Assembly (NCBI GenBank): GCA_963773695.1 | Contig: CAVZCE010000007.1 | Location: 71,325 to 135,324, forward strand | Direction of reading: 5' to 3' | Source: an uncultured Chloroflexia bacterium | GTDB lineage: Bacteria; Chloroflexota; Limnocylindria; QHBO01 | Length of the DNA stretch: 64,000 bases | Shown here: piece by piece, positions 1 to 64,000 of the stretch | Position numbering within the stretch: position 1 is the stretch's first letter | Layout: each line of letters begins with the position of its first letter | The notes under the pieces: model-generated | The model's input: only the letters and a program-made list of their open reading frames with translations | The model's database searches: none | Told to the model about the DNA's origin: nothing | Translations under genes and position numbers: made by a program

Positions 1-282
1 CAGGCGCCGCCCACCAGCGGTGCCAGGTCCGCCGCGGCACGCTCGGCGTCCACCGTCGCCAGGACGAGGCCGCGGGGCGACTCGCTCCAGTCGTCCATCG
101 GGCGCGGCAGGAGGCCCCGGCTCACGCCCTCCGGGAGCTCGTCGGGGACCGGCGCGCCACGCAGGCCCCACCACAGGATTCGCGGCTCGGGGCCGGGCTC
201 GGCGTAGAGCCACTGCGGGAAAAGCTGGGCGCCGCCCTCGCGGAGGATCCGGTTCAGGATCCGCTGCTCGGGGACCGCCATT
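1..282 (-). CDS. hypothetical protein, N-terminal part only (gene starts near 282 and runs off the window start)
   Basis: Open minus-strand frame beginning with ATG at 280-282 (MAVPEQRILNRIL...); no recognisable domain; codon usage consistent with a GC-rich coding region. Confidence 0.3.
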
Positions 283-341
283 CGGACGTGACTGATCTCA
301 GGCATGAGCTCACAGAGGATAGCGGCCCGAGCCCGGGCAGG

Positions 342-1151
342 TCAGAGGCGGGTGAGGATCTCGCGCCGCTTGGCACGGTATTCCCGCTCCGTCACCAGGC
401 CGTCCTCGAGGAGCGCTGCCAGCTGGGCGAGGGCACCATGGATCTCGCCACGGACGGGCGGCGGATCTGCGTCGAGATCCGCCGACGCCGGTGCCGCCTC
501 GGCGACGGCCTTCGTGCCGCTGTCCGCGTCGGTCCCCACGTGGCCCGGGAAACCGAGGTCTCCGGCCGTCGCGCGCACCGGTTCGCCGTCCTCGGAGTAG
601 AGCCGGGTGACACGGCGGGAGTTGACGACGAGGACCGGCAGACGCCGATGGAAGGCGGGCGCCGCGTGGTGGACGAGCTCGACCTCGGTGACCGGCACGA
701 AGAGCCGGCTGGAGCGCAGAAGGTAGTCCCCCACCTCGGCGCCCGGCCGAACGTGGATCCGTCCGCGGACCTCGTAGGGCCCGATCTCGAAATGGATGCC
801 GCAGATCCGCCGGTGCAGCCTCAGGTGCCGGCCGACCGGCAGCTCGGGCGGGACCGCGAAGAGGATCTCGTCTGCCTGCAGGCGGACGCGGGCGGGGTCG
901 CGGGAAGGCTCGGCGAGGCTGCCGGCCGTCTCGGAGGTCACCTCCTCGACGGGGGCGATCAGCTCGATCTCAGCCCCGCGATTCATCCAGTCGCTCGTCC
1001 GCTCCCCCTCCGGAGCGATCCAGCCGCGCGTACGAGAGGTGGCGGTCGTGACCTCGAGCTCGGCGAGCACCGGCCAGACCGGGGTGTCCGCCTCCTGGAC
1101 GAGAGGAGGAGCCTCCTCCTCAGCGTGCCGTCGCCATGCCAGCGTGGTCAT
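342..1151 (-). CDS. SHOCT-domain protein (uncharacterised N-terminal region plus C-terminal SHOCT motif)
   Basis: 269-aa ORF; C-terminus LAQLAALLEDGLVTEREYRAKRREIL matches the SHOCT short C-terminal domain pattern; the six-frame ORF 288..1199 on the opposite strand looks like an antisense artefact. Confidence 0.5.
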   Translation of the reverse strand: MTTLAWRRHAEEEAPPLVQEADTPVWPVLAELEVTTATSRTRGWIAPEGERTSDWMNRGAEIELIAPVEEVTSETAGSLAEPSRDPARVRLQADEILFAVPPELPVGRHLRLHRRICGIHFEIGPYEVRGRIHVRPGAEVGDYLLRSSRLFVPVTEVELVHHAAPAFHRRLPVLVVNSRRVTRLYSEDGEPVRATAGDLGFPGHVGTDADSGTKAVAEAAPASADLDADPPPVRGEIHGALAQLAALLEDGLVTEREYRAKRREILTRL

Positions 1152-1414
1152 CCGGGTCGAATCCCCTCAGAAGGGCCAGGCTGGATTCTCCGAGCCTGAC
1201 GTTCGCCCGCCAGTCTCGGATTCCGCGAACGGGCCGCCAACGGTACCAATGGCGGGTGGGCCTCAGGACCTCTCCGGAGAGGCCCCGGCCGGGAGGAGCT
1301 GCTCCACCGCTCCTCCCGGTGCCGAAGAGTCCCGCCGAATCCGGACCCTTCGCCTCACTGTCAAGGCCCATCCGGCCCTGCCCAGGGCGCCGGGACCCGG
1401 CGTACACAGGAGTC

Positions 1415-2032
1415 ATGAACGTTCTCTCCGAGCCCGCGACACGTTCGGCGCACCCCACGACCGTGGACGCGGCCATCGGCCCGGAACCGCTGGCGACTCG
1501 ACGTACCGTCGAGCGTGCCCTGCTCCGGGAGGTCCTGATGGGGGCGCAGGACAATCTCACCAACGTGCTCGCCGTCGTCCTGGGCGTCGCCGTGGGCGCC
1601 GGGCGCGCGGACATGGTGGCCCTGGCCGGCCTGGCGGCCGGGATCGCGGAGGCGATCTCGATGGGCGGGGTCCTCTACACGGGGACCCAGGCGGACCGGG
1701 ACCTCGACGAGCAGGCGGCCCGCGAGGCCGTCGGCAACGTCCCCGGACCCGTCGCACGACAGCGGCTCACGCCGCTCCAGGCGGGGGCGGTCACCTTCGC
1801 CGCCGGCATGGTGGCGGGCCTCGTCCCGCTCGTCCCCTTCATGGTGCTCCCGCTGCTGCCCGCCATCGGGGTCTGCGTCGGCATCTCGATCCTCGCCCTC
1901 TTCGGGCTCGGGACATGGACGGCGTCGGTCACCGGTCGCTCGCGGGTCCGCGACGGGATCCGGCTGGTCCTGATCGCGGGCAGCGCAGCCATCGCCGCCG
2001 CAATCGTCGGGGCGATCCTGCGCGTCAACTGA
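1415..2032 (+). CDS. VIT1/CCC1-family (DUF125) membrane iron/manganese transporter-like protein
   Basis: ATG at 1415 preceded by an aggag-like RBS; 205 aa with a cytoplasmic N-terminus and multiple TM helices (GVAVGAGRADMVALAGLAAGIAEAISMGG...) typical of the VIT family. Confidence 0.6.
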   Translation: MNVLSEPATRSAHPTTVDAAIGPEPLATRRTVERALLREVLMGAQDNLTNVLAVVLGVAVGAGRADMVALAGLAAGIAEAISMGGVLYTGTQADRDLDEQAAREAVGNVPGPVARQRLTPLQAGAVTFAAGMVAGLVPLVPFMVLPLLPAIGVCVGISILALFGLGTWTASVTGRSRVRDGIRLVLIAGSAAIAAAIVGAILRVN

Positions 2033-2035
2033 CCG

Positions 2036-2482
2036 TCAGCGCTCCGGGGCCCCGTTTCCACCGCCGCCCGCCAGGGCGCTGCGAAGCCGTGCAGCCGTCG
2101 CTGCCGCCTCCCGGTCCGGTGGACGATCCGGCACGAGGGGTGGCCGGAAGCGGTCGCCGCGCCAGCGCGGAACGACGTGCACGTGGACGTGGAAGACCGT
2201 CTGTCCCGCCTCCGCGCCGGTGCTGTGAAAGAGGTTGATCCCGTCGGGTTGGAAGGCCCGATTGACTGCACCGGCCATGAGCACGGTCGTGCGCATCAGG
2301 GGTCCGGCGAGATCCTCCGGGAGGTCCCACAGGTAGGCAACGTGGTGCCGCGGGATCACCAGGACGTGGCCGCGGGTGAGCGGCGCGATGTCCAGGAAGG
2401 CCATGGTCTCCGCGTCGCGGTGGATCACCTCCGCAGGCTCCTCGCCGCGGACGATGGAGCAGAAGACGCAGCCGTCAGCCAC
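2036..2482 (-). CDS. HIT-family (histidine triad) nucleotide hydrolase
   Basis: 148 aa; HVHVHVVPR histidine-triad motif and a conserved N-terminal CVFC motif. Confidence 0.8.
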   Translation of the reverse strand: MADGCVFCSIVRGEEPAEVIHRDAETMAFLDIAPLTRGHVLVIPRHHVAYLWDLPEDLAGPLMRTTVLMAGAVNRAFQPDGINLFHSTGAEAGQTVFHVHVHVVPRWRGDRFRPPLVPDRPPDREAAATAARLRSALAGGGGNGAPER

Positions 2483-2487
2483 GCCGT

Positions 2488-4050
2488 TCAGCCGTGGAGG
2501 GCACGTCCCGCACCTTCGTCACCGGCGGGTGCGGCCGAGGCAGTGGGGGGCCGCAGCCGGTCGAAGCCCGCGGCGCGTTCGTAGGCGGCCGCGATCCGCA
2601 GGACCATCGGCTCGTCGAATGCCGGGCCGATGACCTGGAGCCCGACCGGCAGACCGTCCGAGAGGCCGCACGGGACGCTGATCCCGGGCAGGCCGGCAAT
2701 GTTCACCGGGAGCGTGCAGGCGTCGTTGAGGTACATGAGGAGCGGGTCGTCGACCTTGGCGCCGATCCTGAACGCCACGCTGGGGGAGGTGGGGGCCAGG
2801 AGCGCGTCGACATCGGTCAGGACCCGGTCGAACTCCGCCTTGATGAGCGTGCGCACCTGCTGGGCCTTCACGTAGTACGCGTCGTAGTAGCCGGCCGAGA
2901 GCGCGTAGGTGCCGAGCATGATCCGGCGCTTCACCTCCGGGCCAAAGCCGGCGCCCCGGGTGCGCAGGTAGTTCTCCAGCAGGTCGTCGTCGCCGGCGGA
3001 GCGGCCGTACTTCACGCCGTCGTAGCGGGCCAGGTTCGCACTGGCCTCGGCCGGGCCGATGATGTAGTAGGTCGCCAGCCCCAGGTCGGTGGACGGCAGC
3101 GAGACCTCCACGATCTCCGCGCCGAGCTCGGCGAGGGTGCCGATGGCGGCGCGCACCGCCGACTCCACGCCGGGCTCCATCCCGGCCACGAAGTACTCGC
3201 GCGGCACGCCCAGGCGCAGCCCCCGGACCCCGCCCGCCAGGTTCGCCAGGTAGTCCGGAACCGGCACGTCCACGCTCGTGGAGTCGCGCGGATCGTGGCC
3301 GGCCACCGCGCCCAGGACGAGCGCCGTGTCGGGCACGGAGCGGGTGAGCGGGCCGCACTGGTCCAGGCTGCTGGCGAAGGCCACCATCCCGAAGCGGCTC
3401 ACCCGCCCGTAGGTGGGCTTCATGCCCACGATCCCGGACAGCGACGCAGGCTGCCGAATGCTGCCGCCTGTGTCTGTCCCGAGGGCGAAGAACGCCTGAC
3501 CGCCGGCCACTCCCGCCGAGGAGCCACCGGACGAGCCGCCCGGCACCGTCCGCTCGTCCCAGGGGTTGCGCACCGGCCCGTAGGCGGAGTTCTCGTTCGA
3601 CGAGCCCATCGCGAACTCGTCGCAGTTCGTCTTGCCCAGGAGGATGGCGCCGGCAGCGCCCAGCCGCTCCTCAGCGGACCCGGCGTACGGAGACCGGTAG
3701 CCCTCCAGGATGCGGGAGCCCGCGGTGGTCGGCAGGCCTCCGGCAATGGGCCGGCCGTCATCGTCGAGGGCGCGGGTGACGAAGACGTCCTTCAGGGCGT
3801 AGGGGATGCCAAGCAGCGGGCGATGGTCGCCATCGGCCCGGGCGCGATCCGCGGCCTCCGCATCGGCGAGCGCCTGATCGGGTCGCGTCGACAGGAAGGT
3901 GTTCAGTCGATCGCCGTCGCGCTCGATGCGAGCCAGGCAGGCGCGGACGAGGTCGACGGAGCTCACCTCGCCGGCGGTCAGGAGGGCAGCGACCTCCTCG
4001 ATGGTCCGGTCGGCGAGGGGCATCGTCTCCGGCGGCCCGGCGGCGCCCAT
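2488..4050 (-). CDS. gatA: Glu-tRNA(Gln)/Asp-tRNA(Asn) amidotransferase subunit A (amidase family)
   Basis: 521 aa with the amidase signature GGSSGGSSAGVAGG and KTNCDEFAMGSS; its start ATG overlaps the gatC stop (ATGA at 4048-4052); the 890-aa track ORF is this gene plus an antisense extension. Confidence 0.9.
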   Translation of the reverse strand: MGAAGPPETMPLADRTIEEVAALLTAGEVSSVDLVRACLARIERDGDRLNTFLSTRPDQALADAEAADRARADGDHRPLLGIPYALKDVFVTRALDDDGRPIAGGLPTTAGSRILEGYRSPYAGSAEERLGAAGAILLGKTNCDEFAMGSSNENSAYGPVRNPWDERTVPGGSSGGSSAGVAGGQAFFALGTDTGGSIRQPASLSGIVGMKPTYGRVSRFGMVAFASSLDQCGPLTRSVPDTALVLGAVAGHDPRDSTSVDVPVPDYLANLAGGVRGLRLGVPREYFVAGMEPGVESAVRAAIGTLAELGAEIVEVSLPSTDLGLATYYIIGPAEASANLARYDGVKYGRSAGDDDLLENYLRTRGAGFGPEVKRRIMLGTYALSAGYYDAYYVKAQQVRTLIKAEFDRVLTDVDALLAPTSPSVAFRIGAKVDDPLLMYLNDACTLPVNIAGLPGISVPCGLSDGLPVGLQVIGPAFDEPMVLRIAAAYERAAGFDRLRPPTASAAPAGDEGAGRALHG

Positions 4051-4343
4051 CAGCGGCCCTCCTCCAGGACCACCGGCACGCGAACGTGATCGCCGTCCCG
4101 GAGCGGCGCATTGGCCAGGGCCGCCTCGCGATCGAGCCCCGGACGGGCGACGTCGTCGCGCATGACGTTCTCGAGCGGGATGACCTGGGCGGTCGGTCCG
4201 ACCATGGAGGTGTCGGCGCCGGCCAGGACGTTGATCGCCTCGAGGATGGAGTTGAGCTGGGTCACCATCCGCTCGATCTCGTCCGGGCTGAGACCCAGGC
4301 GGGCGAGGACGGCGACGTGCTCGACATCGGCCCGGCTGATCAT
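4050..4343 (-). CDS. gatC: Glu/Asp-tRNA amidotransferase subunit C
   Basis: 97 aa (MISRADVEHVAVLARLGLSPDEIERMVTQLNSILE...), typical GatC; translationally coupled to gatA. Confidence 0.85.
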   Translation of the reverse strand: MISRADVEHVAVLARLGLSPDEIERMVTQLNSILEAINVLAGADTSMVGPTAQVIPLENVMRDDVARPGLDREAALANAPLRDGDHVRVPVVLEEGR

Positions 4344-4378
4344 GCGCCGATGCTAGCAGGCTACGATTCGGGGCACCG

Positions 4379-5219
4379 ATGTCCGAGCTGCAGCCCTCCC
4401 CCCGCGTGCGCTCCCTCCCGATCGAAGGCGGCCGCCTGGAGCTGCTCGAGCTGCCCGGCGGACCCGGCACTCCCCTGGTCGTGCTGGGTGGCGTGGAGAT
4501 GGGCCTGCGACCGCTTGCCGGGACGGAGCACGTCATGCTCCGTCGATGGGCGAAGCGAGCCCAGCGGAGGCCGGTGACGGTGCTGGGCCGTCCGCTCCCG
4601 GACGACCCGACGGACGCTCCGCTCCTGCTCCATCCCCGGGTCATCGCCGACGCGGTGGCCGGTGTGCTCGCCTCCCTCCCCCATCCGGCCGCGATCGAGG
4701 CCGAGTCGGGTGGCGGCCGGATCTCGCTGTGGCTGGCCGTGGACCATCCCGAGCTCGTCTCCCGCCTCGTCCTCTCGTCGGTCGCCTCGGAGACGCCGCC
4801 GCGGACGCCCATGGCGGAGCGCCTGGGGCGCTGGGTGATCCTGGCCGAGGCGCACGACTGGGGCAGGCTCTTCTCCGGCTTCGCGCAGCAGATGCGCCCC
4901 GCTGCTGCCGCCGGCGAGGGGTCGTTCGACACCGCGGCACGGCTCCAGCCCCATCCCTCGACCCCGGCGCGCTTCATCGGGGAGCTGCGAGCCACGCTGG
5001 ATCCCTCCTCGTTCGTCACGCATCGCCTCGACGAGATCACGATCCCGACGCTCGTCCTCGCCGGGGAGCGGGACCAGGTCGTCCCCGTCGAGCGCACCCG
5101 GCAGGTCGCCGAGGGAATCCGCGGCGCTCGCTTCCAGGCGGACCCCGAGAGCGGGCACACGGTGCGGTCGTCCTTCCGCGGGTACGACGAGCTTGTGGAG
5201 GCGTTCCTGGCGCAGGGAG

Positions 5220-5239
<20 letters not shown>
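4379..5239 (+). CDS. alpha/beta-hydrolase fold protein
   Basis: 286-aa ORF divergent from gatC; alpha/beta hydrolase-like pattern; specific family not recognised. Confidence 0.6.
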
Positions 5240-8632
<3,393 letters not shown>

Positions 8633-8661
8633 CTACGGACGGACGCCACCCCGGTCCCGGG

Positions 8662-9153
8662 CTACTCCTCGTCGGGTTCCGCCTCCCCGGTGAACCAGGC
8701 GCGCAGGTGCGCGGTGTGCTCGGCATAGTGGTCGGGGCCGTCGTAGCGGATCACCTGCTCCACCGTGTGGCCGTTGCCGAGCGCCAGGTCGAGCAGCCCG
8801 GGGTCGAGCGCGGAGAGCGCGGTGCGGAAGCGATCGGCGGCCCCGGACTCACGGTCGGCGGCATCCGCCAGCGTCAGGGAGGCGCCCTCGCGAAGGACCT
8901 CGGCGTTCATGGCATCGGTCCGGCTGGTGTCGTAGTCGTACTCGGAACCGCGCCCCGCGGCGGCCAGGGCCAGGGCGGCGGCGCCGTGGTCGGACCAGAA
9001 GGCCACGTGCGCCACGAGGTCGCGGGCGCTCCATGCGTCGAGGAGTCCGGGGGTCGTGGCGAGATCCGGATCGACGTCGGCGAGGGCCGCCCTGAACGCA
9101 CCGCGGGCACGCTCCAGCTCCGCCAGGAGCGCTGCTCGCCGCTCGAGGTTCAT
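8662..9153 (-). CDS. DinB/YfiT-like four-helix-bundle protein (mycothiol maleylpyruvate isomerase N-terminal-domain-like)
   Basis: 164 aa; WSARDLVAHVAFW motif; ATGA overlap with the upstream paralog. Confidence 0.55.
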   Translation of the reverse strand: MNLERRAALLAELERARGAFRAALADVDPDLATTPGLLDAWSARDLVAHVAFWSDHGAAALALAAAGRGSEYDYDTSRTDAMNAEVLREGASLTLADAADRESGAADRFRTALSALDPGLLDLALGNGHTVEQVIRYDGPDHYAEHTAHLRAWFTGEAEPDEE

Positions 9154-9629
9154 CTCGTGCGGTCCTTCAGCGCGCGGAGCTCGGCGGCGTGGCCGCGGTA
9201 GTGATCGGCGCCGTCGTCGCGGATCACCTGCTCGACGGTGTCGCCGTACCCGACCGGCTCCTCGAGCCATGCGGGGTCCATGCTGCGCACCCGCGCCACG
9301 AGCGCCCCGAAGGCCGCCTCCTCCCGGGCGCTGGCGGTGGCGAGGTCCGATTCCCGCGCGACGCGGGCCACCACGGCGTTGCGCTCCTCCACGTCCAGGC
9401 CCGCCTCCCCGAACTCGTCGGCCCGGCCCTGTGCGGCAAGATGGAGCGCCTCCGCGGCATGTCCGGCCCAGTAGGCCAGGTGGGCGATGAGCTCGCGCAC
9501 GCCCCACTCTCCCACGAGGGACCGGGTGTTGAGCTGCGCCACGTCCAGGGTCGCGAACTCGGCGCGGAACTCGTCGCGGGCGGCGACGAGGTCAGCCGCC
9601 AAAGCCTCCGGGATCCCGGGCTCCGCCAT
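9150..9629 (-). CDS. DinB/YfiT-like four-helix-bundle protein, tandem paralog
   Basis: 160 aa; WGVRELIAHLAYW motif; about 35-40% identical to the downstream copy by eye. Confidence 0.55.
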   Translation of the reverse strand: MAEPGIPEALAADLVAARDEFRAEFATLDVAQLNTRSLVGEWGVRELIAHLAYWAGHAAEALHLAAQGRADEFGEAGLDVEERNAVVARVARESDLATASAREEAAFGALVARVRSMDPAWLEEPVGYGDTVEQVIRDDGADHYRGHAAELRALKDRTR

Positions 9630-9688
9630 GGCTTCCACCTCCTGCCGATCCGGGTGCCATCCAGTCGAGACCGATGCTCGCGAGGAGC

Positions 9689-12220
9689 CTACTCCCGCTC
9701 CAGGCCGGCGTAGGTCGCGATCAGCCGCTTGACCCCCTGTCCCACGAAGGCCACGGTCACCTCCTCGTCGCCCTTGACGAGCTGGGAGGAGACGACGATC
9801 CCCTCCCCGAATCGCCGATGCCGCACGCGGTCGCCGGCGCGCCACGCGAGCGCTCCCTCCGCGGCAGCGCCTGCGCCGGCGGGCTGCGGCGCGGCACCGC
9901 CGAAGGCGCCGCTCCCCAGGTCGACCTCCGATCCGGCATAGCCGGTCGCTCCCGCCACGCGCTCGCGCGCGTCATCCAGGGCGCGACCGGCGCGGCCCGC
10001 GCGGGACGCCGGCGGGCCGGACAGGTCGGGCAGGCTCACCGGCCGCAACGGCTCGTTGCGCGGCGAGCGATGGGGAGCGCGGTAGCCGCCGGGCAGCCAG
10101 TCGCCGTCGTCGTCGACCCCCCGCCGCTCCCCCCAGCCGCGCCGGAAGGGCGCCGAGGCGCGCTCCGCGGAGAGCAGCTCCTCCGGCAGCTCCGACAGGA
10201 ACCGCGACGGCTCGGTCATGGCACCCACGCCCCACGTGGATCGGTGATGGGCGTGGACGAGGTAGAGCCGATCCTTGGCCCGCGTCATCCCCACGTACGC
10301 GAGCCGGCGCTCCTCCTCCAGCTCCCGCTCGTCCTCCAGGGCACGGCGGTGGGGCAGGAGCCCTTCCTCGAGCCCCACGATGAAGACCACCGGGAACTCC
10401 AGGCCCTTGGCCGCGTGGAGCGTGATCAGGGTGACCCGGTCCGGGCGGTCCTCGAGGGTGTCCTGGTCGCTGACCAGCGCCACCTCCTCGAGGAACCGCG
10501 CCAGCCCTTCGGGCGGTGCGATCTCGTCGAACTCGGCGGCGTGGTTGCGCAGCTCCATGACGTTCGCCCAGCGGTCCGTCCCCTCGTCGGTCCCGTCGTT
10601 CACGGACTCCGCCAGCCCCGAACGCTCCAGGGCCGCGTCGAACACCGCCGACGGCGCCTCGGCGCGGGCCATCTCCATGAGCGGCCGCATGATCGCGGCA
10701 AACACCGCCAGCGAGGCACGGGCCCGCAGAGCCAGGTTCGGGTTGTCCCCGGATGCCTCGACCGCCTCCCAGAGCGTGGTGGCGTGCGACTCCGCCCACG
10801 CCCGCAGCTCCTGGAGCGTCCGCTCCCCGATCCCGCGCGCCGGGACGTTGATGACCCGCTCCAGCGCCACGCGGTCCGCGGGATTGCGCGCCAGCCGGAC
10901 GTAGCCCAGGGCGTCCTTCACCTCGCGCCGCTCGTAGAAGCGGGTGCCGCCCACGAGCTGGTACGGGATCCCGAAGCGCATGAACGCCTCCTCCAGGACC
11001 CGGCTCTGGGCGTTGATGCGGTAGGTCACGGCGACCTCGCCATAGCGGAGGGCGCCGTCCTCGTCATCGGCCCGGCTGGTGAGCAGACGGCTCATGGAGC
11101 CCGACGCCGCCCCGCCCGTCAGCCGCTCCACCTGGCGGGCGACGAACTCCGCCTCCTCGTACTCGTTGTAGGCGTCGAAGACCGTGATGCTCGTCCCGGA
11201 TCCCCGGTCCGTCCAAAGCTTCTTGTCCTTGCGTCCCTCGTTGCGGCTCACGACGGCGTGCGCGGCATCCAGGATGGTCTGCGTGGAGCGGTAGTTCTGC
11301 TCGAGCTTCACCACGCGGGCGTCGGGATAGTCGGCCTCGAAATCGAGGATGTTGCGCAGGTCCGCTCCGCGCCACGAGTAGATGCTCTGGTCGTCGTCAC
11401 CCACCACGGCCAGGTTGTGGTGCTTTGCAGCGAGGTGGCGGCAGATGAGGTACTGGGCCCGGTTCGTGTCCTGGTATTCGTCCACCAGGATCTGCTGCCA
11501 TCGGTCCTGGTACTTCGCCAGCACATCGGGATGCTGCTCGAAGAGGAGGACGACCTTCATCAGCAGGTCGTCGAAGTCGACCGCGTCGTCCTCCGCAAGC
11601 TGGGCCTGGTAGGCCTCGTAGACCCGGGCGGCGGTCTCCTCGTAGAAGTTGGCCGCCTGCCTGCGCGCCGTGGCGACATCGGCGAGCTCGTCCTTGCGCT
11701 GGCCGATCCAGGCGAGCATGCCCGCAGGGCTGAAGCGCTTCTCGTCGAGGTCCAGGCGGCGCAGCACCTGCTTGACGAGGGCGACCTGGTCCGCCCGGTC
11801 GTAGATGGTGAAGCTGCGTGTCAGGCCGATGGCGTTGCCATCCCGTCGCAGGATGCGAGCGCAGATGGCGTGGAAGGTCCCGATGGTGGCCTCCCGTGCG
11901 GCCTCCTCTCCGATCAGGGCCGCGATCCGCTCCCGCATCTCGTTCGCCGCCTTGTTCGTGAAGGTGACGGCCACGAGCTGCCAGGGCTTGAAACCAGCGG
12001 CCACGAGATACGCGACCCGATGGGCCAGGACGCGCGTCTTGCCGCTTCCGGCCCCGGCCAGGATGAGGAGCGGACCCTTGATGTGCTCGACCGCCTCGCG
12101 CTGCGGCGGGTTCAGGCGGGCGAGGATCGCCTCCAGGCGGGCGGCGCGGGCGGCATCACGGCTCGCCGCAGCGGGCTGCGGGACGGCAGGGGAGGGGGTG
12201 GTCTGGCGCTTGGCAGGCAT
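9689..12220 (-). CDS. pcrA: ATP-dependent DNA helicase PcrA/UvrD (superfamily 1)
   Basis: 843 aa; Walker A AGAGSGKTRVLAHR, helicase motifs (TFTNKAANEM, VDEYQDTN, VGDDDQSIYSWRGA) and a C-terminal Tudor-like tail; lies upstream of ligA as in Firmicute pcrA-ligA operons. Confidence 0.85.
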   Translation of the reverse strand: MPAKRQTTPSPAVPQPAAASRDAARAARLEAILARLNPPQREAVEHIKGPLLILAGAGSGKTRVLAHRVAYLVAAGFKPWQLVAVTFTNKAANEMRERIAALIGEEAAREATIGTFHAICARILRRDGNAIGLTRSFTIYDRADQVALVKQVLRRLDLDEKRFSPAGMLAWIGQRKDELADVATARRQAANFYEETAARVYEAYQAQLAEDDAVDFDDLLMKVVLLFEQHPDVLAKYQDRWQQILVDEYQDTNRAQYLICRHLAAKHHNLAVVGDDDQSIYSWRGADLRNILDFEADYPDARVVKLEQNYRSTQTILDAAHAVVSRNEGRKDKKLWTDRGSGTSITVFDAYNEYEEAEFVARQVERLTGGAASGSMSRLLTSRADDEDGALRYGEVAVTYRINAQSRVLEEAFMRFGIPYQLVGGTRFYERREVKDALGYVRLARNPADRVALERVINVPARGIGERTLQELRAWAESHATTLWEAVEASGDNPNLALRARASLAVFAAIMRPLMEMARAEAPSAVFDAALERSGLAESVNDGTDEGTDRWANVMELRNHAAEFDEIAPPEGLARFLEEVALVSDQDTLEDRPDRVTLITLHAAKGLEFPVVFIVGLEEGLLPHRRALEDERELEEERRLAYVGMTRAKDRLYLVHAHHRSTWGVGAMTEPSRFLSELPEELLSAERASAPFRRGWGERRGVDDDGDWLPGGYRAPHRSPRNEPLRPVSLPDLSGPPASRAGRAGRALDDARERVAGATGYAGSEVDLGSGAFGGAAPQPAGAGAAAEGALAWRAGDRVRHRRFGEGIVVSSQLVKGDEEVTVAFVGQGVKRLIATYAGLERE

Positions 12221-12453
12221 CGGGGCACCGATTCTACCGGTCCCCGCCGTGGACGACCCGGTCGCGACCGGAGTGTCCGGAGTGCCACCCGGCACTTGGG
12301 GACCAGGCAGCCGACGGGGCCCCGGACCAGCCGGGCCCCGTTCCAGTCTGTCGCGGCCCGCCGGAGCGCCTGCGTCACGAGCGCCTGCCGCACACACGAG
12401 GCAGGTGGTCTCGACGCTCGGTGTCCGGGGGCTCGGGAGGGGCACGACGAGAC

Positions 12454-12480
12454 GGCGGGCGCGAGCGGACCGCGCCCGCC
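12454..12480 (-). terminator. GC-rich 10-bp stem hairpin immediately downstream of pspA (bidirectional terminator candidate)
   Basis: ggcgggcgcg-agcggac-cgcgcccgcc is a perfect inverted repeat 17 nt after the pspA stop; no U-tract, which is common in high-GC genomes. Confidence 0.4.
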
Positions 12481-12496
12481 GCCTGAAGGCCGCGCC

Positions 12497-13195
12497 TCAG
12501 GCGCCCTTCAGGCTCGCCAGGCGAGCCGAGACCTCCGTCTCGTCCTCGTCGTTCTGCAGGGAGGCGAACTCGTCCTCGAGCGACGAGGCGCTGACTTCCT
12601 CCATGCCGCGCGCCATGGCCTCCTCGCGCCGGATCCGGTCCTCGAAGCGGTTCAGCTCCGAGGTGGGATCCATGACCGAGACGTTGCGCACGGCATCCTG
12701 GACCTGGCGCTGCGCGGCCGCCATCTTTGCGCGGCTGACGAGCTCGTCGCGCTTCTGGACGAGCTCCTCGCGCTTGACGCGGAGCTTGTTCAGGCCGTCC
12801 TTGAGCTTGTCGGTCAGATCCGTCTGCTGGGTGATCTGCGTCTCGAAGGTCTGGATCTGCGCCTCGTAGCTCATCTGGCGGCGGATCGCGATCTTCGCCA
12901 GCTCATCGAAGCGATCGGCCTCCGCGCCGGTGCTCTCCTTGGCCTTGCGCGCCGCGGCGGCGGCCTTGTCGCCCCAGTCGGCGGCGGCCCGCTGTGCCTC
13001 CCGCTGGTCGTCCTCCATGAGGCGCAGGTTGCCGACCGTCTGGGCGACCGCGTCCTCGGCCTCCGCGATGTTGTTCGTGAAGTCCCGGACGAGCTGGTCG
13101 AGCATCTTCTCCGGGTCCTCCGCGCTGTCGAGCAGCGAGTTGACGTTGGCCCGGACGAGCTGGCCGATCCTGCCGAGGATCGTGGTCTGTGCCAT
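12497..13195 (-). CDS. pspA: PspA/IM30/Vipp1-family protein (phage-shock protein A-like)
   Basis: 232 aa; N-terminal LGRIGQLVRANVNSLLDSAEDPEKMLDQLVRD is the PspA signature; coiled-coil throughout. Confidence 0.85.
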   Translation of the reverse strand: MAQTTILGRIGQLVRANVNSLLDSAEDPEKMLDQLVRDFTNNIAEAEDAVAQTVGNLRLMEDDQREAQRAAADWGDKAAAAARKAKESTGAEADRFDELAKIAIRRQMSYEAQIQTFETQITQQTDLTDKLKDGLNKLRVKREELVQKRDELVSRAKMAAAQRQVQDAVRNVSVMDPTSELNRFEDRIRREEAMARGMEEVSASSLEDEFASLQNDEDETEVSARLASLKGA

Positions 13196-13232
13196 GGCTT
13201 GCGTAACCCTCCTTGGTATCTCGATCGATTCG

Positions 13233-15353
13233 TCAGCCCGGGCCGATGGCGGCCCGTCGTTCGTTCACCATCCGCCTCCGACGCCGCGTCCCCCGCCGCC
13301 ACCGCCGCCGAAGCCTCCTCCCATGCCGCGTCCCCGCTCCGCCGCCGCCGAAGCCGCCGAAGCCGCCGCCCCCGAACCCTCCGCCGCCGCGCCATCCCCC
13401 GCCGCGGCGCCCGCCACCGCTGAGGATGCCACCGATGATGCCGCCGAGGATCGCGGCCCCCACGTCGTTGCCCCAGCCGGGACCGCCACGCCGGCCCATG
13501 GAGTACGGCCGGCCGTTGAGCACGACCGTCCCACCGTACCCTGCCGCGTTCGTCCGTTCGAACTCGTCGCTCGCCATGCGGTACGCCTCGTCGGCGCGGC
13601 CGAGGGCGCGTTGCGCCTGTGCCTGCGCCTGGGCCGGATCCGACTCGCGGACGGCGCGCGCCTGGTCGAGCGCTGCAACCGCGTCGGAGAGCCGGGTGCG
13701 CGGCTGGCGTCCCACTCCGTGCCGCCGACCGTCGAGGTAGTCGCTCGCCCGCTCGACGCTGGCAGCGGCGGCGGCGATGGACGCGTCGGCCGCGGCCGCG
13801 ACCCTGGCGCGCTGCTCCTCCCCGGCCTTGATGGCGGCAAGCACCGAAGCGCCGGCGGCCTGCGCCTCCGTGGCGAGGCGCAGCGCCAGGACGAGGTCAT
13901 GCTTCTCACCTGTCGCCGCCTCGCTCGCCCCCTTGAGCCGCGACTGCGCCGTGGCCAGATCCGTCGCAGGCACCGTGCCTTTCGCGGCGGCGACGGCGTT
14001 CGCCGCCGCCTCGACATCGGTCCGCGCCCGGGCCAGCGCCTCCGGCAGCTGCGTGCGGGCCGCATCGAGACCCTGCGAGGCCCGGTCGATGGCGTCCAGC
14101 AGGCCGCCGGCCTGTGCAGCTGCGTCGGGTCCCGCCTTCGCGGCCCTGGCAGCAGCTCCCTTGTCCGCGCCGGCCGCACGGCCGCGCTGCTCCGCCTCCC
14201 GTGCCAGCGCGAGTCGCTTGCGGGCCTCCGCCACGTTCCCGCGCACCGGGGCCGCTGCGGAGGGCGCATCCGCCTCCAGCCCCGCGAGCGCCTCCTCGAC
14301 GCCGGGGATGCGGCCCTCGATCCTGGTCAGCTCCGCGGGGAGCGCGGCCAGGATCTGGGGAGCTCGACGCTCCAGGTCGCGCAGCTCGCGGAAGCGGTCC
14401 GTCTCCTTCTCCACCGCGGCCTGTGCGTTCTGGCAGCGGCTGACGATCTCGTTGAGCATACGCTCGCGCGTTGGCGGGTCCTCCGGGACGTCGTCGTCGA
14501 GCTGCTGGCGGACGGTAAAGGCCGCCTGCAGCTCCTTGCGGGCCGCGTCGAGGGCCTCGTGGAAGGGCTTCACCGCGTCGGCGCCGAACTCCGCCTCCGC
14601 GAACCCCAGCTCCTGGACATCGTTGCGCAGCAGCTCATCGGTCGCCACCAGGAGGGCGTTCGCCCTGCGCGCCAGCTCCCCCGTGCGGCGGTCCCGCTCC
14701 TCCGCCTCGCGATGGCCGGCCAGCCAGCCCCGGACCCACCACCACACGATCGCGACGCCGACCAGGATGAGGAGGAGCGACAGGAACCAGGCAAGCCAGC
14801 CGAAGTCCGCGGGAGACGGCGCGGGCGTCGTCCCGCCGCCGTTCGTGCCGCCGCCGCTCGACGCAGCGCCCAGCGCATCGGCTCCGTCGGCGACCGCGGT
14901 GCCCCAGGCGCCCGCGGCCAGGTCCGGCTCGACCGAATCGGCGAGGATTCGTGCCTGCTCCGCCTCGGTGATGGAGTCCGTGAGGAGGCTGCCGATCCAG
15001 AGCGCATCGCGACGGTCGCCGGTGGCGACGACCAGCAGCGCATCGTTGCCACCAAGGCCGTTCGCGCTGAAGACGGCACCGGCATAGTCCGTCGCGGTCT
15101 GGTTACCGGTCGTGTCGACGAAGAGCGCCCAGAGCTGGATGTTGTGCTGCTGGTCCAGGCGGTCGATCCCCTCGTGGGCGGTCTGCCGGTCGCTGGACGT
15201 CAGGACGCCGGCGAGATCGGTCACCCGCTCCGTCAGCTTCGGCGCATTCGCGGCGGACGAGGCCCCGGCCGCCAGGGCCAGGACGAACAGGCCGGCCAGG
15301 AAAGCAGCAACGGCCGGGCGCGTGGCGCCGGCGCGCGGGAACCGCACGGGCAT
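13233..15353 (-). CDS. TPM-domain (TLP18.3/Psb32/MOLO-1 family) membrane protein with a long cytoplasmic coiled coil and Gly-rich C-terminal tail
   Basis: 706 aa; signal peptide, TPM-like domain (LTERVTDLAGVL...ALLVVATGDRRDALWIG), one TM helix, about 380 aa of Ala/Glu/Arg-rich coiled coil, C-terminal GGGFGGGGFGGFGGGG; 38 nt upstream of pspA. Confidence 0.6.
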   Translation of the reverse strand: MPVRFPRAGATRPAVAAFLAGLFVLALAAGASSAANAPKLTERVTDLAGVLTSSDRQTAHEGIDRLDQQHNIQLWALFVDTTGNQTATDYAGAVFSANGLGGNDALLVVATGDRRDALWIGSLLTDSITEAEQARILADSVEPDLAAGAWGTAVADGADALGAASSGGGTNGGGTTPAPSPADFGWLAWFLSLLLILVGVAIVWWWVRGWLAGHREAEERDRRTGELARRANALLVATDELLRNDVQELGFAEAEFGADAVKPFHEALDAARKELQAAFTVRQQLDDDVPEDPPTRERMLNEIVSRCQNAQAAVEKETDRFRELRDLERRAPQILAALPAELTRIEGRIPGVEEALAGLEADAPSAAAPVRGNVAEARKRLALAREAEQRGRAAGADKGAAARAAKAGPDAAAQAGGLLDAIDRASQGLDAARTQLPEALARARTDVEAAANAVAAAKGTVPATDLATAQSRLKGASEAATGEKHDLVLALRLATEAQAAGASVLAAIKAGEEQRARVAAAADASIAAAAASVERASDYLDGRRHGVGRQPRTRLSDAVAALDQARAVRESDPAQAQAQAQRALGRADEAYRMASDEFERTNAAGYGGTVVLNGRPYSMGRRGGPGWGNDVGAAILGGIIGGILSGGGRRGGGWRGGGGFGGGGFGGFGGGGAGTRHGRRLRRRWRRGTRRRRRMVNERRAAIGPG

Positions 15354-15565
15354 GGTCACAGGATATCCACTCCTCCACCCGACATGCGAGAGACCGGGGG
15401 CCGCTCCCGCACGCCGGTCAGGGTGCTGTGCGCGACGGCATGCGACCAGTGCCGTCCGGACCCAACCGCGTCCCTCCCGCGACCGGGGCCACGGGCCCCG
15501 CGGCGCCGCGACCGGGCTGCGGGATCCTGTCATCGGATGACACCAATACGGCGTAGGATCTGCGC

Positions 15566-16540
15566 GTGCGATCGAGTAGGCTGCTCTCCATCCTGCTCCT
15601 CCTCCAGACACGCGGACGGATGACCGCCCGCGAGCTGGCGACGGAGCTGGAGGTCTCGATCCGGACGATCTATCGCGACGTGGACTCGCTCGCCGAGGCC
15701 GGCGTCCCGCTCTACGGGGACCGCGGCCCCACGGGGGGCTACCAGCTGCTCGACGGCTATCGCACCCGCCTCACGGGCCTGACCATGGACGAGGCGGGCG
15801 CCGTCTTCCTGGCAGGGATGCCGGGCCCCGCCGCCGACCTCGGGCTGGGAACCGTGCTCGCCACGGCGCAGCTCAAGCTGCTCGCCGCCCTGCCCGCCGA
15901 GCTTCGGGCTCGCGCCGGGCGCATCCGCGAGCGCTTCCACCTCGACGCGCCCGGCTGGTTCCGCAGCGCCGACCAGGCGCCGCAGCTCGCGACCGTGGCC
16001 CAGGCCGTCTGGAACCAGCGGCGGCTCCGCGTCCGCTACGGCCGCCCGACCGTGGAGCCGGAGCGGATCCTGGATCCGCTCGGCGTGGTCCTGAAGAGCG
16101 GGGTCTGGTACGTCGTGGCGCTGCGGGCCGGAGAGCCCCGGACCTACCGTGTCTCGCGGATCGAGGAGGCGGAGGCCCTCGACGAACGGTTCGAGCGCCC
16201 GCCGGACTTCGACCTCGCCGCGTACTGGAGCAGCTCCACCGCGGCATACGAGCGCGAGATCCCGAGGATCGAGGTGATCATCCGCGTCGACCCCGCGCGG
16301 CTCGACCTGCTCGCCACGCTCATCGGCGGGGCCGCGGCCGACGAGGCGGAGCGGTTGCCCGCCGCGGACGATCCGGAGGGCTGGATCCGGCTTCGCGTCT
16401 CTATCGACTGGCCGCGCGACGCCGCGATGCGGCTCGTCGGCATGGGCGGCTTCGCGGAGGTGATCGAGCCGTCGGAGCTGCGAAACGAGGTCATCGACCT
16501 CGCCCGCAGCTCCCTGGCCCGGCACGGCGCTTCGGCCTAG
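15566..16540 (+). CDS. WYL-domain transcriptional regulator (HTH-WYL-WCX, YafY/PafBC-like)
   Basis: GTG start; N-terminal HTH (MTARELATELEVSIRTIYRDVDSLAEAGVPL), central WYL-like region, C-terminal extension; divergent from the TPM-pspA operon. Confidence 0.75.
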   Translation: MRSSRLLSILLLLQTRGRMTARELATELEVSIRTIYRDVDSLAEAGVPLYGDRGPTGGYQLLDGYRTRLTGLTMDEAGAVFLAGMPGPAADLGLGTVLATAQLKLLAALPAELRARAGRIRERFHLDAPGWFRSADQAPQLATVAQAVWNQRRLRVRYGRPTVEPERILDPLGVVLKSGVWYVVALRAGEPRTYRVSRIEEAEALDERFERPPDFDLAAYWSSSTAAYEREIPRIEVIIRVDPARLDLLATLIGGAAADEAERLPAADDPEGWIRLRVSIDWPRDAAMRLVGMGGFAEVIEPSELRNEVIDLARSSLARHGASA

Positions 16541-16810
16541 GGGCGGGTGCCTCCCCTAGTGACGTGCGCCCGCGATTCGGGGGACCGGGATGCGGGAACG
16601 GCGCGCCCACGGCGGTTGCCGCTCACCAGGGCCCGGACCCTGAGCAGTTCCTGGACCTCGCGCTCGCGCTCATCGGCCAGGAGGCGGTACAGGTGGCTTG
16701 GGAACATGGGTCTGACTCTTCCTCGCTGTCGGCTCAGGCGACAGCGTACCGGTCGAACCTGCCAGTTCCCGTCATGAATCCCCGTGCTCGCAAACCGGTC
16801 GGATCGTCCC

Positions 16811-17467
16811 CTACCAGGCGATCTCCTCGACCGGCTGCCGCAGGATCGTCCGGGTCTTCTCCGGCGGGGCCGACGGCGAGCTCAGGTAGATCTCGTGGTG
16901 GCACCCGCGCGGCCGGAGGCCGGCCTGCGCCATGGCCGCGTGGAGGCGGGCCTCGGTCGGGTACTCCGCGTCGTACGGACCGACGTGCAGGATCTGGACG
17001 GCCTCCCCCTCCAGCCAGCACTTGACCTGCAGCCGGGCCAGCTGCTCCGGCGAGGCGGATCCCCGCCGGGACACCTCGGCAACAGCCTCCTGCACCTCCG
17101 CCTCGGTCGCATCCTCCGGGACCACGACGAGGAGGCGCCAGTGCATCGGGCTCAGTTCGCTCTCGTGTGCGAAGACGCTCAGCGGGATCGGGGCCGGCTG
17201 CTCGAACCAGTACACGCCCTCGAGCATCCCCACCGGCGGGTTGAGGCCGCGCTCCTTGAGGGCGAAGTGGAGGGCGTAGGCGACCGGGTAGAGCGTGCCG
17301 ATGGCGGCCTGGAACGTCGGCGATCCGGGGGCGGCGTCGCCCTCGATGGCGAGGTAGCGGCGGAACGGGACGTAGACGAAGCGCGCCTCATCGGCTGACG
17401 CGACGAGAAGATCCTCCCACGCGGCGGGATGCTCGAACTCGGTCTCGGGCGGGACGGTGACGGTCAT
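16811..17467 (-). CDS. GyrI-like small-molecule-binding domain protein
   Basis: 218 aa from ATG at 17465-17467; C-terminal IYLSSP motif typical of GyrI-like/AraC-effector-domain proteins. Confidence 0.45.
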   Translation of the reverse strand: MTVTVPPETEFEHPAAWEDLLVASADEARFVYVPFRRYLAIEGDAAPGSPTFQAAIGTLYPVAYALHFALKERGLNPPVGMLEGVYWFEQPAPIPLSVFAHESELSPMHWRLLVVVPEDATEAEVQEAVAEVSRRGSASPEQLARLQVKCWLEGEAVQILHVGPYDAEYPTEARLHAAMAQAGLRPRGCHHEIYLSSPSAPPEKTRTILRQPVEEIAW

Positions 17468-17577
17468 GACGCTCCCTCTCTGGATCCGGCTCCCTGAGGA
17501 TGGCGCCGGTTCGCACCGCGACCAGTGCCGGACGGCCCCCATTCGCCGCGCCGCTCGGACCGGCGTAGGATCGCGGC

Positions 17578-18123
17578 ATGCCTGACGAGCAGCCGATCGA
17601 TCCGGTCGCCTTCCTGCGCGGCCTGCGGGCCACCCGCTCCTTCACCGACGAGCCGGTGAGCCCCGAGGCGCTCGCCGACATCCTCGAGGTGGCACGCTGG
17701 AGCGGCTCCTCCATGAACCAGCAGGAATGGCAGCTCGTGGTGGTGACCGATGCCGGCACGCTCGAGCAGCTCTCGCGGACGAGCCCCACCGCCGCGCACC
17801 TCGCGCGGGCGCCGCTGGCGATCGCCATCGTCATGCCCGGCGAGCGGAAGATCACCGACGCCTTCGACGAGGGCCGGATGGCGGAGCGGATCATGCTCGC
17901 CGCGCGGGCCTGCGGCCTGGCGAGCGGCATCGCCTGGGTCTCGCCGGGAGCGGAGGCCGCCAGGGAGCTGCTCGGTGTCCCCGCCGAGCGCACGCTTCGC
18001 TCGGCGATCGCCATCGGTCACGCGAACCAGGCCGGCCGCAGGCCCAAGTCGCCGCCGGGCGAGGCCCGGCGTCCGCTGGACGAGACCGTCCACTACGAAC
18101 GCTGGGGCAGGCGGCGCGCCTGA
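17578..18123 (+). CDS. nitroreductase-family protein
   Basis: 181 aa; nitroreductase fold pattern (RRSFTDEPVSPEALADILEVARWSGSSMNQQEWQLVVV). Confidence 0.75.
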   Translation: MPDEQPIDPVAFLRGLRATRSFTDEPVSPEALADILEVARWSGSSMNQQEWQLVVVTDAGTLEQLSRTSPTAAHLARAPLAIAIVMPGERKITDAFDEGRMAERIMLAARACGLASGIAWVSPGAEAARELLGVPAERTLRSAIAIGHANQAGRRPKSPPGEARRPLDETVHYERWGRRRA

Positions 18124-18160
18124 GGAGCGCGGCCGAGACCGCGCCGCCGGCCGAGCGGCG

Positions 18161-18340
18161 TCAGGCTGACCAGTGAACGGCATCGAGCCGGCAGCGGCTG
18201 ACGCAGAGGCCACAGCGGGTGCAGCGCTCGCCGGCGAGGGCGGCGCGGCCGTCCACGACGTGGATGGCGTCGCAGACGCATGAGGTCACGCACACGCCGC
18301 ACCCGTTGCAGGCGTCCGGATCGACGATCGGAAGCCCCAC
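18161..18340 (-). CDS. small ferredoxin, 2x[4Fe-4S] (not in the ORF track because it is under 60 aa)
   Basis: Translation VGLPIVDPDACNGCGVCVTSCVCDAIHVVDGRAALAGERCTRCGLCVSRCRLDAVHWSA carries two CxxCxxCxxxC motifs; GTG start with a GAGG RBS 4 nt upstream; the frame stays open upstream to about 18515 without a canonical start. Confidence 0.65.
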   Translation of the reverse strand: MGLPIVDPDACNGCGVCVTSCVCDAIHVVDGRAALAGERCTRCGLCVSRCRLDAVHWSA

Positions 18341-18547
18341 CGGACCTCGGTCGCGAGCGGCACGCCGCCCGTGGGCGGTCAGCTCCCGGGCGCTCGCGTA
18401 CCCGTGCGCGTCGAGAAGATCTCGGCGTGCATCGGCTTCCTGGAGCGGGGCGGGAGCAAGGCGATCATCACCAGCCCGGAGAACCTGGAGCGCGCCCTGG
18501 ACGGCGAGGCCGGCACGCAGATCGTCCCCTGACCGATCCGGGGCACC

Positions 18548-19492
18548 TCAATCGCCCGGCGGCACCCGGACCGGGACGCGAATCGATGCCAGGCGCTCGC
18601 TGACCTGGTCGAAGACCGGGTGGCTGACGAGGGCGCAGGTCACCGCCATGTAGACCGCTCCGAGGATCGCATCCAGGAGGTAGTGCTGCCCGAGGTAGAC
18701 GATCGCGAACCAGACGATCGCCGACCACGCCAGCGCGATCCAGGCCAACCGGGTGCTCACCTGGGCAAGGAAGAAGGCACCCACCAGGGGGAAGGCGGCG
18801 TGCAGGGACGGGAGGGCGGCAAGCTCGTTCCCGGACAGGTTGCCATATCCCCACGAGGCAATGGGGAAGGCGCGGAAGGCCGCCAGCACCTGGGCGGCGA
18901 TGTCCTGGACGGAGATCGGGGCCCCGAACTGGGCGGCCAGGCGCGGGGGGGCGACCGGGAAGAGCAGCTGCGTGGCGTAGCCGGCCAGGGCGACGATGAT
19001 CATGGCGATCGCGAAGCGGTAGTACACGGGTCGGCTGTGGCGCCACAGCACCCATCCGAAGATCACGGGCGCCGCGAAATGGCCAAGGTAGACGGCGGTC
19101 ATGACCGCGTCGAGGGTGCTGATCGAGCCCGAGACGTGGAGCGCGGACTGGAGAGCCTCCGTCGGCGTCCGGCCGCCGGCCAGTGGCCCGAAGAGCGTCC
19201 GCTCCAGGCTCAGGATGTCCGCCGCGTGGACCCGCGCCACAAGGCTCGGCCCGAGCCCCCGCATGGCCTCCCACGTGAGCGCGATGAGCGGAAGTGGCAG
19301 CACCTCGCGGAACCACGGCCGGTTGGCGAGGAGCGCGATCAGCACCAGGCCGGCGACCACCGGCAGAAGATCGGCGGTGAACTGCCCGTGCAGGAGGATC
19401 ATCAGGAGCCCGACGTAGGCCAGCCAGCCCACGACGGCGAGGACGATCAGACGACTCAGTGCAGCGGCGTCTCGATCGCGAACTGCTTCCAT
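18548..19492 (-). CDS. PAP2-superfamily (phosphatidic acid phosphatase type 2-like) integral membrane protein
   Basis: 314 aa, multi-TM; PSLHAAFPLV resembles the PAP2 C3 motif (SxHxxxxF). Confidence 0.55.
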   Translation of the reverse strand: MEAVRDRDAAALSRLIVLAVVGWLAYVGLLMILLHGQFTADLLPVVAGLVLIALLANRPWFREVLPLPLIALTWEAMRGLGPSLVARVHAADILSLERTLFGPLAGGRTPTEALQSALHVSGSISTLDAVMTAVYLGHFAAPVIFGWVLWRHSRPVYYRFAIAMIIVALAGYATQLLFPVAPPRLAAQFGAPISVQDIAAQVLAAFRAFPIASWGYGNLSGNELAALPSLHAAFPLVGAFFLAQVSTRLAWIALAWSAIVWFAIVYLGQHYLLDAILGAVYMAVTCALVSHPVFDQVSERLASIRVPVRVPPGD

Positions 19493-19697
19493 CTGCTCCT
19501 CTAGCCCAGACGTCGAGCCTGCCTCTGCGCGAGCCGATCAGCCGCGCCGGGTCCCCAGGCGAGTCGCACCGGTGATCATCGCACTCCGGCACGACTGCGG
19601 GTGGCCGGCGCCGCGCGTCGACGAGATGGCCGGACAGGCAAACGACGGCCCCGGCGTTTCCGCCGGGGCCGTTCGGGCGTCGTGAACCGGGGCCGGA

Positions 19698-21323
<1,626 letters not shown>

Positions 21324-21382
21324 GGGTGTCTGTTTCCTCCTTGATCATTCCGCGGATGTCGCTTGTCGACGACCCGGGACGA

Positions 21383-21694
21383 CTACTCGATGACCGCCAG
21401 GACGTCCTTCTGGGAGAGGATCAGCAGCTCCTCGTCGTCCAGCTTGAACTCGGTCCCGGCGTACTTCTGGAACAGGACCTTCTGACCCACCGAGACGTCC
21501 ATCGCCTCGCGCGAGCCATCGTCCAGGGTTCTGCCCGGCCCGACCGACAGGATCGTGCCCTCTTGCGGGCGCTCCTTGGCGGTGTCGGGCAGGACGATGC
21601 CGCTCTTGGTCGTCTCTTCGCGCGGCGTGGGCTTGACGACGAGCCGATCGCCCAGGGGCTTCAGCTGGGTCGCTCCGGCTACCGTGGTGGCCAT
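21383..21694 (-). CDS. groS: co-chaperonin GroES (Cpn10)
   Basis: 104 aa from ATG at 21692-21694 (LKPLGDRLVVKP...GTILSVGPG); 60 nt upstream of groL. Confidence 0.9.
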   Translation of the reverse strand: MATTVAGATQLKPLGDRLVVKPTPREETTKSGIVLPDTAKERPQEGTILSVGPGRTLDDGSREAMDVSVGQKVLFQKYAGTEFKLDDEELLILSQKDVLAVIE

Positions 21695-21790
21695 GTGTGC
21701 GTGGTGCCTCCTCACATCGTGTCGCAGGTCCGCTCTGTCCGATGGTGTGCCAATCCCTCGCGCGGGAGGCCGCCGGCCCATGGGACCGCG

Positions 21791-21817
21791 CTGGCACTCT
21801 ACCACTGAGAGTGCCAG
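21791..21817 (-). promoter_or_regulatory. CIRCE operator (HrcA binding site) in the groES leader
   Basis: CTGGCACTC-N9-GAGTGCCAG is a perfect 9-bp inverted repeat with a 9-nt spacer, matching the CIRCE consensus TTAGCACTC-N9-GAGTGCTAA at the core GCACTC/GAGTGC positions. Confidence 0.8.
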
Positions 21818-21818
21818 C

Positions 21819-21848
21819 AGCGTACCGTCTGCCGAGGTGCGTTGTCAA
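21819..21848 (-). promoter_or_regulatory. putative sigma-A promoter of groES-groEL (TTGACA-N18-TACGCT) directly abutting CIRCE
   Basis: On the minus strand: TTGACA (21843-21848), 18-nt spacer, TACGCT (21819-21824); CIRCE begins 2 nt downstream. Confidence 0.4.
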
Positions 21849-22000
21849 CCGACGAGTGCGTCGGGAGGAGGACGCAAACGGCGGCATCGGCTGCCGCCGA
21901 TGCCGCCGGAGATCGCTCGCGTCACGCCCCGCGAACGAGAAGGCGCGAGTCTCTGGTTGGGGGCAGCCGGGGCGGGGGGTCTCCCCGCGCTGCCGCTCCG

Positions 22001-22234
22001 TCAGGCGAGGTGCAGGAGGAGCGCGGCGCTGGCTCCCGGTGAAGGAACGCCGCCATTGTTCGTCGTTCCGGTGCTGAAGAACAGGAAGTAGACGAGGATG
22101 GCAATGATCACCAGGGCGACGAGGATGCCGAGGATGAAGCCGTAGCCGCCGCCCCCGGCGGGGGCGGGGCCGGTGGGTGCCGGCCCGGCGGGCTCCGGTC
22201 CCCCACCGGGTGTGTTGACGTTGATCTGGCTCAT
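22001..22234 (-). CDS. small hypothetical membrane protein (Pro/Gly-rich N-terminus plus one TM helix)
   Basis: 77 aa from ATG at 22232-22234: MSQINVNTPGGGPEPAGP...GFILGILVALVIIAILVYFLFF. Confidence 0.35.
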   Translation of the reverse strand: MSQINVNTPGGGPEPAGPAPTGPAPAGGGGYGFILGILVALVIIAILVYFLFFSTGTTNNGGVPSPGASAALLLHLA

Positions 22235-22310
22235 GACGCGTCGGGCCCTCCTTTCATCGCTCCGCGCTCTCGCGCGAACCGATGCACGATTCACGCAAGC
22301 GGTGTGCCAT

Positions 22311-23120
22311 TCAGCCGGCCTCGCCCACCAGGCGGCCCAGGCTCTGCGCCGCGGCGCGCGCCACCTCCGCGGGCTCGATGCCGCGCAGGCGCCCGATCTC
22401 CGCCGCCACACGGAGGGCGGTGGTCGGCTCGTTCCGACGGCCCGGTCCTGGCGCCAGCAACGGCGCGTCGGTCTCGATGAGGATCGAGGTCAGCGGGAGG
22501 GTGGCGGCCGCCTCCCGTGGACCGACGGCCGAGCGGAACGCGACGGGAAGCGCGAACGAGACGAGGAAGCCGGCCCGGCTGAGCCGGTCGGCCATCCGCG
22601 CGTCCCCCGAGAAGCAGTGCAGCACGCCCGGGACCGCGCGTCCCGAGGGGCCGGGCCAGCCGGCAAGGGCCTCCTCCACCTCGGCGTGGGCATCACGATC
22701 GTGCACGAGGACGGGCTTTCCGGTGCGCGCCGCAAGCGCGAGCTGTCGATCGAGCGCCGCCCGCTGGACCGCCACGGGGCTGAGGAGCCGATAGTGGTCG
22801 AGCCCGATCTCGCCGATCGCCCGCACCCGCGTGTCGGCCGCGAGCGCCTCGAGCTCGGCCCACGCCGCCTCGGTCACGTCGGCGGCATGATGCGGATGGA
22901 TCCCCACCGCGGCGACGAGGAGGTCGGGATGGCGGGCGGCGAGCTCCAGCGCCGCGGCGGACGAGGCCACGTCCCAGCCGGGCACCAGGATGCGGACGAA
23001 GCCGGCCTCCCTGGCGCGTTCCAGCACCGCGTCGCGGTCGCTGTCGAAGTCCTCGTGCTGGAGGTGGCAGTGCGAGTCGACGATGCCCGGCAGCCGCCCG
23101 GGTCCGTGGCGCCGGCTCAG
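22311..23120 (-). CDS. tatD: TatD-family metal-dependent deoxyribonuclease/hydrolase
   Basis: GIVDSHCHLQ...GEIGLDHY...VLVHDRDAHAE...ETDAPLL motifs; no ATG/GTG/TTG in frame near the conserved N-terminus, so the start (CTG 23118-23120, CTG 23091-23093 or ATC 23082-23084) is uncertain; overlaps the metG stop. Confidence 0.7.
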   Translation of the reverse strand: MSRRHGPGRLPGIVDSHCHLQHEDFDSDRDAVLERAREAGFVRILVPGWDVASSAAALELAARHPDLLVAAVGIHPHHAADVTEAAWAELEALAADTRVRAIGEIGLDHYRLLSPVAVQRAALDRQLALAARTGKPVLVHDRDAHAEVEEALAGWPGPSGRAVPGVLHCFSGDARMADRLSRAGFLVSFALPVAFRSAVGPREAAATLPLTSILIETDAPLLAPGPGRRNEPTTALRVAAEIGRLRGIEPAEVARAAAQSLGRLVGEAG

Positions 23121-24706
23121 CTCGCGCCCCCCGGCGTCTCCACGGTCTCCGGCAGCTCCGTCCGCGGGAAGAGCGGCGACGCCTGGCCGGTCTGCCAGCG
23201 ATCCGGACCGCCACCCCAGGCGAGCAGGGTCTCCAGCCCCGGACCCCCGGCGCCCCGTCCGTCGTAGGGCTGCGGCGTGCCGAGCTGGTCGGCGAGACGC
23301 CGCGCCGCCGTCGGCGTGAAGGGCGCCATCAGGTGGCCGAGGATCCGGCACACCTCGGCCATGACCGAGAGGACCTCCCGGACCCGCTCGTGGTCCCCCG
23401 CCCGATTGAGGCTCCAGGGCGCCTGGGACTCCGCGTATCCGTTGCCCGCGCGCGTCAGCTCCATCGTCGCCGCCAGCGCCTCGTCGAAGTGCAGCGCCTG
23501 CATCGCGCCGTGATACGCCGCCACCGCGCGCTCGGCGCTGGCGCGGATCTCCACGTCGGCCGGACGCCCTGCCGCCGGCACCGGCGGGAGGTCGCCATCG
23601 GCATACCGGGCGCTCATGCTCACCGCGCGGTTGACCAGGTTTCCCAGGTCGTTCGCCAGGTCGGCGTTGTAGCGCCGGACGAGCCCCTCCACGGTGATGT
23701 CCCCGTCGCGGTCGAACGGGATCTCCCGCAGCACGAGATAGCGGGTGCCGTCGACGCCGAAGAGACGCACGGCGTCGTCCGGGTCGAGGACGTTGCCACG
23801 GGTCTTCGACATCTTCTCGCCGCGCAGCAGCATGAACCCGTGGGCGAAGACCCGGCGCGGGAGCGGGAGCCCGGCACTCATCAGCATGGCGGGCCAGTAG
23901 AGGCAATGGAAGCGGGTGATGTTCTTGCCGATGACGTGGACGTCTGCCGGCCACCAGCGCGCGAACATCTCCGCGTCGTCGGGGAAGCCGGCCCCGGTCA
24001 CGTAGTTGGTGAGGGCGTCGAACCAGACGTAGATGCGGTGGTCCGGATCGTCCGGGAAGGGGATCCCCCACTCCGTGCCTGCGCGGCTGATGGAGAAGTC
24101 GCGCAGCCCCTCCCGCAGCCAGGCGAGCACCTCGTTGCGGAAGTGCTCCGGCTCGCAGAAGTGCGGGTCCTCCCGGTAGAGCTTCTCGAGCCGCTGCTGG
24201 TAGGCGGAGAGCCGGAAGAAGTAGTTCTCCTCCTCGAGCCACTGCAGGTCGAGGGTGGGATGGTCCGGGCAGCGACCGTCGACAAGCTGGGAATCGGTCT
24301 TGAACTCGTTGTCCCCGGGGCAGTACCAGCCCGAGTAGACGCCCTTGTAGATATCGCCGTTGGCGCGGGCACGACGGATCATCTCCACCGAGGCCCGGAC
24401 GTGGTCCGGGTCAGTCGTGCGGATGAAGCGGTCGTAGCTGATCTCGAACCGATCGAATCCCTCGCGCCAGGCGGGTGCCCAGCCGTCCACGAGGCGCCGG
24501 GGATCGGTCCCATGCTGCCGCGCGAGCGGCTCGACCTGCGCCGAGTGCTCGTCCATGCCGGTCAGGAACCGCGTCTCGTCGCCGAGCAGGCGGTGATAGC
24601 GGGCCAGGACGTCCGTGCCGATCACCTCGAAGAGGGAGTGGAGCGGCGGACGCGGGGCCGGATAGAAGATCGCGGTGGTCACGTAGAAGCGGTTTGGATC
24701 GCGCAT
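23117..24706 (-). CDS. metG: methionyl-tRNA synthetase (short form, no C-terminal EMAPII-like domain)
   Basis: 530 aa; class I signatures and KMSKS (KMSKTRGN); anticodon-binding domain present. Confidence 0.9.
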   Translation of the reverse strand: MRDPNRFYVTTAIFYPAPRPPLHSLFEVIGTDVLARYHRLLGDETRFLTGMDEHSAQVEPLARQHGTDPRRLVDGWAPAWREGFDRFEISYDRFIRTTDPDHVRASVEMIRRARANGDIYKGVYSGWYCPGDNEFKTDSQLVDGRCPDHPTLDLQWLEEENYFFRLSAYQQRLEKLYREDPHFCEPEHFRNEVLAWLREGLRDFSISRAGTEWGIPFPDDPDHRIYVWFDALTNYVTGAGFPDDAEMFARWWPADVHVIGKNITRFHCLYWPAMLMSAGLPLPRRVFAHGFMLLRGEKMSKTRGNVLDPDDAVRLFGVDGTRYLVLREIPFDRDGDITVEGLVRRYNADLANDLGNLVNRAVSMSARYADGDLPPVPAAGRPADVEIRASAERAVAAYHGAMQALHFDEALAATMELTRAGNGYAESQAPWSLNRAGDHERVREVLSVMAEVCRILGHLMAPFTPTAARRLADQLGTPQPYDGRGAGGPGLETLLAWGGGPDRWQTGQASPLFPRTELPETVETPGGAS

Positions 24707-24753
24707 GGTCGGCCGCGATTCTACCCGCCGCGAGGCTACACTTGGGTTTGAAG

Positions 24754-25581
24754 ATGAACCATCCCGAACCGGACACCCGGGCCATCGAGGCAGATCACCC
24801 CGCCTACAACGCCACCCTCGTGCGGCGGGTGGACGAGACCGATGACCTCGGCTACTTCTGGGTCCGCTTCGATGACGAGGCGACCCCCTTCGAGCCCGGC
24901 CAGTACATGACGATCGGCGTCTACGCCGACGGCAAGATCGTGCAGCGTCCCTACTCGGTGGCATCCGCTCCGCGCGAGGCGGGCGGAACCGGGTACGAGT
25001 TCTACGTGAAGCTCGTGCCGATCCTGCGCTTCACGACGCTCCTCTGGCGCCTGCCGGTGGGGCACCGCATGCGGATGATCGGACCCAAGGGCAAGTTCAT
25101 GCTCGAGCCCGATGACGCGCGCACCCACCTGTTCGTCTCGACGGGCACGGGGATCGCGCCCTTCATCGCCATGATGCGCGAGACCCTGGCGGCCGGAGCC
25201 CCGCGACGGACGGTCCTGCTCCATGGCTGCTCCTACGCGGAGGAGCTCGGCTACGCCGACCTGCTCCGCTCCTGGGAGGCGGACGGCACCTATCCGCTCC
25301 ACTACGTGCCGACCGTGTCGCGGCCGAACGATCCGCGCAACGCGGCCTGGAGTGGACGGACCGGGCGCGTGGAGTCGATCGTGGAGTCGGTGAGCGCCGA
25401 GCTCGGCCTGGAGCCGGACCGGACCGTGGTCTACATCTGCGGGAACCCGGAGATGATCATCAACGCCGAGCGCATCCTGCTGGACGCGGGCTTCCCGGAG
25501 TTCCACGTCAAGAAGGAGCTCTACTGGCCCAAGGGGAAGACTGCCGCCCCCGCGGAGGCCCCGGCGGAGGCCACCGCCTAG
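24754..25581 (+). CDS. ferredoxin-NADP(+) reductase-type FAD/NAD(P)-binding oxidoreductase
   Basis: 275 aa; RPYSVAS FAD-binding motif and GTGIAPF NAD(P)-binding motif. Confidence 0.75.
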   Translation: MNHPEPDTRAIEADHPAYNATLVRRVDETDDLGYFWVRFDDEATPFEPGQYMTIGVYADGKIVQRPYSVASAPREAGGTGYEFYVKLVPILRFTTLLWRLPVGHRMRMIGPKGKFMLEPDDARTHLFVSTGTGIAPFIAMMRETLAAGAPRRTVLLHGCSYAEELGYADLLRSWEADGTYPLHYVPTVSRPNDPRNAAWSGRTGRVESIVESVSAELGLEPDRTVVYICGNPEMIINAERILLDAGFPEFHVKKELYWPKGKTAAPAEAPAEATA

Positions 25582-25752
25582 CGCCATCGCGACTCCATCC
25601 CGTTCGGCGGGGAAGGCGATCCCGAACCTCGCGGTCGACCCGTCCCACCGGGTGATGACCTTCGGCCCGCCAAATCCGTGCGCTCTGGTGCATGAGTGCG
25701 CACATGCGGAGGTTCACCATGGACCCAGGTCAATCCGCGATGCAGGAGCCTC

Positions 25753-26619
25753 ATGCACACGATCCGGGCGAAGGACCACCTCTCTCCGAACGTCTGGCGC
25801 CTCGTCGTCGATGCGCCGCGCATCGCGGCCATCCGTCGACCCGGCCAGTTCGTCATCGTTCACCTCGGCCCCCGATCCGAGCGGATCCCGCTCACGATCG
25901 CCGACGCTGATGCGGCGGCGGGCACGATCAGCCTCGTGATCCAGTCGGTCGGCAAGAGCACCTACGACCTCGTCGAGCTGGAGCCGGGTGATGCCATCGC
26001 CGACATCGCCGGGCCCCTCGGCCGCGCAACGGAGCTCCCCGACTCCGGCCACGCCCTGTGCGTGGGCGGGGGTGTCGGGACCGCCGTGATCCTTCCCATC
26101 GCCCAGGAGCTGCAGCGACGCGGCGTCCGCGTCACCTCGATCATCGGCGGCCGCTCGCGCGAGTGGGTCATCCTGGAAGAGGAGCTGCGCGCGGCGGGCG
26201 ACGTGGTGACCTGCACGGACGACGGCAGCTACGGTCGTCCCGGATTCGTCACCGAGGCGCTCAGGGACGCCCTGGACGCCGGAGGGATCGACGCGGTCTA
26301 CGCGGTCGGGCCGGTCCCCATGATGCGGGCCTGCTCCGAGCTCACGCGCCCCTACGAGGTGCCCACGACGGTGTCCCTCAACGCGATCATGCTCGACGGC
26401 ACCGGGATGTGCGGTGGCTGCCGGGTCAGCATCGACGGCGAGACCCGCTACGCCTGCGTGGACGGCCCGGAGTTCGACGGGCACCAGGTCGATTTCCGGG
26501 CTCTCTCGGATCGGCTGAGCACGTACCGGAGCTTCGAGCAGGAAGCGCTGGCCAGGCGCGAAGCGTGTCGGGTGCAGGCTTCGGCGGAAGCCGCCGCGCC
26601 GATGGAGGTGCGGTCATGA
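25753..26619 (+). CDS. PyrK-like FAD/[2Fe-2S] electron-transfer subunit (NfnA/SudB-type)
   Basis: 288 aa; PyrK/dihydroorotate dehydrogenase electron-transfer subunit-like with a C-terminal Cys cluster (CGGCRVSIDGETRYACVDGPEF); ATGA overlap with the next gene. Confidence 0.7.
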   Translation: MHTIRAKDHLSPNVWRLVVDAPRIAAIRRPGQFVIVHLGPRSERIPLTIADADAAAGTISLVIQSVGKSTYDLVELEPGDAIADIAGPLGRATELPDSGHALCVGGGVGTAVILPIAQELQRRGVRVTSIIGGRSREWVILEEELRAAGDVVTCTDDGSYGRPGFVTEALRDALDAGGIDAVYAVGPVPMMRACSELTRPYEVPTTVSLNAIMLDGTGMCGGCRVSIDGETRYACVDGPEFDGHQVDFRALSDRLSTYRSFEQEALARREACRVQASAEAAAPMEVRS

Positions 26620-28094
26620 CCGAGCAGCGACCACCGCTGAGCAAGAAGGAGCGGATGGCGATCGACCGGGTGCTGATGCCCGAGCAGGACCCCGACCTGC
26701 GCGCCACCAACTTCCTCGAGGTGAACCAGGGCCTCACCTACCAGCTCGCCCTGCTGGAGGCGGAACGCTGCCTGGAGTGCCCCAAGGAGTACTGCATCGA
26801 GGGCTGCCCGGTCTCGGTGAACATCCCCCGCTTCATTCGCCTCCTGCGCGACGGCGACATCGCCGGGGCGGCGAACTCGCTGCTCGGCGATAACGCGCTC
26901 CCCTGCGTCACCGGCCGGGTGTGCCCCCAGGAGACCCAGTGCGAGGCGGTCTGCCTGCGCGGGAAGACCGGCAAGCCGGTCGCCATCGGGTACCTGGAGC
27001 GGTTCGTCGCCGACTGGGCGCAGGAGCACGCCGACCAGCTCGAGCACGCGACCGCCATCCGCACCCGGAAGAACGTGGCAATCATCGGCTCCGGACCGGC
27101 CGGCCTGACCGCTGCCGGCGAGCTCGCCAGACGGGGGCACGAGGTGACGATCTTCGAGGCGTTCCACGCCGCGGGCGGCGTCCTCATCTACGGCATCCCC
27201 GAGTTCCGGCTCCCCAAGGACATCGTCCAGGCCGAGGTCGATCGCCTCAAGGAGATGGGGGTCCGGATCGAGGCCAACGCCATCATCGGCAAGACCTACA
27301 CCCTGCCGGAGCTCCGTGAGCAGTTCGACGCGATCTTCGTCGCGGTGGGCGCCGGCCTGCCGGTCTTCATGAACGTGGCCGGCGAGAACCTCAAGGGCGT
27401 CTACTCCGCGAACGAGTACCTGACCCGGGTGAACCTCATGGGCGCCTGGACCGCGGATTCCGACACTCCCGTCCTCCACGGCCGGAGGGTGGCGGTGGTG
27501 GGCGGCGGGAACGTGGCCATGGACTCGGTGCGCACGGCGCGGCGCCTCGGCGCAGCGGAGGCGACGATCGTGTATCGCCGCGGCCGCGAGGAGCTGCCGG
27601 CGCGGATCGAGGAGGTCCATCACGCGGAGGCGGAGGGAGTCGAGTTCAGGTTCCAGGTGGCGCCGGTCGAGGTGATCGGCGATGAGCAGGGCTGGGTCAC
27701 CGGCCTGCGCTGCGTGGAGATGGCGCTCGGCGAGCCGGACGCGTCCGGCCGGCGCCGGCCCGAGCCGATCCCCGGCTCCGAGTTCGACCTCGCGTGCGAC
27801 ATGGTCGTCGTCGCCATCGGCACGCGGGCCAATCCCATCCTCACGAGCAGCGCCCCCGACCTCGCGGTCAACGAGCGCGGCTACCTGCAGACCGATGAGC
27901 ACGGCATGACCTCCATGCCCGGCGTCTTCGCGGGCGGGGACATCGTGCGCGGCGCGGCCACGGTCATCCTCGCCATGGGCGACGGCAAGCGAGCCGCGCG
28001 CGCCATCGACGCATATCTGGCCGGCACCTACCCGCCGCCGGGCGAGGAGGCGGAGGCGGCGAAGGGCCGACACCACCCCGTCGCCGCCGGCTGA
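26616..28094 (+). CDS. GltD-like NAD(P)H-dependent oxidoreductase (glutamate synthase small-subunit homolog, NfnB/SudA-type)
   Basis: 492 aa; N-terminal 2x[4Fe-4S]-type Cys motifs (CLECPKEYCIEGCP, CPQETQCEAVC), two dinucleotide-binding GxGxxG motifs (IIGSGPAGL, VVGGGNVAMD). Confidence 0.8.
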   Translation: MTEQRPPLSKKERMAIDRVLMPEQDPDLRATNFLEVNQGLTYQLALLEAERCLECPKEYCIEGCPVSVNIPRFIRLLRDGDIAGAANSLLGDNALPCVTGRVCPQETQCEAVCLRGKTGKPVAIGYLERFVADWAQEHADQLEHATAIRTRKNVAIIGSGPAGLTAAGELARRGHEVTIFEAFHAAGGVLIYGIPEFRLPKDIVQAEVDRLKEMGVRIEANAIIGKTYTLPELREQFDAIFVAVGAGLPVFMNVAGENLKGVYSANEYLTRVNLMGAWTADSDTPVLHGRRVAVVGGGNVAMDSVRTARRLGAAEATIVYRRGREELPARIEEVHHAEAEGVEFRFQVAPVEVIGDEQGWVTGLRCVEMALGEPDASGRRRPEPIPGSEFDLACDMVVVAIGTRANPILTSSAPDLAVNERGYLQTDEHGMTSMPGVFAGGDIVRGAATVILAMGDGKRAARAIDAYLAGTYPPPGEEAEAAKGRHHPVAAG

Positions 28095-28113
28095 GCGCAG
28101 GGGGCCGGCCGGG

Positions 28114-28257
28114 TCAGGGCGCGGCGCTGCTCTGTACCTGTCCCGAGCCTGCCGGCTCGGCACGCAGCCATCCGCCACCGGTGGTCAGCCATCCACCGAT
28201 GGCGAAGACCACCACCACGATGGCGATGATGGCGATCACGAGGTAGAGCCGTCTCAT
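28114..28257 (-). CDS. 47-aa single-TM peptide immediately downstream of the secreted Cys-rich protein
   Basis: MRRLYLVIAIIAIVVVVFAIGGWLTTGGGWLRAEPAGSGQVQSSAAP; starts 5 nt after the upstream gene stop; below the ORF-track size cutoff. Confidence 0.35.
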   Translation of the reverse strand: MRRLYLVIAIIAIVVVVFAIGGWLTTGGGWLRAEPAGSGQVQSSAAP

Positions 28258-28261
28258 CTCA

Positions 28262-28945
28262 TCACCATGCGAAGAAGCCGTACTGGGTGCCCGTGTAGGG
28301 GTTGAAGCCGTTGCGCGCGCCGTGCGTGAACGACACGGGCGTGCCGTTGGTCACCGCCGACACCGTGATGTTGAGGCCCATGTTCGTCGACGTGTATCCG
28401 TACCACGCCCAGGTGCGCGGATAGGCGCCGCACCAGCCGGTCGTCACCGTGTAGCCGATGCCGTGCGAATCACAGGTGACGGAGGTCCACATCACGCGGC
28501 CACAGCTGTCACCGTACCCGGTCGCATTGGCCGTCGCCGACCAGAAGACGCCCCAGAACAGCGACTGCACGGTCGCGGTCAGGCTCCTGATCACCCAGGT
28601 CGTCGTGCAACCGGTCGAGGACGCGGCGGCCTGGTCGTTTGACAGGCCGGTCGACAGCGGTCGCGTCCTGACGGGAACCGCGTCGACGGTGAGCCTGAGC
28701 ACCGCCGCGCAGGTGGCGGCCCGTGTGCTCGATGGCGCCGCAGCTCCCGCGGCACGGGCCATCACCGCGCATTCGGCGGTGGAGATCGCCACCTGGCGCG
28801 TCAGGGTTGCATGGGCGGGCTGTGCGCCCCCATTCGGGGTCGCCGCGGCCACGCTCGGAGCCAGGACCAGCATGGGGGCAACGACGAGCGAGACGGCCAT
28901 GGCACTCGGCATCAGGCGCCGGGCGGCACGAAGCAGGTTTCTCAT
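28262..28945 (-). CDS. secreted hypothetical protein, Cys-, Trp-, Tyr-, Thr- and Gly-rich
   Basis: 227 aa; signal peptide MRNLLRAARRLMPSAMAVSLVVAPMLVLAPSVAAA; mature part has 6 Cys and a WAWYGYTSTNMG...GFNPYTGTQYGFFAW C-terminus; no recognisable family. Confidence 0.55.
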   Translation of the reverse strand: MRNLLRAARRLMPSAMAVSLVVAPMLVLAPSVAAATPNGGAQPAHATLTRQVAISTAECAVMARAAGAAAPSSTRAATCAAVLRLTVDAVPVRTRPLSTGLSNDQAAASSTGCTTTWVIRSLTATVQSLFWGVFWSATANATGYGDSCGRVMWTSVTCDSHGIGYTVTTGWCGAYPRTWAWYGYTSTNMGLNITVSAVTNGTPVSFTHGARNGFNPYTGTQYGFFAW

Positions 28946-29065
28946 CAGGGAGTCTCCTCGAGAACGAAGTCGTGGGACTCCGGTGGCCGGGCCGGGTTCC
29001 ATGGCCCGGCCACCATGGACGCACAGCGGTTCGCGGACCGCCGGAGCGTGTGAAGACGAGGCGTC

Positions 29066-29503
29066 TCACATGGCGATGGCGAGCTCCTCCTCCCCGGACT
29101 CACCGGTCCCGTCGGCCCCGTCGCCGGGCGACGTGCCCGCGGGCGCGTCGGTCGTCACCGCGGCCTGGACCTCACGCGCGTACTCCTTCTTGCCGCGTCC
29201 CGAGAGCATCTCCAGGGAGCCTGCCACGACCTCCGTCTTCCAGTGACGAATCCCCGCGTCGTCGTCCCACTGGCGGGTCTGGAGCCGGCCCTCGATGTCC
29301 ACGAGCTGTCCCTTGGAAAGGAACTGGCCGCAGATCTCGGCGAGGCGATCCCAGGCCACCACGTTGTGGTATTCCGTCCGCTCATTGCCGGCCCCGCGGT
29401 ATTCGTTCGTGGCCACCACGAACGTCGCGAGCGGTTTTCCGCTCGGGAGGGACCGCAGCTCGGGGTCCCTCGTCAACCGCCCGACGAGCATCACCTTGTT
29501 CAT
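29066..29503 (-). CDS. ssb: single-stranded DNA-binding protein (paralog with an atypical C-terminal tail)
   Basis: 145 aa; OB-fold N-terminus (MNKVMLVGRLTRDPELRSLPSGKPLATFVVATN...NVVAWDRLAE...LVDIEGRLQTRQWDD); C-terminus ends GESGEEELAIAM rather than the canonical DDDIPF. Confidence 0.8.
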   Translation of the reverse strand: MNKVMLVGRLTRDPELRSLPSGKPLATFVVATNEYRGAGNERTEYHNVVAWDRLAEICGQFLSKGQLVDIEGRLQTRQWDDDAGIRHWKTEVVAGSLEMLSGRGKKEYAREVQAAVTTDAPAGTSPGDGADGTGESGEEELAIAM

Positions 29504-29662
29504 GAAACCGCACCTCCTGCCCGCTTCCCGGGCTCCAGAGCGGACCGGGCGAGGCGGTCGCTCGCCGAGGACGGTAGCGGCGCACGCTTACCGCCCGGTT
29601 AGAGGTGGCTTATCGGGTCCTGCTCGCCGGCGATCTGCACGGTCCACTCCCCGCGCGACGCG

Positions 29663-30535
29663 TCAGGCCGGCCGGCGAGATCCGGGGCGCCGGCGGGGGT
29701 AGAGGTGGTCGATGCCCGGGGTCCTCAGGCTGATCTTCGCCACCGGCGGCGTCTGCCGCTTGAACTCCATCCGGGCGAGGCGGCGGTCAACCCACGCCAC
29801 GAGCTCGCGGGGCATGCCTGCCGCCACGCAGCGCTCCACGCTCCAGCGGCGATCGACGAGCGCGAAGAGCGCGCGGTCGAGCTCCTCGTACGACCGTCCG
29901 AGCTCGCCCTCATCGGTCTGGCCGGGCCACAGATCGGCCGATGGCGGCTTCGCCACGATCTCGGGCGGGACACCCAGCCCCTCCGCCACGGCGCGCAGCT
30001 GGGTCTTGTACAGGTCGCCAATGGGAGCGAAGGCACAGGCCATGTCGCCGTAGAGGGTCCCGTAGCCAAGGAGCGCCTCGGTCTTGTTCGAGGTGCCCGC
30101 GACGAGGGCATCGAACCCGGCCGAGCGGTCGTACAGAACGATCATGCGCTGGCGGGCCATGACGTTGCCACGTCGGATCCGGAGCTCCGGGGTCTCGCCG
30201 TCGGGGATGAGCGCGAGCATCGGCTCGACCATGGGCGTGATCGCGACCCGCTCGGTGCGGCAGCCGAGCGCCTCCACGACGCGCAACGCATCCTCCTCCG
30301 AGGACGCGGAGCTGGTGCGGTACGGCATGCGCAGCCCCAGCAGGTTCTCCGGTCCCACCGCGCGCGCGGACAGGAAGGCGACGGTGGCCGAATCGACGCC
30401 GCCGGAGAGGCCGACGACCAGGCGCTCGAACCCGGTCTGCGCCATCTGGGAGCGGATGAAGCCGATGATCACCTCGGTGGTTCGGGCTGGATCGATCTCG
30501 GGGAGCGGTGCGGCATCCGGACCGGGCCTGCTCAC
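29663..30535 (-). CDS. nadE: NAD(+) synthetase, synthetase domain only
   Basis: 290 aa; PP-loop SGGVDSA, NadE family; 4-nt overlap with the upstream nitrilase-family gene. Confidence 0.85.
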   Translation of the reverse strand: MSRPGPDAAPLPEIDPARTTEVIIGFIRSQMAQTGFERLVVGLSGGVDSATVAFLSARAVGPENLLGLRMPYRTSSASSEEDALRVVEALGCRTERVAITPMVEPMLALIPDGETPELRIRRGNVMARQRMIVLYDRSAGFDALVAGTSNKTEALLGYGTLYGDMACAFAPIGDLYKTQLRAVAEGLGVPPEIVAKPPSADLWPGQTDEGELGRSYEELDRALFALVDRRWSVERCVAAGMPRELVAWVDRRLARMEFKRQTPPVAKISLRTPGIDHLYPRRRPGSRRPA

Positions 30536-31425
30536 GGGACGGCGCCGCCATCGTGCTCGGGCTGCGGCAGCCCGGCACGCTCCCCCACGATCCGGTCGAC
30601 CTCGCGTCGAACGAGCTCCAGGCGCTCGTCGGCGAGGAGCGGCAGCTGGTAGCGCTGGACGCGGATGTCATCGCTCTCGACGCTCCCGATCACCAGGGCC
30701 TCCTCGTAGAGCGGCCCCTCCGCGATCGTGGCGCCGTCTGCCCCGAGCAGGCGCGATCCGCCCCAGAAGGTGAGGCCCTCCTCGTTCCCGACCCGGTTGC
30801 AGAAGGCGATGGCCACCGTGCCCAGCAGGGCATAGGCGTCCTGCATCGAGCGCCAGCCGGCGATGGCCTGCATCCCGGCCGCCGAGCCGGGAGCCCGGGC
30901 CGGACCGGCGGCCACGTTGACGAGAAGCGAGGCCCCGTCCTGGGCCTGGAGCATGGGGACGAACGGGTGCCAGAAGTCCTCGCACACCGAGAGGCCGATG
31001 CGGCCGAGCGGAGGCCCCACGGCATGGGTCCGGATGCGGTCGCCGGCACGGGTGAAGCGCCCCTCGTCGAAGAGCCCGTAGGTCGGCAGGTAGAGCTTGC
31101 GATGCAGCCCGACAAGGTCCCCGTCGCGCAGCAGTGCGACGCTGTTGCAGTAGCGATGGTCCTCCGTCTCCTCGACGAAGCCGATGGCGACCAGCACGCC
31201 GGGCGCCATGCGTGCCAGCTCGGCCAGCCGCGGCTCCCCGGCACGCATCGCGACCTCGGGGACGAGATCCTGCAGGAGATAGCCGGTCAGCGCGAGCTCG
31301 GGGAACGCGACGAGTGCGGCGCCATCGTCGGCGGCGCGCCGCAGCCATCTGGCGGCGAGTTCCAGGTTCGCGTCGACCTCGCCGAGGTGCGGGGCGAGCT
31401 GTGCCAGCGCGATGCGGTACTCCAC
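30532..31425 (-). CDS. carbon-nitrogen hydrolase (nitrilase superfamily); likely the glutaminase subunit for NadE
   Basis: 297 aa; catalytic E-K-C pattern (AFPEL...RKLYLP...SVCEDFWHP); translationally coupled to nadE. Confidence 0.8.
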   Translation of the reverse strand: MEYRIALAQLAPHLGEVDANLELAARWLRRAADDGAALVAFPELALTGYLLQDLVPEVAMRAGEPRLAELARMAPGVLVAIGFVEETEDHRYCNSVALLRDGDLVGLHRKLYLPTYGLFDEGRFTRAGDRIRTHAVGPPLGRIGLSVCEDFWHPFVPMLQAQDGASLLVNVAAGPARAPGSAAGMQAIAGWRSMQDAYALLGTVAIAFCNRVGNEEGLTFWGGSRLLGADGATIAEGPLYEEALVIGSVESDDIRVQRYQLPLLADERLELVRREVDRIVGERAGLPQPEHDGGAVP

Positions 31426-31481
31426 GCCGTCAGCCTAGCCTACGCGAGGGCGCCGTGCCCGGCCCCGACGGCCCCGGGAAG

Positions 31482-32615
31482 CTACATGTGGGGCGTGTGG
31501 ATCCCGATGTCCTCGGCCGCGGGCGGCAGCACGTCCACGGTCGGCTCCTCGCCGTCGCCGAAGGCGACCCTGCCGCTCTTGATCCGCTCGGGCAGCTCGC
31601 CGACCGACACCGGGAAGTGACAGGCCACCTGGTGACCGGGTGCCAGCTCCACGAGTGGCGGCTCCTCCACCGCGCAGCGCTCCTGGGCCTGGAAGCAGCG
31701 CGTGCGGAAGACGCAGCCGCTTGGTGGATCGATGGGGCTCGGGAGATCCCCCTGCAGCACGATGCGGGTCCGGCCCCGCTGCCGCTTGGGATCCGGGATC
31801 GGCACCGCGGAGAGGAGCGAGTGGGTGTAGGGGTGCAGCGGCTCGGTGTAGATCGTCTTGCGCGGGGCGCTCTCGACCACGTGCCCCAGGTACATCACCG
31901 ACACGCGGTGGGTGATCTGCCGCACCACGGCGAGATCGTGGGCCACGAACAGGTAGGCGATCCCGAACTCCTGCTGCAGGTCGCGCAGCAGGTTCAGGAT
32001 CTGGGCCTGGATCGACACGTCCAGGGCGGAGACGGGCTCGTCGCAGACGATGAGCTCCGGCCGCAGGGCGACCGCCCGCGCGATGCCGATGCGCTGCCGC
32101 TGCCCACCCGAGAACTCGTTCGGATAGCGGTTGTAGTGCTCGGGGTTCAGGCCGACGCGCTCCATGAGCTCCATCACGGCGTTCTTGACGCCGCCCGGGG
32201 GCTCGACCCCCTGCACCCTGAAGGGCGCGCTGATGATGCCCCCCACGGTGTGCCGCGGGTTCAGGGCGTTGTAGGGGTCCTGGAAGATCATCTGCGCCTT
32301 CCGACGGAGCGGCATCATCTGCTTGTCGGAGAGGCCCATGAGCTCATCGCCGTCGAGCTTGATGCTGCCGCTGGTGGGTTCCACCAGCATCAGGACCGAG
32401 CGCGCCGCGGTCGTCTTCCCGGACCCGGATTCGCCCACCAGTCCCAGGGTCTCGCCGCGGCGGATGTACAGATCGATGCCGTCCACCGCCTTCACGTAGC
32501 CGACCGTCCGCGGGATGAGCCCGCGCGACTTGACGGGGAAGTAGGTGTGCAGGTCGGTGGCGCGCAGGATCTCCTTCTCGGTCGAGGGCGCCTCCGGAGC
32601 GGCCATGGTTGTCAT
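31482..32615 (-). CDS. oligopeptide/dipeptide ABC transporter ATP-binding protein (OppF/DppF-type)
   Basis: Walker A GESGSGKT, signature LSGGQRQR, Walker B and a C-terminal oligopeptide-ABC extension. Confidence 0.85.
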   Translation of the reverse strand: MTTMAAPEAPSTEKEILRATDLHTYFPVKSRGLIPRTVGYVKAVDGIDLYIRRGETLGLVGESGSGKTTAARSVLMLVEPTSGSIKLDGDELMGLSDKQMMPLRRKAQMIFQDPYNALNPRHTVGGIISAPFRVQGVEPPGGVKNAVMELMERVGLNPEHYNRYPNEFSGGQRQRIGIARAVALRPELIVCDEPVSALDVSIQAQILNLLRDLQQEFGIAYLFVAHDLAVVRQITHRVSVMYLGHVVESAPRKTIYTEPLHPYTHSLLSAVPIPDPKRQRGRTRIVLQGDLPSPIDPPSGCVFRTRCFQAQERCAVEEPPLVELAPGHQVACHFPVSVGELPERIKSGRVAFGDGEEPTVDVLPPAAEDIGIHTPHM

Positions 32616-33688
32616 TCCTCGTCTCCCGAGAGCGCCTGAAGTATCTCGGCCGAGATGCGCCGGCGCTCCTCCGTCGGCAGGTGGCAGCGAACGAAGTGCC
32701 CCGGCTCGGATTCCAGCAGCTCGGGACGTTCCGTCTGCGACAGGCCGTGCGTCCGGTCCGCGTAGTTGCAGCGCGGATGGAAGACGCAGCCCTTCGGGAG
32801 CCGGATGGGCGACGGCGGGTTTCCGCGGATCGGTTCGAGCCGCTCTGCCTGCCCCCCGTCCATCCGCGGGATCGACGACAGAAGCCCGAGCGTGTAGGGC
32901 ATCTCCGGGCGGTCGTAGAGGACCCCCGTGGGCGCCAGCTCCACGATGCGTCCGGCGTACATGACGGCGACGTCGTCCGCCACGTCGGCCACGATTCCGA
33001 GGTCGTGGGTGATGAGGATGACCGTCGTTCCGAACTCCGCCTGCAGACTCTGGATCAGCTCCAGGATCTGCGCCTGGACCGTCACGTCGAGCGCGGTCGT
33101 CGGCTCATCGGCGATCAGCAGGGCGGGCGAGTTGATCAATGCCATCGCGATCATGACGCGCTGCCGCATGCCGCCGGAGAGCTGGTGCGGATAGGCATCC
33201 ACGCGCCGCTCCACGGCGGGAATCCCCACCCGGTGGAGCATCTCGATCGTCTCGCGCCGGGCCTGAGCCTGGCTGACCTGGCGATGCGCCTTGATCGCCT
33301 CGATGATCTGGTCGCCGATGCGGTAGAACGGATGGAGGCTCGACATCGGGTCCTGGAAGATCATGGCCATCTCTGAGCCGCGCAGGGCCTGCACCTCTGC
33401 GGGCGACATGGCGAGCAGGTTGCGGCCGTCAAGCCAGATCTCTCCGGCCATCTGCGAGGCATGGCGATCGATCAGGCCCATGACCGCCTGGGCGGTCACG
33501 CTCTTGCCGGAGCCGGATTCGCCGACGATCGCCAGCGTCTTGCCCTGCTCGAGGTTGAAGGAGACGCCGTCCACCGCGAGCACCAGCCCGTCCTCGGTGG
33601 GAAACCGGACGGACAGATCCGAGACCGACAGGAAGGGTCGGTCTGTCGACGCGCCCACCGAGCGCGTCAGGGACACGTCAGAGATCAT
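32612..33688 (-). CDS. oligopeptide/dipeptide ABC transporter ATP-binding protein (OppD/DppD-type)
   Basis: Walker A GESGSGKS, signature LSGGMRQR; 4-nt overlaps with both neighbours. Confidence 0.85.
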
Positions 33689-34677
33689 GCAACCCTCACG
33701 CGTGGGTCGATCATCGCATACAGCAGGTCGACGACCAGGTTCGCCACGATGATGAACGTCGCCGACACCAGCGTGATGCCGGTGATCAGCGGGAGGTCGG
33801 AGTTGAGGACCGACCCGACCGCGAGCGAACCCAGGCCGGGCAGGCTGAAGATGCTCTCCGTGATGATGGCGCCACCGAGGAGGTAGGCCAGGTCGAGTCC
33901 GGCCGCCGTCACGATGGGGGTCAGGCCGGCGCGCAGCGCGTGCTTGACCACCACGACGCGCTCCGGCAGCCCCTTCGCACGTGCGGTCCGCACGAAGTCG
34001 TCACTGAACACCTCGAGCACCTGGTTGCGCGTGAGTCGCATGTAGAACGCCGCGTTCAGGACCGCGATGACGATCCAGGGAAGGATCATCGTCTGCAGGA
34101 AGCGGACGGGGTCCTCGAAGGGCGATACCCAGGTCGGGAATGGCAGGAAGTTCCATTTGAGCACGACGAAGAAGATCAGCACGAGCCCGATGAAGAACGA
34201 AGGCATGGAGTAGCCGATGAGGGCAACCCCCATGACCGTCTTGTCCTGCCAGCGCCCTCGTCTGAGGGCCGCGTATATGCCGAGCGATATGCCCGTCACA
34301 AGCCAGAGGATGAAGCCGCCCAGCGCGAGCCAGAAGGTGACCGGCGCGGCCCGCGCGATGAGATCGAGCACGAGCTGGCGGCGGTTGAACGAGTAGCCGA
34401 GGCATGGCGCGTTGCACACGATCGGCTCGGGGGAGTCGGGAGAGAAGGTCCGCCCGAAGAAAATGCCCGTCAGGAACTTGGTGTACTGGGTCACCACCGG
34501 CTCGTCGAGCCCGAGCCGATGCCGGTTCGCCGCGATGATCTGCGGGGAGCACGCCTTCCCGCACGTCAGCCGTGCGGGGTCGCCCGGCAGCAGGTTGAAG
34601 AGGAAGAAGACGGCGATGCTGAGCAGGAACAGGAGCAGCAGCATCCCAAGAACCCGGCGAACGATGTACCCGAACAC
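33685..34677 (-). CDS. ABC transporter permease (OppB/DppB-type)
   Basis: 330 aa; 6 TM; binding-protein-dependent transport signature region. Confidence 0.85.
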   Translation of the reverse strand: MFGYIVRRVLGMLLLLFLLSIAVFFLFNLLPGDPARLTCGKACSPQIIAANRHRLGLDEPVVTQYTKFLTGIFFGRTFSPDSPEPIVCNAPCLGYSFNRRQLVLDLIARAAPVTFWLALGGFILWLVTGISLGIYAALRRGRWQDKTVMGVALIGYSMPSFFIGLVLIFFVVLKWNFLPFPTWVSPFEDPVRFLQTMILPWIVIAVLNAAFYMRLTRNQVLEVFSDDFVRTARAKGLPERVVVVKHALRAGLTPIVTAAGLDLAYLLGGAIITESIFSLPGLGSLAVGSVLNSDLPLITGITLVSATFIIVANLVVDLLYAMIDPRVRVA

Positions 34678-34759
34678 GCTGCTTGCTCTCCTGCGACTCT
34701 ATCAGGGATGTGCTCCGGGGAGCGGCGCTGCGCCGCTCCCCGGAACCGGACGCTGGTGC

Positions 34760-36565
34760 CTACTGGACGACGTACATCTCTCCATACGGCCAGGAGCCGT
34801 ACGGTGCCCACTGGTAGACGGGCTTGACCTTGGTGCCGGCCAGGACCTGGGTCCGGCCGAAGGTCGTCGGGATGGTGAAGACGTTCTGTGAGGCTTCCTT
34901 GTTGAGGTCCTGCCACATCGTCGCCTGCTTGGCGTGATCAAGCTCGCTCAGGGCGGCCTTGATCTTGTCCAGCCACTGCGGGTCATCCGCAGCGCTGCAC
35001 TTGGGATCGCAGACGCGCGACAGGTCCCATCCGCCCTTCACCGTGGTGAGCGGCGGAATGATGGTGGAGGCGTTCGGCCAGTCAGGACCCCAGCCGGCCC
35101 ATCCGAACTGGTGAGCCTTCTGGTTGTCGAACACGACGCTGTAGTACTGGCCGGGCTCGATCGGGTTGAGGGTGATCTTGAAGCCGGCCTTCTCGAGCGA
35201 AGACTTGACGATGGCCGCTTCCTTGTCACGCGTCGGCGTGGTCGGGTAGTCCCACGTCAGGGCGGGTGCCGCCTCGCCGGACTGCTGGATCAGCTGCTTG
35301 GCGAATGCGGGATCGCCGTTATCCGGAACGTTCTCGCCGAGGAGACCGGTCCACATCCCGGTGGGCGCGTACTGGTCGCCGAGGTTCGGCTTGATCAGGC
35401 CGTCGCCCAGGTCACCGGCGAATGCGCCGCCGGCGTTGGCGCGGATCGCGGCACGGTCGAGGGCGACTGCCATCGCCTGCCGGATCTTCACGTTCGGCAC
35501 CTTCTGGACGTCAATCCAGTAGTACCGGGCATACGGGTCGAGATCGCTGATCGCGCGGCCCGCATAGTCAGGATTCGGGGTCTCCGCGTCCTTGAAGATC
35601 GTGGTCAGGTTCTCGGTCTGGACGTTGCCGTACTGAATCGCGTAGGCATCGTTCCCGCTGCTCTGCATGAGCCGCTGGTCCATGACCTTGGGATCCAGGC
35701 CGAAGTCGATCTCCCACTTGTCCGGGTACGCCTTCCGAATCGGATCGCTGGAGGCGTTCCACTTCGGGTTGCGAACCAGGATCATCTTGCCGCCGTTGCC
35801 GGTGGTGTAGCTGTCGATCTGGTACGGGCCCGAGGAGACCGGGTGGTCACCGTAGCTCTCGCCCTTGTCCTGGGCCTTGGGCACAGGATTGAAGCCGAGG
35901 GTCGTGGTGTAGTTGAAGTCCGCGACCGGCTGGTTCAGCTTGAAGGTGATGGTCTTGCCATCGGCCGAGCATGAGACAGCCTTGTCGTACAGGGCCTGCT
36001 GTGCTGCCGTGGCCTTGTAGGGCCCGGGGTACTGCGAGGTCCCGTCCGAATTGGTCGGGATGTCCAGGTACTGGATCTGGTAGGTCGGTCCCTGGTTGAT
36101 GACGTCCGTGGCGAACGTCCGCGAGACACCGTACGCGACATCCGCGCAGGTGATCGGCGAGCCGTCCTGGAACGTCAGGCCGTCACGCAGGGTGAAGGTC
36201 CACGTCGTCGCATCCGGGCTCGCCTGGCCGGTGTCGGTCGCCATGTCCGGGACCAGCGTGTCCGCCTCGGCCTTGTCGGTCGAGTACTTGTAGGACACGA
36301 GCGACCGGTAGATCGTCGCCCCAAAGAAGGCGAGGTCCTCGCCGGTGTAGACGCGCTGCGGATCGACCTGATCCCACTGCTCGCCCTGCGTCAAGATGTA
36401 GATCGTCCCGCCCGCCTTCGGCGCAGTGCTCGAAGTCGCTGCAGGCTGCGATCCACTTGTCGACGGCGTCGTCGAGGTACCCGACGTGCCGCACGCGGCT
36501 AGGGCAAGGGTGATGGCGACACCCAGTGCCGAGCCACGGAGCAACCGTCCGTGTGATCTCACCAT
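34760..36565 (-). CDS. ABC transporter substrate-binding lipoprotein, family 5 (peptide/nickel)
   Basis: 601 aa from ATG at 36563-36565; lipobox LALAACGTSG; SBP_bac_5-like. Confidence 0.8.
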   Translation of the reverse strand: MVRSHGRLLRGSALGVAITLALAACGTSGTSTTPSTSGSQPAATSSTAPKAGGTIYILTQGEQWDQVDPQRVYTGEDLAFFGATIYRSLVSYKYSTDKAEADTLVPDMATDTGQASPDATTWTFTLRDGLTFQDGSPITCADVAYGVSRTFATDVINQGPTYQIQYLDIPTNSDGTSQYPGPYKATAAQQALYDKAVSCSADGKTITFKLNQPVADFNYTTTLGFNPVPKAQDKGESYGDHPVSSGPYQIDSYTTGNGGKMILVRNPKWNASSDPIRKAYPDKWEIDFGLDPKVMDQRLMQSSGNDAYAIQYGNVQTENLTTIFKDAETPNPDYAGRAISDLDPYARYYWIDVQKVPNVKIRQAMAVALDRAAIRANAGGAFAGDLGDGLIKPNLGDQYAPTGMWTGLLGENVPDNGDPAFAKQLIQQSGEAAPALTWDYPTTPTRDKEAAIVKSSLEKAGFKITLNPIEPGQYYSVVFDNQKAHQFGWAGWGPDWPNASTIIPPLTTVKGGWDLSRVCDPKCSAADDPQWLDKIKAALSELDHAKQATMWQDLNKEASQNVFTIPTTFGRTQVLAGTKVKPVYQWAPYGSWPYGEMYVVQ

Positions 36566-36694
36566 ATTCCGTCCTCCAACGAGAGAGGCCCCGGAAGGCC
36601 CCGCGCAAATTGATGCCAGATCATACACATTGACTGCCGGGCATGTTCAAAAATCAGCGGCTCCTCCTCGCGACTGAATTTGGATGTCGCCGGT

Positions 36695-37672
36695 TCAGTG
36701 AATGGCCTTCGGATCCAGCGCGTCCCGGAGCGAGTCGCCGAGCAGGTTGAACGAGACAACCAGCACGACGAGGAGCGTTCCGGGAATAAACAGGTAGGTT
36801 GGCACCACGTTGAAGTAGCTCACCGAGTTGGCGAGCATTGCTCCGAACGTCGTGTCTGGCGGAATCACGCCAACACCGAGGAACGACAGCGCCGCCTCCA
36901 GGCCGATATAGGCCGGCAGTGTGAGCGTCGCGTAGACGATGATCGGGGCCCACAGGTTCGGCAGGATCTCCGTGAAGAGGATCCGCCGCCGGCTGGAGCC
37001 CATGGCGACCGCCGCCTCGACGAACTCGCGTTCGCGCAGGCTGAGCACCTGGCCGCGCACGATGCGGGCGAGGTACGGCCAGCCAAAGACGCTCATCACC
37101 AGGATCAGGTAGAGGATGCGGGACGCATTCCCCTCGGGGACGCCGATCTGCGTCAGGCGCTGGGTGAGGACCCCGGACAGGGCGAGGATGATCAGGAGGA
37201 ACGGGAAGGCCAGGACCAGGTCCATGATCCGCCCGATGATGATGTCGGTCCAGCCGCTGGCATAGCCGGCGATGATGCCGACCACGATGCCGATGCTGAC
37301 GGTCAGGAACGTCGCGCTGGTGGCGATCGTAAGCGAGATGCGCAGCCCGAACAGGAGCTGAGCGAAGATGTCTCGTCCGGTCCCCCATTCGACGCCGAGC
37401 GGGTGGTGCAGGCTGACCCCGCCGAAGGGAAGCTTCGGCTGGCCGCCCAGGTCGCTGATGGAGCTGAAGTCGAACCGGTACGGGTCGACGCCCACCATCC
37501 CGCCGATGATGGGACCGAGAATGGCGGTCAGGTACATCACGACGAGAACGACCAGGCAGATCATTGCCAGGCGGTCTCGGCGGAGACGCGTCCAGACGAT
37601 CTGGCGGAGGCTACGACCAGCGGTGGTCTGGGCTTCACCGGAGAAGCCGGCCACGTCCTGAATGGCTACCAT
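36695..37672 (-). CDS. ABC transporter permease (OppC/DppC-type)
   Basis: 325 aa; 6 TM; first gene of the operon, giving the order C-A-B-D-F. Confidence 0.85.
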   Translation of the reverse strand: MVAIQDVAGFSGEAQTTAGRSLRQIVWTRLRRDRLAMICLVVLVVMYLTAILGPIIGGMVGVDPYRFDFSSISDLGGQPKLPFGGVSLHHPLGVEWGTGRDIFAQLLFGLRISLTIATSATFLTVSIGIVVGIIAGYASGWTDIIIGRIMDLVLAFPFLLIILALSGVLTQRLTQIGVPEGNASRILYLILVMSVFGWPYLARIVRGQVLSLREREFVEAAVAMGSSRRRILFTEILPNLWAPIIVYATLTLPAYIGLEAALSFLGVGVIPPDTTFGAMLANSVSYFNVVPTYLFIPGTLLVVLVVSFNLLGDSLRDALDPKAIH

Positions 37673-37702
37673 CGGCGGGAGCGTATCACGTCGTGCTCGC
37701 TC

Positions 37703-38116
37703 TCATAGTCCGAACTTTGGCGTGCGGCCCGACCAGACGATCCATTCGGACGTCGCCGGGCGGCCCGAGTGGTCCGCCGGTGCAGGCTGCGTCCACCACC
37801 CGCCGGCCAGCAGCGGCCGGTCCTGGGGCGTGGCCTCCGGATTGGCGAGTGCCTCTGGAGGGGCGTCCCAGTCCGTCTCCGGACTGAGCACCCGCTGGCG
37901 CACAAGCTGCCAGGTGATGGCCGACGGACCCGCGTAGGCGACGCGCGCCTGCAGCGCGCGTCGCAGCTGCATTCCCAGCGCCCGGTCGATCTCCCACTCG
38001 CTGCGGCACGCAGCGCATGAGAGCAGGTGCTCCGAGTCCGGCACGGAACCGGAATCACGGTCGCCGGCGAAGCACCGCCGCGGAGGCAGCTGGCGAGACG
38101 CGTTACGGCAGCTCAT
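37703..38116 (-). CDS. zinc-associated anti-sigma factor (ZAS, RsrA-like)
   Basis: 137 aa; HxxxCxxC motif (EHLLSCAAC); its ATG lies inside the last codons of the upstream sigma gene (ATGAGCTGCCGTAA). Confidence 0.6.
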   Translation of the reverse strand: MSCRNASRQLPPRRCFAGDRDSGSVPDSEHLLSCAACRSEWEIDRALGMQLRRALQARVAYAGPSAITWQLVRQRVLSPETDWDAPPEALANPEATPQDRPLLAGGWWTQPAPADHSGRPATSEWIVWSGRTPKFGL

Positions 38117-38699
38117 CAATCGCGAGCCTCGTCGACTTGGGCGCCGGCGCCAGCCGCTCCTCGGGGAGCCGGGCGCGCAGTGCCTTGAGGGCATAGTGGA
38201 TGCGGGACTTCATGGTCCCGACGTTGCAGTCCGCGATCTCCGCCGCCTCGGCGAGCGAGTAGCCGTGGAGGTAGTAGAGGATGACGGCGGTCCGATGCTT
38301 GGGTGGCAGCGCGTCGATGCCACGCTGCAGGACCTCGACGATCTCCTGGGATTCGACGATCTGCTCCGGCCGGGCGCGCAGGTCCGCCACGATATTCGTG
38401 ATCAGGGTGGTCAGCGGCTCCATGATCGCCCGCCGCCGCGCGATGCGCGTGTAGCACAGGTTCGTGGTCACACGCTGCAGCCAGGGGAGGGGCGAGACAT
38501 CGCGCCGCAGGCGATCCCGATGCCGGTACGCCTTCACGAAACAATCTTGCAGAACCTCCTCCGCCAGGAACGGGTCACGGGTGATCGCCAGCGCGGTGGC
38601 GTGCACCGGCCGCTTGTATCTGTGGAAGAACTCCTCGAAGGCATCCAGGTCCCCCGACTGGATACGTTCGACGAGCCCGTCCGGCTGCGTCGTTTTCAC
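38103..38699 (-). CDS. ECF (sigma-70 family, group 4) RNA polymerase sigma factor
   Basis: 198 aa from GTG; region 2 (DLDAFEEFFHRYKRPVHATALAITRDPFLAEEVLQDCFVKAY) and region 4 HTH (YYLHGYSLAEAAEIADCNVGTMKSRIHYA). Confidence 0.75.
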   Translation of the reverse strand: MKTTQPDGLVERIQSGDLDAFEEFFHRYKRPVHATALAITRDPFLAEEVLQDCFVKAYRHRDRLRRDVSPLPWLQRVTTNLCYTRIARRRAIMEPLTTLITNIVADLRARPEQIVESQEIVEVLQRGIDALPPKHRTAVILYYLHGYSLAEAAEIADCNVGTMKSRIHYALKALRARLPEERLAPAPKSTRLAIDELP

Positions 38700-38760
38700 T
38701 GGCACCCCGTGATCACATACGCCCGAGCAACTAGATATACGTTGCCGGTCACGGATCGGT

Positions 38761-40428
38761 TCAATGCGACTCGCTCGAACGGCCCGCCGCAGCCGCCTCG
38801 AAGTCGTGGCGCAGATCGGGATGGCGAGCGGCACCTGCCTCGTCGAGCCGTCCCACCGGCGTGGTGGACGGGGCTGCCCTGAGGGCCGCGGGATCGGCCG
38901 CCGCAGTCCGCGCGATCTCGTGCATGACCTCCACGAAGCGGTCGAGCGTCTCGAGGCTCTCCGTCTCCGTGGGCTCGATCATGAGCGCCTCCTCGACGAT
39001 GAGCGGGAAGTAGATCGTGGGCGGGTGCATCCCGTGGTCGAGGATCGCCTTCGCGATATCCAGGGTGGTGACCCCGTGCTCGTGCTTCTGCCGGCGTCCG
39101 GAGAAGACGACCTCGTGCTTGCAGATCCGGTCGTAGGGCAGGTCGAAGGCATCCGCCAGGCGCACGCGGAGGTAGTTGGCGGCCAGGACGGCGTCGTTGC
39201 TGATCTCGCGCAGCCCCTCGCCGCCGTTCGAGCGGATGTAGGTGTAGGCCCGGACGTGCATCCCGAAGTTGCCTGCGAAGGCGCGCACCTTGCCGATGGC
39301 GGCGGGCCGAGCGTCATCCGCCTCGAGCGCGAAGCTGGCCCCGGGCGTCGAGCGCCCGGCCCACGCGTTGGCGCGCACCTGGTCCGCGTCCCCGGCGACG
39401 AGGAGGGGCAGCGGCGCCGGCAGGAACGGCGCGAGGCGCTCGCTGACGCCGACCGGGCCGGCGCCGGGACCGCCGCCCCCGTGGGGAGTGGAGAAGGTCT
39501 TGTGGAGGTTGATGTGGACGACGTCGAACCCGGCGTCTCCGGGCCGGAACCGGCCGAGAATGGCGTTGAGGTTCGCCCCGTCCATGTAGGCGATGCCGCC
39601 CGCGGCGTGAACCGCCGCCACGACCTGGTCGATCTGGTCCTCGAAGATCCCCAGCGTCGAGGGGTTGGTGATCATGAGCGCCGCCGTGTCCGGCCCCAGC
39701 GCCGCACGCAGGGCGTCGAGGTCGATCCCGCCGCGCTCGTTGGACGGGATGGTGACGGTCTGGTAGCCGACCATCGAGGCCGTCGCGGGGTTCGTACCGT
39801 GCGCGCTGTCGGGCACGAGCACCTTGGTTCGCTGGTCGCCCTCGCCGCGCGAGCGGTGGTAGGCGCGCGTCATGAGCATCCCCGTCAGCTCGCCGTGGGC
39901 GCCGGCCGCCGGCTGCAGCGAGACGGCCGCCATTCCGCTCACCTCGCGCAGCAGCTCTGCCAGGAGCCACTGCAGCTCCAGGCTCCCCTGGCTCAGCACG
40001 GCCGGGTCGAGGGGGTGCGAGGCGGCGAATCCGGGGAGCTGAGCCGCCCACTCGTTCACCTTCGGGTTGTACTTCATCGTGCACGAGCCGAGCGGGTAGA
40101 ACCCGAGGTCGATGGAGTGGTTCAGGTGGCTGAGGCGGTTGAAATGCCGCAGGAGCTCCAGTTCGCTCACCTCCGGCAGGCGCGGCGCCACCGCGCGCCG
40201 CGCCTGCGCGGGGAGCTCCGGCTGGCTCTCGGCCGCCCGCAGCGCCTGGCCGGACGGCGCCGGGAAACGCACGGCGCGCCGCCCGGGTCGCGATCTGTCG
40301 AAGATGCGCGGCTCGACGACCGTGAGCGGCACGCCCGCCTCCGGGGACGTGAATGCCGCCCCGCGTCCGGAGGCGTCGTCGACCTCCGGCGCGCCGCCGG
40401 GCGGGGCGGGACGCTCCGTCACGCTCAT
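38761..40428 (-). CDS. gcvPB: glycine dehydrogenase (decarboxylating) subunit 2
   Basis: 555 aa; PLP-dependent; [16 protein letters not shown] lysine motif. Confidence 0.9.
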
Positions 40429-41768
40429 CGGGTCTCCTCCAGCGCGCGCACCAGGCGCGCGATCTCCTCGTCGGTCGTGAGCTCCGTGGCCGCGAGGAGC
40501 AGGCAGTCACGCAGCTCCGGGTAGTGCGGCTCGAGGAGGAGCCCGGCCACGATCCCACCCTCCGCGAGCGCGGCATGGCGTCGCGCCGCGTCCGGCACGC
40601 GGACCGTCACCTCCGCGAAGTACGGCGCACCGAAGCGACGCTCCCCCACCCCGGCGGCCTCGATCGCCGCGGCCGTGTGGCGCGCCTGCACCGCCGAGAG
40701 CTCGGCGACCTCGCGGAGCCCGTCGGGTCCCACCGCGGAGAGGTACGTCGTGGCGGCAAGGGCGCAGAGCGCCTGGTTGGTGCAGATGTTGCTCGCCGCC
40801 TTCTCGCGGCGGATGTGCTGCTCGCGAGCCTGCAGGGTCAGGACGTAGCCCAGGCGACCCGCGGCATCCCGCGTCGCTCCCACCAGCCGGCCGGGCATCT
40901 GCCGGACCGACGCCATCCTCGCCGCCATCAGTCCCACGTACGGTCCACCGAACGAGAGCGGGATCCCGAGCGGCTGTCCCTCGGCGGTGACGATATCGGC
41001 CCCGTAGCTGCCGGGCGCCGACAGCACCGCCAGCGAGGTCGGCTCCACCATGGCGACGAGCAGCGCCCCGGCGGTGTGCGCCGCCTCGGCGAGCGCGGCC
41101 ATCGGCTCGATCCCGCCGAAGACATTCGGCTGCGCCGCCACCAGGCATGCGACCGAGCCGTCGACGAGGCGTTCCACCGCCTCGACGGGGGTCAGGCCGC
41201 TCCCGCCCTCGCCGAGGTCCGCGGCGACCTCCACGACCTCGATGCCCGGTCCCGAGCAGTAGGTGGCGAGGACGCGCCGCACCTGGGGGCTCACCGCCGT
41301 CGAGACGGCGACGCGGTCGCGGTGGGTCAGGCGGCAGGCCATGAGCGCCGCCTCGGCGGTCGCCGTTGCGCCGTCGTAGTGGCTCGCGCTCGCCACCTCC
41401 ATGCCCGTCAGCTCGCAGACGAGCGACTGGAACTCGTAGATGCTCTGGAGGGTTCCCTGGCTCACCTCGGGCTGGTAGGGGGTGTACGCCGTGGAGAACT
41501 CGCTGCGCCCGATGACCTCGTTCACGACGGCGGGGACGAGATGCCGGTAGGCGCCGGCGCCCAGGAAGCTCACGTCGGGAAGCCGGTTCCGTTCCGCCAG
41601 GCGGGCCAGCTCGCCGCGGACCTCCTGCTCGCTGAGCGGCGCGGGCAGGGAGAAGGAGCGCGGCGCGACCGCCGCCGGGATGTCGGCGAAGAGCTCGTCG
41701 ATGCTCTCCACGCCGACGGCGCCGAGCATCGCCGCGCGGTCGGCATCGGTGTGCGGGCTGTAGCTCAT
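40425..41768 (-). CDS. gcvPA: glycine dehydrogenase (decarboxylating) subunit 1
   Basis: 447 aa; GcvPA family; 4-nt overlap with gcvPB. Confidence 0.9.
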
Positions 41769-41782
41769 GGCGACCTCCGCGG

Positions 41783-42160
41783 TCAGCCGGTCAGCTGGCC
41801 GTACGCCTCGGCATCCAGGAGGGCGTCGAGCTCACCGGCATCGGCCAGCTCCACGGTCGCGATCCAGCCGTCCCCGAAGGCGTCGCTGTTCAGCAGCTCG
41901 GGCTCGTCTCGCAGCCGCTCGTTGACGGCCGATACCGTCCCGGAGACCGGTGCGAACAGGTCGCTCACCGCCTTCACGCTCTCGACCACCCCGAAACCGC
42001 CGAACTGCTTCAGGCTGGCACCGACATCGGGCAGCTCCACGAACACGATGTCTCCCAGCTCCTCGGCCGCGAAGCTGGTGATGCCGATGGTGGCGCTCGT
42101 CCCCTCGACGCGCACCCACTCGTGCTCCTTCGTGTAGCGGAGCCCTGCGGGATAGCTCAC
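41783..42160 (-). CDS. gcvH: glycine cleavage system H protein (lipoyl carrier)
   Basis: 125 aa; lipoyl-lysine motif VESVKAVSDLFAPVSG. Confidence 0.9.
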   Translation of the reverse strand: MSYPAGLRYTKEHEWVRVEGTSATIGITSFAAEELGDIVFVELPDVGASLKQFGGFGVVESVKAVSDLFAPVSGTVSAVNERLRDEPELLNSDAFGDGWIATVELADAGELDALLDAEAYGQLTG

Positions 42161-42242
42161 CGAACCTCCTGCTTCACCTCAGATGCGCGCGGTTGGGCCG
42201 ATGGCGCCGGCGACGGACGAGCCGTCGAGACCCGGGCGCCGC

Positions 42243-43358
42243 TCAGCGCGGCCTTCTGTAGAAGGGCAACTTTACCTGCTCGGCGCGATACGGGCGGTCC
42301 CGGACGACCACCTGGACCTCCGCACCGATGGCGGCGAGCTCCGCGGGGAGATACGCCATGGCGATCTTCTCCCCGAGCGTCGGCGAGGCCGTGCCGCTCG
42401 TGACGACGCCCACCTCGTCCCCCTCCACGAGAACCGGGTAGCCGTGCCGCGGAATGGCGCTCTCCCGCATCTCGAGCCCCACCAGGCGTCGCTTCGGCCC
42501 TTCGTCGTGGACCCGCCGCAGGGCGTCCGAGGCGTTGAAGTCGCCCTTCTCGAGCTTCACGAGCCGGCCCATGTTCGCCTCGTACGGATTCGTCTGACGG
42601 TCGAGCTCGTTGCCGTACAACGGCATCCCGGCCTCGAGGCGGAGCGTGTCGCGGCTGCCCAGCCCCGCGGGCTTGATCCCGAACGCCCGGCCGGCTGCCG
42701 CGACGGCATCCCACAGGGCGACGGCGTCGGCCGGATCGCAGAAGAGCTCGAAGCCGTCCTCACCGGTATAGCCGGTGCGCGCGATGAGGCAGTGGATGCC
42801 GGCGACCGCTCCCCGCGTGCAGTGGTAGTAGCCGAGGCCGTCGACGTCGGCGTCCGTCATGGTCGTGAGCAGCTCCGCGGCGCGGGGCCCCTGGGGCGCC
42901 ACGAGCGCAGTCGCGTCGCTCCGGTCCTCGAGAACCGCATCCATCCCGCTCTCGCCCAGCAGGGCGCGAAGGTGGGCGACGTCGGCGTCGCGGTTCGCCG
43001 CGTTGCAGACGACGAGGTACTCCGCGTCCGCGATGCGGTAGACGATCAGGTCGTCGACGATGCCGCCATCGGGCAGGCACATCATCGAGTACTGCGCCTG
43101 GCCCGGGACCAGGCTGGCCGGATCGGTCACCACCGCGTGTTGCAGGAAAGCAAGCCCGTCTGGTCCGGAGACGTGGAGCTCGCCCATGTGCGACAGGTCG
43201 AAGAGGCCGATGGCGCTCCTGACGGTCCGGTGCTCGTCGATGATCGACGCGTACTGCACCGGCATCTCCCAGCCCGCGAAGGGCACCATCCTGGCCCCCA
43301 GCGCGCGATGGACGTCGTAGAGCGGCGTACGGCGCAGGGCCGCGACCGTCTCGGTCAT
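42243..43358 (-). CDS. gcvT: glycine cleavage system aminomethyltransferase T
   Basis: 371 aa from ATG at 43356-43358; GcvT family (PLYDVHRALGARMVPFAGWEMPVQY). Confidence 0.9.
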   Translation of the reverse strand: MTETVAALRRTPLYDVHRALGARMVPFAGWEMPVQYASIIDEHRTVRSAIGLFDLSHMGELHVSGPDGLAFLQHAVVTDPASLVPGQAQYSMMCLPDGGIVDDLIVYRIADAEYLVVCNAANRDADVAHLRALLGESGMDAVLEDRSDATALVAPQGPRAAELLTTMTDADVDGLGYYHCTRGAVAGIHCLIARTGYTGEDGFELFCDPADAVALWDAVAAAGRAFGIKPAGLGSRDTLRLEAGMPLYGNELDRQTNPYEANMGRLVKLEKGDFNASDALRRVHDEGPKRRLVGLEMRESAIPRHGYPVLVEGDEVGVVTSGTASPTLGEKIAMAYLPAELAAIGAEVQVVVRDRPYRAEQVKLPFYRRPR

Positions 43359-43822
43359 GCCGGTGCCGCCCCGCTCGCCCTCTGCGGGCCGGGTCCCGTG
43401 GCGAGGCGGAGCGCCGCGCGCTCCACCACGTCGCGTTCGGTGGGGTGGGTCATGATCTGCAGTGCCTCCTCGAGCTGGAACCACCTGACCTCGTCGAACT
43501 CGTGGTCGTGGAGCTCGGGGTCCCCGCCGACGGGCCGCATCAGGAAGAAGTGGACGGTCTTGTGGTAGCGGGTGCCGTCGCGGACGAAGAAGTAGGTGAT
43601 GGCTCCCAGGGGCTCCTCAGCCTCCGCCTCGATACCGGTCTCCTCGCGCACCTCGCGCAGCGCGGTCTCGAGGATGGACTCTCCCGCGTCGGGCGTTCCC
43701 TTGGGCAGGGCCCACAGCCGTGGTGCGCGGCGGTGGACGAGGAGGACCTCCGCGAGGTCGCCGGCCATCCGGTGGACGACCCCGCCGGCCGACGTGGCGC
43801 GCGCGTTGCGGAGCGGCGGCAC
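43355..43822 (-). CDS. NUDIX hydrolase
   Basis: 155 aa; Nudix box GESILETALREVREETGI; first gene of the nudix-gcvTHP operon (ATGA overlap with gcvT). Confidence 0.7.
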   Translation of the reverse strand: MPPLRNARATSAGGVVHRMAGDLAEVLLVHRRAPRLWALPKGTPDAGESILETALREVREETGIEAEAEEPLGAITYFFVRDGTRYHKTVHFFLMRPVGGDPELHDHEFDEVRWFQLEEALQIMTHPTERDVVERAALRLATGPGPQRASGAAPA

Positions 43823-44138
43823 GCCCGCCTCAGCCGCGGTGCGCGCGCGGGAGCCCGAGCGGCGGGACCTGGCGGCGTGAATCGACGCGACCGACCCTGC
43901 CGACCGCGGGGAAGCTGAAGCGGCTGGTCTGGGAACGAAGGACGATCACGGTGGCGAGCTGCTGGCGCGGCCGATGGTAGACCGTCGTCCCCGTCCGCAA
44001 TCCCAGGCGGCGGCGCCCACGGTTCCGGCGCCCGGCTCCGAAGTCGACGGTGGGATGGGAAACGAGGCGGGCCGTGAGACTCACTCGCATGCCCCGCATT
44101 GTACGCGGCAGATCACCCCCTGCAAGCCGGGTGGAGAC

Positions 44139-45383
44139 TCAGCCGCGGCCGGCGATCACCGTCCGGTACAGCTCCACGATCCGCTCGATCCAGCTGGCCG
44201 CTGCGAAGCGGTCCGCCCCCGCGTGAGCGGCCCGCGACAGATCCGCACGACGGGGGCTGTCGGCGGCGAGCTGGGCGATGGCCCGGGCCAGGGCCGCGGC
44301 CGGCCGCGAGCCGGGCGCCACCACGAGGCCGTCGATGCCGTCGCGGACCGAATCGCGCACACCCGGTCCGTCCAGCGCCACGACCGGCAGGCCCACGGCG
44401 AGCGCCTCGGCGAGCACCAGCCCCTGGGTCTCCGTCTGCGATGCGAACGCGAACAGGTCCGCCCCCGCGGCGAGCGCGAGCGCCTCGAGACGCGGCAGGC
44501 GTCCGGCGAGGTGGACGCGCCCTGCCAGGCCGGCCGCCACCCGCCGCTCGAGCTCGGCGCGCAGGGGTCCGTCGCCGATCAGGAGCAGGCGCAGGCGCCG
44601 GTCCGACTCGGCGGCGGCCTCGAATGCGTCGAGGAGCAGGTCGGTGCGTTTCTCACGGGCCAGCCGGCCCACCGAGACCGCCACGACGGTCTCCGCCGGC
44701 CAGCTCGCTCCCGGCCGCGGGTCGACCGGGCGAAGGGCGCGCAGACGGTCCACGTCGAGGCCGGTCGGGATGGCGCGCACGAGGGGCGAGGTGCCGGCCG
44801 TGGGGGATCCGAGCGTCGCGCGGATCTCCGCCGCCAGGTCGGACGCGGGCGCCACGATGGCGGCGCAGGCACGCTCATAGGTTCGCAGGTAGGCGCCAAG
44901 GGCGGCGGCCCCCGGTCCTGCGACCGGGCCGAGGTAGTGGCGGTAGTCGCCGAAACGGGTGTGATGCGTGAGGACGAGCGGCGCGCCGACCCGCCGGGCG
45001 ATCCGCATGGCCATGATTCCCGACACGAACGGCGACTGGGCGTGGACCACGTCCGGCCGCGCGGCGCGCACGGCGGCCAGCGACCGCGACCCGAGGGGCC
45101 AGGGCATCCGGTACCCGGGCGGCGCCGGCGGCGGAGGCTGGTAGGAGGGAAGCCACGCCATGTCGGGGTCCGGCCCGCCGCCGCCTGCGCTGGCAGGGGA
45201 CGGCGAGGTCCCCGCCGGCGCCGCCGGACGCGGGACGGCCAGGATGACGTGATGCCCCGCGGCTGTCAGGCCGCGGGCGAGCGCCTCGGTGGCCACGGTC
45301 ACTCCCGACAGGTACGGCAGGTACGACTCCCCGAAGACCGCGACCGTGAGCGGTCCGGCGGCGGACGACCGGGACCGGCTCAT
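44139..45383 (-). CDS. glycosyltransferase family 4 (GT-B fold)
   Basis: 414 aa; N-terminal GESYLPYLSGVTVATEALARGLTAAGHHV and C-terminal EGLPVVALDGPGVRDSV motifs. Confidence 0.8.
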   Translation of the reverse strand: MSRSRSSAAGPLTVAVFGESYLPYLSGVTVATEALARGLTAAGHHVILAVPRPAAPAGTSPSPASAGGGGPDPDMAWLPSYQPPPPAPPGYRMPWPLGSRSLAAVRAARPDVVHAQSPFVSGIMAMRIARRVGAPLVLTHHTRFGDYRHYLGPVAGPGAAALGAYLRTYERACAAIVAPASDLAAEIRATLGSPTAGTSPLVRAIPTGLDVDRLRALRPVDPRPGASWPAETVVAVSVGRLAREKRTDLLLDAFEAAAESDRRLRLLLIGDGPLRAELERRVAAGLAGRVHLAGRLPRLEALALAAGADLFAFASQTETQGLVLAEALAVGLPVVALDGPGVRDSVRDGIDGLVVAPGSRPAAALARAIAQLAADSPRRADLSRAAHAGADRFAAASWIERIVELYRTVIAGRG

Positions 45384-46117
45384 GACGACCCGACCCTACC
45401 GACGTGCAACGTCGCCATCCCCGAGGGGAGACGCCGCCATCGGACCTGCACCGCCCCGGCCGCGCGGAGGAGCTCGCCGACCGCCGCCGGGGACGGATAG
45501 GCGAGCAGGCTGGCGGGCAGGTAGCGGTACGCGGCCTGGCGGCCGACGAGCCGGCCGAGGACGGGTACCGCCCGGCGGAACCACGTCTCGAAGAGGAACC
45601 GCGCCACGCCACGCTCCGGGACCGCGATCTCCAGGACCACCACCCGTCCGCCGGGCCGGACGACGCGCGCCATCTCCGCCAGCCCGGCCCGATAGTCGGA
45701 CAGGTTGCGCAGGCCGAAGGCAATCGTCGCCGCATCGAAGCTGCCGTCGTCGAACGGCAGCGCCAGGGCATCGCCCTCCACGTAGCGGAGCGGCCGGGAC
45801 GCACCCCCGGCCGACCGGTGGCGTCCGGCCGCGCGGCGCCGTGCTCGCGCGAGCATCGCGCGCGAGCGGTCGATGCCCACGGCCTCCCCGCCCGGGGCCA
45901 CGGCGAGGCCCAGGGCCTCGGTGAGGCGCCCGGTCCCGCAGGCCACATCGAGCGCGCGCTCCCCCGGACGCAGCGCTGCGGCCACGACCGCGGCGCGCCT
46001 CCAGCGGCCGTCGAGACCGGCGGTCATCAGCGTGTTCATGGCGTCGTAGACCGGCGCGATCCGATCGAACATGGCCCGGACCCGGTCCGGGGCCGCGGGG
46101 TTCCCGTGCGCGCGCAT
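45380..46117 (-). CDS. menG: demethylmenaquinone/ubiquinone-menaquinone biosynthesis C-methyltransferase (UbiE/MenG family)
   Basis: 245 aa; SAM-binding LDVACGTG and the UbiE N-terminal motif FDRIAPVYDAMN. Confidence 0.8.
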   Translation of the reverse strand: MRAHGNPAAPDRVRAMFDRIAPVYDAMNTLMTAGLDGRWRRAAVVAAALRPGERALDVACGTGRLTEALGLAVAPGGEAVGIDRSRAMLARARRRAAGRHRSAGGASRPLRYVEGDALALPFDDGSFDAATIAFGLRNLSDYRAGLAEMARVVRPGGRVVVLEIAVPERGVARFLFETWFRRAVPVLGRLVGRQAAYRYLPASLLAYPSPAAVGELLRAAGAVQVRWRRLPSGMATLHVGRVGSS

Positions 46118-46124
46118 CAACCCA

Positions 46125-47435
46125 TCATCGCCCGGCGCTCGCCGGTTCGACGGCATCAACCGGCACGTCCGACGGCGGCGGGCGCCGTTCGGGATCGCGT
46201 ACGCCGGGGACGAAGAGCAGGCCCCCCATCAGCACGGCCCCGACCAGGCCACCGCCGATCATCGTCGCGCCCGGTCCCAGGACCCCCGCCGCCGGGCCGG
46301 TGAGGCCGTAGGAGACCGGGACAAGACCGGAGGAGACGAGCCAGTCGAGGCTCGAGACGCGGCCGAGCAGGCGGCGCGGGACGAGCTGCTGGAGGAGGGT
46401 CGTCCAGATGATCTGGCCGATGGCGAAGAGGGCGGACGACGCGAAGGCGATCGCCATTCCCTGCCAGAGCGAGTTCATGACGCCATACCCGGCGAGAAGC
46501 GCCACGCCGAGCGACCAGGCCGCGTACATCACGGTCACCCGCAGACGAGGCAGCCCGAGCTGGCCGACCGCCACCGCCGCGATCACCGAGCCGGCGCCCC
46601 CGACCGCGAGGATCGCCCCGAAGGCCGCCGGCCCCAGCCCCAGGCGGTTCTTCACGAGGAACGGCAGGAGGACCTGCACGGGACCCACGAAGACGAGCAG
46701 GCTGAACATCGCGGAAACGAGCGTCGCCCAGCACCAGGGGTTGGCGCGGACGAAGCCCAGCCCCTCCCCCATCTCGCGCAGCGTCCGGCGCAGGCCGCGC
46801 TCGACGATGGCACGCACCGGATGCGGACGGAGCGTTCCGATGGCGGCCGCGGAGAGCAGGAAGCTGGCGGCATCGACGCCGAAGGCGGTGCCCGGCCCCA
46901 CCACGGCCACCACGAAACCGCCGAGCGCCGGACCCACGAGGCGGATCATGAGGGGCCGGATGAGCCCCTGCAGGGCGTTGGCCTGGGCCAGCCGGTGCTC
47001 CGGCAGCAGGTCGGGGACGATGGCGGTGGACGCGGGGTTGAAGAAGGCGTCCCCCACGCCGACGAAGGCGATGAGCACCAGGACGTGCCACAGCTCCAGC
47101 ACCCCGAGCGCCGAGAGGAGGCCGAGGGCGCCGATGGTCGCCGCCCGCAGGAGGTCCGCGCCGATCATCAGGCGACGGCGGTCGTAGCGGTCGGTAAGGA
47201 CCCCGCTGAACAGCAGCAGCAGGACGAGCGGAAGGCTCCAGGCCACGCCCACCACCGACAGCGCGGTCGGGACGTTGCTGATCTGGTAGACCTGCCAGGC
47301 GAGCGCCACGGTGAAGAAGCCGTCGCCGAGGAGGGAGACCAGGGATCCCGCGGTGAGCCAGCGGTAGTCGCGGTCCGAGAGGGGCTCGAGGAGCCTGACG
47401 GCCCGGACGCGAGCGCGCAGGCGCGCGGGAAGCAT
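46125..47435 (-). CDS. MFS transporter
   Basis: 436 aa from ATG at 47433-47435; 12-TM-like profile. Confidence 0.75.
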   Translation of the reverse strand: MLPARLRARVRAVRLLEPLSDRDYRWLTAGSLVSLLGDGFFTVALAWQVYQISNVPTALSVVGVAWSLPLVLLLLFSGVLTDRYDRRRLMIGADLLRAATIGALGLLSALGVLELWHVLVLIAFVGVGDAFFNPASTAIVPDLLPEHRLAQANALQGLIRPLMIRLVGPALGGFVVAVVGPGTAFGVDAASFLLSAAAIGTLRPHPVRAIVERGLRRTLREMGEGLGFVRANPWCWATLVSAMFSLLVFVGPVQVLLPFLVKNRLGLGPAAFGAILAVGGAGSVIAAVAVGQLGLPRLRVTVMYAAWSLGVALLAGYGVMNSLWQGMAIAFASSALFAIGQIIWTTLLQQLVPRRLLGRVSSLDWLVSSGLVPVSYGLTGPAAGVLGPGATMIGGGLVGAVLMGGLLFVPGVRDPERRPPPSDVPVDAVEPASAGR

Positions 47436-47465
47436 GGGTTCGCCTCGCTGGAGGAAGCGTGTGAT

Positions 47466-47542
<77 letters not shown>

Positions 47543-47602
47543 ACGCGGGGAGCCGCAGTATAGCCAACCGGGCTCCTCCCGGCCAAGGCGGGCCTGTCGG
47601 CC

Positions 47603-47893
47603 CTATCCCTCCTCGAGCCCTGACAGCCGGTCCCTGAGGGCCGCGGCGTCCAGCCCGTGCACCGTGAAGCGCTTGCGCCGGGAGCGCTGCCCGCCGCTGA
47701 GCTCCAGGGCCGATGGCGGCAGATCCAGGACCCGCGCGAGGAGGCGCACGACGGCTCGGTTCGCCTCGCCCTGCGCGGGGGGTCGGGTGACGTGGACTCG
47801 AACCCCGCCGTCGGGGCCGCGGCTCACTCGATCGCCGGCGGCGCGCGCCACCACCACCACCTCGAGGACCGACGACTGTCCGGGGCCTGCCAT
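47603..47893 (-). CDS. DUF167 (YggU-family) protein
   Basis: 96 aa; ATGA overlap with the ylmG/yggT stop; usual genomic partner of YggT. Confidence 0.55.
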   Translation of the reverse strand: MAGPGQSSVLEVVVVARAAGDRVSRGPDGGVRVHVTRPPAQGEANRAVVRLLARVLDLPPSALELSGGQRSRRKRFTVHGLDAAALRDRLSGLEEG

Positions 47894-48144
47894 CACAGCC
47901 GGGCGAAGATCCGCAGCAGGAAGCTCAGCAGGAAGAGCGCGATGAACGGCGACCAGTCGAGCCCGCCCATGGGCGGCAGGAGGCGACGGATCGGAGCCAG
48001 GACGGGCTCCGTCAGCTGGTAGACGAACGCGGTGAACGCCCCGCCACCCATCGGGTTCGTCCAGCTCAGGACCACCCGCAGCAGGATCAGGACGGAGTAC
48101 AGCGCGCCGAGCAGCGTCACGAAGGACGCCAGGACGTTGCTCAT
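47893..48144 (-). CDS. ylmG: YggT/YlmG-family integral membrane protein (cell-division cluster)
   Basis: 83 aa from ATG at 48142-48144 (MSNVLASFVTLLGALYSVLILLRVVLSW...). Confidence 0.65.
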   Translation of the reverse strand: MSNVLASFVTLLGALYSVLILLRVVLSWTNPMGGGAFTAFVYQLTEPVLAPIRRLLPPMGGLDWSPFIALFLLSFLLRIFARL

Positions 48145-48193
48145 CGGGCTCCAAGCATAGCGCGGTGCCGACGGCCGCGAACGGGCATCTCCC

Positions 48194-48928
48194 TCAGCCG
48201 GGTCGCCTGCCGAAGAGGGCGGTCCCGATCCGCACGAGCGTGGCACCCTCCGCGACGGCGGCCTCGGCATCGGCCGTCATCCCCATCGACAGCTCGGGCA
48301 GCGCCGCTCCGCTGGCCTCGCGCAGGCGATCTCGCAGGTCACGCAGCCGTCCGAAGGTCAGTCGCGCCTCCTCGGCGCTGGAACCGAAGCGGGCGATGGT
48401 CATGAGGCCCACCACGGCGACGTTGTGCAGGCGCCGCAGCGCCGTGACGATCTCGCCTCCGGGACGTGCCGCCTCGGCGAAGCGCTCGGCGTCCCAGCCG
48501 GACTTCGCCGCCTCGCCCGTGAGATTGACCTGCAGCAGGACCCGCGGTTCCCGTCCCGCATTGTGGGCGAGCGCCTCGAGCCGCTCCAGGAGAGCCCCGT
48601 CGTGGACGGAGTGGATCCACCCGAACGCCTCGACCGCCCGGCGCGCCTTGTTCGACTGGAGGTGCCCGATGAGGTGCCATTCCAGCTCGGGATGGGCCTC
48701 GACCTTCGGCAGCGCCTCCTGGACGCGGTTCTCGCCGAGGCGCGTGAGCCCGGCCCGCGCCGCGACGTCCACGACCTCGAGTCCGAAGCCCTTGGTCACC
48801 GCGACGATCCGGAAGCCGTCCGGGTCACGCCCCGCCCGCTCGGCGGCGGACCGCAGCCGGGCCCCGAGTGAGGCGAGGCGGTCGCGAACGAGGTGCTCGT
48901 CGAGCGCCGGCTCGTCGACCGGCAGCAT
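48194..48928 (-). CDS. ylmE: YggS/YlmE-family pyridoxal-phosphate homeostasis protein
   Basis: 244 aa; alanine-racemase N-terminal-domain fold with the conserved lysine in VAVTKG. Confidence 0.85.
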   Translation of the reverse strand: MLPVDEPALDEHLVRDRLASLGARLRSAAERAGRDPDGFRIVAVTKGFGLEVVDVAARAGLTRLGENRVQEALPKVEAHPELEWHLIGHLQSNKARRAVEAFGWIHSVHDGALLERLEALAHNAGREPRVLLQVNLTGEAAKSGWDAERFAEAARPGGEIVTALRRLHNVAVVGLMTIARFGSSAEEARLTFGRLRDLRDRLREASGAALPELSMGMTADAEAAVAEGATLVRIGTALFGRRPG

Positions 48929-48939
48929 CTGCCTGCCGG

Positions 48940-50190
48940 CTAGTCGGCCTTGCGGCGGAGGAAGCTGGGGATGTCGAGGTCGGTCTCGCCGTACGACGGG
49001 CGCTCGAGGCTGGGACGCACCGGGAGCGGCTGCCGCTCGCTGACGCGCGACTCCCGCGGCTCCGCCTGGGACGGCCGCGCAAACGGCGACTCCGTCCCCA
49101 TCTGCTCCTCGAGTGCCGCTCGCTCGGAGCGCTCGCGCTCGATCTCGGCGAGGATCTCTCGGCTCCGCTCGTCGAGGGACGTCTCCATCCCCCTCGAGGC
49201 CTCGGCCGCCGCCTGGCGCCCGGCCTGCTTGACGGGCTTCGCGGCGTCGAAGCCGGTTGCGATGACGGTCACCTTGACCTCGTCCCGCATCCGGTCGTCG
49301 ATCACGGTGCCGAAGATGATGTTTGCCTCCGGATCGGCCGCCTCCTTGATCACCTCGGCCGCCTCGTTCACCTCGAAGAGGCCGAGGTCGCTGCCGCCGG
49401 TGACGTTGAAGAGGATGCCGCGGGCACCCTGGATGTTCACCTCGAGGAGCGGGCTCATGACGGCCGCGCGGGCGGCCTCGACGGCCCGGTTCTCGCCGGT
49501 TGCGGTGCCGATGCCCATCATCGAGCTGCCGGCGTCGCGCATGATCGTCTTGACGTCGGCGAAGTCGAGGTTGATGAGGCCCGGAACGGTGATCAGGTCG
49601 CTGATCCCCTGCACGCCCTGGCGCAGGACGTCGTCCACCACCCGGAACGCGTCGAGGATGGAGGTCTTCTTGTCGACCACCTCGCGCAGCCGGTCATTCG
49701 GGATGGTGATCAGGGTGTCGACCTTCTCCTTGAGCTGCTCGCTGTACTGCTCGGCCACGAGCTTGCGGCGGACACCCTCGAAGCTGAACGGCTTGGTGAT
49801 GACGCCAACGGTGAGGGCGCCGAGGTCCTTGGCGATCTCGGCGATGACCGGAGCTGCGCCCGACCCGGTGCCACCGCCCATGCCGGCGGTGATGAAGATC
49901 ATGTCCGCGTCCTTGAGCGCTTCGTAGATCTTCTCCGAGTCCTCCTCCGCCGCGCGCTGCCCGATGATCGGGTCCGCGCCCGCGCCGAGGCCGCGGGTGA
50001 GCTTGTCTCCCACGCGGATCTTATGGGGCGCATCGCTCTGGAGGAGGGCCTGCGCGTCGGTGTTCACCGCGATGAACTCGACGCCCATCATCTCGGCGCG
50101 GATCATCCGGTTCACGGCGTTCGAGCCGCCGCCGCCGACGCCGATGACCTTGATCAATGCGAAGTGTTCTGCGTCCGAACGGAGCGGCAT
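48940..50190 (-). CDS. ftsZ: cell-division GTPase FtsZ
   Basis: 416 aa; tubulin signature GGGTGSG; C-terminal conserved peptide DIPSFLRRK. Confidence 0.95.
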
Positions 50191-50387
50191 CTTCCGGGTT
50201 CTCCTGCGCGGTATGGTGGCATGAACCCGTCTCGCGCGGGTTTGACCGATTCTACCGGCCCGCCGACGCTGCCGCTGGCGATTTTTCCACAGGTCCTCCC
50301 GAAGTTATCCACACCCGCGCCGGTCGGCGGTGGACGAGCGCAGCGCCTCTCCACAGGCTGTCGAGGCGACAGGCGAAGGGCGGCTGC

Positions 50388-53300
50388 TCAGGGTGTCGTG
50401 TCGGACGCTGCACCATCCCCGCCCGCCGAGCGGATCGGGAGCCGAACCGTGAAGGTGGTGCCCTCGCCGGGCTGCGAGTCGACCGAGATCGTTCCCTCGT
50501 GCGCCTCCGCGATGGATCGCGCAATGAAGAGGCCGAGCCCCAACCCTTCGGTTGGGCCCGTCGCGTCGCCCGTGGCGCCGGGTGCCCAGAGGGCCTCCGC
50601 GAGGCCCGGCGGAAGCCCGGGTCCGTGGTCGCTGACGCTGATCTCCGCCGTCCCGCGGCGACGGGCGACCCGCACGTCAATCGTCGGCGAGCTCGACGCG
50701 TGGCGAATGGCGTTCGAGATCAGGTTGAGCACGACCTGCTGGAGACGGTCCGAATCGGCGGCGAGGCGAATGGGACGTGACGGCCGATGCAGGACGATCT
50801 CCTGCCTGCCGGCGAGCGGCCGTGACATGACGACCGCCTCCTCCACGACGTCCACCAGGTCGACCTCCCGGAAGCTGAAGCGCAGCCGTCCGCTCCGCAG
50901 CCGGTTCGCATCGAACAGGTCCGACACGAGCGAGGAGAAGCGCTGGACCTGCGAGAGCGCACGCTCCGCATAGCGGTGCGACTTGCCGCGCCGGCTGCCG
51001 CGAAGCTCGCGCTCGAGGAGCTCCAGGTAGGCGGTCACCCCGGTGAGCGGGCGTGCGCAGCTCGTGGCTGAGCATGGCCACGAACTCGTCCTGCAGATGC
51101 TGCAGGCTGGTTGCGGTGACGTCGCGGATGACCGTCACCGCCCCGCCGGCGGGATCGTCGTCGAGGGCACGCCCGCGGGCCTCGTACCAGTGGCGCTCGC
51201 CCGAGGCCTCGGTGCCGGTGAAGCGCACGAGGAAGGTTCCCTCGCGCACCGGCAGCCGCCATGGCGCCCGATCCGGCGGGATCTCCTCCCCCGCCTCGTC
51301 CTCCAGCCGCACCTCGACGGCGGAGCCGAAGGTTCTGTCGAAGACACCGTTCGACAGGACCGGCGCTCCGGTCGGGTCGGTGACGACCACCGCATCGGCC
51401 ATGGACAGGAGGACGCCTTCGAGGCGCGCCCGCTCCGATTCGCTCAGCTCCCGCTGGTGCTCCACCGAGATGGCCAGGTCCTGCAGCTCGGTGCTGCGAG
51501 CCTCCAGGTCGTCGTTCGTGGTGTTGAGCTCCTCCACCGTGGCCTGCAGCTCCTCGTTGAGGGTCTCCAGCTCCTCGTTCGTCGCCTGCAGCTCCTCGTT
51601 GAGGGTCTCGACCTCCTCGGTTGCCGACTGGACCTCCTCGTTGGAGACGACGAGGTCGTCGTTCTGGCTCCTGAGGTCGGCGTTCACCATCGTCAGCTCG
51701 GCATTCGCCTCGCGCAGCCGGCGCGCGGCCTCGGTCATGCGCCTGATCTGCACCGCGAGCCGCTCGGCACGATCCGTCTGGGAGGATGACGCCTGCCGCA
51801 GCCCGCTAAGGTCGGCGTGCTCTCGGGTCACGTCGCGCACGAGGATGGCGACCGTCTCGGCGGTGCTCGTCCCGTCTCCCTGGCGGTAGCAGGTCACCTC
51901 GAGGGACATCAGCTCGCCGCTCGTGCTGTCGGCGACGGGGATGTCCCACATGCGACGCGCGGGCTCACCGCGAAACGCGTCGTCGATCTCGCGTCGCAGC
52001 TCGTTGTTCGGCACGCCCTCCACGAGGTGGACGAGGTCCTGCCCGATGGCCGCGCCGTGGACCCCCAGCAGGTTGCGGGCGGCGGTGTTGATGAGGGCGA
52101 TGTCGTACTTGCGGTCCACCACCACGATGCCCACCGGCAGCTGCATCACGATGCGATCCGCTCGCGCCGCGTGCGTCCGCGCCCGGTCGAGCTCGGCCGC
52201 CCCCCGGCTGGGGGCGATCCCGCGCGCCAGGGAGGCACGTGGCGTGGTGGGCGGCGGCAGGACCGTCATTGGTCGGAGCGGCTCACTGCCCATCCGGCCG
52301 GACGGTCGGCCCACGCGCGTCCCCCGCCGGCGGTAGATCTTCAGGCGGGGGTCCGCCAGGACGAAGGCATCGGCGAGCGGAGTGGTCGTCTCCGACTTGC
52401 CCAGGACGAGGTAGCCGCCATCCCGGAGGGCGAAGGCGAAGAGCTGCAGGGCCCGTCGCTGCAGCTCCGCGGTGAAGTAGATCAGGACGTTCCGGCAGAC
52501 CGTGAGGTCGATGCGCGGGAACGGCGCGCGCTGCGCCAGATCGTGCTGGCCGAAGGCGATGAGCGTCCGGAGTGCGGGGGCTACCTCGTACTGGCCGTCG
52601 CGCTCGAGGAAGTGGCGCTGGCGCAGCGCCTCGGGCAGCCGCGCGAGGGCCGCGGCGGGATAGATGCCGCGCCGGGCAAACGCGATCGCCTCCCCGTCGA
52701 CGTCGGTGGCGAAGATCCGCACGCGCAGATCTCCGCCGCCGGCCTCGCGTGCCTCCGTGGCCACGATCGCCAGCGAGTACGCCTCCTCGCCCGTCGCACA
52801 GCCGGCCGACCAGATGCGGACCTCGCCGCTGTGCTCGCCGGCGTGCGCGAAGAGCTGGGGAAGGAGCTGGGCGCGGAGGTGCTCGTAGAGGTCGGGGTCC
52901 CGGAAGAACTCCGTGACGTTGATGAGGAAGCTGTTCGCCAGCCGCTGCAGCTCCTCCGGGTGGCCGTGCGCGTAGCGGACGTACTCCCGTAATCCATCCT
53001 GGCCGGTCGCGACGATGCGGCGCTGGAGGCGTCGCAGCACCGTTGGCCGCTTGTACTGTGCGAAGTCGATTCCGGTGCTCTCGCGAACCGCCTCCAGGAA
53101 CGTGGTGAGGACTCCCTCCTCGTCGGAGCGCCGCGGCACGAACGTCCCGGCGAGGAGATCCTGCAGGAGGGGGCCGATCGCCTTAAGGTCGGCCACGATG
53201 TCAACGGTTGTCGGCGAGAGCGAGAGCGGCATGGCGGGGTAGCTCGCCGTCTCGGGATTCTGGATCACCACCGTTCCGCCGACCGCCTTGACGTGGCGGG

Positions 53301-53751
53301 CTCCCGCGGCGCCATCGGATCCTGCGCCGGTGAGGATGACGGCGATCAGCCCCTCGCCGTAGGCTTCGGCGGCGGAGTCCAGGGCTCCGTCGACCGACGG
53401 CCGCGGACTCGTCCTCGGCGCATCGCCGGGGCCCTGACGCACCCTCCGGGCACGAATCTCGTGGTCGCCGATGACGACCTCGCGGTCGGCGGGGATGACG
53501 AAGATGACCCCCGGATCGAGCCGCTCGCGGGCGGCGACGATCCTGATCGGAAGCCGGGTGCGACGCTGGAGGATCTGCGCAAGGTGGCTCTCGCGCCGCG
53601 GATCGAGGTGCTGGACGACGACGATCGGCGCCCGAAAGTCGAGGGGCAGCGTCGATACGAGCTCGCCGAGTGCATCGATTCCACCCGCCGAGGAACCGAT
53701 GACGACGAGGTGCTCGACGTCGTCCTGATCAGTCGATGAGGAAAGATTCAT
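50388..53751 (-). CDS. CheB methylesterase / CheR methyltransferase / PAS / coiled-coil / histidine kinase hybrid; reading frame broken by an apparent 1-nt insertion near 51048
   Basis: Frame A (53751 down to about 51040): CheB catalytic domain without REC (VVIGSSAGGIDAL...), CheR (FFRDP...SAGCATGEEAYSLA), PAS, NEEL heptad repeats, then H-box SHELRTP; frame B (51038..50388): the rest of HisKA plus HATPase_c (MTAYLELLE...GLGLGLFIARSIAEAHEGTISVDSQPGEGTTFTV). Deleting the base at 51048 restores SHELRTPLTGVTAYLELLE. Confidence 0.7.
51519..51654 (-). repeat. tandem roughly 42-nt coding repeats giving NEEL(Q/E)xxNEEL heptads in the CheBR-HK hybrid
   Basis: Direct repeats of ctcctcgttgagggtctc(c/g)a(g/c)ctcctcg...gcctgcag encode ...ETLNEELQATNEELETLNEELQATVEELNTTNDDLE... 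Confidence 0.5.
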
Positions 53752-53823
53752 GCCACCCGCCTCCGCCCGTGTTCCCCGTCCGCGCGGCATGGTCGCATTC
53801 TTGCACACGCCCGCACGGCTGCA

Positions 53824-54816
53824 ATGGAACAGCCATCCGCCGCGGGGCGGGTCGTCGTCGTGGGGGGATCTGCCGGCTCGATCGAGCCGCTCAGGACGAT
53901 CCTCGGCGGACTCCCGCCGGACTTCCCGGCAGCGCTCCTCGTCGTCGTCCACGGCTCGTCGGGGACCGGCTCGCTGCCGCGCGTCCTGGCGACCGCCGGG
54001 TCCCTCCCGGCCGAGTTCGCCGCCGACGGTACGGCCATCCGTCCGGGTCGCGTCTTCGTGGGAGTCCCGGACCGACACCTGATCCTCCAGGACGGCGTCA
54101 TGCGTCTCAGTCCCGGGGCGCGCGTGAACCACGCCCGGCCGGCGGTTGACCCGCTCTTCCAGAGCGCCGCCCTGGCGCACGGTCCGGGGGTCATCGGCGT
54201 CGTGCTCTCCGGGAGCCTCGACGACGGGAGCGCGGGGCTTGCGGCGATCAGGCGACACGGGGGCATCGCGATCGTCCAGGACCCCGACGAAGCGACCTTC
54301 TCGGGAATGCCGCGCTCCGCCGCGGTCCACGCGGACCCCGCCCACGTCCTGCCGGCCGGCGAGATCCCCGACCTCCTCGTGCGGATCGTCTCGGCGGCCC
54401 CGACCGACCGCGACGGGGCCCTCGCCTTCCGTTGCCGGATCGGGCACAGCTACACGGCACGCCATTTGCTGGACGCACAGGGCGACGAGGTGGAGAATGG
54501 TCTCTGGCAGGCGTTTCGGGCGCTCGAGGAGCAGGCCGAATTGGCACGCACCTTGGGGAACACCGCCAGGATCGAGGGCCGTACGAGCGCGGCGAATCGG
54601 TTCGACGAGCAGGAACGCGTTGCACGGAAACGGGCCGAGATGATCCGAGCGATCCTTGAACAGGCCGCGTGCGTTGCCGCCGCGGCATCCCGCGACCTCC
54701 GGCAGGGAGGGAATGGCGAATGGCACCTGACGATCGCGAGGGCGCAGTGCCGGCCGCGCGGCTCGTCGTCGTGGACGACGACCAGGCGACCCTCGACCTC
54801 ATGCACGAGATCCTGA
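53824..54816 (+). CDS. CheB-type protein-glutamate methylesterase catalytic domain, stand-alone (no receiver domain), with a C-terminal helical extension
   Basis: 330-aa ORF; GGSAGS...VVVHGS...RPAVDPLFQSAA...VLSGSLDDGSAG...GGIAIVQDP matches the CheB_methylest fold; 3' end uncertain because it overlaps the next gene by about 97 nt. Confidence 0.7.
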   Translation: MEQPSAAGRVVVVGGSAGSIEPLRTILGGLPPDFPAALLVVVHGSSGTGSLPRVLATAGSLPAEFAADGTAIRPGRVFVGVPDRHLILQDGVMRLSPGARVNHARPAVDPLFQSAALAHGPGVIGVVLSGSLDDGSAGLAAIRRHGGIAIVQDPDEATFSGMPRSAAVHADPAHVLPAGEIPDLLVRIVSAAPTDRDGALAFRCRIGHSYTARHLLDAQGDEVENGLWQAFRALEEQAELARTLGNTARIEGRTSAANRFDEQERVARKRAEMIRAILEQAACVAAAASRDLRQGGNGEWHLTIARAQCRPRGSSSWTTTRRPSTSCTRS

Positions 54817-55217
54817 GCGGGGATGGCTACGACGTCCGCTGCTTGCCGTCGGTGTCGGCGGACCTCCGCGAGATCGTCGCCGCCGCGCCCCATCTGCTGA
54901 TCGTGGACCTGCTGCTGAGCGACGAGGGCCGGGACCTGTCGGGATGGGACCTGGTACGCCTCGTCAAGTCGCATCGCGCGCTCACCCGTGTCCAGATCCT
55001 GGTCGTCTCCGCGGACTACCCGACCCTGCGCAGCCACATCGCGGAGGCGGCGGAGATGGACGGCGTGCGGCTCCTGACCAAGCCGTTCTCTCTCGACAGC
55101 CTCTCGGTGCTCGTCCGCGATGCACTGCGCGAGGGAGGGTGGCTCGAGCCCGAGCCGGCGCCGCTGGTCGCGCGGATCCCGCCCCCGCCGCCTCCGCGCT
55201 CCAGGCGGGCATCGTGA
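54720..55217 (+). CDS. single-domain response regulator (CheY-like receiver only)
   Basis: 165 aa; LVVVDDDQATLDLMHEILSGDGYDV...LLIVDLLL(S/D)...KP, a receiver-domain pattern with the phospho-acceptor Asp in LIVDLLL. Confidence 0.75.
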   Translation: MAPDDREGAVPAARLVVVDDDQATLDLMHEILSGDGYDVRCLPSVSADLREIVAAAPHLLIVDLLLSDEGRDLSGWDLVRLVKSHRALTRVQILVVSADYPTLRSHIAEAAEMDGVRLLTKPFSLDSLSVLVRDALREGGWLEPEPAPLVARIPPPPPPRSRRAS

Positions 55218-55594
55218 ACCGGCGGTCGCAGGCCAGGGCTGTCCGGGCGCTCATCGTGGAGCAGCGCCGGGTGACCCTCCGAACCCGGACGATCAGCGTC
55301 ACCCTGGTCTCCGCGCTCGACGACTATGCCAGGCAGACCGCCGCGGCGCAGCCGGACGACGAGGCGCAGCTCCACCTGCGGCGCCTGTGGTGCGAACGCG
55401 CCCTGCAGATGCTGCAGGACGTGCGCGCCAGCAGCATGCGTGCCCGAGAGGTGGCGCGGACCGTCGCGGCGGCGATCGACGCGCGGGGCGATGTCGTCGA
55501 CCTGAGCGAGCTGGAGGACGCGAGCCGCGAGGCGGACGTCTCGGTCGAGCGCGCGGAGAAGACCGCGCAGGAGTGGCTCCGGCTGGTCAGCTGA
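55214..55594 (+). CDS. hypothetical alpha-helical protein, translationally coupled to the response regulator (GTGA overlap)
   Basis: 126 aa from GTG at 55214; no recognisable domain; ends 26 nt before the convergent ftsA stop. Confidence 0.4.
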   Translation: MNRRSQARAVRALIVEQRRVTLRTRTISVTLVSALDDYARQTAAAQPDDEAQLHLRRLWCERALQMLQDVRASSMRAREVARTVAAAIDARGDVVDLSELEDASREADVSVERAEKTAQEWLRLVS

Positions 55595-55620
55595 CCGAGC
55601 CGGGACGGGTCGGCGAGGGG

Positions 55621-56859
55621 TCAGCCGGGGAAGAGACCCCGGAACCAGTCCACGACGCGGCCGACCCCCGAACCCAGCGACGGTCCCGGGGTGTAGCCGA
55701 TCGGCTCGTCGCCGAGGTGCTCGGCGCCCCAGAGCAGCAGACCGATGGGGGTCGAGAAGGCGGGATTCGAGAGCTGGTCCATCAGCCCTCCCACGCCCTG
55801 GGGCGACCCGATGCGCACCGGCATGTTCAGGACCTCCCGAGCGAGCTCGGCGGCTCCGGCAAGGCGCGCGCCACCGCCGGTGAGCACCGCGCCGGCGGGG
55901 AGCATACCCGCGTGGCCGGAGCGCTTCACCTCCTCCGCGATGAGCGAGTAGATCTCCCCCATGCGCGCCTCGATCACCTCCGACAGGCGCCGGCGCTGGA
56001 TCGTCTGCCCGGCCTCTTCGCCCAGGACCGCCACGCTGAGCAGCTCCTCCGGCTGGACGTCCGCGAGGTTGGCGGTCCCGTGCTTGATCTTGATCTCCTC
56101 GGCGAGGTTCAGGCTCGTGCGCAGGCCGATCGCCACGTCATTCGTGACGTTGATCCCGCCGACCGGCAGGACCGCGGAATGGTAGATGGCGCCATCGACG
56201 AAGATCGCGATGTCCGTGGTCCCGCCGCCGATATCGGCCACGAGGACCCCCAGGTCCTTCTCCGTGTCGGTGAGGACCGCCTCGGCCGCGGCCAGCGAGC
56301 CGATCACCAGCTCGTCGATCTGGACGCTCGCGCTGGTGATGCACTTCGTCAGGTTCTGCACCGACGTCGCGGCGCCGGCGACGATGTGGGTCTCCACCTC
56401 GAGGCGCACGGCGCTCATCCCCAGCGGATCCTTGATCCCGTCCTGCCCGTCGACGATGAAGCCGCGCGGGATGACGTGGAGCAGCTCCCGGTTCGAGGGG
56501 ACCTGGATGGCCTTGGCGGCATCGGTCGCGCGCGCGACATCCTCGCGGCTCACCTCGCGCTTGTGCCCGGAGACCGCGACCACGCCCCGGCTGTTCTGGC
56601 TCGTGATGTGGCTCCCGCCCACGCTGACGAAGGCGGAGCTGATCTTGTAGCCGGAGAGGCGCTCGGCCTTCTCGATGCTCTGGGCGACCGAGTTCACGGT
56701 CTGGTCGATGTTGGCGACCATGCCCTTCTTCATCCCGACCGACGGACCGATGCCGTAGCCGATGATGTTGATGTCGCCGGTGCGGCCGACCTCGCCGATG
56801 AGCGTCGTCACCTTGGTCGTGCCGGCGTCGATGCCGACGAGGACCGTTTCCCTGTCCAA
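55621..56859 (-). CDS. ftsA: cell-division protein FtsA (actin-like ATPase)
   Basis: 412 aa; MDRETVLVGIDAGTTKV..., DIGGGTTDIAIF, GGGARL motifs. Confidence 0.9.
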   Translation of the reverse strand: MDRETVLVGIDAGTTKVTTLIGEVGRTGDINIIGYGIGPSVGMKKGMVANIDQTVNSVAQSIEKAERLSGYKISSAFVSVGGSHITSQNSRGVVAVSGHKREVSREDVARATDAAKAIQVPSNRELLHVIPRGFIVDGQDGIKDPLGMSAVRLEVETHIVAGAATSVQNLTKCITSASVQIDELVIGSLAAAEAVLTDTEKDLGVLVADIGGGTTDIAIFVDGAIYHSAVLPVGGINVTNDVAIGLRTSLNLAEEIKIKHGTANLADVQPEELLSVAVLGEEAGQTIQRRRLSEVIEARMGEIYSLIAEEVKRSGHAGMLPAGAVLTGGGARLAGAAELAREVLNMPVRIGSPQGVGGLMDQLSNPAFSTPIGLLLWGAEHLGDEPIGYTPGPSLGSGVGRVVDWFRGLFPG

Positions 56860-56906
56860 GCTGCCTCCTGATCGCGCGTCCCGAGGGCGCTAGAGATGAT
56901 TCGACC

Positions 56907-57230
56907 TTACAGGAAGTGGCGCCGGATCAGCGCCACGTTTTGGAAGATGCGCAGCCCGAAGGCGAAGAGGGCGACCAGGTACAGGTCGATCCCCAGACGA
57001 TCCCCCACGAACGTCAGCAGGACCGCGACAAACGCATTCGTCACGAAGCCGGAGAGGAAGACCCGGTTGTCGTAGTGGGCATCGAGCTCGGCCCGCACCG
57101 CCCCCAGCACGGAGTCGAGCCCGGCCAGGATCCCGACAGCGCTGTAGCGCGCCAGGTCGGGACTGACGTTGACGCCAAAGATGAGCCCGAGTGCGACGCC
57201 GACCGCAAGGCCGACCAAAGGAAGCCACAT
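56907..57230 (-). CDS. sbp: small basic membrane protein (DUF1290, Sbp/YlxX-like) between ftsQ and ftsA
   Basis: 107 aa, two TM helices; position and size match the Firmicute sbp gene. Confidence 0.5.
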   Translation of the reverse strand: MWLPLVGLAVGVALGLIFGVNVSPDLARYSAVGILAGLDSVLGAVRAELDAHYDNRVFLSGFVTNAFVAVLLTFVGDRLGIDLYLVALFAFGLRIFQNVALIRRHFL

Positions 57231-57275
57231 CAGGGACGGTACCGATAACCGCAGGATGGGGACCGCGGGCCGACC

Positions 57276-58232
57276 TCAGCATGTGCCCTCGCCGCCCCGG
57301 CCGTTCGGCCGCCAATATACCTTCCCCGGGTTGCGGGCATCCAGCCAGCCGACCGAGCTCTCGCGCTCGTTCGCGAAGAGCGTCCGCACCGCCGCGACCT
57401 GGTCCGCGATCCGGGCGGCGCGCGCCTGCGCGTCGCCGGCCTCGAGCTCGTAGGAACCGAAGACCGCGGTCCAGGTGCCCGACGGCCGCGGCCGCAGGAG
57501 GTACCCGCAGACGTCGTCGATGCTCACGCCCACCGAGCGTGCGCTCGAGCCCAGCGCGGCCGGCACGATGGCCCGCAGCTCCAGCGCGGTCGCCAGGGCG
57601 TCGGCGGGGATGCGGTCGCCCGCCGCGATCGCCAGCGACGCGCCCCGCTCGTCCACGATGCCGGGCAGGCTCGCCAGCGACTTCGGGAGCGGGCCCGACA
57701 GCGGCTCGACGCCGATGACGGTCCCGTCCGCGGCGACGACGAGGTGCGCCGCGCGGGTGGTCCACACGAACGCCGGGGCCTTCTCCGCGAGCTGGACGGA
57801 CAGGCCGCTCGGGAAGCGCGTCTCGACCCGGGCCGAGGCGACCGCGGGGAGCGCGCTCAGCCGCTCGGCGACCGCCCCGGCGTCGACGGCCAGCAGGCTC
57901 GTGCCGCGCAGCGGATCGAGGAGCGCCCCGATGCGCTGGTCGGACGTGTAGTGCGCGCCGGTCCAGGCGACGGTGGAGACACGCAGCCACGGGCCGTCGA
58001 CGAGCATCAGGAGCGCGGCCGCCAGGCCCACGGCGAGGAGGGACGCGAGGATTCGACCGCCGGTCGTTCCGCCCCGCAGGCGGGGGACGCGCAGGTGTGG
58101 TCCGCGCCGGCGGGCATGGGGGCCGCTCCCCCGCCGGGGGCGCGCGGCCGGCGGGCGGCTCCTCGGGGGACGTGCCCGGTCGGGAACGGCCGGGGCTGCT
58201 CCTCGCGCAGTCGGGGCGCGCTTCACCTTCAC
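57276..58232 (-). CDS. ftsQ: cell-division protein FtsQ/DivIB (POTRA domain)
   Basis: About 318 aa from GTG at 58230-58232 (overlaps the ddl stop); basic N-terminus, one TM helix, POTRA and FtsQ-type domain; the longer track ORF is antisense/overlap artefact. Confidence 0.75.
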   Translation of the reverse strand: MKVKRAPTARGAAPAVPDRARPPRSRPPAARPRRGSGPHARRRGPHLRVPRLRGGTTGGRILASLLAVGLAAALLMLVDGPWLRVSTVAWTGAHYTSDQRIGALLDPLRGTSLLAVDAGAVAERLSALPAVASARVETRFPSGLSVQLAEKAPAFVWTTRAAHLVVAADGTVIGVEPLSGPLPKSLASLPGIVDERGASLAIAAGDRIPADALATALELRAIVPAALGSSARSVGVSIDDVCGYLLRPRPSGTWTAVFGSYELEAGDAQARAARIADQVAAVRTLFANERESSVGWLDARNPGKVYWRPNGRGGEGTC

Positions 58233-59386
58233 GGCTCGCGCTCCTCGCCGGCGCGGTCGCGCGCCTCCTCGGCGCTCTCCAGGCCCAGCTCCACGAGGCG
58301 GGCGATGAGCTCCCCGAAGGAGAGGCCGGCCAGCTGCGCCTGCTTCGGGTACATGCTCGTCTCGGTGAATCCCGGCAGGGTGTTCATCTCGCTGATGTAC
58401 AGGTCGCCATCGGCCAGGAGGAAGTCGACGCGCGCCAGACCCGCCGCGTCGACGGCACGGTAGGCCGACAGCGCCAGCTCGCGGACCCGCGCGGCCAGCA
58501 GCGGGTCCAGGTCCGCGCGCGGGATGACATCGGCCAGCCCGTCCACGTACTTCGCCTCGTAGTCGTACCACTCGTGGTGGCTGCGGACCTCGCCCGGCTC
58601 GAAGGCGACCGGATCGTCGTTCCCGAGGACGCCGCACTCGAGCTCGCGGGGATGCTCAAGGTACCGCTCCACGATCACCTTGCTGTCGAACCGGAACGCC
58701 TCGTCGAGCGCGTCCGGCAGCTCGCTCGACGCGCGGACGAGGGTCATCCCCACGCTGCTGCCGAGGCGCGCCGGCTTGACGACGCACCGCTCCCCGACCG
58801 CCGCCAGCGCGTCGCGCAGGACCCGCTCCGGGGCGCGCCGCCAGGTCCCGCGCCGGAACCAGGTGGAGTCCACGACCGGCAGGCCGTGCCCGCGCATGAG
58901 GTCCTTGAAGACGACCTTGTCCATCGCGACCGCGCTCGCCAGCACCCCCGCGCCGGTGTACGGAATGCCTGCCATTTCCAGGAACCCCTGGAGGGTCCCG
59001 TCCTCTCCGAACGGGCCGTGGACGACGAGGAACGCGATGTCGATCGCCTCTGCCAGCGAGTGCAGCGCCTGGCGCGAGTCGAGGGCGCTCGCGTCGCGGC
59101 CCGCCGGCACCGGGAGGCCGGCGTGCTCCCGGAGCCGGACCGCCTGCGTCGTCGGCGTCTCCACGCCCAGGATCCCGGCCAGCGAGCCGTCGCCGAGCTC
59201 GGGGGCCGGCCCGGCCGGGAGATGCCAGCGACCGTCGCGGTCGATGAAGATCAGGTACGGATCGAAGCGCTCGCGGTCGATGGCGCGCAGCACGGCCTCC
59301 GCGGAGCTGATGCTCACCTCGTGCTCCGCCGAGCGACCCCCGGCGAAGATGCCGACCCGCAGCCGGCGCGGCGGTCCGTCTGCCAT
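58229..59386 (-). CDS. ddl: D-alanine--D-alanine ligase
   Basis: 385 aa; ATP-grasp fold; EVSISSAEAV and ISEMNTLPGFT motifs. Confidence 0.9.
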   Translation of the reverse strand: MADGPPRRLRVGIFAGGRSAEHEVSISSAEAVLRAIDRERFDPYLIFIDRDGRWHLPAGPAPELGDGSLAGILGVETPTTQAVRLREHAGLPVPAGRDASALDSRQALHSLAEAIDIAFLVVHGPFGEDGTLQGFLEMAGIPYTGAGVLASAVAMDKVVFKDLMRGHGLPVVDSTWFRRGTWRRAPERVLRDALAAVGERCVVKPARLGSSVGMTLVRASSELPDALDEAFRFDSKVIVERYLEHPRELECGVLGNDDPVAFEPGEVRSHHEWYDYEAKYVDGLADVIPRADLDPLLAARVRELALSAYRAVDAAGLARVDFLLADGDLYISEMNTLPGFTETSMYPKQAQLAGLSFGELIARLVELGLESAEEARDRAGEEREP

Positions 59387-60321
59387 CAGTCCGTCACCTC
59401 CACGCCGGCCCAGTCACCGACGAACTCGATCTCGTACTCGAGCGTCACGCCGAAGCGCTCCGCCACCACCCGGCGCACGTGGTCCCCCACCGCGCGCACG
59501 TCGGCCGCCGATCCGCCGCGGTCGCTCACGATGAAGTTGGCGTGCTTGGTCGAGACGCTGGCGGAGCCGATGCGAAACCCCTTGAGGCCGGCGGCGTCCG
59601 CGAGCCGCCCGGCGTAGTCCCCCGGCGGGTTGCGGAAGACGCTTCCGGCATTCTGGTCCGCGAGCGGCTGCGTCTCCAGGCGCTGCGCCTGGTGCGCGCC
59701 GACCTGCGCCGCGATGGCCCCGGGGTCGCCCTCCGCCAGGTCGAGCGCGGCGGAAAGGACGAGCTCGCCCGAATGCTTGAACCGGGACTCGCGATAGCCG
59801 AAGGCACAGTCCTCCGCCCCGAGCTCGATCGGCTCATCCGCGTCCGGCGCCCAGGCGGTCACGCTGCGAACCACGTCGCGCATCTCCCGCCCGTGCGCGC
59901 CGGCGTTCGCCCACACGGCTCCGCCGAGCGTGCCCGGGATGCTGATGCCGAACTCGAGGCCGGTCAGCCCGGCGCCCGCACAGCGCCTGACGAGCATGGC
60001 CATGGCGGCGCCGGCATCGGCGCGCAGGCGGGTCCCCTCGATCACCGCCCGGCGCGCCCGGTTCCGCACCACCAGCCCGCGCATGCCGGCATCGGCCACC
60101 ACCACGTCGCTCCCGTTCCCGAGGATGAAGACCGGGACCTCCGCGTCGCGCCCCAGGCGCAGCGCAGCGAGCAGGGTTGCGCCGTCCCGCGCCACCACGA
60201 GACGGTCGGCCGGGCCGCCGACCCGCAGGGTGGTGAGCGACGCCATCGGGACGTCGCGCTCCAGCACCATGCCGCGAGCGCCCGCGAGGGCATCGAGCCG
60301 GGAGAGATCGGGACGGCTCAT
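59386..60321 (-). CDS. murB: UDP-N-acetylenolpyruvoylglucosamine reductase
   Basis: 311 aa from ATG at 60319-60321; FAD-binding LGNGSD..., MurB C-terminal domain; ATGA overlap with ddl. Confidence 0.85.
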   Translation of the reverse strand: MSRPDLSRLDALAGARGMVLERDVPMASLTTLRVGGPADRLVVARDGATLLAALRLGRDAEVPVFILGNGSDVVVADAGMRGLVVRNRARRAVIEGTRLRADAGAAMAMLVRRCAGAGLTGLEFGISIPGTLGGAVWANAGAHGREMRDVVRSVTAWAPDADEPIELGAEDCAFGYRESRFKHSGELVLSAALDLAEGDPGAIAAQVGAHQAQRLETQPLADQNAGSVFRNPPGDYAGRLADAAGLKGFRIGSASVSTKHANFIVSDRGGSAADVRAVGDHVRRVVAERFGVTLEYEIEFVGDWAGVEVTD

Positions 60322-61445
60322 GGTTCGGCCCTCGCCAGCGAGGGGAGCGGCCGTCGCTCCGCCATGGCGAGGAGCTCCTCGGCGATCGTGCGAGCCGCCT
60401 CCGGCCGCCCGATCCGGCGTGCAGCCGCCGCCATCGGCGCCCGCGCCTCCGCGGGGCACAGGCGGGCCGCCTCCGCCGCCAGGCGTTCCCCGGAGAGCTC
60501 CTCGTCTCGAACGACCACCGCGGCGCCCTGCTCGGCGAGCCAGGCCGCGTTCGCCGCCTGGTGCGAGCCCGCGTACGGATACGGCACGAGAATCGAGGCA
60601 ACCCCGGCCGCGGCGACCTCGGCGCAGGTCGACGAGCCGGCCCGGCCGACGACGAGGTCGGCCGCGACCAGCGCCTCGGCCATCCCGTCGGTGATGAACG
60701 GTTCGGGGCGGTAGCGCTCGCGGAGCCCCTCCGCCAGCGCCGCCCGGGCGGCCCGCGCCTCCGGCAGCCCGCGCTCGCCGGCTACGTGGAGGATGTGCCA
60801 GTCCGCGGCGATGGCGGGGAGCGTCGCGAGGAGCGCGGTGTTGAGCGTCGTCACTGCCTGCGAGCCGCCGAAGACGAGCATCAGGCGACCGTCCTCCGGG
60901 ACGCCCAGCGCCGACCGGGCCGCCGCGCGGTCGATCCCGGCCAGGGTGCGGATCGGGGTGCCGGACACGAAGGCTCGATCCGGGAAGGCCGCGAGGGTCG
61001 GCGCGAAGGAGACCGCGACGCGGGTGGCGACCCGGCCGATGGCGCGTGTCGAGCGGCCCGGGACCACGTTGCCCTCCCAGACCAGGGTGGGGATGCCGCG
61101 GGAGCGTGCGGCGAGGACGAGGGGCATCGCCAGGTACCCCCCCGTGCTGAAGATGGCGGCCGGCCGCAGCCGTCCCAGCAGCCACCAGGCCTGCGGCGCG
61201 CTGAGGACGACCCGCACCGGGTCCAGGACCAGGTGCGCATCGCGGCCGGCGCTGCGAAGCGACCGCACCGCCAGCTGGTGGTACGGCAGCACGCCGGTGT
61301 CGCCCACGAGCCTGCGCTCCAGGCCCCGGACGCCGCCGATGTAGCTCAGCTCAAGGTCGGGCCGCGCGTCGCGCAGAGCCCTGGCGACGGCCAGCGCGGG
61401 GTAGATGTGCCCGCCTGTCCCGCCGCCCGACACCGAACACCGCAT
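60318..61445 (-). CDS. murG: UDP-N-acetylglucosamine--N-acetylmuramyl-(pentapeptide) pyrophosphoryl-undecaprenol N-acetylglucosamine transferase
   Basis: 375 aa; SGGGTGGHIYPALAVA N-terminal motif. Confidence 0.9.
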   Translation of the reverse strand: MRCSVSGGGTGGHIYPALAVARALRDARPDLELSYIGGVRGLERRLVGDTGVLPYHQLAVRSLRSAGRDAHLVLDPVRVVLSAPQAWWLLGRLRPAAIFSTGGYLAMPLVLAARSRGIPTLVWEGNVVPGRSTRAIGRVATRVAVSFAPTLAAFPDRAFVSGTPIRTLAGIDRAAARSALGVPEDGRLMLVFGGSQAVTTLNTALLATLPAIAADWHILHVAGERGLPEARAARAALAEGLRERYRPEPFITDGMAEALVAADLVVGRAGSSTCAEVAAAGVASILVPYPYAGSHQAANAAWLAEQGAAVVVRDEELSGERLAAEAARLCPAEARAPMAAAARRIGRPEAARTIAEELLAMAERRPLPSLARAEP

Positions 61446-62604
61446 CGAGCAAGGATCCTGACTGCGTGGTCTCGCGGCTGATCGAGAGCAGGATCCCGAC
61501 CGCCACGAGGTTGATGGTGAGCGCGGAGCCGCCGTAGCTGATGAACGGCAGCGGAATGCCGGTGACCGGCGCGAGCGCGGTCACCACGGCCATGTTGACG
61601 AAGGCCTGCACGACAAGCCACGTCGTAAGGCCGCACGCGAGCAGCCCCGAGAAGGTGTCCGGGGCATGGATCGCGATCTTGTAGCCCTGGTACGCGATGA
61701 CCAGGAAGAGGGCGACGACGACCAGCGTGCCGATCAGGCCCCACTCCTCGCCGATGATGGCGAAGATGAAGTCCGTGGACGGCGCGGGCAGGTAGAGGAA
61801 CTTCGCGCGGCTGGCCCCGAGCCCGAGCCCGGTCACCCCGCCCAGCGCGAGCGCCATGAGCGACTGGACGGCGTTGTACCCGGTCTGCAGCGGGTCGCGG
61901 AAGGGATCGAGGAAGCTCTCGACTCGCTGCAGCTGGTACGGCGTGCTCATGACCATCACGGCCGCGCTCGCAACCACCGCCGAGCCGATGGCGCCCAGGT
62001 AGAGGAGGTTCGCGCCGGCCATGAAGAAGACCGCCAGCGCCGCGACGACGAAGACCCCGGCGGTCCCCAGATCCGGCTCCATGGCGATGAGCACGAAGGC
62101 GGGGGCCACGAGCAGCGTGAAGGGCACGAGCCCATTCCAGAAGGTGCCCGCCAGCTTCCCGCGGCGGTCCAGCCAGTGCGCGAGATAGAGCACGATGGCG
62201 AGCTTGGCGAGCTCTGCCGGCTGGAATCCTCCGATGCCGGGCAGGACGATCCAGCGCCGGGAGCCGGCCACGCTGGTTCCGAACCCGGGGATGAGCACCG
62301 CCACGAGCAGCGCCAGCGTGAGGAGGTAGACCGGGATCGCCAGGTGGCGCAGCCAGCGGAAGTCGATCCGGCTGGCGAGCACCATGGCACCGATGCCGAG
62401 GATCGCCCAGACCAGCTGCTGGATCCCGTAGAGGGACGGATCGTCCGAGGTGAAGTAGGCGCGCACCGACGAGGCCGAGTAGACCATCACCACCCCGCCG
62501 GCGACGAGACCGATGACCGCGACGAGGAGCGGGTAGGCCGGCTGATGGCGTTCGCGCTGCACCCCGGTCCGTTCCTTCCGGCGACGACCGGCGGCGGTTG
62601 CCAT
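61351..62604 (-). CDS. ftsW: SEDS-family peptidoglycan glycosyltransferase FtsW (cell-division lipid II flippase/polymerase)
   Basis: 417 aa from ATG at 62602-62604; 10-TM FtsW/RodA/SpoVE pattern; the frame stays open for about 95 nt into murG, so the true 3' end or overlap is uncertain. Confidence 0.8.
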   Translation of the reverse strand: MATAAGRRRKERTGVQRERHQPAYPLLVAVIGLVAGGVVMVYSASSVRAYFTSDDPSLYGIQQLVWAILGIGAMVLASRIDFRWLRHLAIPVYLLTLALLVAVLIPGFGTSVAGSRRWIVLPGIGGFQPAELAKLAIVLYLAHWLDRRGKLAGTFWNGLVPFTLLVAPAFVLIAMEPDLGTAGVFVVAALAVFFMAGANLLYLGAIGSAVVASAAVMVMSTPYQLQRVESFLDPFRDPLQTGYNAVQSLMALALGGVTGLGLGASRAKFLYLPAPSTDFIFAIIGEEWGLIGTLVVVALFLVIAYQGYKIAIHAPDTFSGLLACGLTTWLVVQAFVNMAVVTALAPVTGIPLPFISYGGSALTINLVAVGILLSISRETTQSGSLLDAVFGVGRRDRRAHLPRAGRRQGSARRAARP

Positions 62605-62615
62605 TGCGCCGGCCG

Positions 62616-64000
62616 TCAAGCCGCACCGCCTGCCGGCGGCTCGCGGCGGACCCCGGCGGCTGTCGCAGCCGCCCGGAAGGCATCGCCGCGGGCGGCGTAG
62701 TCGGTGAACATGTCGAAGCTCGCCGCCGCAGGCGAGAGGAGCACGACGTCGCCCGGCCGGGCTAGCCCGGCGGCCGTCGCCACGGCGGCCTCCATGGAGG
62801 CTGCGCGGTGGACCGGCACCCGTGCGGCCACGAGGCGGTCCAGCTCGTCGGCGGTCTCCCCGATGAGGACCACCGCCCGGCACCGCTCCGCCATCGCCTC
62901 GGCGAAGGCGGCGTAGTCGAGGCCCTTGTCCTTGCCGCCGGCGATGAGGACCACCGGGGCGGGCGCAAAGGCGTCGAGGCCCGCGATCGCCGCGGGCGGA
63001 ATGGTGGCCTGCGAGTCGTTCACCCAGCGCACGCCGTCGCGAATCCCCAGGATCTCGAGCCGGTGCGGGACGCCGCCGAACCCGCGGACCCCCGTGGCGA
63101 TCGCCTCCGGCGAGGCACCCGCCAGGCTGGCGCCCAGCGCCGCGGCCAGGACGTCGGCGCGGAGGTGGTCACCGGGAAGCGGCACCGCCTCGATCGGCAG
63201 CACCGCCTCGCCGGCGAGCTCGATCTGTCCGTCCCGCACGGCCGCCTCGAGCCCGGCGACACCCTCGGCCGGCGACGCGCCATACCAGTGGACGCAGCCG
63301 GCCGGGAGCCGGGCGGCCAGATCGCGCGAGCCGGGGTCGCCCGCGTTCAGGACGACCGCGCCGCGGTGCTCCGCGGTCAGCTCGGCGAGGCGCGCCTTCA
63401 CCGCGCGGTAGGCTGCCACGGTTCCGTGCCGGTCCAGGTGGTCCGCGAGGATGTTCGTGTAGACCGCGACGTCGGCCCCGCGGGAGATGGTCGGCAGCTG
63501 CAGCTCGGACAGCTCGAGCACCGCCCAGGTTCCCGTGTCGAGGAGGTCGGCCCGTTCGATGAGCGGGGTCCCGATGTTCCCCCCGACGACGTGCGGCAGG
63601 CCCGCGGCCTCCAGGATGGCGCCCAGCAGCGCGGTCGTCGTCGTCTTGCCCTTGGTCCCGGTGACTCCCAGGATGCGGGCGCGGGTGAGGCGCAGGAAGA
63701 GCTCCACCTCGCTGACGAGCTCCGATCCGCTCGCCTCCGCGCGGACCAGCGCGTCGCGCAGCCAGGGGTCGGTGGTCGGGAAGCGCGGAGAGATGGACGG
63801 GCTGGCGACGAGGAGCTCGGCATCGGCGACCAGGTGCGACGCCTCGATCGGCGTGACCCCCAGGGCGCGGCGGACGGGGCGCGCACCGAGCGATCGGACC
63901 GCCTCGCCGAGCTCGTCCGCGTCGCGGCGGTCGTACGCGGTGACGATCGCACCGGCATCGGCCAGGTAGCGCGCGGCGGCCACGCCGGATCGGGCGAGGC
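62616..64000 (-). CDS. murD: UDP-N-acetylmuramoylalanine--D-glutamate ligase, 5' end beyond the window
   Basis: Mur ligase motifs GVTGTKGKTTTTAL, DSQATIP; the N-terminal Rossmann start is not reached by position 64000. Confidence 0.85.
   Translation of the reverse strand, partial: LARSGVAAARYLADAGAIVTAYDRRDADELGEAVRSLGARPVRRALGVTPIEASHLVADAELLVASPSISPRFPTTDPWLRDALVRAEASGSELVSEVELFLRLTRARILGVTGTKGKTTTTALLGAILEAAGLPHVVGGNIGTPLIERADLLDTGTWAVLELSELQLPTISRGADVAVYTNILADHLDRHGTVAAYRAVKARLAELTAEHRGAVVLNAGDPGSRDLAARLPAGCVHWYGASPAEGVAGLEAAVRDGQIELAGEAVLPIEAVPLPGDHLRADVLAAALGASLAGASPEAIATGVRGFGGVPHRLEILGIRDGVRWVNDSQATIPPAAIAGLDAFAPAPVVLIAGGKDKGLDYAAFAEAMAERCRAVVLIGETADELDRLVAARVPVHRAASMEAAVATAAGLARPGDVVLLSPAAASFDMFTDYAARGDAFRAAATAAGVRREPPAGGAA

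Follow-up and report, generated by a model that had tools for sequence, protein, structure and literature searches.

In bacteria, ftsA and ftsZ usually lie next to each other, and integration hot spots flanked by core genes are a known general concept for accessory genes. Canonical chemosensory pathways run from MCP through CheW and CheA to CheY and employ a CheR methyltransferase, a receptor methylation consensus and a CheB methylesterase with a regulating N-terminal receiver. The CheB/CheR fusion sensor histidine kinases, which we take to be KEGG orthology K13924 'cheBR', have the domain order CheB_methylest, CheR_N, CheR, PAS, coiled coil, PAS, HisKA, HATPase_c. This family is known by annotation, the JGI name being 'two-component system, chemotaxis family, CheB/CheR fusion protein', and our literature search found no functional or experimental study of it. 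Here we describe a cassette of four genes, one of them such a kinase, that stands between ftsA and ftsZ.

The window, by which we mean the whole 64,000-nt stretch of DNA analyzed, carries a dcw cluster on one strand in the order murD-ftsW-murG-murB-ddl-ftsQ-ftsA-ftsZ, an order also found in the gene calls of the related locus L081, with a YggS/YlmE gene downstream of ftsZ (Pfam). Its FtsA is 80-95% identical to the FtsA of 80 Limnocylindria loci, and the host lineage is Ca. Limnocylindria, soil Chloroflexota. Here ftsZ does not directly follow ftsA: exactly 5,430 nt (50191-55620) part the two minus-strand genes (Pfam), and the signaling block of about 5.4 kb that a sequence-only reading had placed between them is real, with gene identities established by Pfam (Table 1). 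The distances given in that reading were exact: ftsA and the small plus-strand gene end 26 nt apart, stop to stop, and the kinase stop (50388) lies 197 nt from where ftsZ starts. Its account of four genes, one minus and three plus, was also right in content and strands, except that the reading frame of the hybrid kinase is interrupted. The 26 nt on the ftsA side have no similarity to the sequence that follows ftsA in the empty loci L001-L003, and no sigma-70-type consensus was found in the 72-nt divergent intergenic region.

Table 1. Features of the ftsA-ftsZ interval and its flanks, numbered from the first nucleotide of the window
Feature	Position	Strand	Basis or remark
ftsZ	48940..50190	-	Pfam Tubulin + FtsZ_C
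Conserved ftsZ upstream region, putative promoter/leader	50191..50360	-	alignments of 7 and 77 loci
TAGAAT	50249-50254	-	in ftsZ leader
TGTGGAAAA	50283-50291	-	in ftsZ leader
DnaA box TGTGGATAA, perfect match	50305-50313	-	in ftsZ leader
Kinase, 3' part: remaining DHp + HATPase_c; out of frame with 5' part	50388..51048 (ORF 50388-51038)	-	Pfam HisKA (partial), HATPase_c
Frameshift site, +1 C: CCC vs CC in relatives	51049..51051	-	comparison with relatives
CheB/CheR-fusion sensor kinase, 5' part: CheB, CheR_N, CheR, PAS, coiled coil, PAS, H-box SHELRTP	51049..53751	-	Pfam
Coiled coil SATEEVETLNEELQATNEELETLNEELQATVEELNT, five heptad-spaced [ASTG]xx[EQ][EQ]xx[ASTG] matches	51520..51627	-	motif match
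Divergent intergenic region, kinase / CheB-like operon	53752..53823	.	72 nt, from coordinates
Divergent CheB-like methylesterase, degenerate C-terminal domain	53824..54816	+	Pfam CheB_methylest, aa 11-184
Receiver-only response regulator; start codon uncertain, overlaps tail of CheB-like ORF	54720..55217	+	Pfam Response_reg
Small conserved helical protein ('hyp'), 126 aa	55214..55594	+	homologs, AlphaFold2
Spacer, convergent stops of ftsA and small helical gene; ftsA-side insert boundary	55595..55620	.	26 nt, sequence read directly
ftsA	55621..56859	-	Pfam FtsA, SHS2_FTSA

All domains of the fusion kinase are encoded, in the family order and on one strand, but an extra C (ACGCCCGCTCACC vs ACGCCGCTCACC in relatives) shifts the frame directly after SHELRTP and splits HisKA/HATPase from the rest. 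When the frame is repaired, the protein aligns over 100% of its length with the intact P0002 (1125 aa), at 66% identity, and is 48-66% identical to intact family members of ~1,100 aa; the family is large, with 7,461 proteins matching at E<=1e-20, and its conserved segment AATEEVETLNEELQATNEELETLNEELQATVEELNT is also found in the window kinase. The Pfam matches are strong for CheR (E=4.6e-51) and for CheB_methylest, both in the kinase (E=1e-46) and in the separate CheB-like protein (7.6e-45). The window copy differs from other family members in its +1 frameshift after the H-box and in lying within a dcw cluster, whereas the four other members examined occupy unrelated loci. Past the frameshift, the window kinase is no more diverged from its orthologs than intact pairs are from each other. 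Both this frameshift and the one in the receiver gene of L081 come down to one base in a run of C and might be sequencing errors.

Between the two PAS domains lies a heptad 'NEEL' coiled coil with five consecutive methylation-consensus sites, which are kept in 116 of 120 kinase homologs; shuffled versions of the protein have a mean of 1.4 such sites, scattered, vs the five in a row observed. No other region of the kinase is as well conserved as this segment (81-90% vs 44-71% elsewhere in the protein), which is marked in the DNA by a 21-nt periodic repeat. Judged from these matches, the kinase probably methylates itself at the five MCP-type sites. The view that the block contains no methyl-accepting protein holds for the MCP signaling domain but calls for a qualification, since the kinase itself bears MCP-type consensus sites.

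That the block is not a chemotaxis operon was borne out by a Pfam scan. CheR and CheB catalytic domains are present, but CheW and MCPsignal domains are absent from the block, and no CheA kinase (with Hpt, CheA dimerisation, HATPase and CheW-like domains) was found among ORFs >=180 aa from 48900 to 56900. With canonical chemosensory pathways the cassette thus has in common the CheR methyltransferase and CheB methylesterase catalytic domains, the receptor methylation consensus, matched by the heptad-spaced Glu-Glu pairs of the kinase, and a single-domain CheY-like receiver, the likely phospho-acceptor. It differs from them in that its kinase is of class I HisKA type rather than CheA, its CheB modules do not have an N-terminal receiver, and its putative methyl-accepting helix belongs to the kinase itself.

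The residues expected of a two-component system are in place: the kinase has the H-box SHELRTP, and the receiver has the acidic pocket (D19/D20), the phospho-acceptor D63, S97 and K121 (K-P-F), all invariant in 8 orthologs. The CheB-like protein retains motifs for the Ser/His/Asp triad (GGSAGS, VVVHGS and SLDDG, read from the sequence), but vs 4 full-length partners some 60 residues are missing, including the CPxC of a zinc-ribbon-like motif, CPxCxG...CRVGH. Described previously as a stand-alone CheB, it is indeed a plus-strand CheB_methylest protein, but a C-terminal domain, degenerate here, also exists. The small ORF that had been called hypothetical is likewise present and turns out to be a real conserved gene, whose GTG start overlaps the TGA stop of the receiver gene (GTGA). 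In L081, L026, L020, L087, L082 and L086 a homolog of it follows a CheB-like or a receiver gene. Only 9 homologs were found in 5.8 billion proteins (P0123 being the window's own gene). No Pfam or NCBIfam entry matches the protein; AlphaFold2 predicts a three-helix bundle (pLDDT 79), and the model gave no informative fold match.

We compared the locus with about 80 relatives, of which 74 yielded spacer lengths. The ftsA-ftsZ spacer measures 165-355 nt in 50/74 and at least 446 nt in the other 24; in the three nearest relatives (FtsA 94-95% identical) it is just 175-176 nt and holds no module, nor was any module remnant seen in these empty spacers (L001-L003). The block is therefore a lineage-restricted insertion, one of the alternatives offered by the sequence-only reading. 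The premise of tight ftsA-ftsZ adjacency on which that reading began fails in Limnocylindria, where even an empty spacer is at least 165 nt long. The contents of the 24 insert-bearing spacers are unrelated, which marks the spacer as a hot spot for insertions; the cargo includes a receiver only, SBP_bac_5 with a class III cyclase, an amine oxidase, an ectoine-synthase-like cupin, a SnoaL-like protein, and unknown membrane or lipoproteins. As at other hot spots flanked by core genes, a single site, mostly empty, receives different and unrelated cargo in different species. The ftsA-ftsZ spacer differs from them in having no integrase, transposase, tRNA or flanking repeats and in lying inside the dcw cluster, between genes that are usually adjacent.

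L026, L081, L085 and L087 have this cassette at the corresponding site, with gene order and orientation unchanged, and receiver-only or receiver-plus-hyp remnants occur in L020, L031, L033, L056 and L077. Lesions are not confined to the window: the CheB-like gene of L026 is truncated and the receiver gene of L081 is split. At loci outside the dcw cluster, L082 and L086 have the kinase, CheB-like and small helical genes together, and L083 and L084 the kinase and CheB-like genes as a pair. Kinase copies located in dcw clusters group in the kinase tree as a single clade, with L087 at its base, that also includes L082 and L086; since these two are not at dcw loci, the cassette can move. On the host tree (neighbor-joining, FtsA+FtsZ only, without support values), carriers fall in two clades, interspersed with empty loci. 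Cassette protein identities follow host relatedness, as with the kinase (window-L081 70% vs window-L026 63%) and the receiver (L026-L020 62% vs L026-window 46%).

The block shows no mark of a mobile element or genomic island in its genes, ends or composition. Its four genes fill it entirely, leaving no integrase, transposase, recombinase or tRNA, and no repeat pair, direct or inverted, was found at the two boundaries (about 50,390 and 55,600). A comparison of composition with the flanks, which had been proposed as a check, revealed no deviation from the host: GC is 0.70-0.73 in the cassette vs 0.69-0.77 in flanking genes, and GC3 is 0.86-0.94 vs 0.90-0.95. The cassette is thus native in composition.

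DnaA-dependent transcription of ftsZ has been reported in Caulobacter crescentus, and DnaA boxes lie near the ftsQAZ promoters of E. coli. In the Limnocylindria, because about 170 nt upstream of ftsZ are conserved in 77 loci with or without an insert, ftsZ would appear to have an independent promoter. This alignment lends indirect support to the earlier proposal that its own promoter or leader lies within 50191-50387. Like the systems just named, the conserved region has a perfect DnaA box, together with DnaA-box-like repeats; the box is the only exact one within 64 kb, where 0 are expected by chance. Here the motif is known from the sequence of an uncultured organism and could bind another factor. 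The leader also holds a hairpin, AACCCG...CGGGTT, and a GGAG ribosome-binding site.

Taken together, these observations make it probable, in our judgment, that the cassette is genuine, vertically inherited and dispensable accessory cargo in an insertion-tolerant spacer, partly decayed and with no demonstrated role in division. It would have entered the ftsA-ftsZ spacer of a Limnocylindria lineage long ago. Because the spacer is long and has a self-sufficient ftsZ promoter/leader, insertions would be tolerated there, and the site would have become a hot spot taking in cargo of unrelated kinds. The cassette itself may be a self-contained two-component module, in which, as gene neighborhood suggests, the cytoplasmic PAS sensor kinase phosphorylates the receiver-only regulator. 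The kinase's own CheR and CheB, along with the separate CheB-like esterase, would methylate and demethylate the five Glu-Glu pairs on the coiled-coil linker, a proposal based on motif matching. Methylation would then reset kinase output, giving chemoreceptor-style adaptation without MCP, CheA or CheW, and the small three-helix protein would be a fourth conserved partner. In the window genome the module appears to be decaying, with the kinase frameshifted and the zinc-ribbon-like motif of the CheB-like protein half deleted, and in most relatives it would have been lost entirely or reduced to the receiver gene. The position beside ftsZ would accordingly reflect insertion tolerance rather than a division role.

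An old insertion followed by repeated loss is the history favored by the gene trees. Against it weigh the 10 or more independent clean losses that a single ancient gain implies on the FtsA+FtsZ tree, the lack of any module remnant in the empty spacers of L001-L003, and the two members of the kinase clade outside the dcw cluster. Alternatively, the cassette, or the receiver and hyp genes first and the kinase and CheB-like genes later, might have entered the spacer several times by homologous recombination via the highly conserved ftsA and ftsZ flanks, which are 85-98% identical in DNA among relatives; such a mechanism has been proposed for integration hot spots between core genes. The patchy spread over two host clades, the many kinds of cargo and the existence of the kinase and CheB-like pair as a unit elsewhere would agree with such repeated acquisition. 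We nonetheless consider it rather unlikely, given the parallel between cassette and host relatedness, the native composition, and the like order, orientation and boundaries in all five carriers; moreover, the junction-proximal ftsA and ftsZ DNA of the window is no closer to that of the carrier L081 than to that of the empty L001-L003. A wrong joining of the block to the dcw cluster during assembly or binning, the error that the sequence-only reading had raised, has a negligible probability. The source is evidently metagenome-assembled, one 208-kb contig carries the only record of the exact kinase product and one frameshift is present, but GC and GC3 match the flanks, and an artefact is effectively excluded because four other independent assemblies from different projects (a GTDB MAG, two JGI metagenomes and a Logan assembly) have the same ftsA/ftsZ junctions as the window.

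The placement had also suggested a methylation- and phosphorylation-based input into septation, a link that we find unsupported. In its broader form this proposal has the receiver, alone or with the kinase, feed an environmental signal to FtsZ expression or Z-ring assembly, with the position under selection, by analogy with single-domain regulators such as DivK that act in the Caulobacter cell cycle. Intact receiver orthologs, with all catalytic residues kept, stand beside the ftsZ leader after kinase loss, the receiver alone persisting in five species, which hints at a function tied to location. In L033, L056 and L077 the receiver gene and ftsZ are divergent, with about 230 nt between the receiver gene and the ftsZ start; the receiver promoter must therefore overlap the conserved ftsZ leader. 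The cassette has remained at precisely this position even though its kinase has diverged to 54% identity, and the kinase is co-directional with ftsZ in every carrier and 159-227 nt upstream in 4/5; with no terminator predicted in the window copy, read-through is therefore possible. Against this, most relatives, including the three nearest, have no component at the site; the kinase, CheB-like and small helical genes are found at non-dcw loci; unrelated cargo fills the same spacer in other species; the window kinase and CheB-like genes are damaged; and a kept position is expected for anything lodged in a highly syntenic cluster. We regard functional coupling as distinctly unlikely, and as very doubtful its more specific form, in which the receiver beside the ftsZ leader, fed by a self-adapting, methylation-tuned kinase, would be a lineage-specific input to ftsZ expression or Z-ring assembly. 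If true, some Limnocylindria would couple an environmental or redox signal, chemotaxis-style adaptation included, directly to division, and the persistence of the receiver at the site after kinase loss would reflect division input.

What follows is independent of any role of the cassette in division, a role that the evidence here does not show. The ftsA-ftsZ pair, usually treated as fixed and co-transcribed, is parted by a long spacer with a separate ftsZ leader throughout a class of Chloroflexota abundant in soil and fresh water, and this spacer repeatedly gains and sheds accessory genes, which is of use to know where dcw synteny serves as a marker or ftsZ regulation is inferred from operon structure. 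Replication and division may be coupled in this uncultured lineage, as the DnaA box conserved in the ftsZ leader suggests. Finally, the cassette draws attention to the very large and uncharacterized family of CheB/CheR fusion kinases, whose best-conserved segment resembles a built-in methyl-accepting helix; if this were confirmed, ordinary two-component kinases would themselves possess receptor-style adaptation.

The division and cell-wall (dcw) gene cluster of the window, where G+C is 70-77%, occupies the minus strand and reads murD, ftsW, murG, murB, ddl, ftsQ, a gene for a 107-aa membrane protein, ftsA, ftsZ and yggS/ylmE. Four genes fill the 5,430-nt ftsA-ftsZ interval, as the sequence-only reading had claimed; Pfam confirms FtsA and FtsZ, and the distances given in that reading (26 nt past the ftsA stop, 197 nt ahead of the ftsZ start) are exact. 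A minus-strand hybrid kinase faces a divergent plus-strand operon that starts 72 nt away and encodes a CheB-like protein, a receiver-only regulator and a small protein (table). Pfam detected no CheA, CheW or MCP signalling domain in the block, again as claimed. The block is real and its position is unusual. The 107-aa membrane protein matches in position and length a gene called DUF1290 by Pfam in the related locus L081; DUF1290 is the Sbp-like small basic protein known from dcw clusters in Firmicutes. Rfam gave no element in 48000-57500, and a consensus scan of the block gave neither a sigma-70-type promoter nor a terminator on the minus strand, such a consensus being uninformative for a Chloroflexota genome.

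Coordinates and descriptions of features in the window and in relatives' loci (L numbers)
Feature	Locus	Coordinates	Strand	Description
ftsZ	window	48940-50190	minus	Pfam FtsZ
ftsZ leader	window	50191-50360	minus	
Leader element	window			CTGTGGAC / CTGTGGAG
Leader element	window			GTCCACC
TAGAAT	window	50249-50254		73/77 loci
DnaA-box-like element	window	50283-50291		TGTGGAAAA
Perfect DnaA box	window	50305-50313		TGTGGATAA; 70/77 loci
Leader hairpin	window			AACCCG...CGGGTT, stems invariant across compared loci
Ribosome-binding site	window			GGAG
Kinase	window	ORFs 50388-51038 and 50677-54726	minus	Pfam CheB_methylest-CheR_N-CheR-PAS-coiled coil-PAS-HisKA-HATPase_c
21-nt repeat	window	51506-51699		six imperfect copies
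CheB-like	window	53824-54816	plus	Pfam CheB_methylest
Receiver	window	54720-55217	plus	receiver-only
Small helical gene	window	55214-55594	plus	126 aa
ftsA	window	55621-56859	minus	Pfam FtsA
Membrane protein	window	56907-57230	minus	107 aa, between ftsQ and ftsA
CheB-like with C-terminal module	L081	6679-7755		
CheB-like with C-terminal module	L082	4799-5887		
CheB-like with C-terminal module	L083	6689-7714		
CheB-like with C-terminal module	L084	6611-7630		
CheB-like with C-terminal module	L085	88-1263		
CheB-like with C-terminal module	L087	1209-2303		
Split receiver	L081	6193-6760		two frames, C run (...EDPP...)
Cargo	L031, L033, L056, L077			receiver alone
Cargo	L020			receiver + small protein
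Cargo	L052, L067			SBP_bac_5 protein + class III cyclase with beta-propeller
Cargo	L070	5306-8861		as L052
Cargo	L032	11234-13133		amine oxidase
Cargo	L009	3462-4090		ectoine-synthase-like cupin
Cargo	L031, L061			SnoaL-like proteins
Cargo	other larger spacers			unknown membrane proteins or lipoproteins
Membrane protein by ftsZ leader	L026	16354-16872		besides full cassette
Membrane protein by ftsZ leader	L066	11245-11808		
Membrane protein by ftsZ leader	L061	5474-6031		

The same layout, in which ftsA is followed by the oppositely oriented small helical, receiver and CheB-like genes and these by kinase and ftsZ in the orientation of ftsA, recurs in other assemblies, and an assembly error, which had been named as a possible refutation of the block, is thereby excluded. 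The cassette is full in L026, L081 and L087, of which L081 is a JGI contig with P0002, an intact 1125-aa homologue of the kinase, and L087 a Logan contig whose translated ends give the C-terminus of FtsA and the N-terminus of FtsZ; L085 is partial, with CheB-like, kinase, ftsZ and ylmE.

An FtsA scan of species-representative genomes yielded 80 loci with FtsA 80-95% identical, nearly all labelled Candidatus Limnocylindria or Chloroflexota. The spacer measures 165-355 nt in 50 of the 74 loci having both genes and 446-5,820 nt in the other 24. Thus the empty state is itself a long spacer, not the tight ftsA-ftsZ junction that had been presumed, and the spacer is a hot spot for accessory-gene insertion. 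Unrelated cargo (table) fills the larger gaps, 0.45-5.8 kb in 24/74 species; no mobility genes were seen in the cargo of relatives (L006-L078). The nearest relatives, L001-L003 (FtsA and FtsZ 94-95% identical), have spacers of 175-176 nt with no traces of the module. Several species have related membrane proteins of ~170-190 aa, without Pfam matches, encoded on the opposite strand immediately before the ftsZ leader.

A stretch of ~170 nt ahead of ftsZ is conserved in 77 loci, whether an insert is present or absent, which supports the independent ftsZ promoter that had been predicted for the 50191-50387 gap. The 64 kb contain a single exact DnaA box, against 0 expected by chance, and it lies in this leader, whose conserved elements suggest DnaA-linked control of ftsZ. 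Conservation begins ~15-20 nt past the ftsA stop in empty loci and ~35 nt past the kinase stop in the window; because the leader is conserved on the ftsZ side, the spacer tolerates insertions ftsA-proximally. Folding of the leader was not significant (z=-0.75). A replication origin was set aside as an account of the DnaA boxes, there being one perfect box only and no GC-skew turn in 40-64 kb.

As read, the hybrid kinase gene is interrupted. After SHELRTP the window has ACGCCCGCTCACC, where the compared relatives have ACGCC(G/A)CT(C/G)ACC or a synonymous variant; removal of one C restores ...TPLTGVTAYLELL... and joins the two kinase ORFs. The extra base sits in a C run, so that a sequencing error is possible. 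The out-of-frame DHp/ATPase part is 46-55% identical to its orthologs, and intact pairs share 44-51%; as the part shows no excess divergence, the lesion is recent or else an artefact. A frame-specific GC3 scan of the window for further frameshifts, as a gauge of assembly error, was too noisy.

The kinase belongs to a very large family with >7,400 matches, named [quoted passage not shown] by JGI and presumably KEGG K13924. NCBIfam gave no model at cut-off for the kinase or for the two CheB-like proteins and two receivers scanned, and searches on CheB/CheR fusion kinases, K13924, PAS_10 and ftsA-ftsZ insertions found no functional or comparative study, a candidate paper on CheR-TPR fusions proving irrelevant. 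The cassette is a damaged new member of an annotated but unstudied family. A supposed lack of the catalytic Asp in the kinase CheB domain (QNPE) was rejected, the GxxDG motif, where we take the triad Asp to lie, being present.

The best-conserved stretch of the kinase is its coiled coil, (S/A)ATEEVETLNEELQATNEELETLNEELQATVEELNT, with 81-90% identity versus 44-71% in other regions. In it the consensus for receptor methylation, [ASTG]xx[EQ][EQ]xx[ASTG], is matched five times in a row at heptad spacing, and 116 of 120 homologs retain all five sites. The methylated Glu/Gln residues of E. coli Tar are spaced by seven on one helix face, and the candidate methylation residues of the kinase show the same heptad spacing; from the sites and this likeness, we infer that the fused CheR and CheB domains may modify the kinase's own signalling helix. 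The earlier statement that the block has no methyl-accepting protein thus stands for domain annotation and is probably misleading otherwise. At the DNA level, a 21-nt periodic repeat underlies this heptad "NEEL" coiled coil.

The CheB-like protein is more than a bare domain. Its full-length partners (337-391 aa) carry a linker and a C-terminal module, with a zinc-ribbon-like CPxCxG...(17)...CRVGH motif followed by a helical LWxAxRALEEQAxLA segment, for which there is no Pfam or NCBIfam model. The window copy lacks ~60 residues, the CPxC half included, and at that size the deletion is no artefact. The small ORF is a genuine gene, its GTG start overlapping the receiver stop; six other loci have a homolog after a CheB-like or receiver gene, and only nine homologs occur among 5.8 billion proteins. 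It has no Pfam match and no NCBIfam model at all. Its AlphaFold2 model (pLDDT 79) is a three-helix bundle; its structural matches (best E=0.29) were all helical bundles of generic or designed kind and gave no functional lead. An Hpt identity was rejected because no His is conserved.

We read the cassette as an old insertion with vertical inheritance and many losses. Its proteins diverge in parallel with the host: kinase identity is 70% for window-L081 and 63% for window-L026, against 68% and 58% for YlmE, while receiver identity is 62% for L026-L020 and 46% for L026-window. Composition, checked against the flanking genes, is native (GC3 0.86-0.94 vs 0.90-0.95), and the block has no mobility genes or boundary repeats. 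The main alternative is repeated re-acquisition via conserved flanks. In a neighbour-joining FtsA+FtsZ tree, two clades contain carriers and receiver-only loci interspersed with empty ones, and one clade of the kinase tree, with L087 basal, unites the dcw-located copies with two non-dcw copies (L082, L086); a test for recombination import was negative, junction-proximal ftsA and ftsZ DNA of the window resembling a carrier no more closely than it does empty relatives. The proposed lineage-specific insertion is supported: the cassette is absent from L001-L003 and most relatives and lies at the same site in four other assemblies. Three of the five carriers have lesions: the window (kinase frameshift, CheB-like deletion), L026 (CheB-like without its entire C-terminal domain) and L081 (split receiver); L085 and L087 look intact. 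The L081 split mirrors the C-run frameshift of the window kinase; both would be homopolymer sequencing errors, or else both record decay.

A coupling of the cassette, or of its receiver, to division seems improbable to us. It would fit the survival of the receiver alone, its catalytic residues all intact, at this site in five species, and its place ~230 nt from the ftsZ start in L033, L056 and L077, where the receiver promoter has to share the conserved leader with ftsZ. However, kinase, divergent CheB-like and small helical genes also occur together at the unrelated loci L082 and L086, with a receiver gene nearby in a different arrangement, and kinase and CheB-like alone lie beside purine genes in L084 and beside genes for a MacB/FtsX-type transporter and a Crp-family regulator in L083. 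These non-dcw copies, the hot-spot behaviour of the spacer, the absence of the cassette from most relatives and the damaged window copy argue that its position reflects tolerance, not function, and the suggested methylation- and phosphorylation-based input into septation finds no support in them. A glycosyltransferase downstream in L082 might have pointed to a rearrangement of the dcw neighbourhood; at 29% identity, this reading was rejected.

The best explanation is that a permissive spacer carries an old accessory two-component cassette which is dispensable and, in the window, partly degraded. In such a system the fused CheR and CheB would act on the kinase's own helix, the partner CheB-like esterase would demethylate by an additional route, and the phosphate would pass to the receiver-only protein. 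The by-products of the analysis, namely the ftsA-ftsZ hot spot, the ftsZ leader with its DnaA box and the putative methylation helix within CheB/CheR-fusion kinases, may outlast the placement of the cassette in interest.

Follow-up and report, generated by a model that had tools for sequence, protein, structure and literature searches.

The locus at 50388-53751 of the window (the whole 64-kb stretch of DNA analysed here) codes for a soluble sensor histidine kinase that belongs to the CheB/CheR-fusion family (KEGG K13924 type), in which a receiver-less CheB methylesterase, a CheR methyltransferase, a disordered tether of about 40 residues, a PAS domain, a 142-residue helix, a second PAS domain, HisKA and HATPase_c follow one another in that order. 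A single extra C within the H-box severs the kinase core in this assembly. For the intact members of the family, the chances are about even that the long helix, which carries an Asn-Glu-Glu-Leu (NEEL) heptad array, is methylated and demethylated by the enzymes of its own polypeptide. The module is located between ftsA and ftsZ and has the following features:

50388..53751, minus strand: whole CheB-CheR-PAS-coil-PAS-HisKA-HATPase_c gene (domain searches, translation)
53170..53706, minus strand: receiver-less CheB methylesterase, residues 16-194 (Pfam CheB_methylest, 7e-47)
52369..53103, minus strand: CheR_N and CheR SAM-dependent methyltransferase, residues 217-461 (Pfam)
52171..52296, minus strand: predicted disordered tether from CheR to PAS1, residues 486-527 (AlphaFold pLDDT <50)
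51817..52143, minus strand: PAS domain 1, residues 537-645 (Pfam PAS_4, 7e-10; AlphaFold fold)
51403..51828, minus strand: continuous predicted helix of 142 amino acids from PAS1 to PAS2, residues 642-783 (AlphaFold/DSSP, pLDDT 70-87)
51505..51663, minus strand: NEEL heptad core, residues 697-749, a candidate methyl-accepting array (conservation, heptad statistics)
51118..51396, minus strand: PAS-like domain 2, residues ~786-878 (AlphaFold beta-sheet, 787-877)
51049..51051, minus strand: CCC run with one surplus C, inside the H-box between SHELRTP and LTGVTAYLE
50889..51093, minus strand: HisKA dimerisation and phospho-acceptor domain, residues 887-954, with H896, split by the frameshift (Pfam, 3e-16, repaired protein)
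50430..50756, minus strand: HATPase_c, residues 999-1107, out of frame with the start codon (Pfam, 6e-28)
53824..54816, plus strand: CheB2, a second receiver-less CheB, divergently transcribed (Pfam, 7.6e-45; AlphaFold)
~54720..55217, plus strand: single-domain receiver (REC), directly after CheB2 (Pfam Response_reg, 1.2e-10)

The gene starts at an ATG at 53751 with GGAGG upstream and stops at 50388-50390 on the minus strand, a span of 3364 nt that equals 3n+1 and therefore is not one open frame. Translation from 53751 passes through SHELRTP and then continues in the wrong frame to a stop at 50677, and the remainder of HisKA together with HATPase_c lies in a different frame (ORF 51038..50388); the public gene call (P0001) is the truncated product of 1024 amino acids. 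Dropping one C from the run at 51049-51051 gives SHELRTPLTGVTAYLE, which matches the orthologues, in which SHELRTPLTG is uninterrupted in a single frame, and yields a repaired protein of 1120 amino acids. A programmed +1 frameshift at CCC-G was considered and dropped because the orthologues are in frame. The initial annotation had placed all of the domains on one polypeptide; the domains that it listed are all there, the Pfam models CheB_methylest, CheR, CheR_N, PAS, HisKA and HATPase_c each finding a match in the repaired protein, but the sequence as deposited has no continuous reading frame from sensor to ATPase.

The assignment of the two modification enzymes is borne out by Pfam, PDB-sequence and Foldseek matches alike. 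The CheB domain (PF01339, 159.8 bits against a cut-off of 24; E 4e-25 to PDB 3sft, with Foldseek TM 0.87 and rmsd 2.3) has the catalytic triad S21 (in GSSAGG), H48 (in QH) and D146 (in GSDG), the spacing of which resembles that of S164/H190/D286 in Salmonella CheB; across 119 homologues H48 and D146 never vary, and S21 shows at least 90% conservation. No receiver precedes it, CheB beginning at residue 16 and Pfam giving zero Response_reg matches in the protein. Both CheR_N (PF03705, residues 217-260, 1e-13, 51 bits) and CheR (PF01739, residues 278-461, 3e-51, 174 bits) exceed their gathering cut-offs in the repaired protein, with PDB matches to 5xly/1af7 at E ~1e-30 and a fold recognised by Foldseek at TM 0.77-0.80 (0.80 to 1bc5). 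The SAM motif WSAGCATGEE (W314-E323) is invariant in the 119 homologues, as are the basic residues R240, R241 and R245 of the CheR N-domain helix, which would correspond to the basic helix through which Salmonella CheR contacts the acidic methylation helix. Because the triad and the SAM motif are invariant across these homologues, both enzymes are evidently under selection.

Pfam likewise supports the PAS, HisKA and HATPase_c assignments on the repaired protein, in which the H, N, G1 and G2 boxes of the kinase are all present. The second PAS-like domain, absent from the first list of domains, is also found in homologues with a custom PAS2 HMM built here. The tether is the least conserved segment of the protein. 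With a pTM of 0.48, the domain arrangement in the AlphaFold model is uninformative as to docking of the helix on CheR or CheB.

CheB2 consists of a catalytic domain (residues 11-184) and a helical hairpin (residues 212-289) with no receiver domain of its own, and at 20 of 81 loci its gene neighbours that of the fusion protein. The receiver that follows it, with its start taken at the Met of MAPDD, has the DDD residues, the acceptor Asp in LLIVDLLL, the Ser and the Lys. Both genes had been overlooked in the initial annotation. Since a second methylesterase and a receiver are present at the locus, any model must include both.

With a frameshift in the kinase and half of the CheB2 zinc ribbon gone, the system may be dead in this genome. 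If the extra C is real, the gene would be a recent pseudogene that makes only a kinase-less CheB-CheR-PAS-coil-PAS product (1024 amino acids, with a junk tail) within a decaying module, which is a serious possibility though well short of a probable one. The deposited assembly itself carries the frameshift, and the public gene call gives the truncated product. CheB2 lacks the first CPxC knuckle of the zinc ribbon of its family in the alignment, an in-frame deletion of ~60 alignment columns that is not explicable by base-calling error, and its ORF runs ~97 nt past the receiver start. In the sister JGI metagenome contig that offers the nearest context (L001), the receiver is frameshifted, and the identities of the module with its counterpart there are 66% and 51%, in contrast with 90-91% for the flanking FtsZ and FtsA. 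The part of the fusion gene downstream of the frameshift, however, shows no decay: its GC3 is high, the H, N, G1 and G2 boxes are retained, and it resembles the orthologues (HisKA 79% identical, HATPase 50%) no less closely than intact ones resemble one another (72% and 42% for P0002 versus P0003). Single-base errors in C runs are a common assembly artefact in DNA of 72% GC, and the extra C could be one of them.

Between the two PAS domains, the NEEL core follows the pattern N(a)-E(b)-E(c)-L(d)-x-[A/T/S]-x. Its six EE pairs recur exactly every 7 residues (705/706 to 740/741), and NDDL heptads lie on its flanks; the heptad text quoted when the gene was first described is found at residues 715-745, and the DNA has a 21/42-nt periodicity at 51500-51643. 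Shuffling the residues of the coil 100,000 times never produced an EE run longer than four. No other segment of the protein is as conserved as this core (consensus fraction 0.90, versus 0.75-0.77 in the catalytic domains), and its 55 residues, the most conserved of all, have an entropy of 0.46 bits, versus 1.0-1.1 for CheB and CheR. E712/713, 719/720, 726, 733/734 and 740/741 show no variation among 119 sequences, and most of these glutamates stay invariant in a cross-phylum alignment of 20 sequences that are 28-67% identical. By heptad assignment the EE pairs occupy the b and c positions, which places them on a solvent-exposed face of the helix, while at least eight consecutive a positions are Asn, implying a polar, marginally stable core. 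Among 3503 heptads, N occupies position a in 54%, E occupies b in 60% and c in 70%, and L occupies d in 77%, with A, T or S at f.

The methylation-site consensus of E. coli is Glu-Glu-x-x-Ala-Ser/Thr with a spacing of 7 residues. The pattern EExx[ASTG][ASTG] is satisfied by 1138 of the 3503 heptads and, in this protein, at four of the six EE pairs (705, 719, 733 and 740). The resemblance to the EExxA(S/T) helices of chemoreceptors that had been proposed for the heptad region thus stands as a partial motif match with heptad-spaced EE pairs, but not as detectable homology: a profile of 20 diverse coils, searched against all PDB sequences, gave no significant chemoreceptor match, Tsr and Tm1143 appearing at E 0.06-0.1, level with generic and designed coiled coils, and the top match being the engineered EELKAIKEEL coil in 8tvi. 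Homology with chemoreceptors was accordingly ruled out, the search having returned only generic coiled coils, and since no profile match is significant, the likeness is one of motif and could be convergent or coincidental. Methylation sites in chemoreceptors are often encoded as Gln; in this array the Gln-for-Glu signature of CheB deamidation sites was not seen, the second Glu being replaced by Q in 2.5% of heptads versus D in 10.9%. Pfam coiled-coil matches to Phage_scaffold, HMMR_N and RasGAP_C lie under the cut-offs and were discarded as composition noise.

Homologues of the fusion protein number more than 7400 at E <1e-30, nearly all of ~1100 amino acids with an identical Pfam set, and at least 584 species-representative genomes carry relatives, among them members of the Chloroflexota, Myxococcota, Acidobacteriota, Proteobacteria, Planctomycetota, Bacteroidota and further phyla. 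Identity to the closest intact relative (P0002) is 66% across 100% of the length and lies at 48-60% for most of the others. Cultured hosts with an intact orthologue include Variovorax paradoxus NBRC 15149 (L077), Sorangium sp. (L006), Pedobacter cryophilus (L053), Jannaschia formosa (L046) and Nitrosovibrio sp. Nv4 (L075). Named homologues are called "CheB/CheR fusion protein" (KEGG K13924; in JGI, [quoted passage not shown]). What had been presented as an unusual giant hybrid is therefore one ordinary representative of a very large family that had already been annotated, identical to it in architecture, length and heptad array, and set apart by the H-box frameshift and, in this lineage, by its location between ftsA and ftsZ. 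The architecture itself has been seen before, and the family is known only as an annotation label: full-text literature yielded no functional study of it, only KEGG lists and one expression remark. Kinases bearing CheB and CheR were reportedly shown by Karniol and Vierstra in 2004 in connection with HWE kinases.

The array accompanies CheB-CheR in 71 of 71 evaluable full-length ORFs, which vary in C-terminal output and range from 850 to 2150 amino acids. A search with the coil only returned 7797 representative proteins, and among the matches listed all those longer than 840 amino acids begin with CheB-CheR, save two N-terminally truncated entries that begin with CheR. The short matches are mostly contig-end fragments (P0149, for example, begins at base 6 of its contig), and one internal gene (P0250, locus L082) encodes CheB-coil-PAS-HK without CheR, so that exclusivity of the array to CheB-CheR proteins is likely but not proven.

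A role in docking, or as a special helix for signalling, would account equally well for the extreme conservation of the NEEL core. The helix could be a conserved coil that serves only in signalling or dimerisation, or a surface onto which the CheB-CheR module or CheB2 docks, with the enzymes acting in trans on chemoreceptors or other proteins encoded elsewhere and the kinase part regulating or localising them. Such an arrangement appears unlikely, although it would accommodate both the missing homology to MCP methylation helices and the missing Gln-site signature; long PAS-to-DHp coiled coils are common in kinases, Foldseek matches include FixL and LOV-HK (PAS-helix-PAS), and several host genera found here (Variovorax, Sorangium and Alteromonas) are motile or equipped with chemosensory systems. 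A plain linker, however, is unlikely to exceed two enzyme domains in conservation or to retain invariant solvent-facing EE pairs across phyla, and the array is present with CheB-CheR whatever the output domain. The statement that no separate receptor is encoded nearby was upheld, tblastn with E. coli Tsr and CheW queries finding no MCP signalling domain or CheW in the 64-kb window; an MCP or CheW gene was found at none of 82 loci (81 related loci and the window), and the fusion protein has zero Pfam matches to PF00015 (MCPsignal). Trans action also sits poorly with a preprint on Phaeobacter, according to which the che genes and the chimeric CheB-CheR gene are not regulated together (10.1101/2025.03.24.645028).

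It is highly improbable that the Asn(a)/Leu(d) zipper with its Glu pairs itself senses a physical condition (pH, ions or temperature), with CheB and CheR otherwise employed or vestigial. The run of a-position Asn residues with its marginally stable polar core would suit such a sensor, and the dense carboxylates would be expected to confer pH and cation sensitivity, but the invariance of the CheB triad and the CheR SAM motif in 119 homologues, and the constant association of the array with CheB-CheR, argue against idle enzymes. Physical sensing is, besides, compatible with methylation and not exclusive of it.

Self-methylation withstood sequence and model tests that might have weakened it and gains real support from them, with the array as a candidate substrate only. 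Counted in its favour are the NEEL conservation peak, the invariance of the EE pairs across phyla at ~30% overall identity, the array in every full-length fusion recovered, the predicted tether, the lack of MCP or CheW genes at the 82 loci, the invariant R240/R241/R245 and the regulation of the Phaeobacter gene apart from the che genes. Counted against it are the frameshift in the kinase of this genome, the coil's lack of detectable homology with chemoreceptors, the near-absence of Gln-for-Glu, and the form of the predicted substrate, a single straight helix that would presumably make a parallel two-helix coil in the dimer, whereas the usual substrate of CheR and CheB is an antiparallel four-helix bundle. 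The centre of the array is predicted to lie ~125 A from PAS1 along the helix, a distance at which reach in cis by the 42-residue tether would be possible but stretched. Biochemical evidence on self-methylation was not found in the searchable literature.

In intact members, the NEEL helix would be the substrate of the fused enzymes, its invariant Glu-Glu pairs facing outward at b and c in a heptad array that has Asn at a and Leu at d. The tethered CheR would methylate the array glutamates with SAM, and the tethered CheB would hydrolyse the esters. Neutralisation of up to 12 charges per chain could alter the stability or register of the marginally stable, Asn-cored coiled coil, through which PAS1 would signal to PAS2 and the DHp, so that the methylation state would set kinase output; the kinase would gain a methylation memory like that of chemoreceptors with no MCP, CheA or CheW. 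CheB2, as an esterase with a helical hairpin, and the receiver might, speculatively, provide phosphorylation-dependent feedback in the manner of a split CheB. That the whole family consists of self-adapting kinases with a self-methylated NEEL array, with CheB2-hairpin and receiver supplying such feedback, falls somewhat short of an even chance.

The adaptation system of E. coli Tsr and Tar has the same two enzymes (folds at TM 0.8-0.87), and chemoreceptors resemble the fusion in having candidate Glu-Glu pairs at a spacing of 7 residues, with x-x-[A/S/T]-[S/T] after them. In E. coli receptors a C-terminal pentapeptide arm keeps the enzymes near their substrate; tethering is flexible in both systems, the fusion having a covalent linker in place of the arm. 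The fusion differs in having no MCPsignal hairpin, CheA or CheW, a HisKA-type kinase output in the same chain, a CheB without a receiver, at least six consecutive candidate sites of which almost none is Gln-encoded, a coil with no homology to MCPs detectable by coil profile, and a candidate substrate predicted to be a single long helix or parallel coil instead of a four-helix bundle. The C-terminal two thirds have the same plan as the kinases FixL, LOV-HK and PhoR/WalK, of which Foldseek finds FixL and LOV-HK; the NCBIfam PhoR and PnpS models align at residues 736-1105 (PhoR at 774-1104), both short of their cut-offs. Unlike these PAS-helix-PAS kinases, the fusion has a far longer inter-PAS helix (142 residues) with a near-invariant Asn/Glu-Glu/Leu repeat, and two modification enzymes at its N-terminus. 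CheR-TPR fusions such as FrzF also join CheR to an extra domain and serve pathways beyond flagellar taxis, but belong to che-type clusters and methylate a separate MCP (FrzCD), whereas here CheB, sensor and kinase are in one chain with no MCP nearby (PMC3447774).

The gene in this window is an ordinary, probably defective member of its family that adds little by itself; its worth lies in drawing attention to a large family that is uncharacterised. Sensory adaptation has its textbook mechanism in reversible glutamate methylation, which is not known outside the chemoreceptors that signal through CheA. Were the NEEL helix methylated, memory and gain control would be built into ordinary histidine kinases of hundreds of species, chemotaxis-style methylation memory would operate without MCP, CheA or CheW in thousands of proteins across many phyla, and the family would offer a compact, soluble, single-chain model for the tuning of a coiled coil by methylation.

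The sensor kinase gene and its two neighbours, a second REC-less CheB gene (CheB2) and a receiver gene, form a module that interrupts a division and cell-wall cluster, with ftsA on one side and ftsZ on the other (48940-59413; order ddl, ftsQ-like POTRA gene, DUF1290, ftsA, module, ftsZ, YGGT). The features are:

48940-50190: ftsZ, flanking the three-gene module
50388-53751 (-): CheB-CheR-PAS-helix-PAS-HisKA-HATPase_c kinase gene, start ATG at 53751 (MNLSSS...), GGAGG a few bases upstream
51049-51051 (-): CCC run with an extra C, splitting the kinase gene inside the H-box
53824-54816 (+): CheB2 (CheB_methylest, 7.6e-45), divergent from the kinase start
54669-55217 (+): single-domain receiver (1.2e-10), directly after CheB2, likely start Met at 54720
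55621-56859: ftsA, flanking the three-gene module

The same ftsA/module/ftsZ arrangement is found only in L001, a JGI metagenome contig with the closest context; in the other 80 related loci ftsA and ftsZ are not near the fusion gene. The window and L001 share 90-91% identity in FtsZ and FtsA, but only 66% in the kinase and only 51% in CheB2. A tRNA-Val (CAC) gene (47466-47542, -), the window's only RNA gene by ARAGORN and Rfam, lies between an MFS transporter gene and the YGGT gene.

The initial annotation took the kinase for one polypeptide, but its span of 3364 nt is 3n+1. The frame from 53751 encodes CheB, CheR, PAS and a long Glu-rich stretch as far as ...FVAMLSHELRTP, then Arg/Pro/Ala-rich nonsense up to a stop at 50677, and the remaining kinase core is in a second ORF (51038..50388, beginning VTAYLELLERE...). 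Removal of one C from the CCC run at the junction (ACG CCC GCT CAC CGG GGT GAC C) restores T-P-L-T-G-V-T-A-Y-L-E, a region that is continuous in a single frame in every orthologue, and yields a protein of 1120 aa; the public gene call on the 208-kb contig (NCBI, ENA) is a truncated 1024-aa product (P0001). A mechanical ORF list gives a 1349-aa ORF (50677..54726, -) spanning the kinase start; its 325 upstream codons (53752-54726, -) were rejected as a stop-free artefact of the window's G+C content of approximately 72%, overlapping CheB2 on the opposite strand. The out-of-frame kinase part resembles its orthologues as closely as intact orthologues resemble one another, and the H, N, G1 and G2 boxes are all kept with no decay downstream of the extra C; thus, the frameshift either is an assembly error in the C run or arose by mutation very recently. 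An in-frame deletion in CheB2 and the long overlap between its ORF and the receiver gene lean slightly toward a decaying module. The receiver gene of L001 (5805-6716) is also fragmented by a frameshift, its N-terminal third being in a different frame, which shows that such defects occur in this lineage or in these assemblies.

Pfam recovered on the repaired protein all of the domains that had been proposed from the sequence (REC-less CheB, CheR, PAS and HisKA-HATPase_c), and found neither a receiver nor an MCPsignal domain:

residues 16-194: CheB_methylest (7e-47)
residues 217-260: CheR_N (1e-13)
residues 278-461: CheR (3e-51)
residues 537-645: PAS_4 (7e-10)
residues 887-954: HisKA (3e-16)
residues 999-1107: HATPase_c (6e-28)

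No transmembrane segment was found in the repaired kinase (maximum 19-residue hydropathy 1.35). The CheB-CheR half matches solved structures of CheR (5xly and 1af7, E ~1e-30) and of CheB catalytic domains (3sft and 1chd), and parts of an AlphaFold model of residues 1-897 (119 homologues as input, mean pLDDT 84, pTM only 0.48) gave TM 0.77-0.80 in superposition with CheR and 0.81-0.87 with CheB. A putative catalytic triad (S21/H48/D146), the SAM motif WSAGCATGEE and basic residues of the CheR N-domain (R240/R241/R245) are invariant or nearly so among the 119 homologues. The window gene belongs to the CheB/CheR-fusion sensor kinase family; it is interrupted by a frameshift, and its catalytic motifs are intact. 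A second PAS-like domain ahead of HisKA is pointed to by NCBIfam PhoR and PnpS models, which align over residues 736-1105 with scores below their cut-offs, and AlphaFold predicts a PAS-like beta-sheet domain at 787-877, followed by the start of the DHp helix. As modelled, the kinase has a disordered tether (residues 486-527, linking CheR to the first PAS domain) and, between its two PAS domains, a very long Asn/Glu-Glu/Leu helix.

This helix is predicted to be unbroken over 142 residues (642-783, pLDDT 70-87; window 51403-51828, -), in strict heptads L-x-x-x-N-x-x over about twelve turns. In its core (697-749) each heptad reads N-E-E-L-x-[A/T/S]-x, with Asn at position a, Leu at d and the Glu pair at the outward positions b and c. 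The six Glu-Glu pairs are spaced exactly seven residues apart, a run longer than four being absent from 100,000 shuffles, and a 21/42-nt periodicity in the DNA matches the array. In the window helix and in the family alignment, Asn occupies the core a position in at least eight consecutive heptads (an Asn zipper); stable coiled coils do not usually carry such a series, which suggests that this coil is deliberately weak and switchable. Classical chemoreceptor methylation sites of E. coli and Salmonella have the consensus Glu-Glu-x-x-Ala-Ser/Thr and lie seven residues apart. The likeness to chemoreceptor helices (EExxA(S/T)xEE) claimed in the initial annotation extends to the form of this consensus, with four pairs fitting EExx[ASTG][ASTG] (EEVQSA, EELQAT twice, and EELNTT), but not to homology: a coil profile searched against the PDB matched no chemoreceptor significantly.

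The Glu pairs may, at about even chances, serve as substrate for the tethered enzymes CheR and CheB, and would then tune kinase output. The main rival explanation casts the helix as a special element for signalling or docking, with other proteins as the targets of the enzymes. It fits the missing chemoreceptor homology, and also the missing Gln sites: Gln stands at the second Glu in only 2.5% of 3503 heptads, a lower share than that of Asp. This rival accounts less well for the solvent-facing Glu pairs being the protein's most conserved residues. Conservation among the 119 homologues (48-66% identity) peaks in the NEEL core (706-760; mean consensus fraction 0.90, entropy 0.46 bits); elsewhere the fraction is 0.75-0.77 in CheB/CheR, 0.56-0.61 in the PAS domains, 0.61-0.65 in the kinase core and 0.58-0.63 in the flanks of the same helix; E712, E713, E719, E720, E726, E733, E734, E740 and E741 are invariant. 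Most pairs also stay unchanged when 20 coils of distant phyla, 28-67% identical to the window, are compared, and the heptad profile of 336 sequences (3503 heptads) is N 54% at a, E 60% at b, E 70% at c, L 77% at d, and A/T/S at f.

The signalling or docking explanation also accounts less well for the constant company of the Glu pairs and both enzymes. CheB-CheR followed by the array was found in 71 of 71 evaluable ORFs of a genome scan, across total lengths of 850 to 2150 aa and differing outputs. The scan used two search patterns, one taken from the coil itself; coils of distant loci read EELETSKEE, so these loci could be found by the CheR pattern alone. A search with the coil only (91 residues) gave 7797 representative proteins at E <=1e-3, and the hits longer than 840 aa among those listed begin with CheB-CheR, except the N-terminally truncated, CheR-first P0122 and P0217. 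Shorter hits are mostly fragments with the first domain cut at residue 1 (P0149 begins at base 6 of its own contig). P0250 (L082 1356-3644), internal to its contig, has CheB, NEEL coil, PAS, HisKA and HATPase_c without CheR or the first PAS domain, which shows that the array can accompany the esterase alone.

A search of 5.8 billion proteins gave at least 7461 homologues at E <=1e-30 among 8000 candidates scored, nearly all of the 120 listed having approximately 1100 aa and the same Pfam set, under source names such as "CheR family methyltransferase", "chemotaxis protein CheB" and "CheB/CheR fusion protein". A scan of one genome per species confirmed at least 584 of at least 600 matches, those listed including Chloroflexota, Sorangium, Eremiobacterota, Acidobacteriota, Rubrobacteraceae, alpha-, beta- and gammaproteobacteria, Planctomycetota, Bacteroidota, Verrucomicrobiota, Nitrospirota and Gemmatimonadota. 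With so many named homologues in so many phyla, the architecture is ordinary and already annotated; in the literature, the family's KEGG number, K13924, was found in eleven papers, in each of them only within gene lists.

CheB2 has at least 1327 relatives of approximately 340 aa, all simply named CheB, with a CPxC...C-x3-H (CCCH) zinc ribbon and a conserved helical tail covered by no Pfam model. In the window protein about 60 alignment columns, the first CPxC knuckle among them, are missing; the protein has a confidently predicted helical hairpin (212-250 and 254-289, AlphaFold). The CheB2 ORF runs approximately 97 nt past the likely receiver start, and its last 40 or so residues resemble out-of-frame read-through, so another indel is possible at this junction. 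Of 81 loci, 20, drawn from several phyla, have a CheB2 tail adjoining the fusion gene, which makes CheB2 a recurrent partner. In seven loci (L020, L022, L025, L030, L033, L057 and L060; hosts Chloroflexia, Pyrinomonadaceae, Chitinophaga and Trinickia), the CheB2-type and fusion genes share a strand instead of diverging, with the CheB2-type gene immediately upstream; the two genes stay paired, but in varying orientation.

No tblastn match to the Tsr signalling domain or CheW was found in the 81 related loci (2-21 kb, most approximately 14 kb) or in the window, where the absence of a separate receptor had been correctly noted and the CheB2 and receiver genes overlooked. The locus holds a partner esterase and a receiver, without chemoreceptor genes nearby. 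According to a preprint on Phaeobacter, the chimeric CheB-CheR gene did not track the che genes in CtrA-relay mutants (10.1101/2025.03.24.645028).

If the Glu pairs are the substrate, the tethered CheR and CheB would act on the inter-PAS helix, and neutralisation of Glu charge would adjust a coiled coil of marginal stability and hence kinase output, the outcome being adaptation without MCP, CheA or CheW. More speculatively, CheB2 might dock via its hairpin under control of the phosphorylated receiver. The window itself offers an ordinary finding; the hypothesis, which concerns a large family yet to be characterised, is concrete and cheap to test.

Follow-up and report, generated by a model that had tools for sequence, protein, structure and literature searches.

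Why does the open reading frame (ORF) of a CheB-type methylesterase run for 97 nt into that of a receiver read in a different frame? The question is raised by a locus in a 64,000-nucleotide stretch of DNA (hereafter, the window) from a Candidatus Limnocylindria genome (Chloroflexota), where an accessory four-gene signalling cassette lies between ftsZ and ftsA (Table 1). This cassette consists of a minus-strand sensor kinase gene and a divergent three-gene operon encoding the esterase, the receiver and a small protein predicted to be a three-helix bundle; no chemoreceptor, CheA or CheW genes were seen in it, and a consensus scan of positions 53500-55800 found no promoters or terminators. An initial annotation, whose coordinates for the three ORFs of the operon are correct on the window sequence as given and whose domain calls are borne out by Pfam (CheB_methylest and Response_reg), saw here a split CheB and offered three origins for the overlap: a recoding event, a mis-called 3' end or a recent gene fission. 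The answer that we favour, with a probability of about 85%, is that a one-base frameshift in the esterase gene creates the overlap, which reflects neither a split CheB nor recoding.

Table 1. Features of the cassette, with positions counted from the first base of the window
Feature	Position	Strand	Details
Sensor kinase	50388..53751	-	CheB esterase, CheR_N/CheR, PAS, EE-rich coiled coil, HisKA, HATPase; +1 frameshift
Kinase lesion, C-run with one extra base	51049..51051	-	CCC on the coding strand (GGG on +); splits the gene into two ORFs
REC-less CheB-type methylesterase ORF	53824..54816	+	330 aa; Pfam CheB_methylest (PF01339) at residues 11-184, E 7.6e-45
In-frame deletion junction	54402..54403	+	~55-65 codons missing relative to relatives
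C-run with one extra base	54689..54691	+	CCC in the window, CC in L006
Single-domain response regulator	54720..55217	+	165 aa; Pfam Response_reg (PF00072) E 8.8e-11, 42.4 bits against a cut-off of 30.2
Restored esterase stop TGA	54728..54730	+	Used once the extra C is removed; product 301 aa
126-aa helical protein	55214..55594	+	GTG start overlaps the receiver TGA (GTGA); no Pfam or NCBIfam match

The key evidence is an independent assembly of the same locus, Logan contig L006 (run ERR11718636), which aligns with the window over 1,621 nt at 99.8% identity (two mismatches, one gap). In this contig, the C-run that precedes the overlap is one base shorter, the two genes are called at 2..247 and 237..734, and the esterase call ends at a TGA that the window reads through. 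The 97-nt overlap (70 nt if the receiver starts at GTG 54747) thus arises because the extra C pushes the esterase frame past this stop, and with CC at 54689-54691 it shrinks to at most 11 nt, which is the overlap called in L006. The restored TGA aligns with the stop codons of the related loci L001 and L004 (alignment A2), and leaves the esterase with a tail of 23 aa, compared with 22-30 aa in relatives. Base composition tells the same story. Between 54720 and 54813, where the shifted esterase frame reads across the receiver start and the first 32 receiver codons, GC at its three codon positions is 0.35/0.87/0.88, the reverse of the normal coding pattern of the esterase body (0.76/0.54/0.87), so that the esterase ORF has no independent coding signal over its last ~30 codons; it is the receiver frame that has the coding pattern over this interval (0.88/0.35/0.87). 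A Viterbi frame plot of the whole window shows only two frame breaks, one in the esterase tail and the other at a lesion in the kinase gene. An oddity on this plot at 25614-25721 was considered as a frameshift and rejected, being an ordinary gene boundary.

Elsewhere, the esterase and receiver genes are separated by 1 nt (L002), 13 nt (L001) or 15 nt (L004), or share an ATGA overlap (L032), and the receiver is in the same frame as the esterase in L004, in the +1 frame in L001 and L002, and in the -1 frame in L032. Two tightly abutting genes are the ancestral, normal state, whatever the origin of the extra C. Of the three origins first proposed for the overlap, the mis-called 3' end therefore stands, the stop having been moved by a one-base frameshift, while recoding and recent fission do not. 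One independent assembly and four syntenic loci sufficed to settle the point, and the case carries a caution of wider relevance: a genome of 71% GC such as this one has few off-frame stops, and one base gained or lost in a short run of C is enough to create a long gene overlap that resembles recoding or gene fission.

The esterase ORF differs from its relatives in another respect, which is best understood from its domain architecture. Residues 1-193 form the esterase domain, which matches PF01339 over the full length of the profile and the CheB catalytic domains in the PDB by sequence (E 1e-25); S16, H43 and D134, which we take to be the catalytic Ser-His-Asp triad of CheB, are invariant in the family alignment. 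The C-terminal extension of ~140 aa comprises the last strand of a Zn ribbon and a helical hairpin (residues 194-288), followed by the frameshifted tail (residues 289-330). The initial annotation had asked whether this extension has homologues, which it does: residues 1-278 align with relatives at 40-60% identity, and the 1,220 homologues found, mostly of ~340 aa, cover 82% of the query including the extension, with CPxC...CxxGH and W..RALEE as conserved motifs. The family of the window esterase is widespread and numbers more than 1,000 receiver-less (REC-less) proteins, built from an esterase, a Zn ribbon and a helical hairpin. In the AlphaFold model of one homologue (P0007, pLDDT 90.8), which superposes on 1chd and 3sft (Foldseek; rmsd 1.5 Å, target TM-score 0.89-0.92), an esterase domain is followed by a linker, a three-stranded ribbon and two long helices (265-303 and 307-360, mostly with pLDDT >90). 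When the C-terminal domain of P0007 alone served as query, in a search constrained by the word index, only two matches came back. On the layout of this model, the in-frame deletion in the window copy takes out the disordered linker and the first two strands of the Zn ribbon, including the CPxCGG motif, and the protein runs from ...VSAAP directly into TDRDGALAFRCRIGH (alignments A1 and A7). While CPxC is present in at least 90% of the family, the window esterase has only the second half of the four-ligand ribbon CPxC...CxxGH (C204, G207 and H208). The hairpin is kept, with W228, R232, L234, E236 and L240 occupying invariant or near-invariant columns (A1 and A7).

The divergent kinase gene is damaged as well. 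Its product matches CheR (2.9e-51), CheB_methylest (6.3e-47), PAS_4 (5e-10), HATPase_c (1.2e-28) and part of HisKA in Pfam, and its coiled coil contains four EExx[AST][AST] sites spaced by 14, 14 and 7 residues, in a segment that is nearly identical in L001 and L032. At the lesion, the window reads ACG-CCC-GCT, compared with ACG-CCG-YTG in L001 and L032 (alignment A10), and the frame switches at 51047/51048, directly after the H-box (SHELRTP). Intact homologues are encoded in both of these loci (1133 aa for the longest ORF in L001, 1126 aa in L032). A real frameshift in the kinase gene would leave this organism with an inactive module.

What produced these lesions is a separate matter. The extra C in the esterase gene is either a long-read consensus error or a real, very recent frameshift allele, and the lesions of the cassette taken together (+1 C in the kinase, +1 C in the esterase and loss of half of the Zn ribbon) are the result of either consensus error or decay. 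Real pseudogenisation is the alternative that survives best; it bears only on how the lesions arose, does not conflict with the one-base frameshift explanation, and in our view is a serious possibility although somewhat the less probable one. It would mean that both extra Cs and the Zn-ribbon deletion are genuine, that the module is under relaxed selection, and that only the receiver and the helical protein are maintained. The only two frame-breaking lesions in 64 kb both fall in this 5-kb cassette, which is unexpected for random error and, together with an esterase that is short of ~60 residues including CPxC, fits relaxed selection. Relatives offer further examples of loss, since the L032 esterase has lost its entire C-terminal extension, L005 lacks the kinase and the esterase but keeps the receiver and the helical protein, and nothing is inserted between ftsA and ftsZ in the three nearest species representatives, whose FtsA is 94-95% identical. 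Moreover, the Logan haplotype has two A/G substitutions within 155 nt, hence more than one allele exists, which argues for strain variation rather than pure homopolymer error. The nature of the lesions speaks against decay. Both are +1 C in a short C-run, the one in the esterase lies past the last conserved helix and alters only the variable tail, the esterase and kinase bodies keep a normal coding codon-position GC, the receiver gene of L001 has a -1 lesion (six C where seven are expected), and many related genomes of the lineage are Nanopore-only assemblies polished once with Medaka (PMC12313526). C-run lesions such as those in the window esterase, the kinase and the L001 receiver form a pattern typical of long-read consensus errors. 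Exact-protein look-ups with FtsZ, the esterase, the C-terminal ORF of the kinase and the receiver yielded no independent contig spanning either the kinase lesion or the deletion in the esterase gene.

Coming back to the overlap itself, a frameshift between two abutting genes has to be weighed against the proposal that a canonical CheB has recently undergone fission, with the receiver gene as the detached regulatory domain of the esterase. That the two genes are side by side and translationally coupled is in keeping with fission, which nevertheless has very little chance of being correct. The order esterase-receiver is the reverse of that in CheB, the esterase scores 115.9 and 101.4 bits against the canonical NCBIfam CheB profiles (NF001965 / NF009206) whose cut-offs are 342 and 293, and it has a C-terminal domain of its own, common to its REC-less family. 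In each of the six loci examined, the receiver has its own gene downstream of the esterase gene, and at the 45 metagenome loci of the esterase family with at least 3 kb of flank, a receiver of the window type is present at only three and missing at 42. Conversely, it exists without the esterase in eight related Limnocylindria genomes, including L005, L026, L037, L039, L043, L062 and L083. The profiles and PDB entries that match it best are those of generic regulators (NtrX, PhoB, KdpE and MtrA), with no CheY or CheB family among them. The notion of a split CheB does not outlast the reversed order, the REC-less esterase family and these generic matches.

What accompanies the esterase instead is a CheR gene, found nearby at 35 of the 45 loci (median distance 0.9 kb), and an EE coiled-coil segment (30/45); in two loci from other lineages, L087 and L088, the esterase adjoins CheB and CheR-PAS genes. 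The conserved neighbour of the family is a CheR-PAS-coiled-coil gene, not a receiver, and in the window this neighbour is the divergent CheB-CheR-PAS kinase. This has implications beyond the present locus: a large family labelled only "CheB" is receiver-less and travels with CheR-PAS-coiled-coil proteins rather than with chemoreceptors, which raises the question of whether CheR-PAS/esterase modules methylate their own kinases. No described function of REC-less CheB or fused CheB/CheR proteins came to light in literature searches.

The feeblest of the alternatives, programmed -1 ribosomal frameshifting in the overlap to make an esterase-receiver fusion (a CheB of permuted order) beside the separate proteins, agrees with the length of the overlap and with the -1 position of the receiver frame relative to the esterase frame, but can be dismissed. 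From 54560 to 54814 (the initial annotation had pointed to 54700-54730), the esterase frame contains no slippery heptamer of the form X_XXY_YYZ. Junctions and frames vary among four related loci, in which the esterase ends before the receiver begins or overlaps it by no more than 4 nt, with each of the three frame relations represented. In addition, the overlap disappears in L006, and the 120 best esterase homologues carry PF01339 only and include no esterase-receiver fusion.

With the esterase and receiver established as distinct genes, the last two members of the operon can be considered in their own right. The receiver, which starts either at ATG 54720 (GGGAGGG 8 nt upstream) or at GTG 54747 (GAGGG 4 nt upstream), is a generic single-domain regulator. 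Its top NCBIfam matches are NtrX, NahK/ErcS, PhoB and NtrC, and its phospho-acceptor set is intact, D19/D20, D63, S97 and K121 corresponding to D12/D13, D57, T87 and K109 of CheY (alignment A9). Its peculiarities are four extra residues that follow the phospho-acceptor Asp and a C-terminal tail rich in Pro. The 126-aa protein is indeed tightly coupled to it and predicted to be all-helical, as the initial annotation had noted, and in relatives its gene follows the receiver gene at a gap of 1 nt to 13 nt. AlphaFold predicts helices at residues 3-44, 49-90 and 98-125 (mean pLDDT 80), which would form a three-helix bundle. A fold search in the PDB gave no match below E 0.1 and, above it, only generic helical bundles and spectrin repeats. 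The family is small and lineage-restricted, with 30 cluster representatives at E<=1e-3 among 1.84 billion, and a GTDB scan with the family pattern gave no matches. The receiver and the helical protein are a separate, Limnocylindria-specific pair.

Two roles for the 126-aa protein were considered and rejected: (i) that of a histidine phosphotransfer (Hpt) protein, since its conserved columns contain no invariant His (A4 and A5) and the prediction is of three helices, not four, and (ii) that of a methyl-accepting substrate, since the N-terminal ALVREQRRAT recalls the chemoreceptor methylation consensus, yet the motif is not conserved. [EQ][EQ]xx[ASTG][ASTG] occurs at the conserved N-terminal position in nine of 37 members of the family, and the window copy has none.

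By synteny, L001 and L032 have the complete cassette, whereas L002-L004 have parts of it. The ftsA-ftsZ site is without insert in 44 of 76 species representatives and contains unrelated genes in the others (a solute-binding protein with cyclase-like genes, an amine-oxidase-like gene, NTF2-like genes and lipoproteins). The inserts being variable and unrelated, the site is a hotspot and not a functional clue, and a division role read from this position was rejected.

How might such a cassette work? Gene neighbourhood suggests a mechanism that, taken as a whole, we put forward only tentatively and consider rather doubtful. The CheR and CheB domains of the kinase would methylate and demethylate glutamates in its own coiled coil, thereby setting kinase output, and the stand-alone esterase may add a further demethylase or deamidase activity towards the same type of kinase partner, a role suggested by the fact that its gene adjoins a CheR-PAS-coiled-coil gene across phyla. 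The kinase would then phosphorylate the adjacent receiver, and the helical protein could be the binding partner or the output of the latter. Self-methylation of this kind would resemble what is seen in Bacillus cereus, where RsbM, a CheR-type enzyme, methylates the signalling helix of the sensor kinase RsbK (PMC4574943). A far more ambitious version would be a chemotaxis-independent, methylation-adapted two-component system, with a self-tuning kinase and a Zn-ribbon esterase, and a single-domain regulator and its three-helix partner as the output; given the location of the cassette between ftsA and ftsZ, this output would target the Limnocylindria division machinery. We find this version highly improbable.

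Comparison with known systems helps to place the parts of the cassette. Stand-alone single-domain response regulators share the CheY-like fold and all phospho-acceptor residues with the window receiver, which differs from them in the insertion following the Asp, in its Pro-rich tail, in showing no specific similarity to CheY, and in having a small three-helix protein as its partner in part of the lineage, a combination that none of the libraries searched describes. Canonical CheB, made of REC and methylesterase (PDB 1A2O, 1CHD and 3SFT), has the same catalytic fold, Ser/His/Asp positions and PF01339 domain as the window esterase, which in contrast is without N-terminal receiver, falls far below the NCBIfam CheB cut-offs, belongs to a family with a C-terminal Zn ribbon and a long helical hairpin, and has a CheR-PAS-coiled-coil kinase as genomic partner rather than a chemoreceptor/CheA/CheW cluster. 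Closer to it are the REC-less CPxC...CxxGH ribbon/hairpin esterases (annotated as 'chemotaxis protein CheB'), with which it shares the CxxGH half, the W..RALEE helix and a CheR-containing neighbour, but from which it departs by the absence of the linker and CPxC half of the ribbon and by its frameshifted tail. The kinase has the CheB-CheR-PAS-coiled-coil order of the CheB/CheR-PAS fusions (the type of KEGG K13924), genes that adjoin the esterase family in other phyla, and is unlike them in being also fused to HisKA-HATPase and broken by a +1 frameshift. Lastly, RsbK/RsbM offers a precedent, outside chemotaxis, for a histidine kinase that is tuned by glutamate methylation (PMC4574943). RsbM, however, is an orphan methyltransferase distinct from the kinase and without an esterase partner, whereas in the cassette the kinase carries CheR and CheB as fused domains, has an additional esterase gene beside it, and would be methylated.

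All three plus-strand ORFs of the initial annotation lie exactly where it had placed them (see the table) on the window sequence, which has a GC content of 71%, and the 97-nt overlap it described between the esterase and receiver ORFs is present in the sequence as given; should the receiver start at its in-frame GTG (54747) instead, the two would share 70 nt. The three genes are real, and they are correctly delimited except for the last ~29 codons of the esterase; a frameshift of a single base created the unusual overlap.

Coordinates of the genes and lesions in the window
Feature	Position	Strand	Details
Sensor kinase	50388-53751	-	divergent from esterase; CheB, CheR, PAS, coiled coil, HisKA, HATPase
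+1 frameshift, extra C in C-run	51049-51051	- (kinase)	directly after H-box SHELRTP
CheB-type esterase ORF	53824..54816	+	330 aa; Pfam CheB_methylest residues 11-184, E 7.6e-45
In-frame deletion, ~55-65 codons	~54402/54403	+ (esterase)	relative to all relatives
Receiver ORF	54720..55217	+	165 aa; Pfam Response_reg E 8.8e-11
Helical-protein ORF	55214..55594	+	126 aa; GTG start overlaps receiver TGA

The key evidence comes from an independent assembly of the locus, a 1,621-nt Logan contig (L006, run ERR11718636) found by exact-protein look-up of the 126-aa product. Over window 54483-56104 the contig differs by a single gap and two A/G mismatches. The C-run at 54689-54691 reads CCC in the window vs CC in L006. 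With CC, the esterase frame stops at TGA 54728-54730, giving a product of 301 aa, and the overlap with ATG 54720 falls to 11 nt (zero if the receiver starts at GTG 54747). That CC is the normal state is supported by four further points: (i) the homologues in the related loci L001 and L004 stop at the position aligned with this TGA, (ii) the tail past the last conserved helix is 23 residues with CC and 22-30 in relatives, vs 51 in the window, (iii) over 54720-54813 the esterase frame has a codon-position GC of 0.35/0.87/0.88 and the receiver frame one of 0.88/0.35/0.87 (genuine genes here show ~0.77/0.5/0.9) and (iv) the junction in four syntenic loci is a 1-nt (L002), 13-nt (L001) or 15-nt (L004) gap or an ATGA overlap (L032). 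A Viterbi frame model passes from the esterase to the receiver frame at 54746/54747. Both A/G differences (54630 and 54784, A in the window and G in L006) are no more than 155 nt from the C-run indel, and the remaining ~1,300 nt of the alignment are identical. The change in the esterase is synonymous, and that in the receiver turns Gln into Arg; their cause may be strain heterogeneity at this spot or a local consensus problem.

The kinase gene carries a lesion of the same type, confirmed against L001 and L032, which splits it into a 216-aa ORF and a 1349-aa ORF (at its longest, with a spurious extension at the N terminus). As for the origin of these lesions, sequencing or consensus error is judged somewhat the more likely: many genomes of the lineage are Nanopore-only and polished once with Medaka (PMC12313526), which fits homopolymer consensus errors. 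Real decay, with a genuine allele in a module that the organism can do without, comes somewhat behind, and draws on the fact that the only two clear frame breaks found across 64 kb both lie in the 5-kb cassette (the kinase and the three divergent genes), and that the Logan haplotype differs by two substitutions as well. Recoding, which had been proposed as a cause of the overlap, is out, because the esterase frame holds no X_XXY_YYZ slippery heptamer over 54560-54814 and the relative reading frame of the esterase and receiver genes varies among relatives. A recently split CheB is ruled out by the order of the genes (esterase then receiver, the reverse of CheB), a score of 116 bits against the NCBIfam CheB model (cut-off 342) and membership in a large esterase family.

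What the initial annotation read as a "split CheB" is in fact a member of a REC-less CheB-like family that has a conserved C-terminal extension of its own and partners with CheR-containing kinases. At E 1e-5, this family counts 1,220 esterase homologues, mostly ~340 aa long, which align over 82% of the query. The extension (~140 residues beyond the CheB_methylest match), for which homologues were to be sought, does have them and is aligned across the family, in which the motif CPxCGG...FRCRVGH and, after it, a W..RALEE helix are conserved. For P0007, the closest relative of full length, the AlphaFold model (pLDDT 90.8, pTM 0.84) places the esterase domain at 1-195; a disordered linker leads from there to a ribbon of three strands (231-257), and a pair of long antiparallel helices (265-303, 307-360) completes the protein. 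Only the esterase part of the model has solved counterparts, the CheB catalytic domains (rmsd 1.5 A). In the window, the in-frame deletion takes out the linker together with the half of the Zn ribbon that carries CPxCGG; a search for independent contigs across the deletion point retrieved none. The esterase is a damaged member of a known, uncharacterised kind. In L032 (12142-12900, minus strand), the esterase is ~250 aa, lacks the Zn-ribbon/hairpin extension altogether and ends in the ATGA overlap with the receiver gene, the rest of the cassette being complete, so this clade either can do without the extension or is losing it.

The receiver keeps the residues aligned to CheY D12/D13, D57, T87 (Ser here) and K109, and its best matches are generic regulators, which argues against a chemotaxis-type (CheB-derived) domain. 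In L001, a JGI contig, the receiver gene has a one-base deletion by a poly-C run (~7235-7245, GAC-CCCCCCAG), with six Cs where other loci have seven bases, because of which it is called as 67-aa and 108-aa ORFs. The 126-aa product matches no Pfam or NCBIfam profile. Its family is very small (of 1.84 billion representatives, 30 reach E<=1e-3) and shows neither a conserved His nor a conserved methylation motif; the protein is predicted to form a three-helix bundle (pLDDT 80), for which a fold search gave no informative match. Its gene lies close behind the receiver gene at every locus having it (4-nt overlap to 13-nt gap), and the protein may, as a low-confidence guess, bind the receiver or serve as its output.

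FtsA, at 80-95% identity, places the lineage in Candidatus Limnocylindria (Chloroflexota), and the cassette sits between ftsZ and ftsA (insert region 50190-55621). Among 76 species representatives carrying both genes (loci among L007-L086), the gap is <=300 nt, with no insert, in 44, including the three closest relatives; a receiver is found at the site in seven, accompanied by the helical protein in three of these (L026, L032 and L043) and by the whole four-gene cassette only in L032. Outside this set, the full cassette occurs in L001 and the window, and L005 has the receiver and helical protein without kinase or esterase. Other inserts are a lone receiver, solute-binding protein and cyclase-like genes (L058, L073, L076), an amine-oxidase-like gene (L038), lipoproteins (L029, L060) and NTF2-like proteins (L033, L037, L043, L067, L084). 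Since unrelated genes occupy the same site in other genomes, the stretch between ftsA and ftsZ is a hotspot for insertions in Limnocylindria, and the cassette's location there does not speak for a role in division.

The association of the esterase family with a CheB-CheR-PAS-type gene is general. In 45 metagenome esterase loci with >=3 kb flank, a CheR gene is nearby in 35 (median distance 0.9 kb), the EE-rich coiled-coil segment described below in 30, a second CheB in 14 and a window-like receiver in only three. The fusion state of the partner varies: in other lineages, CheB and CheR-PAS are two genes downstream of the esterase (L087, 6001-9636) or a single CheB-CheR-PAS gene with a PAS-kinase-receiver gene behind it (L088, Candidatus Eisenbacteria, 6001-11802), and in the window all are fused to the kinase. 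The coiled coil of the window kinase, NEEVQSATEEVETLNEELQATNEELETLNEELQATVEELNTTN (~51370-51670, residues ~695-740), contains four EExx[AST][AST] half-sites with a heptad-compatible spacing of 14, 14 and 7 residues, and is nearly identical in L001 and L032, in kinases that are overall 62-69% identical to that of the window. We infer that these half-sites are candidate self-methylation sites, on which the kinase's own CheR and CheB domains and the stand-alone esterase would act. A published precedent is RsbK, a kinase whose signalling helix is methylated by the CheR-type RsbM (PMC4574943).
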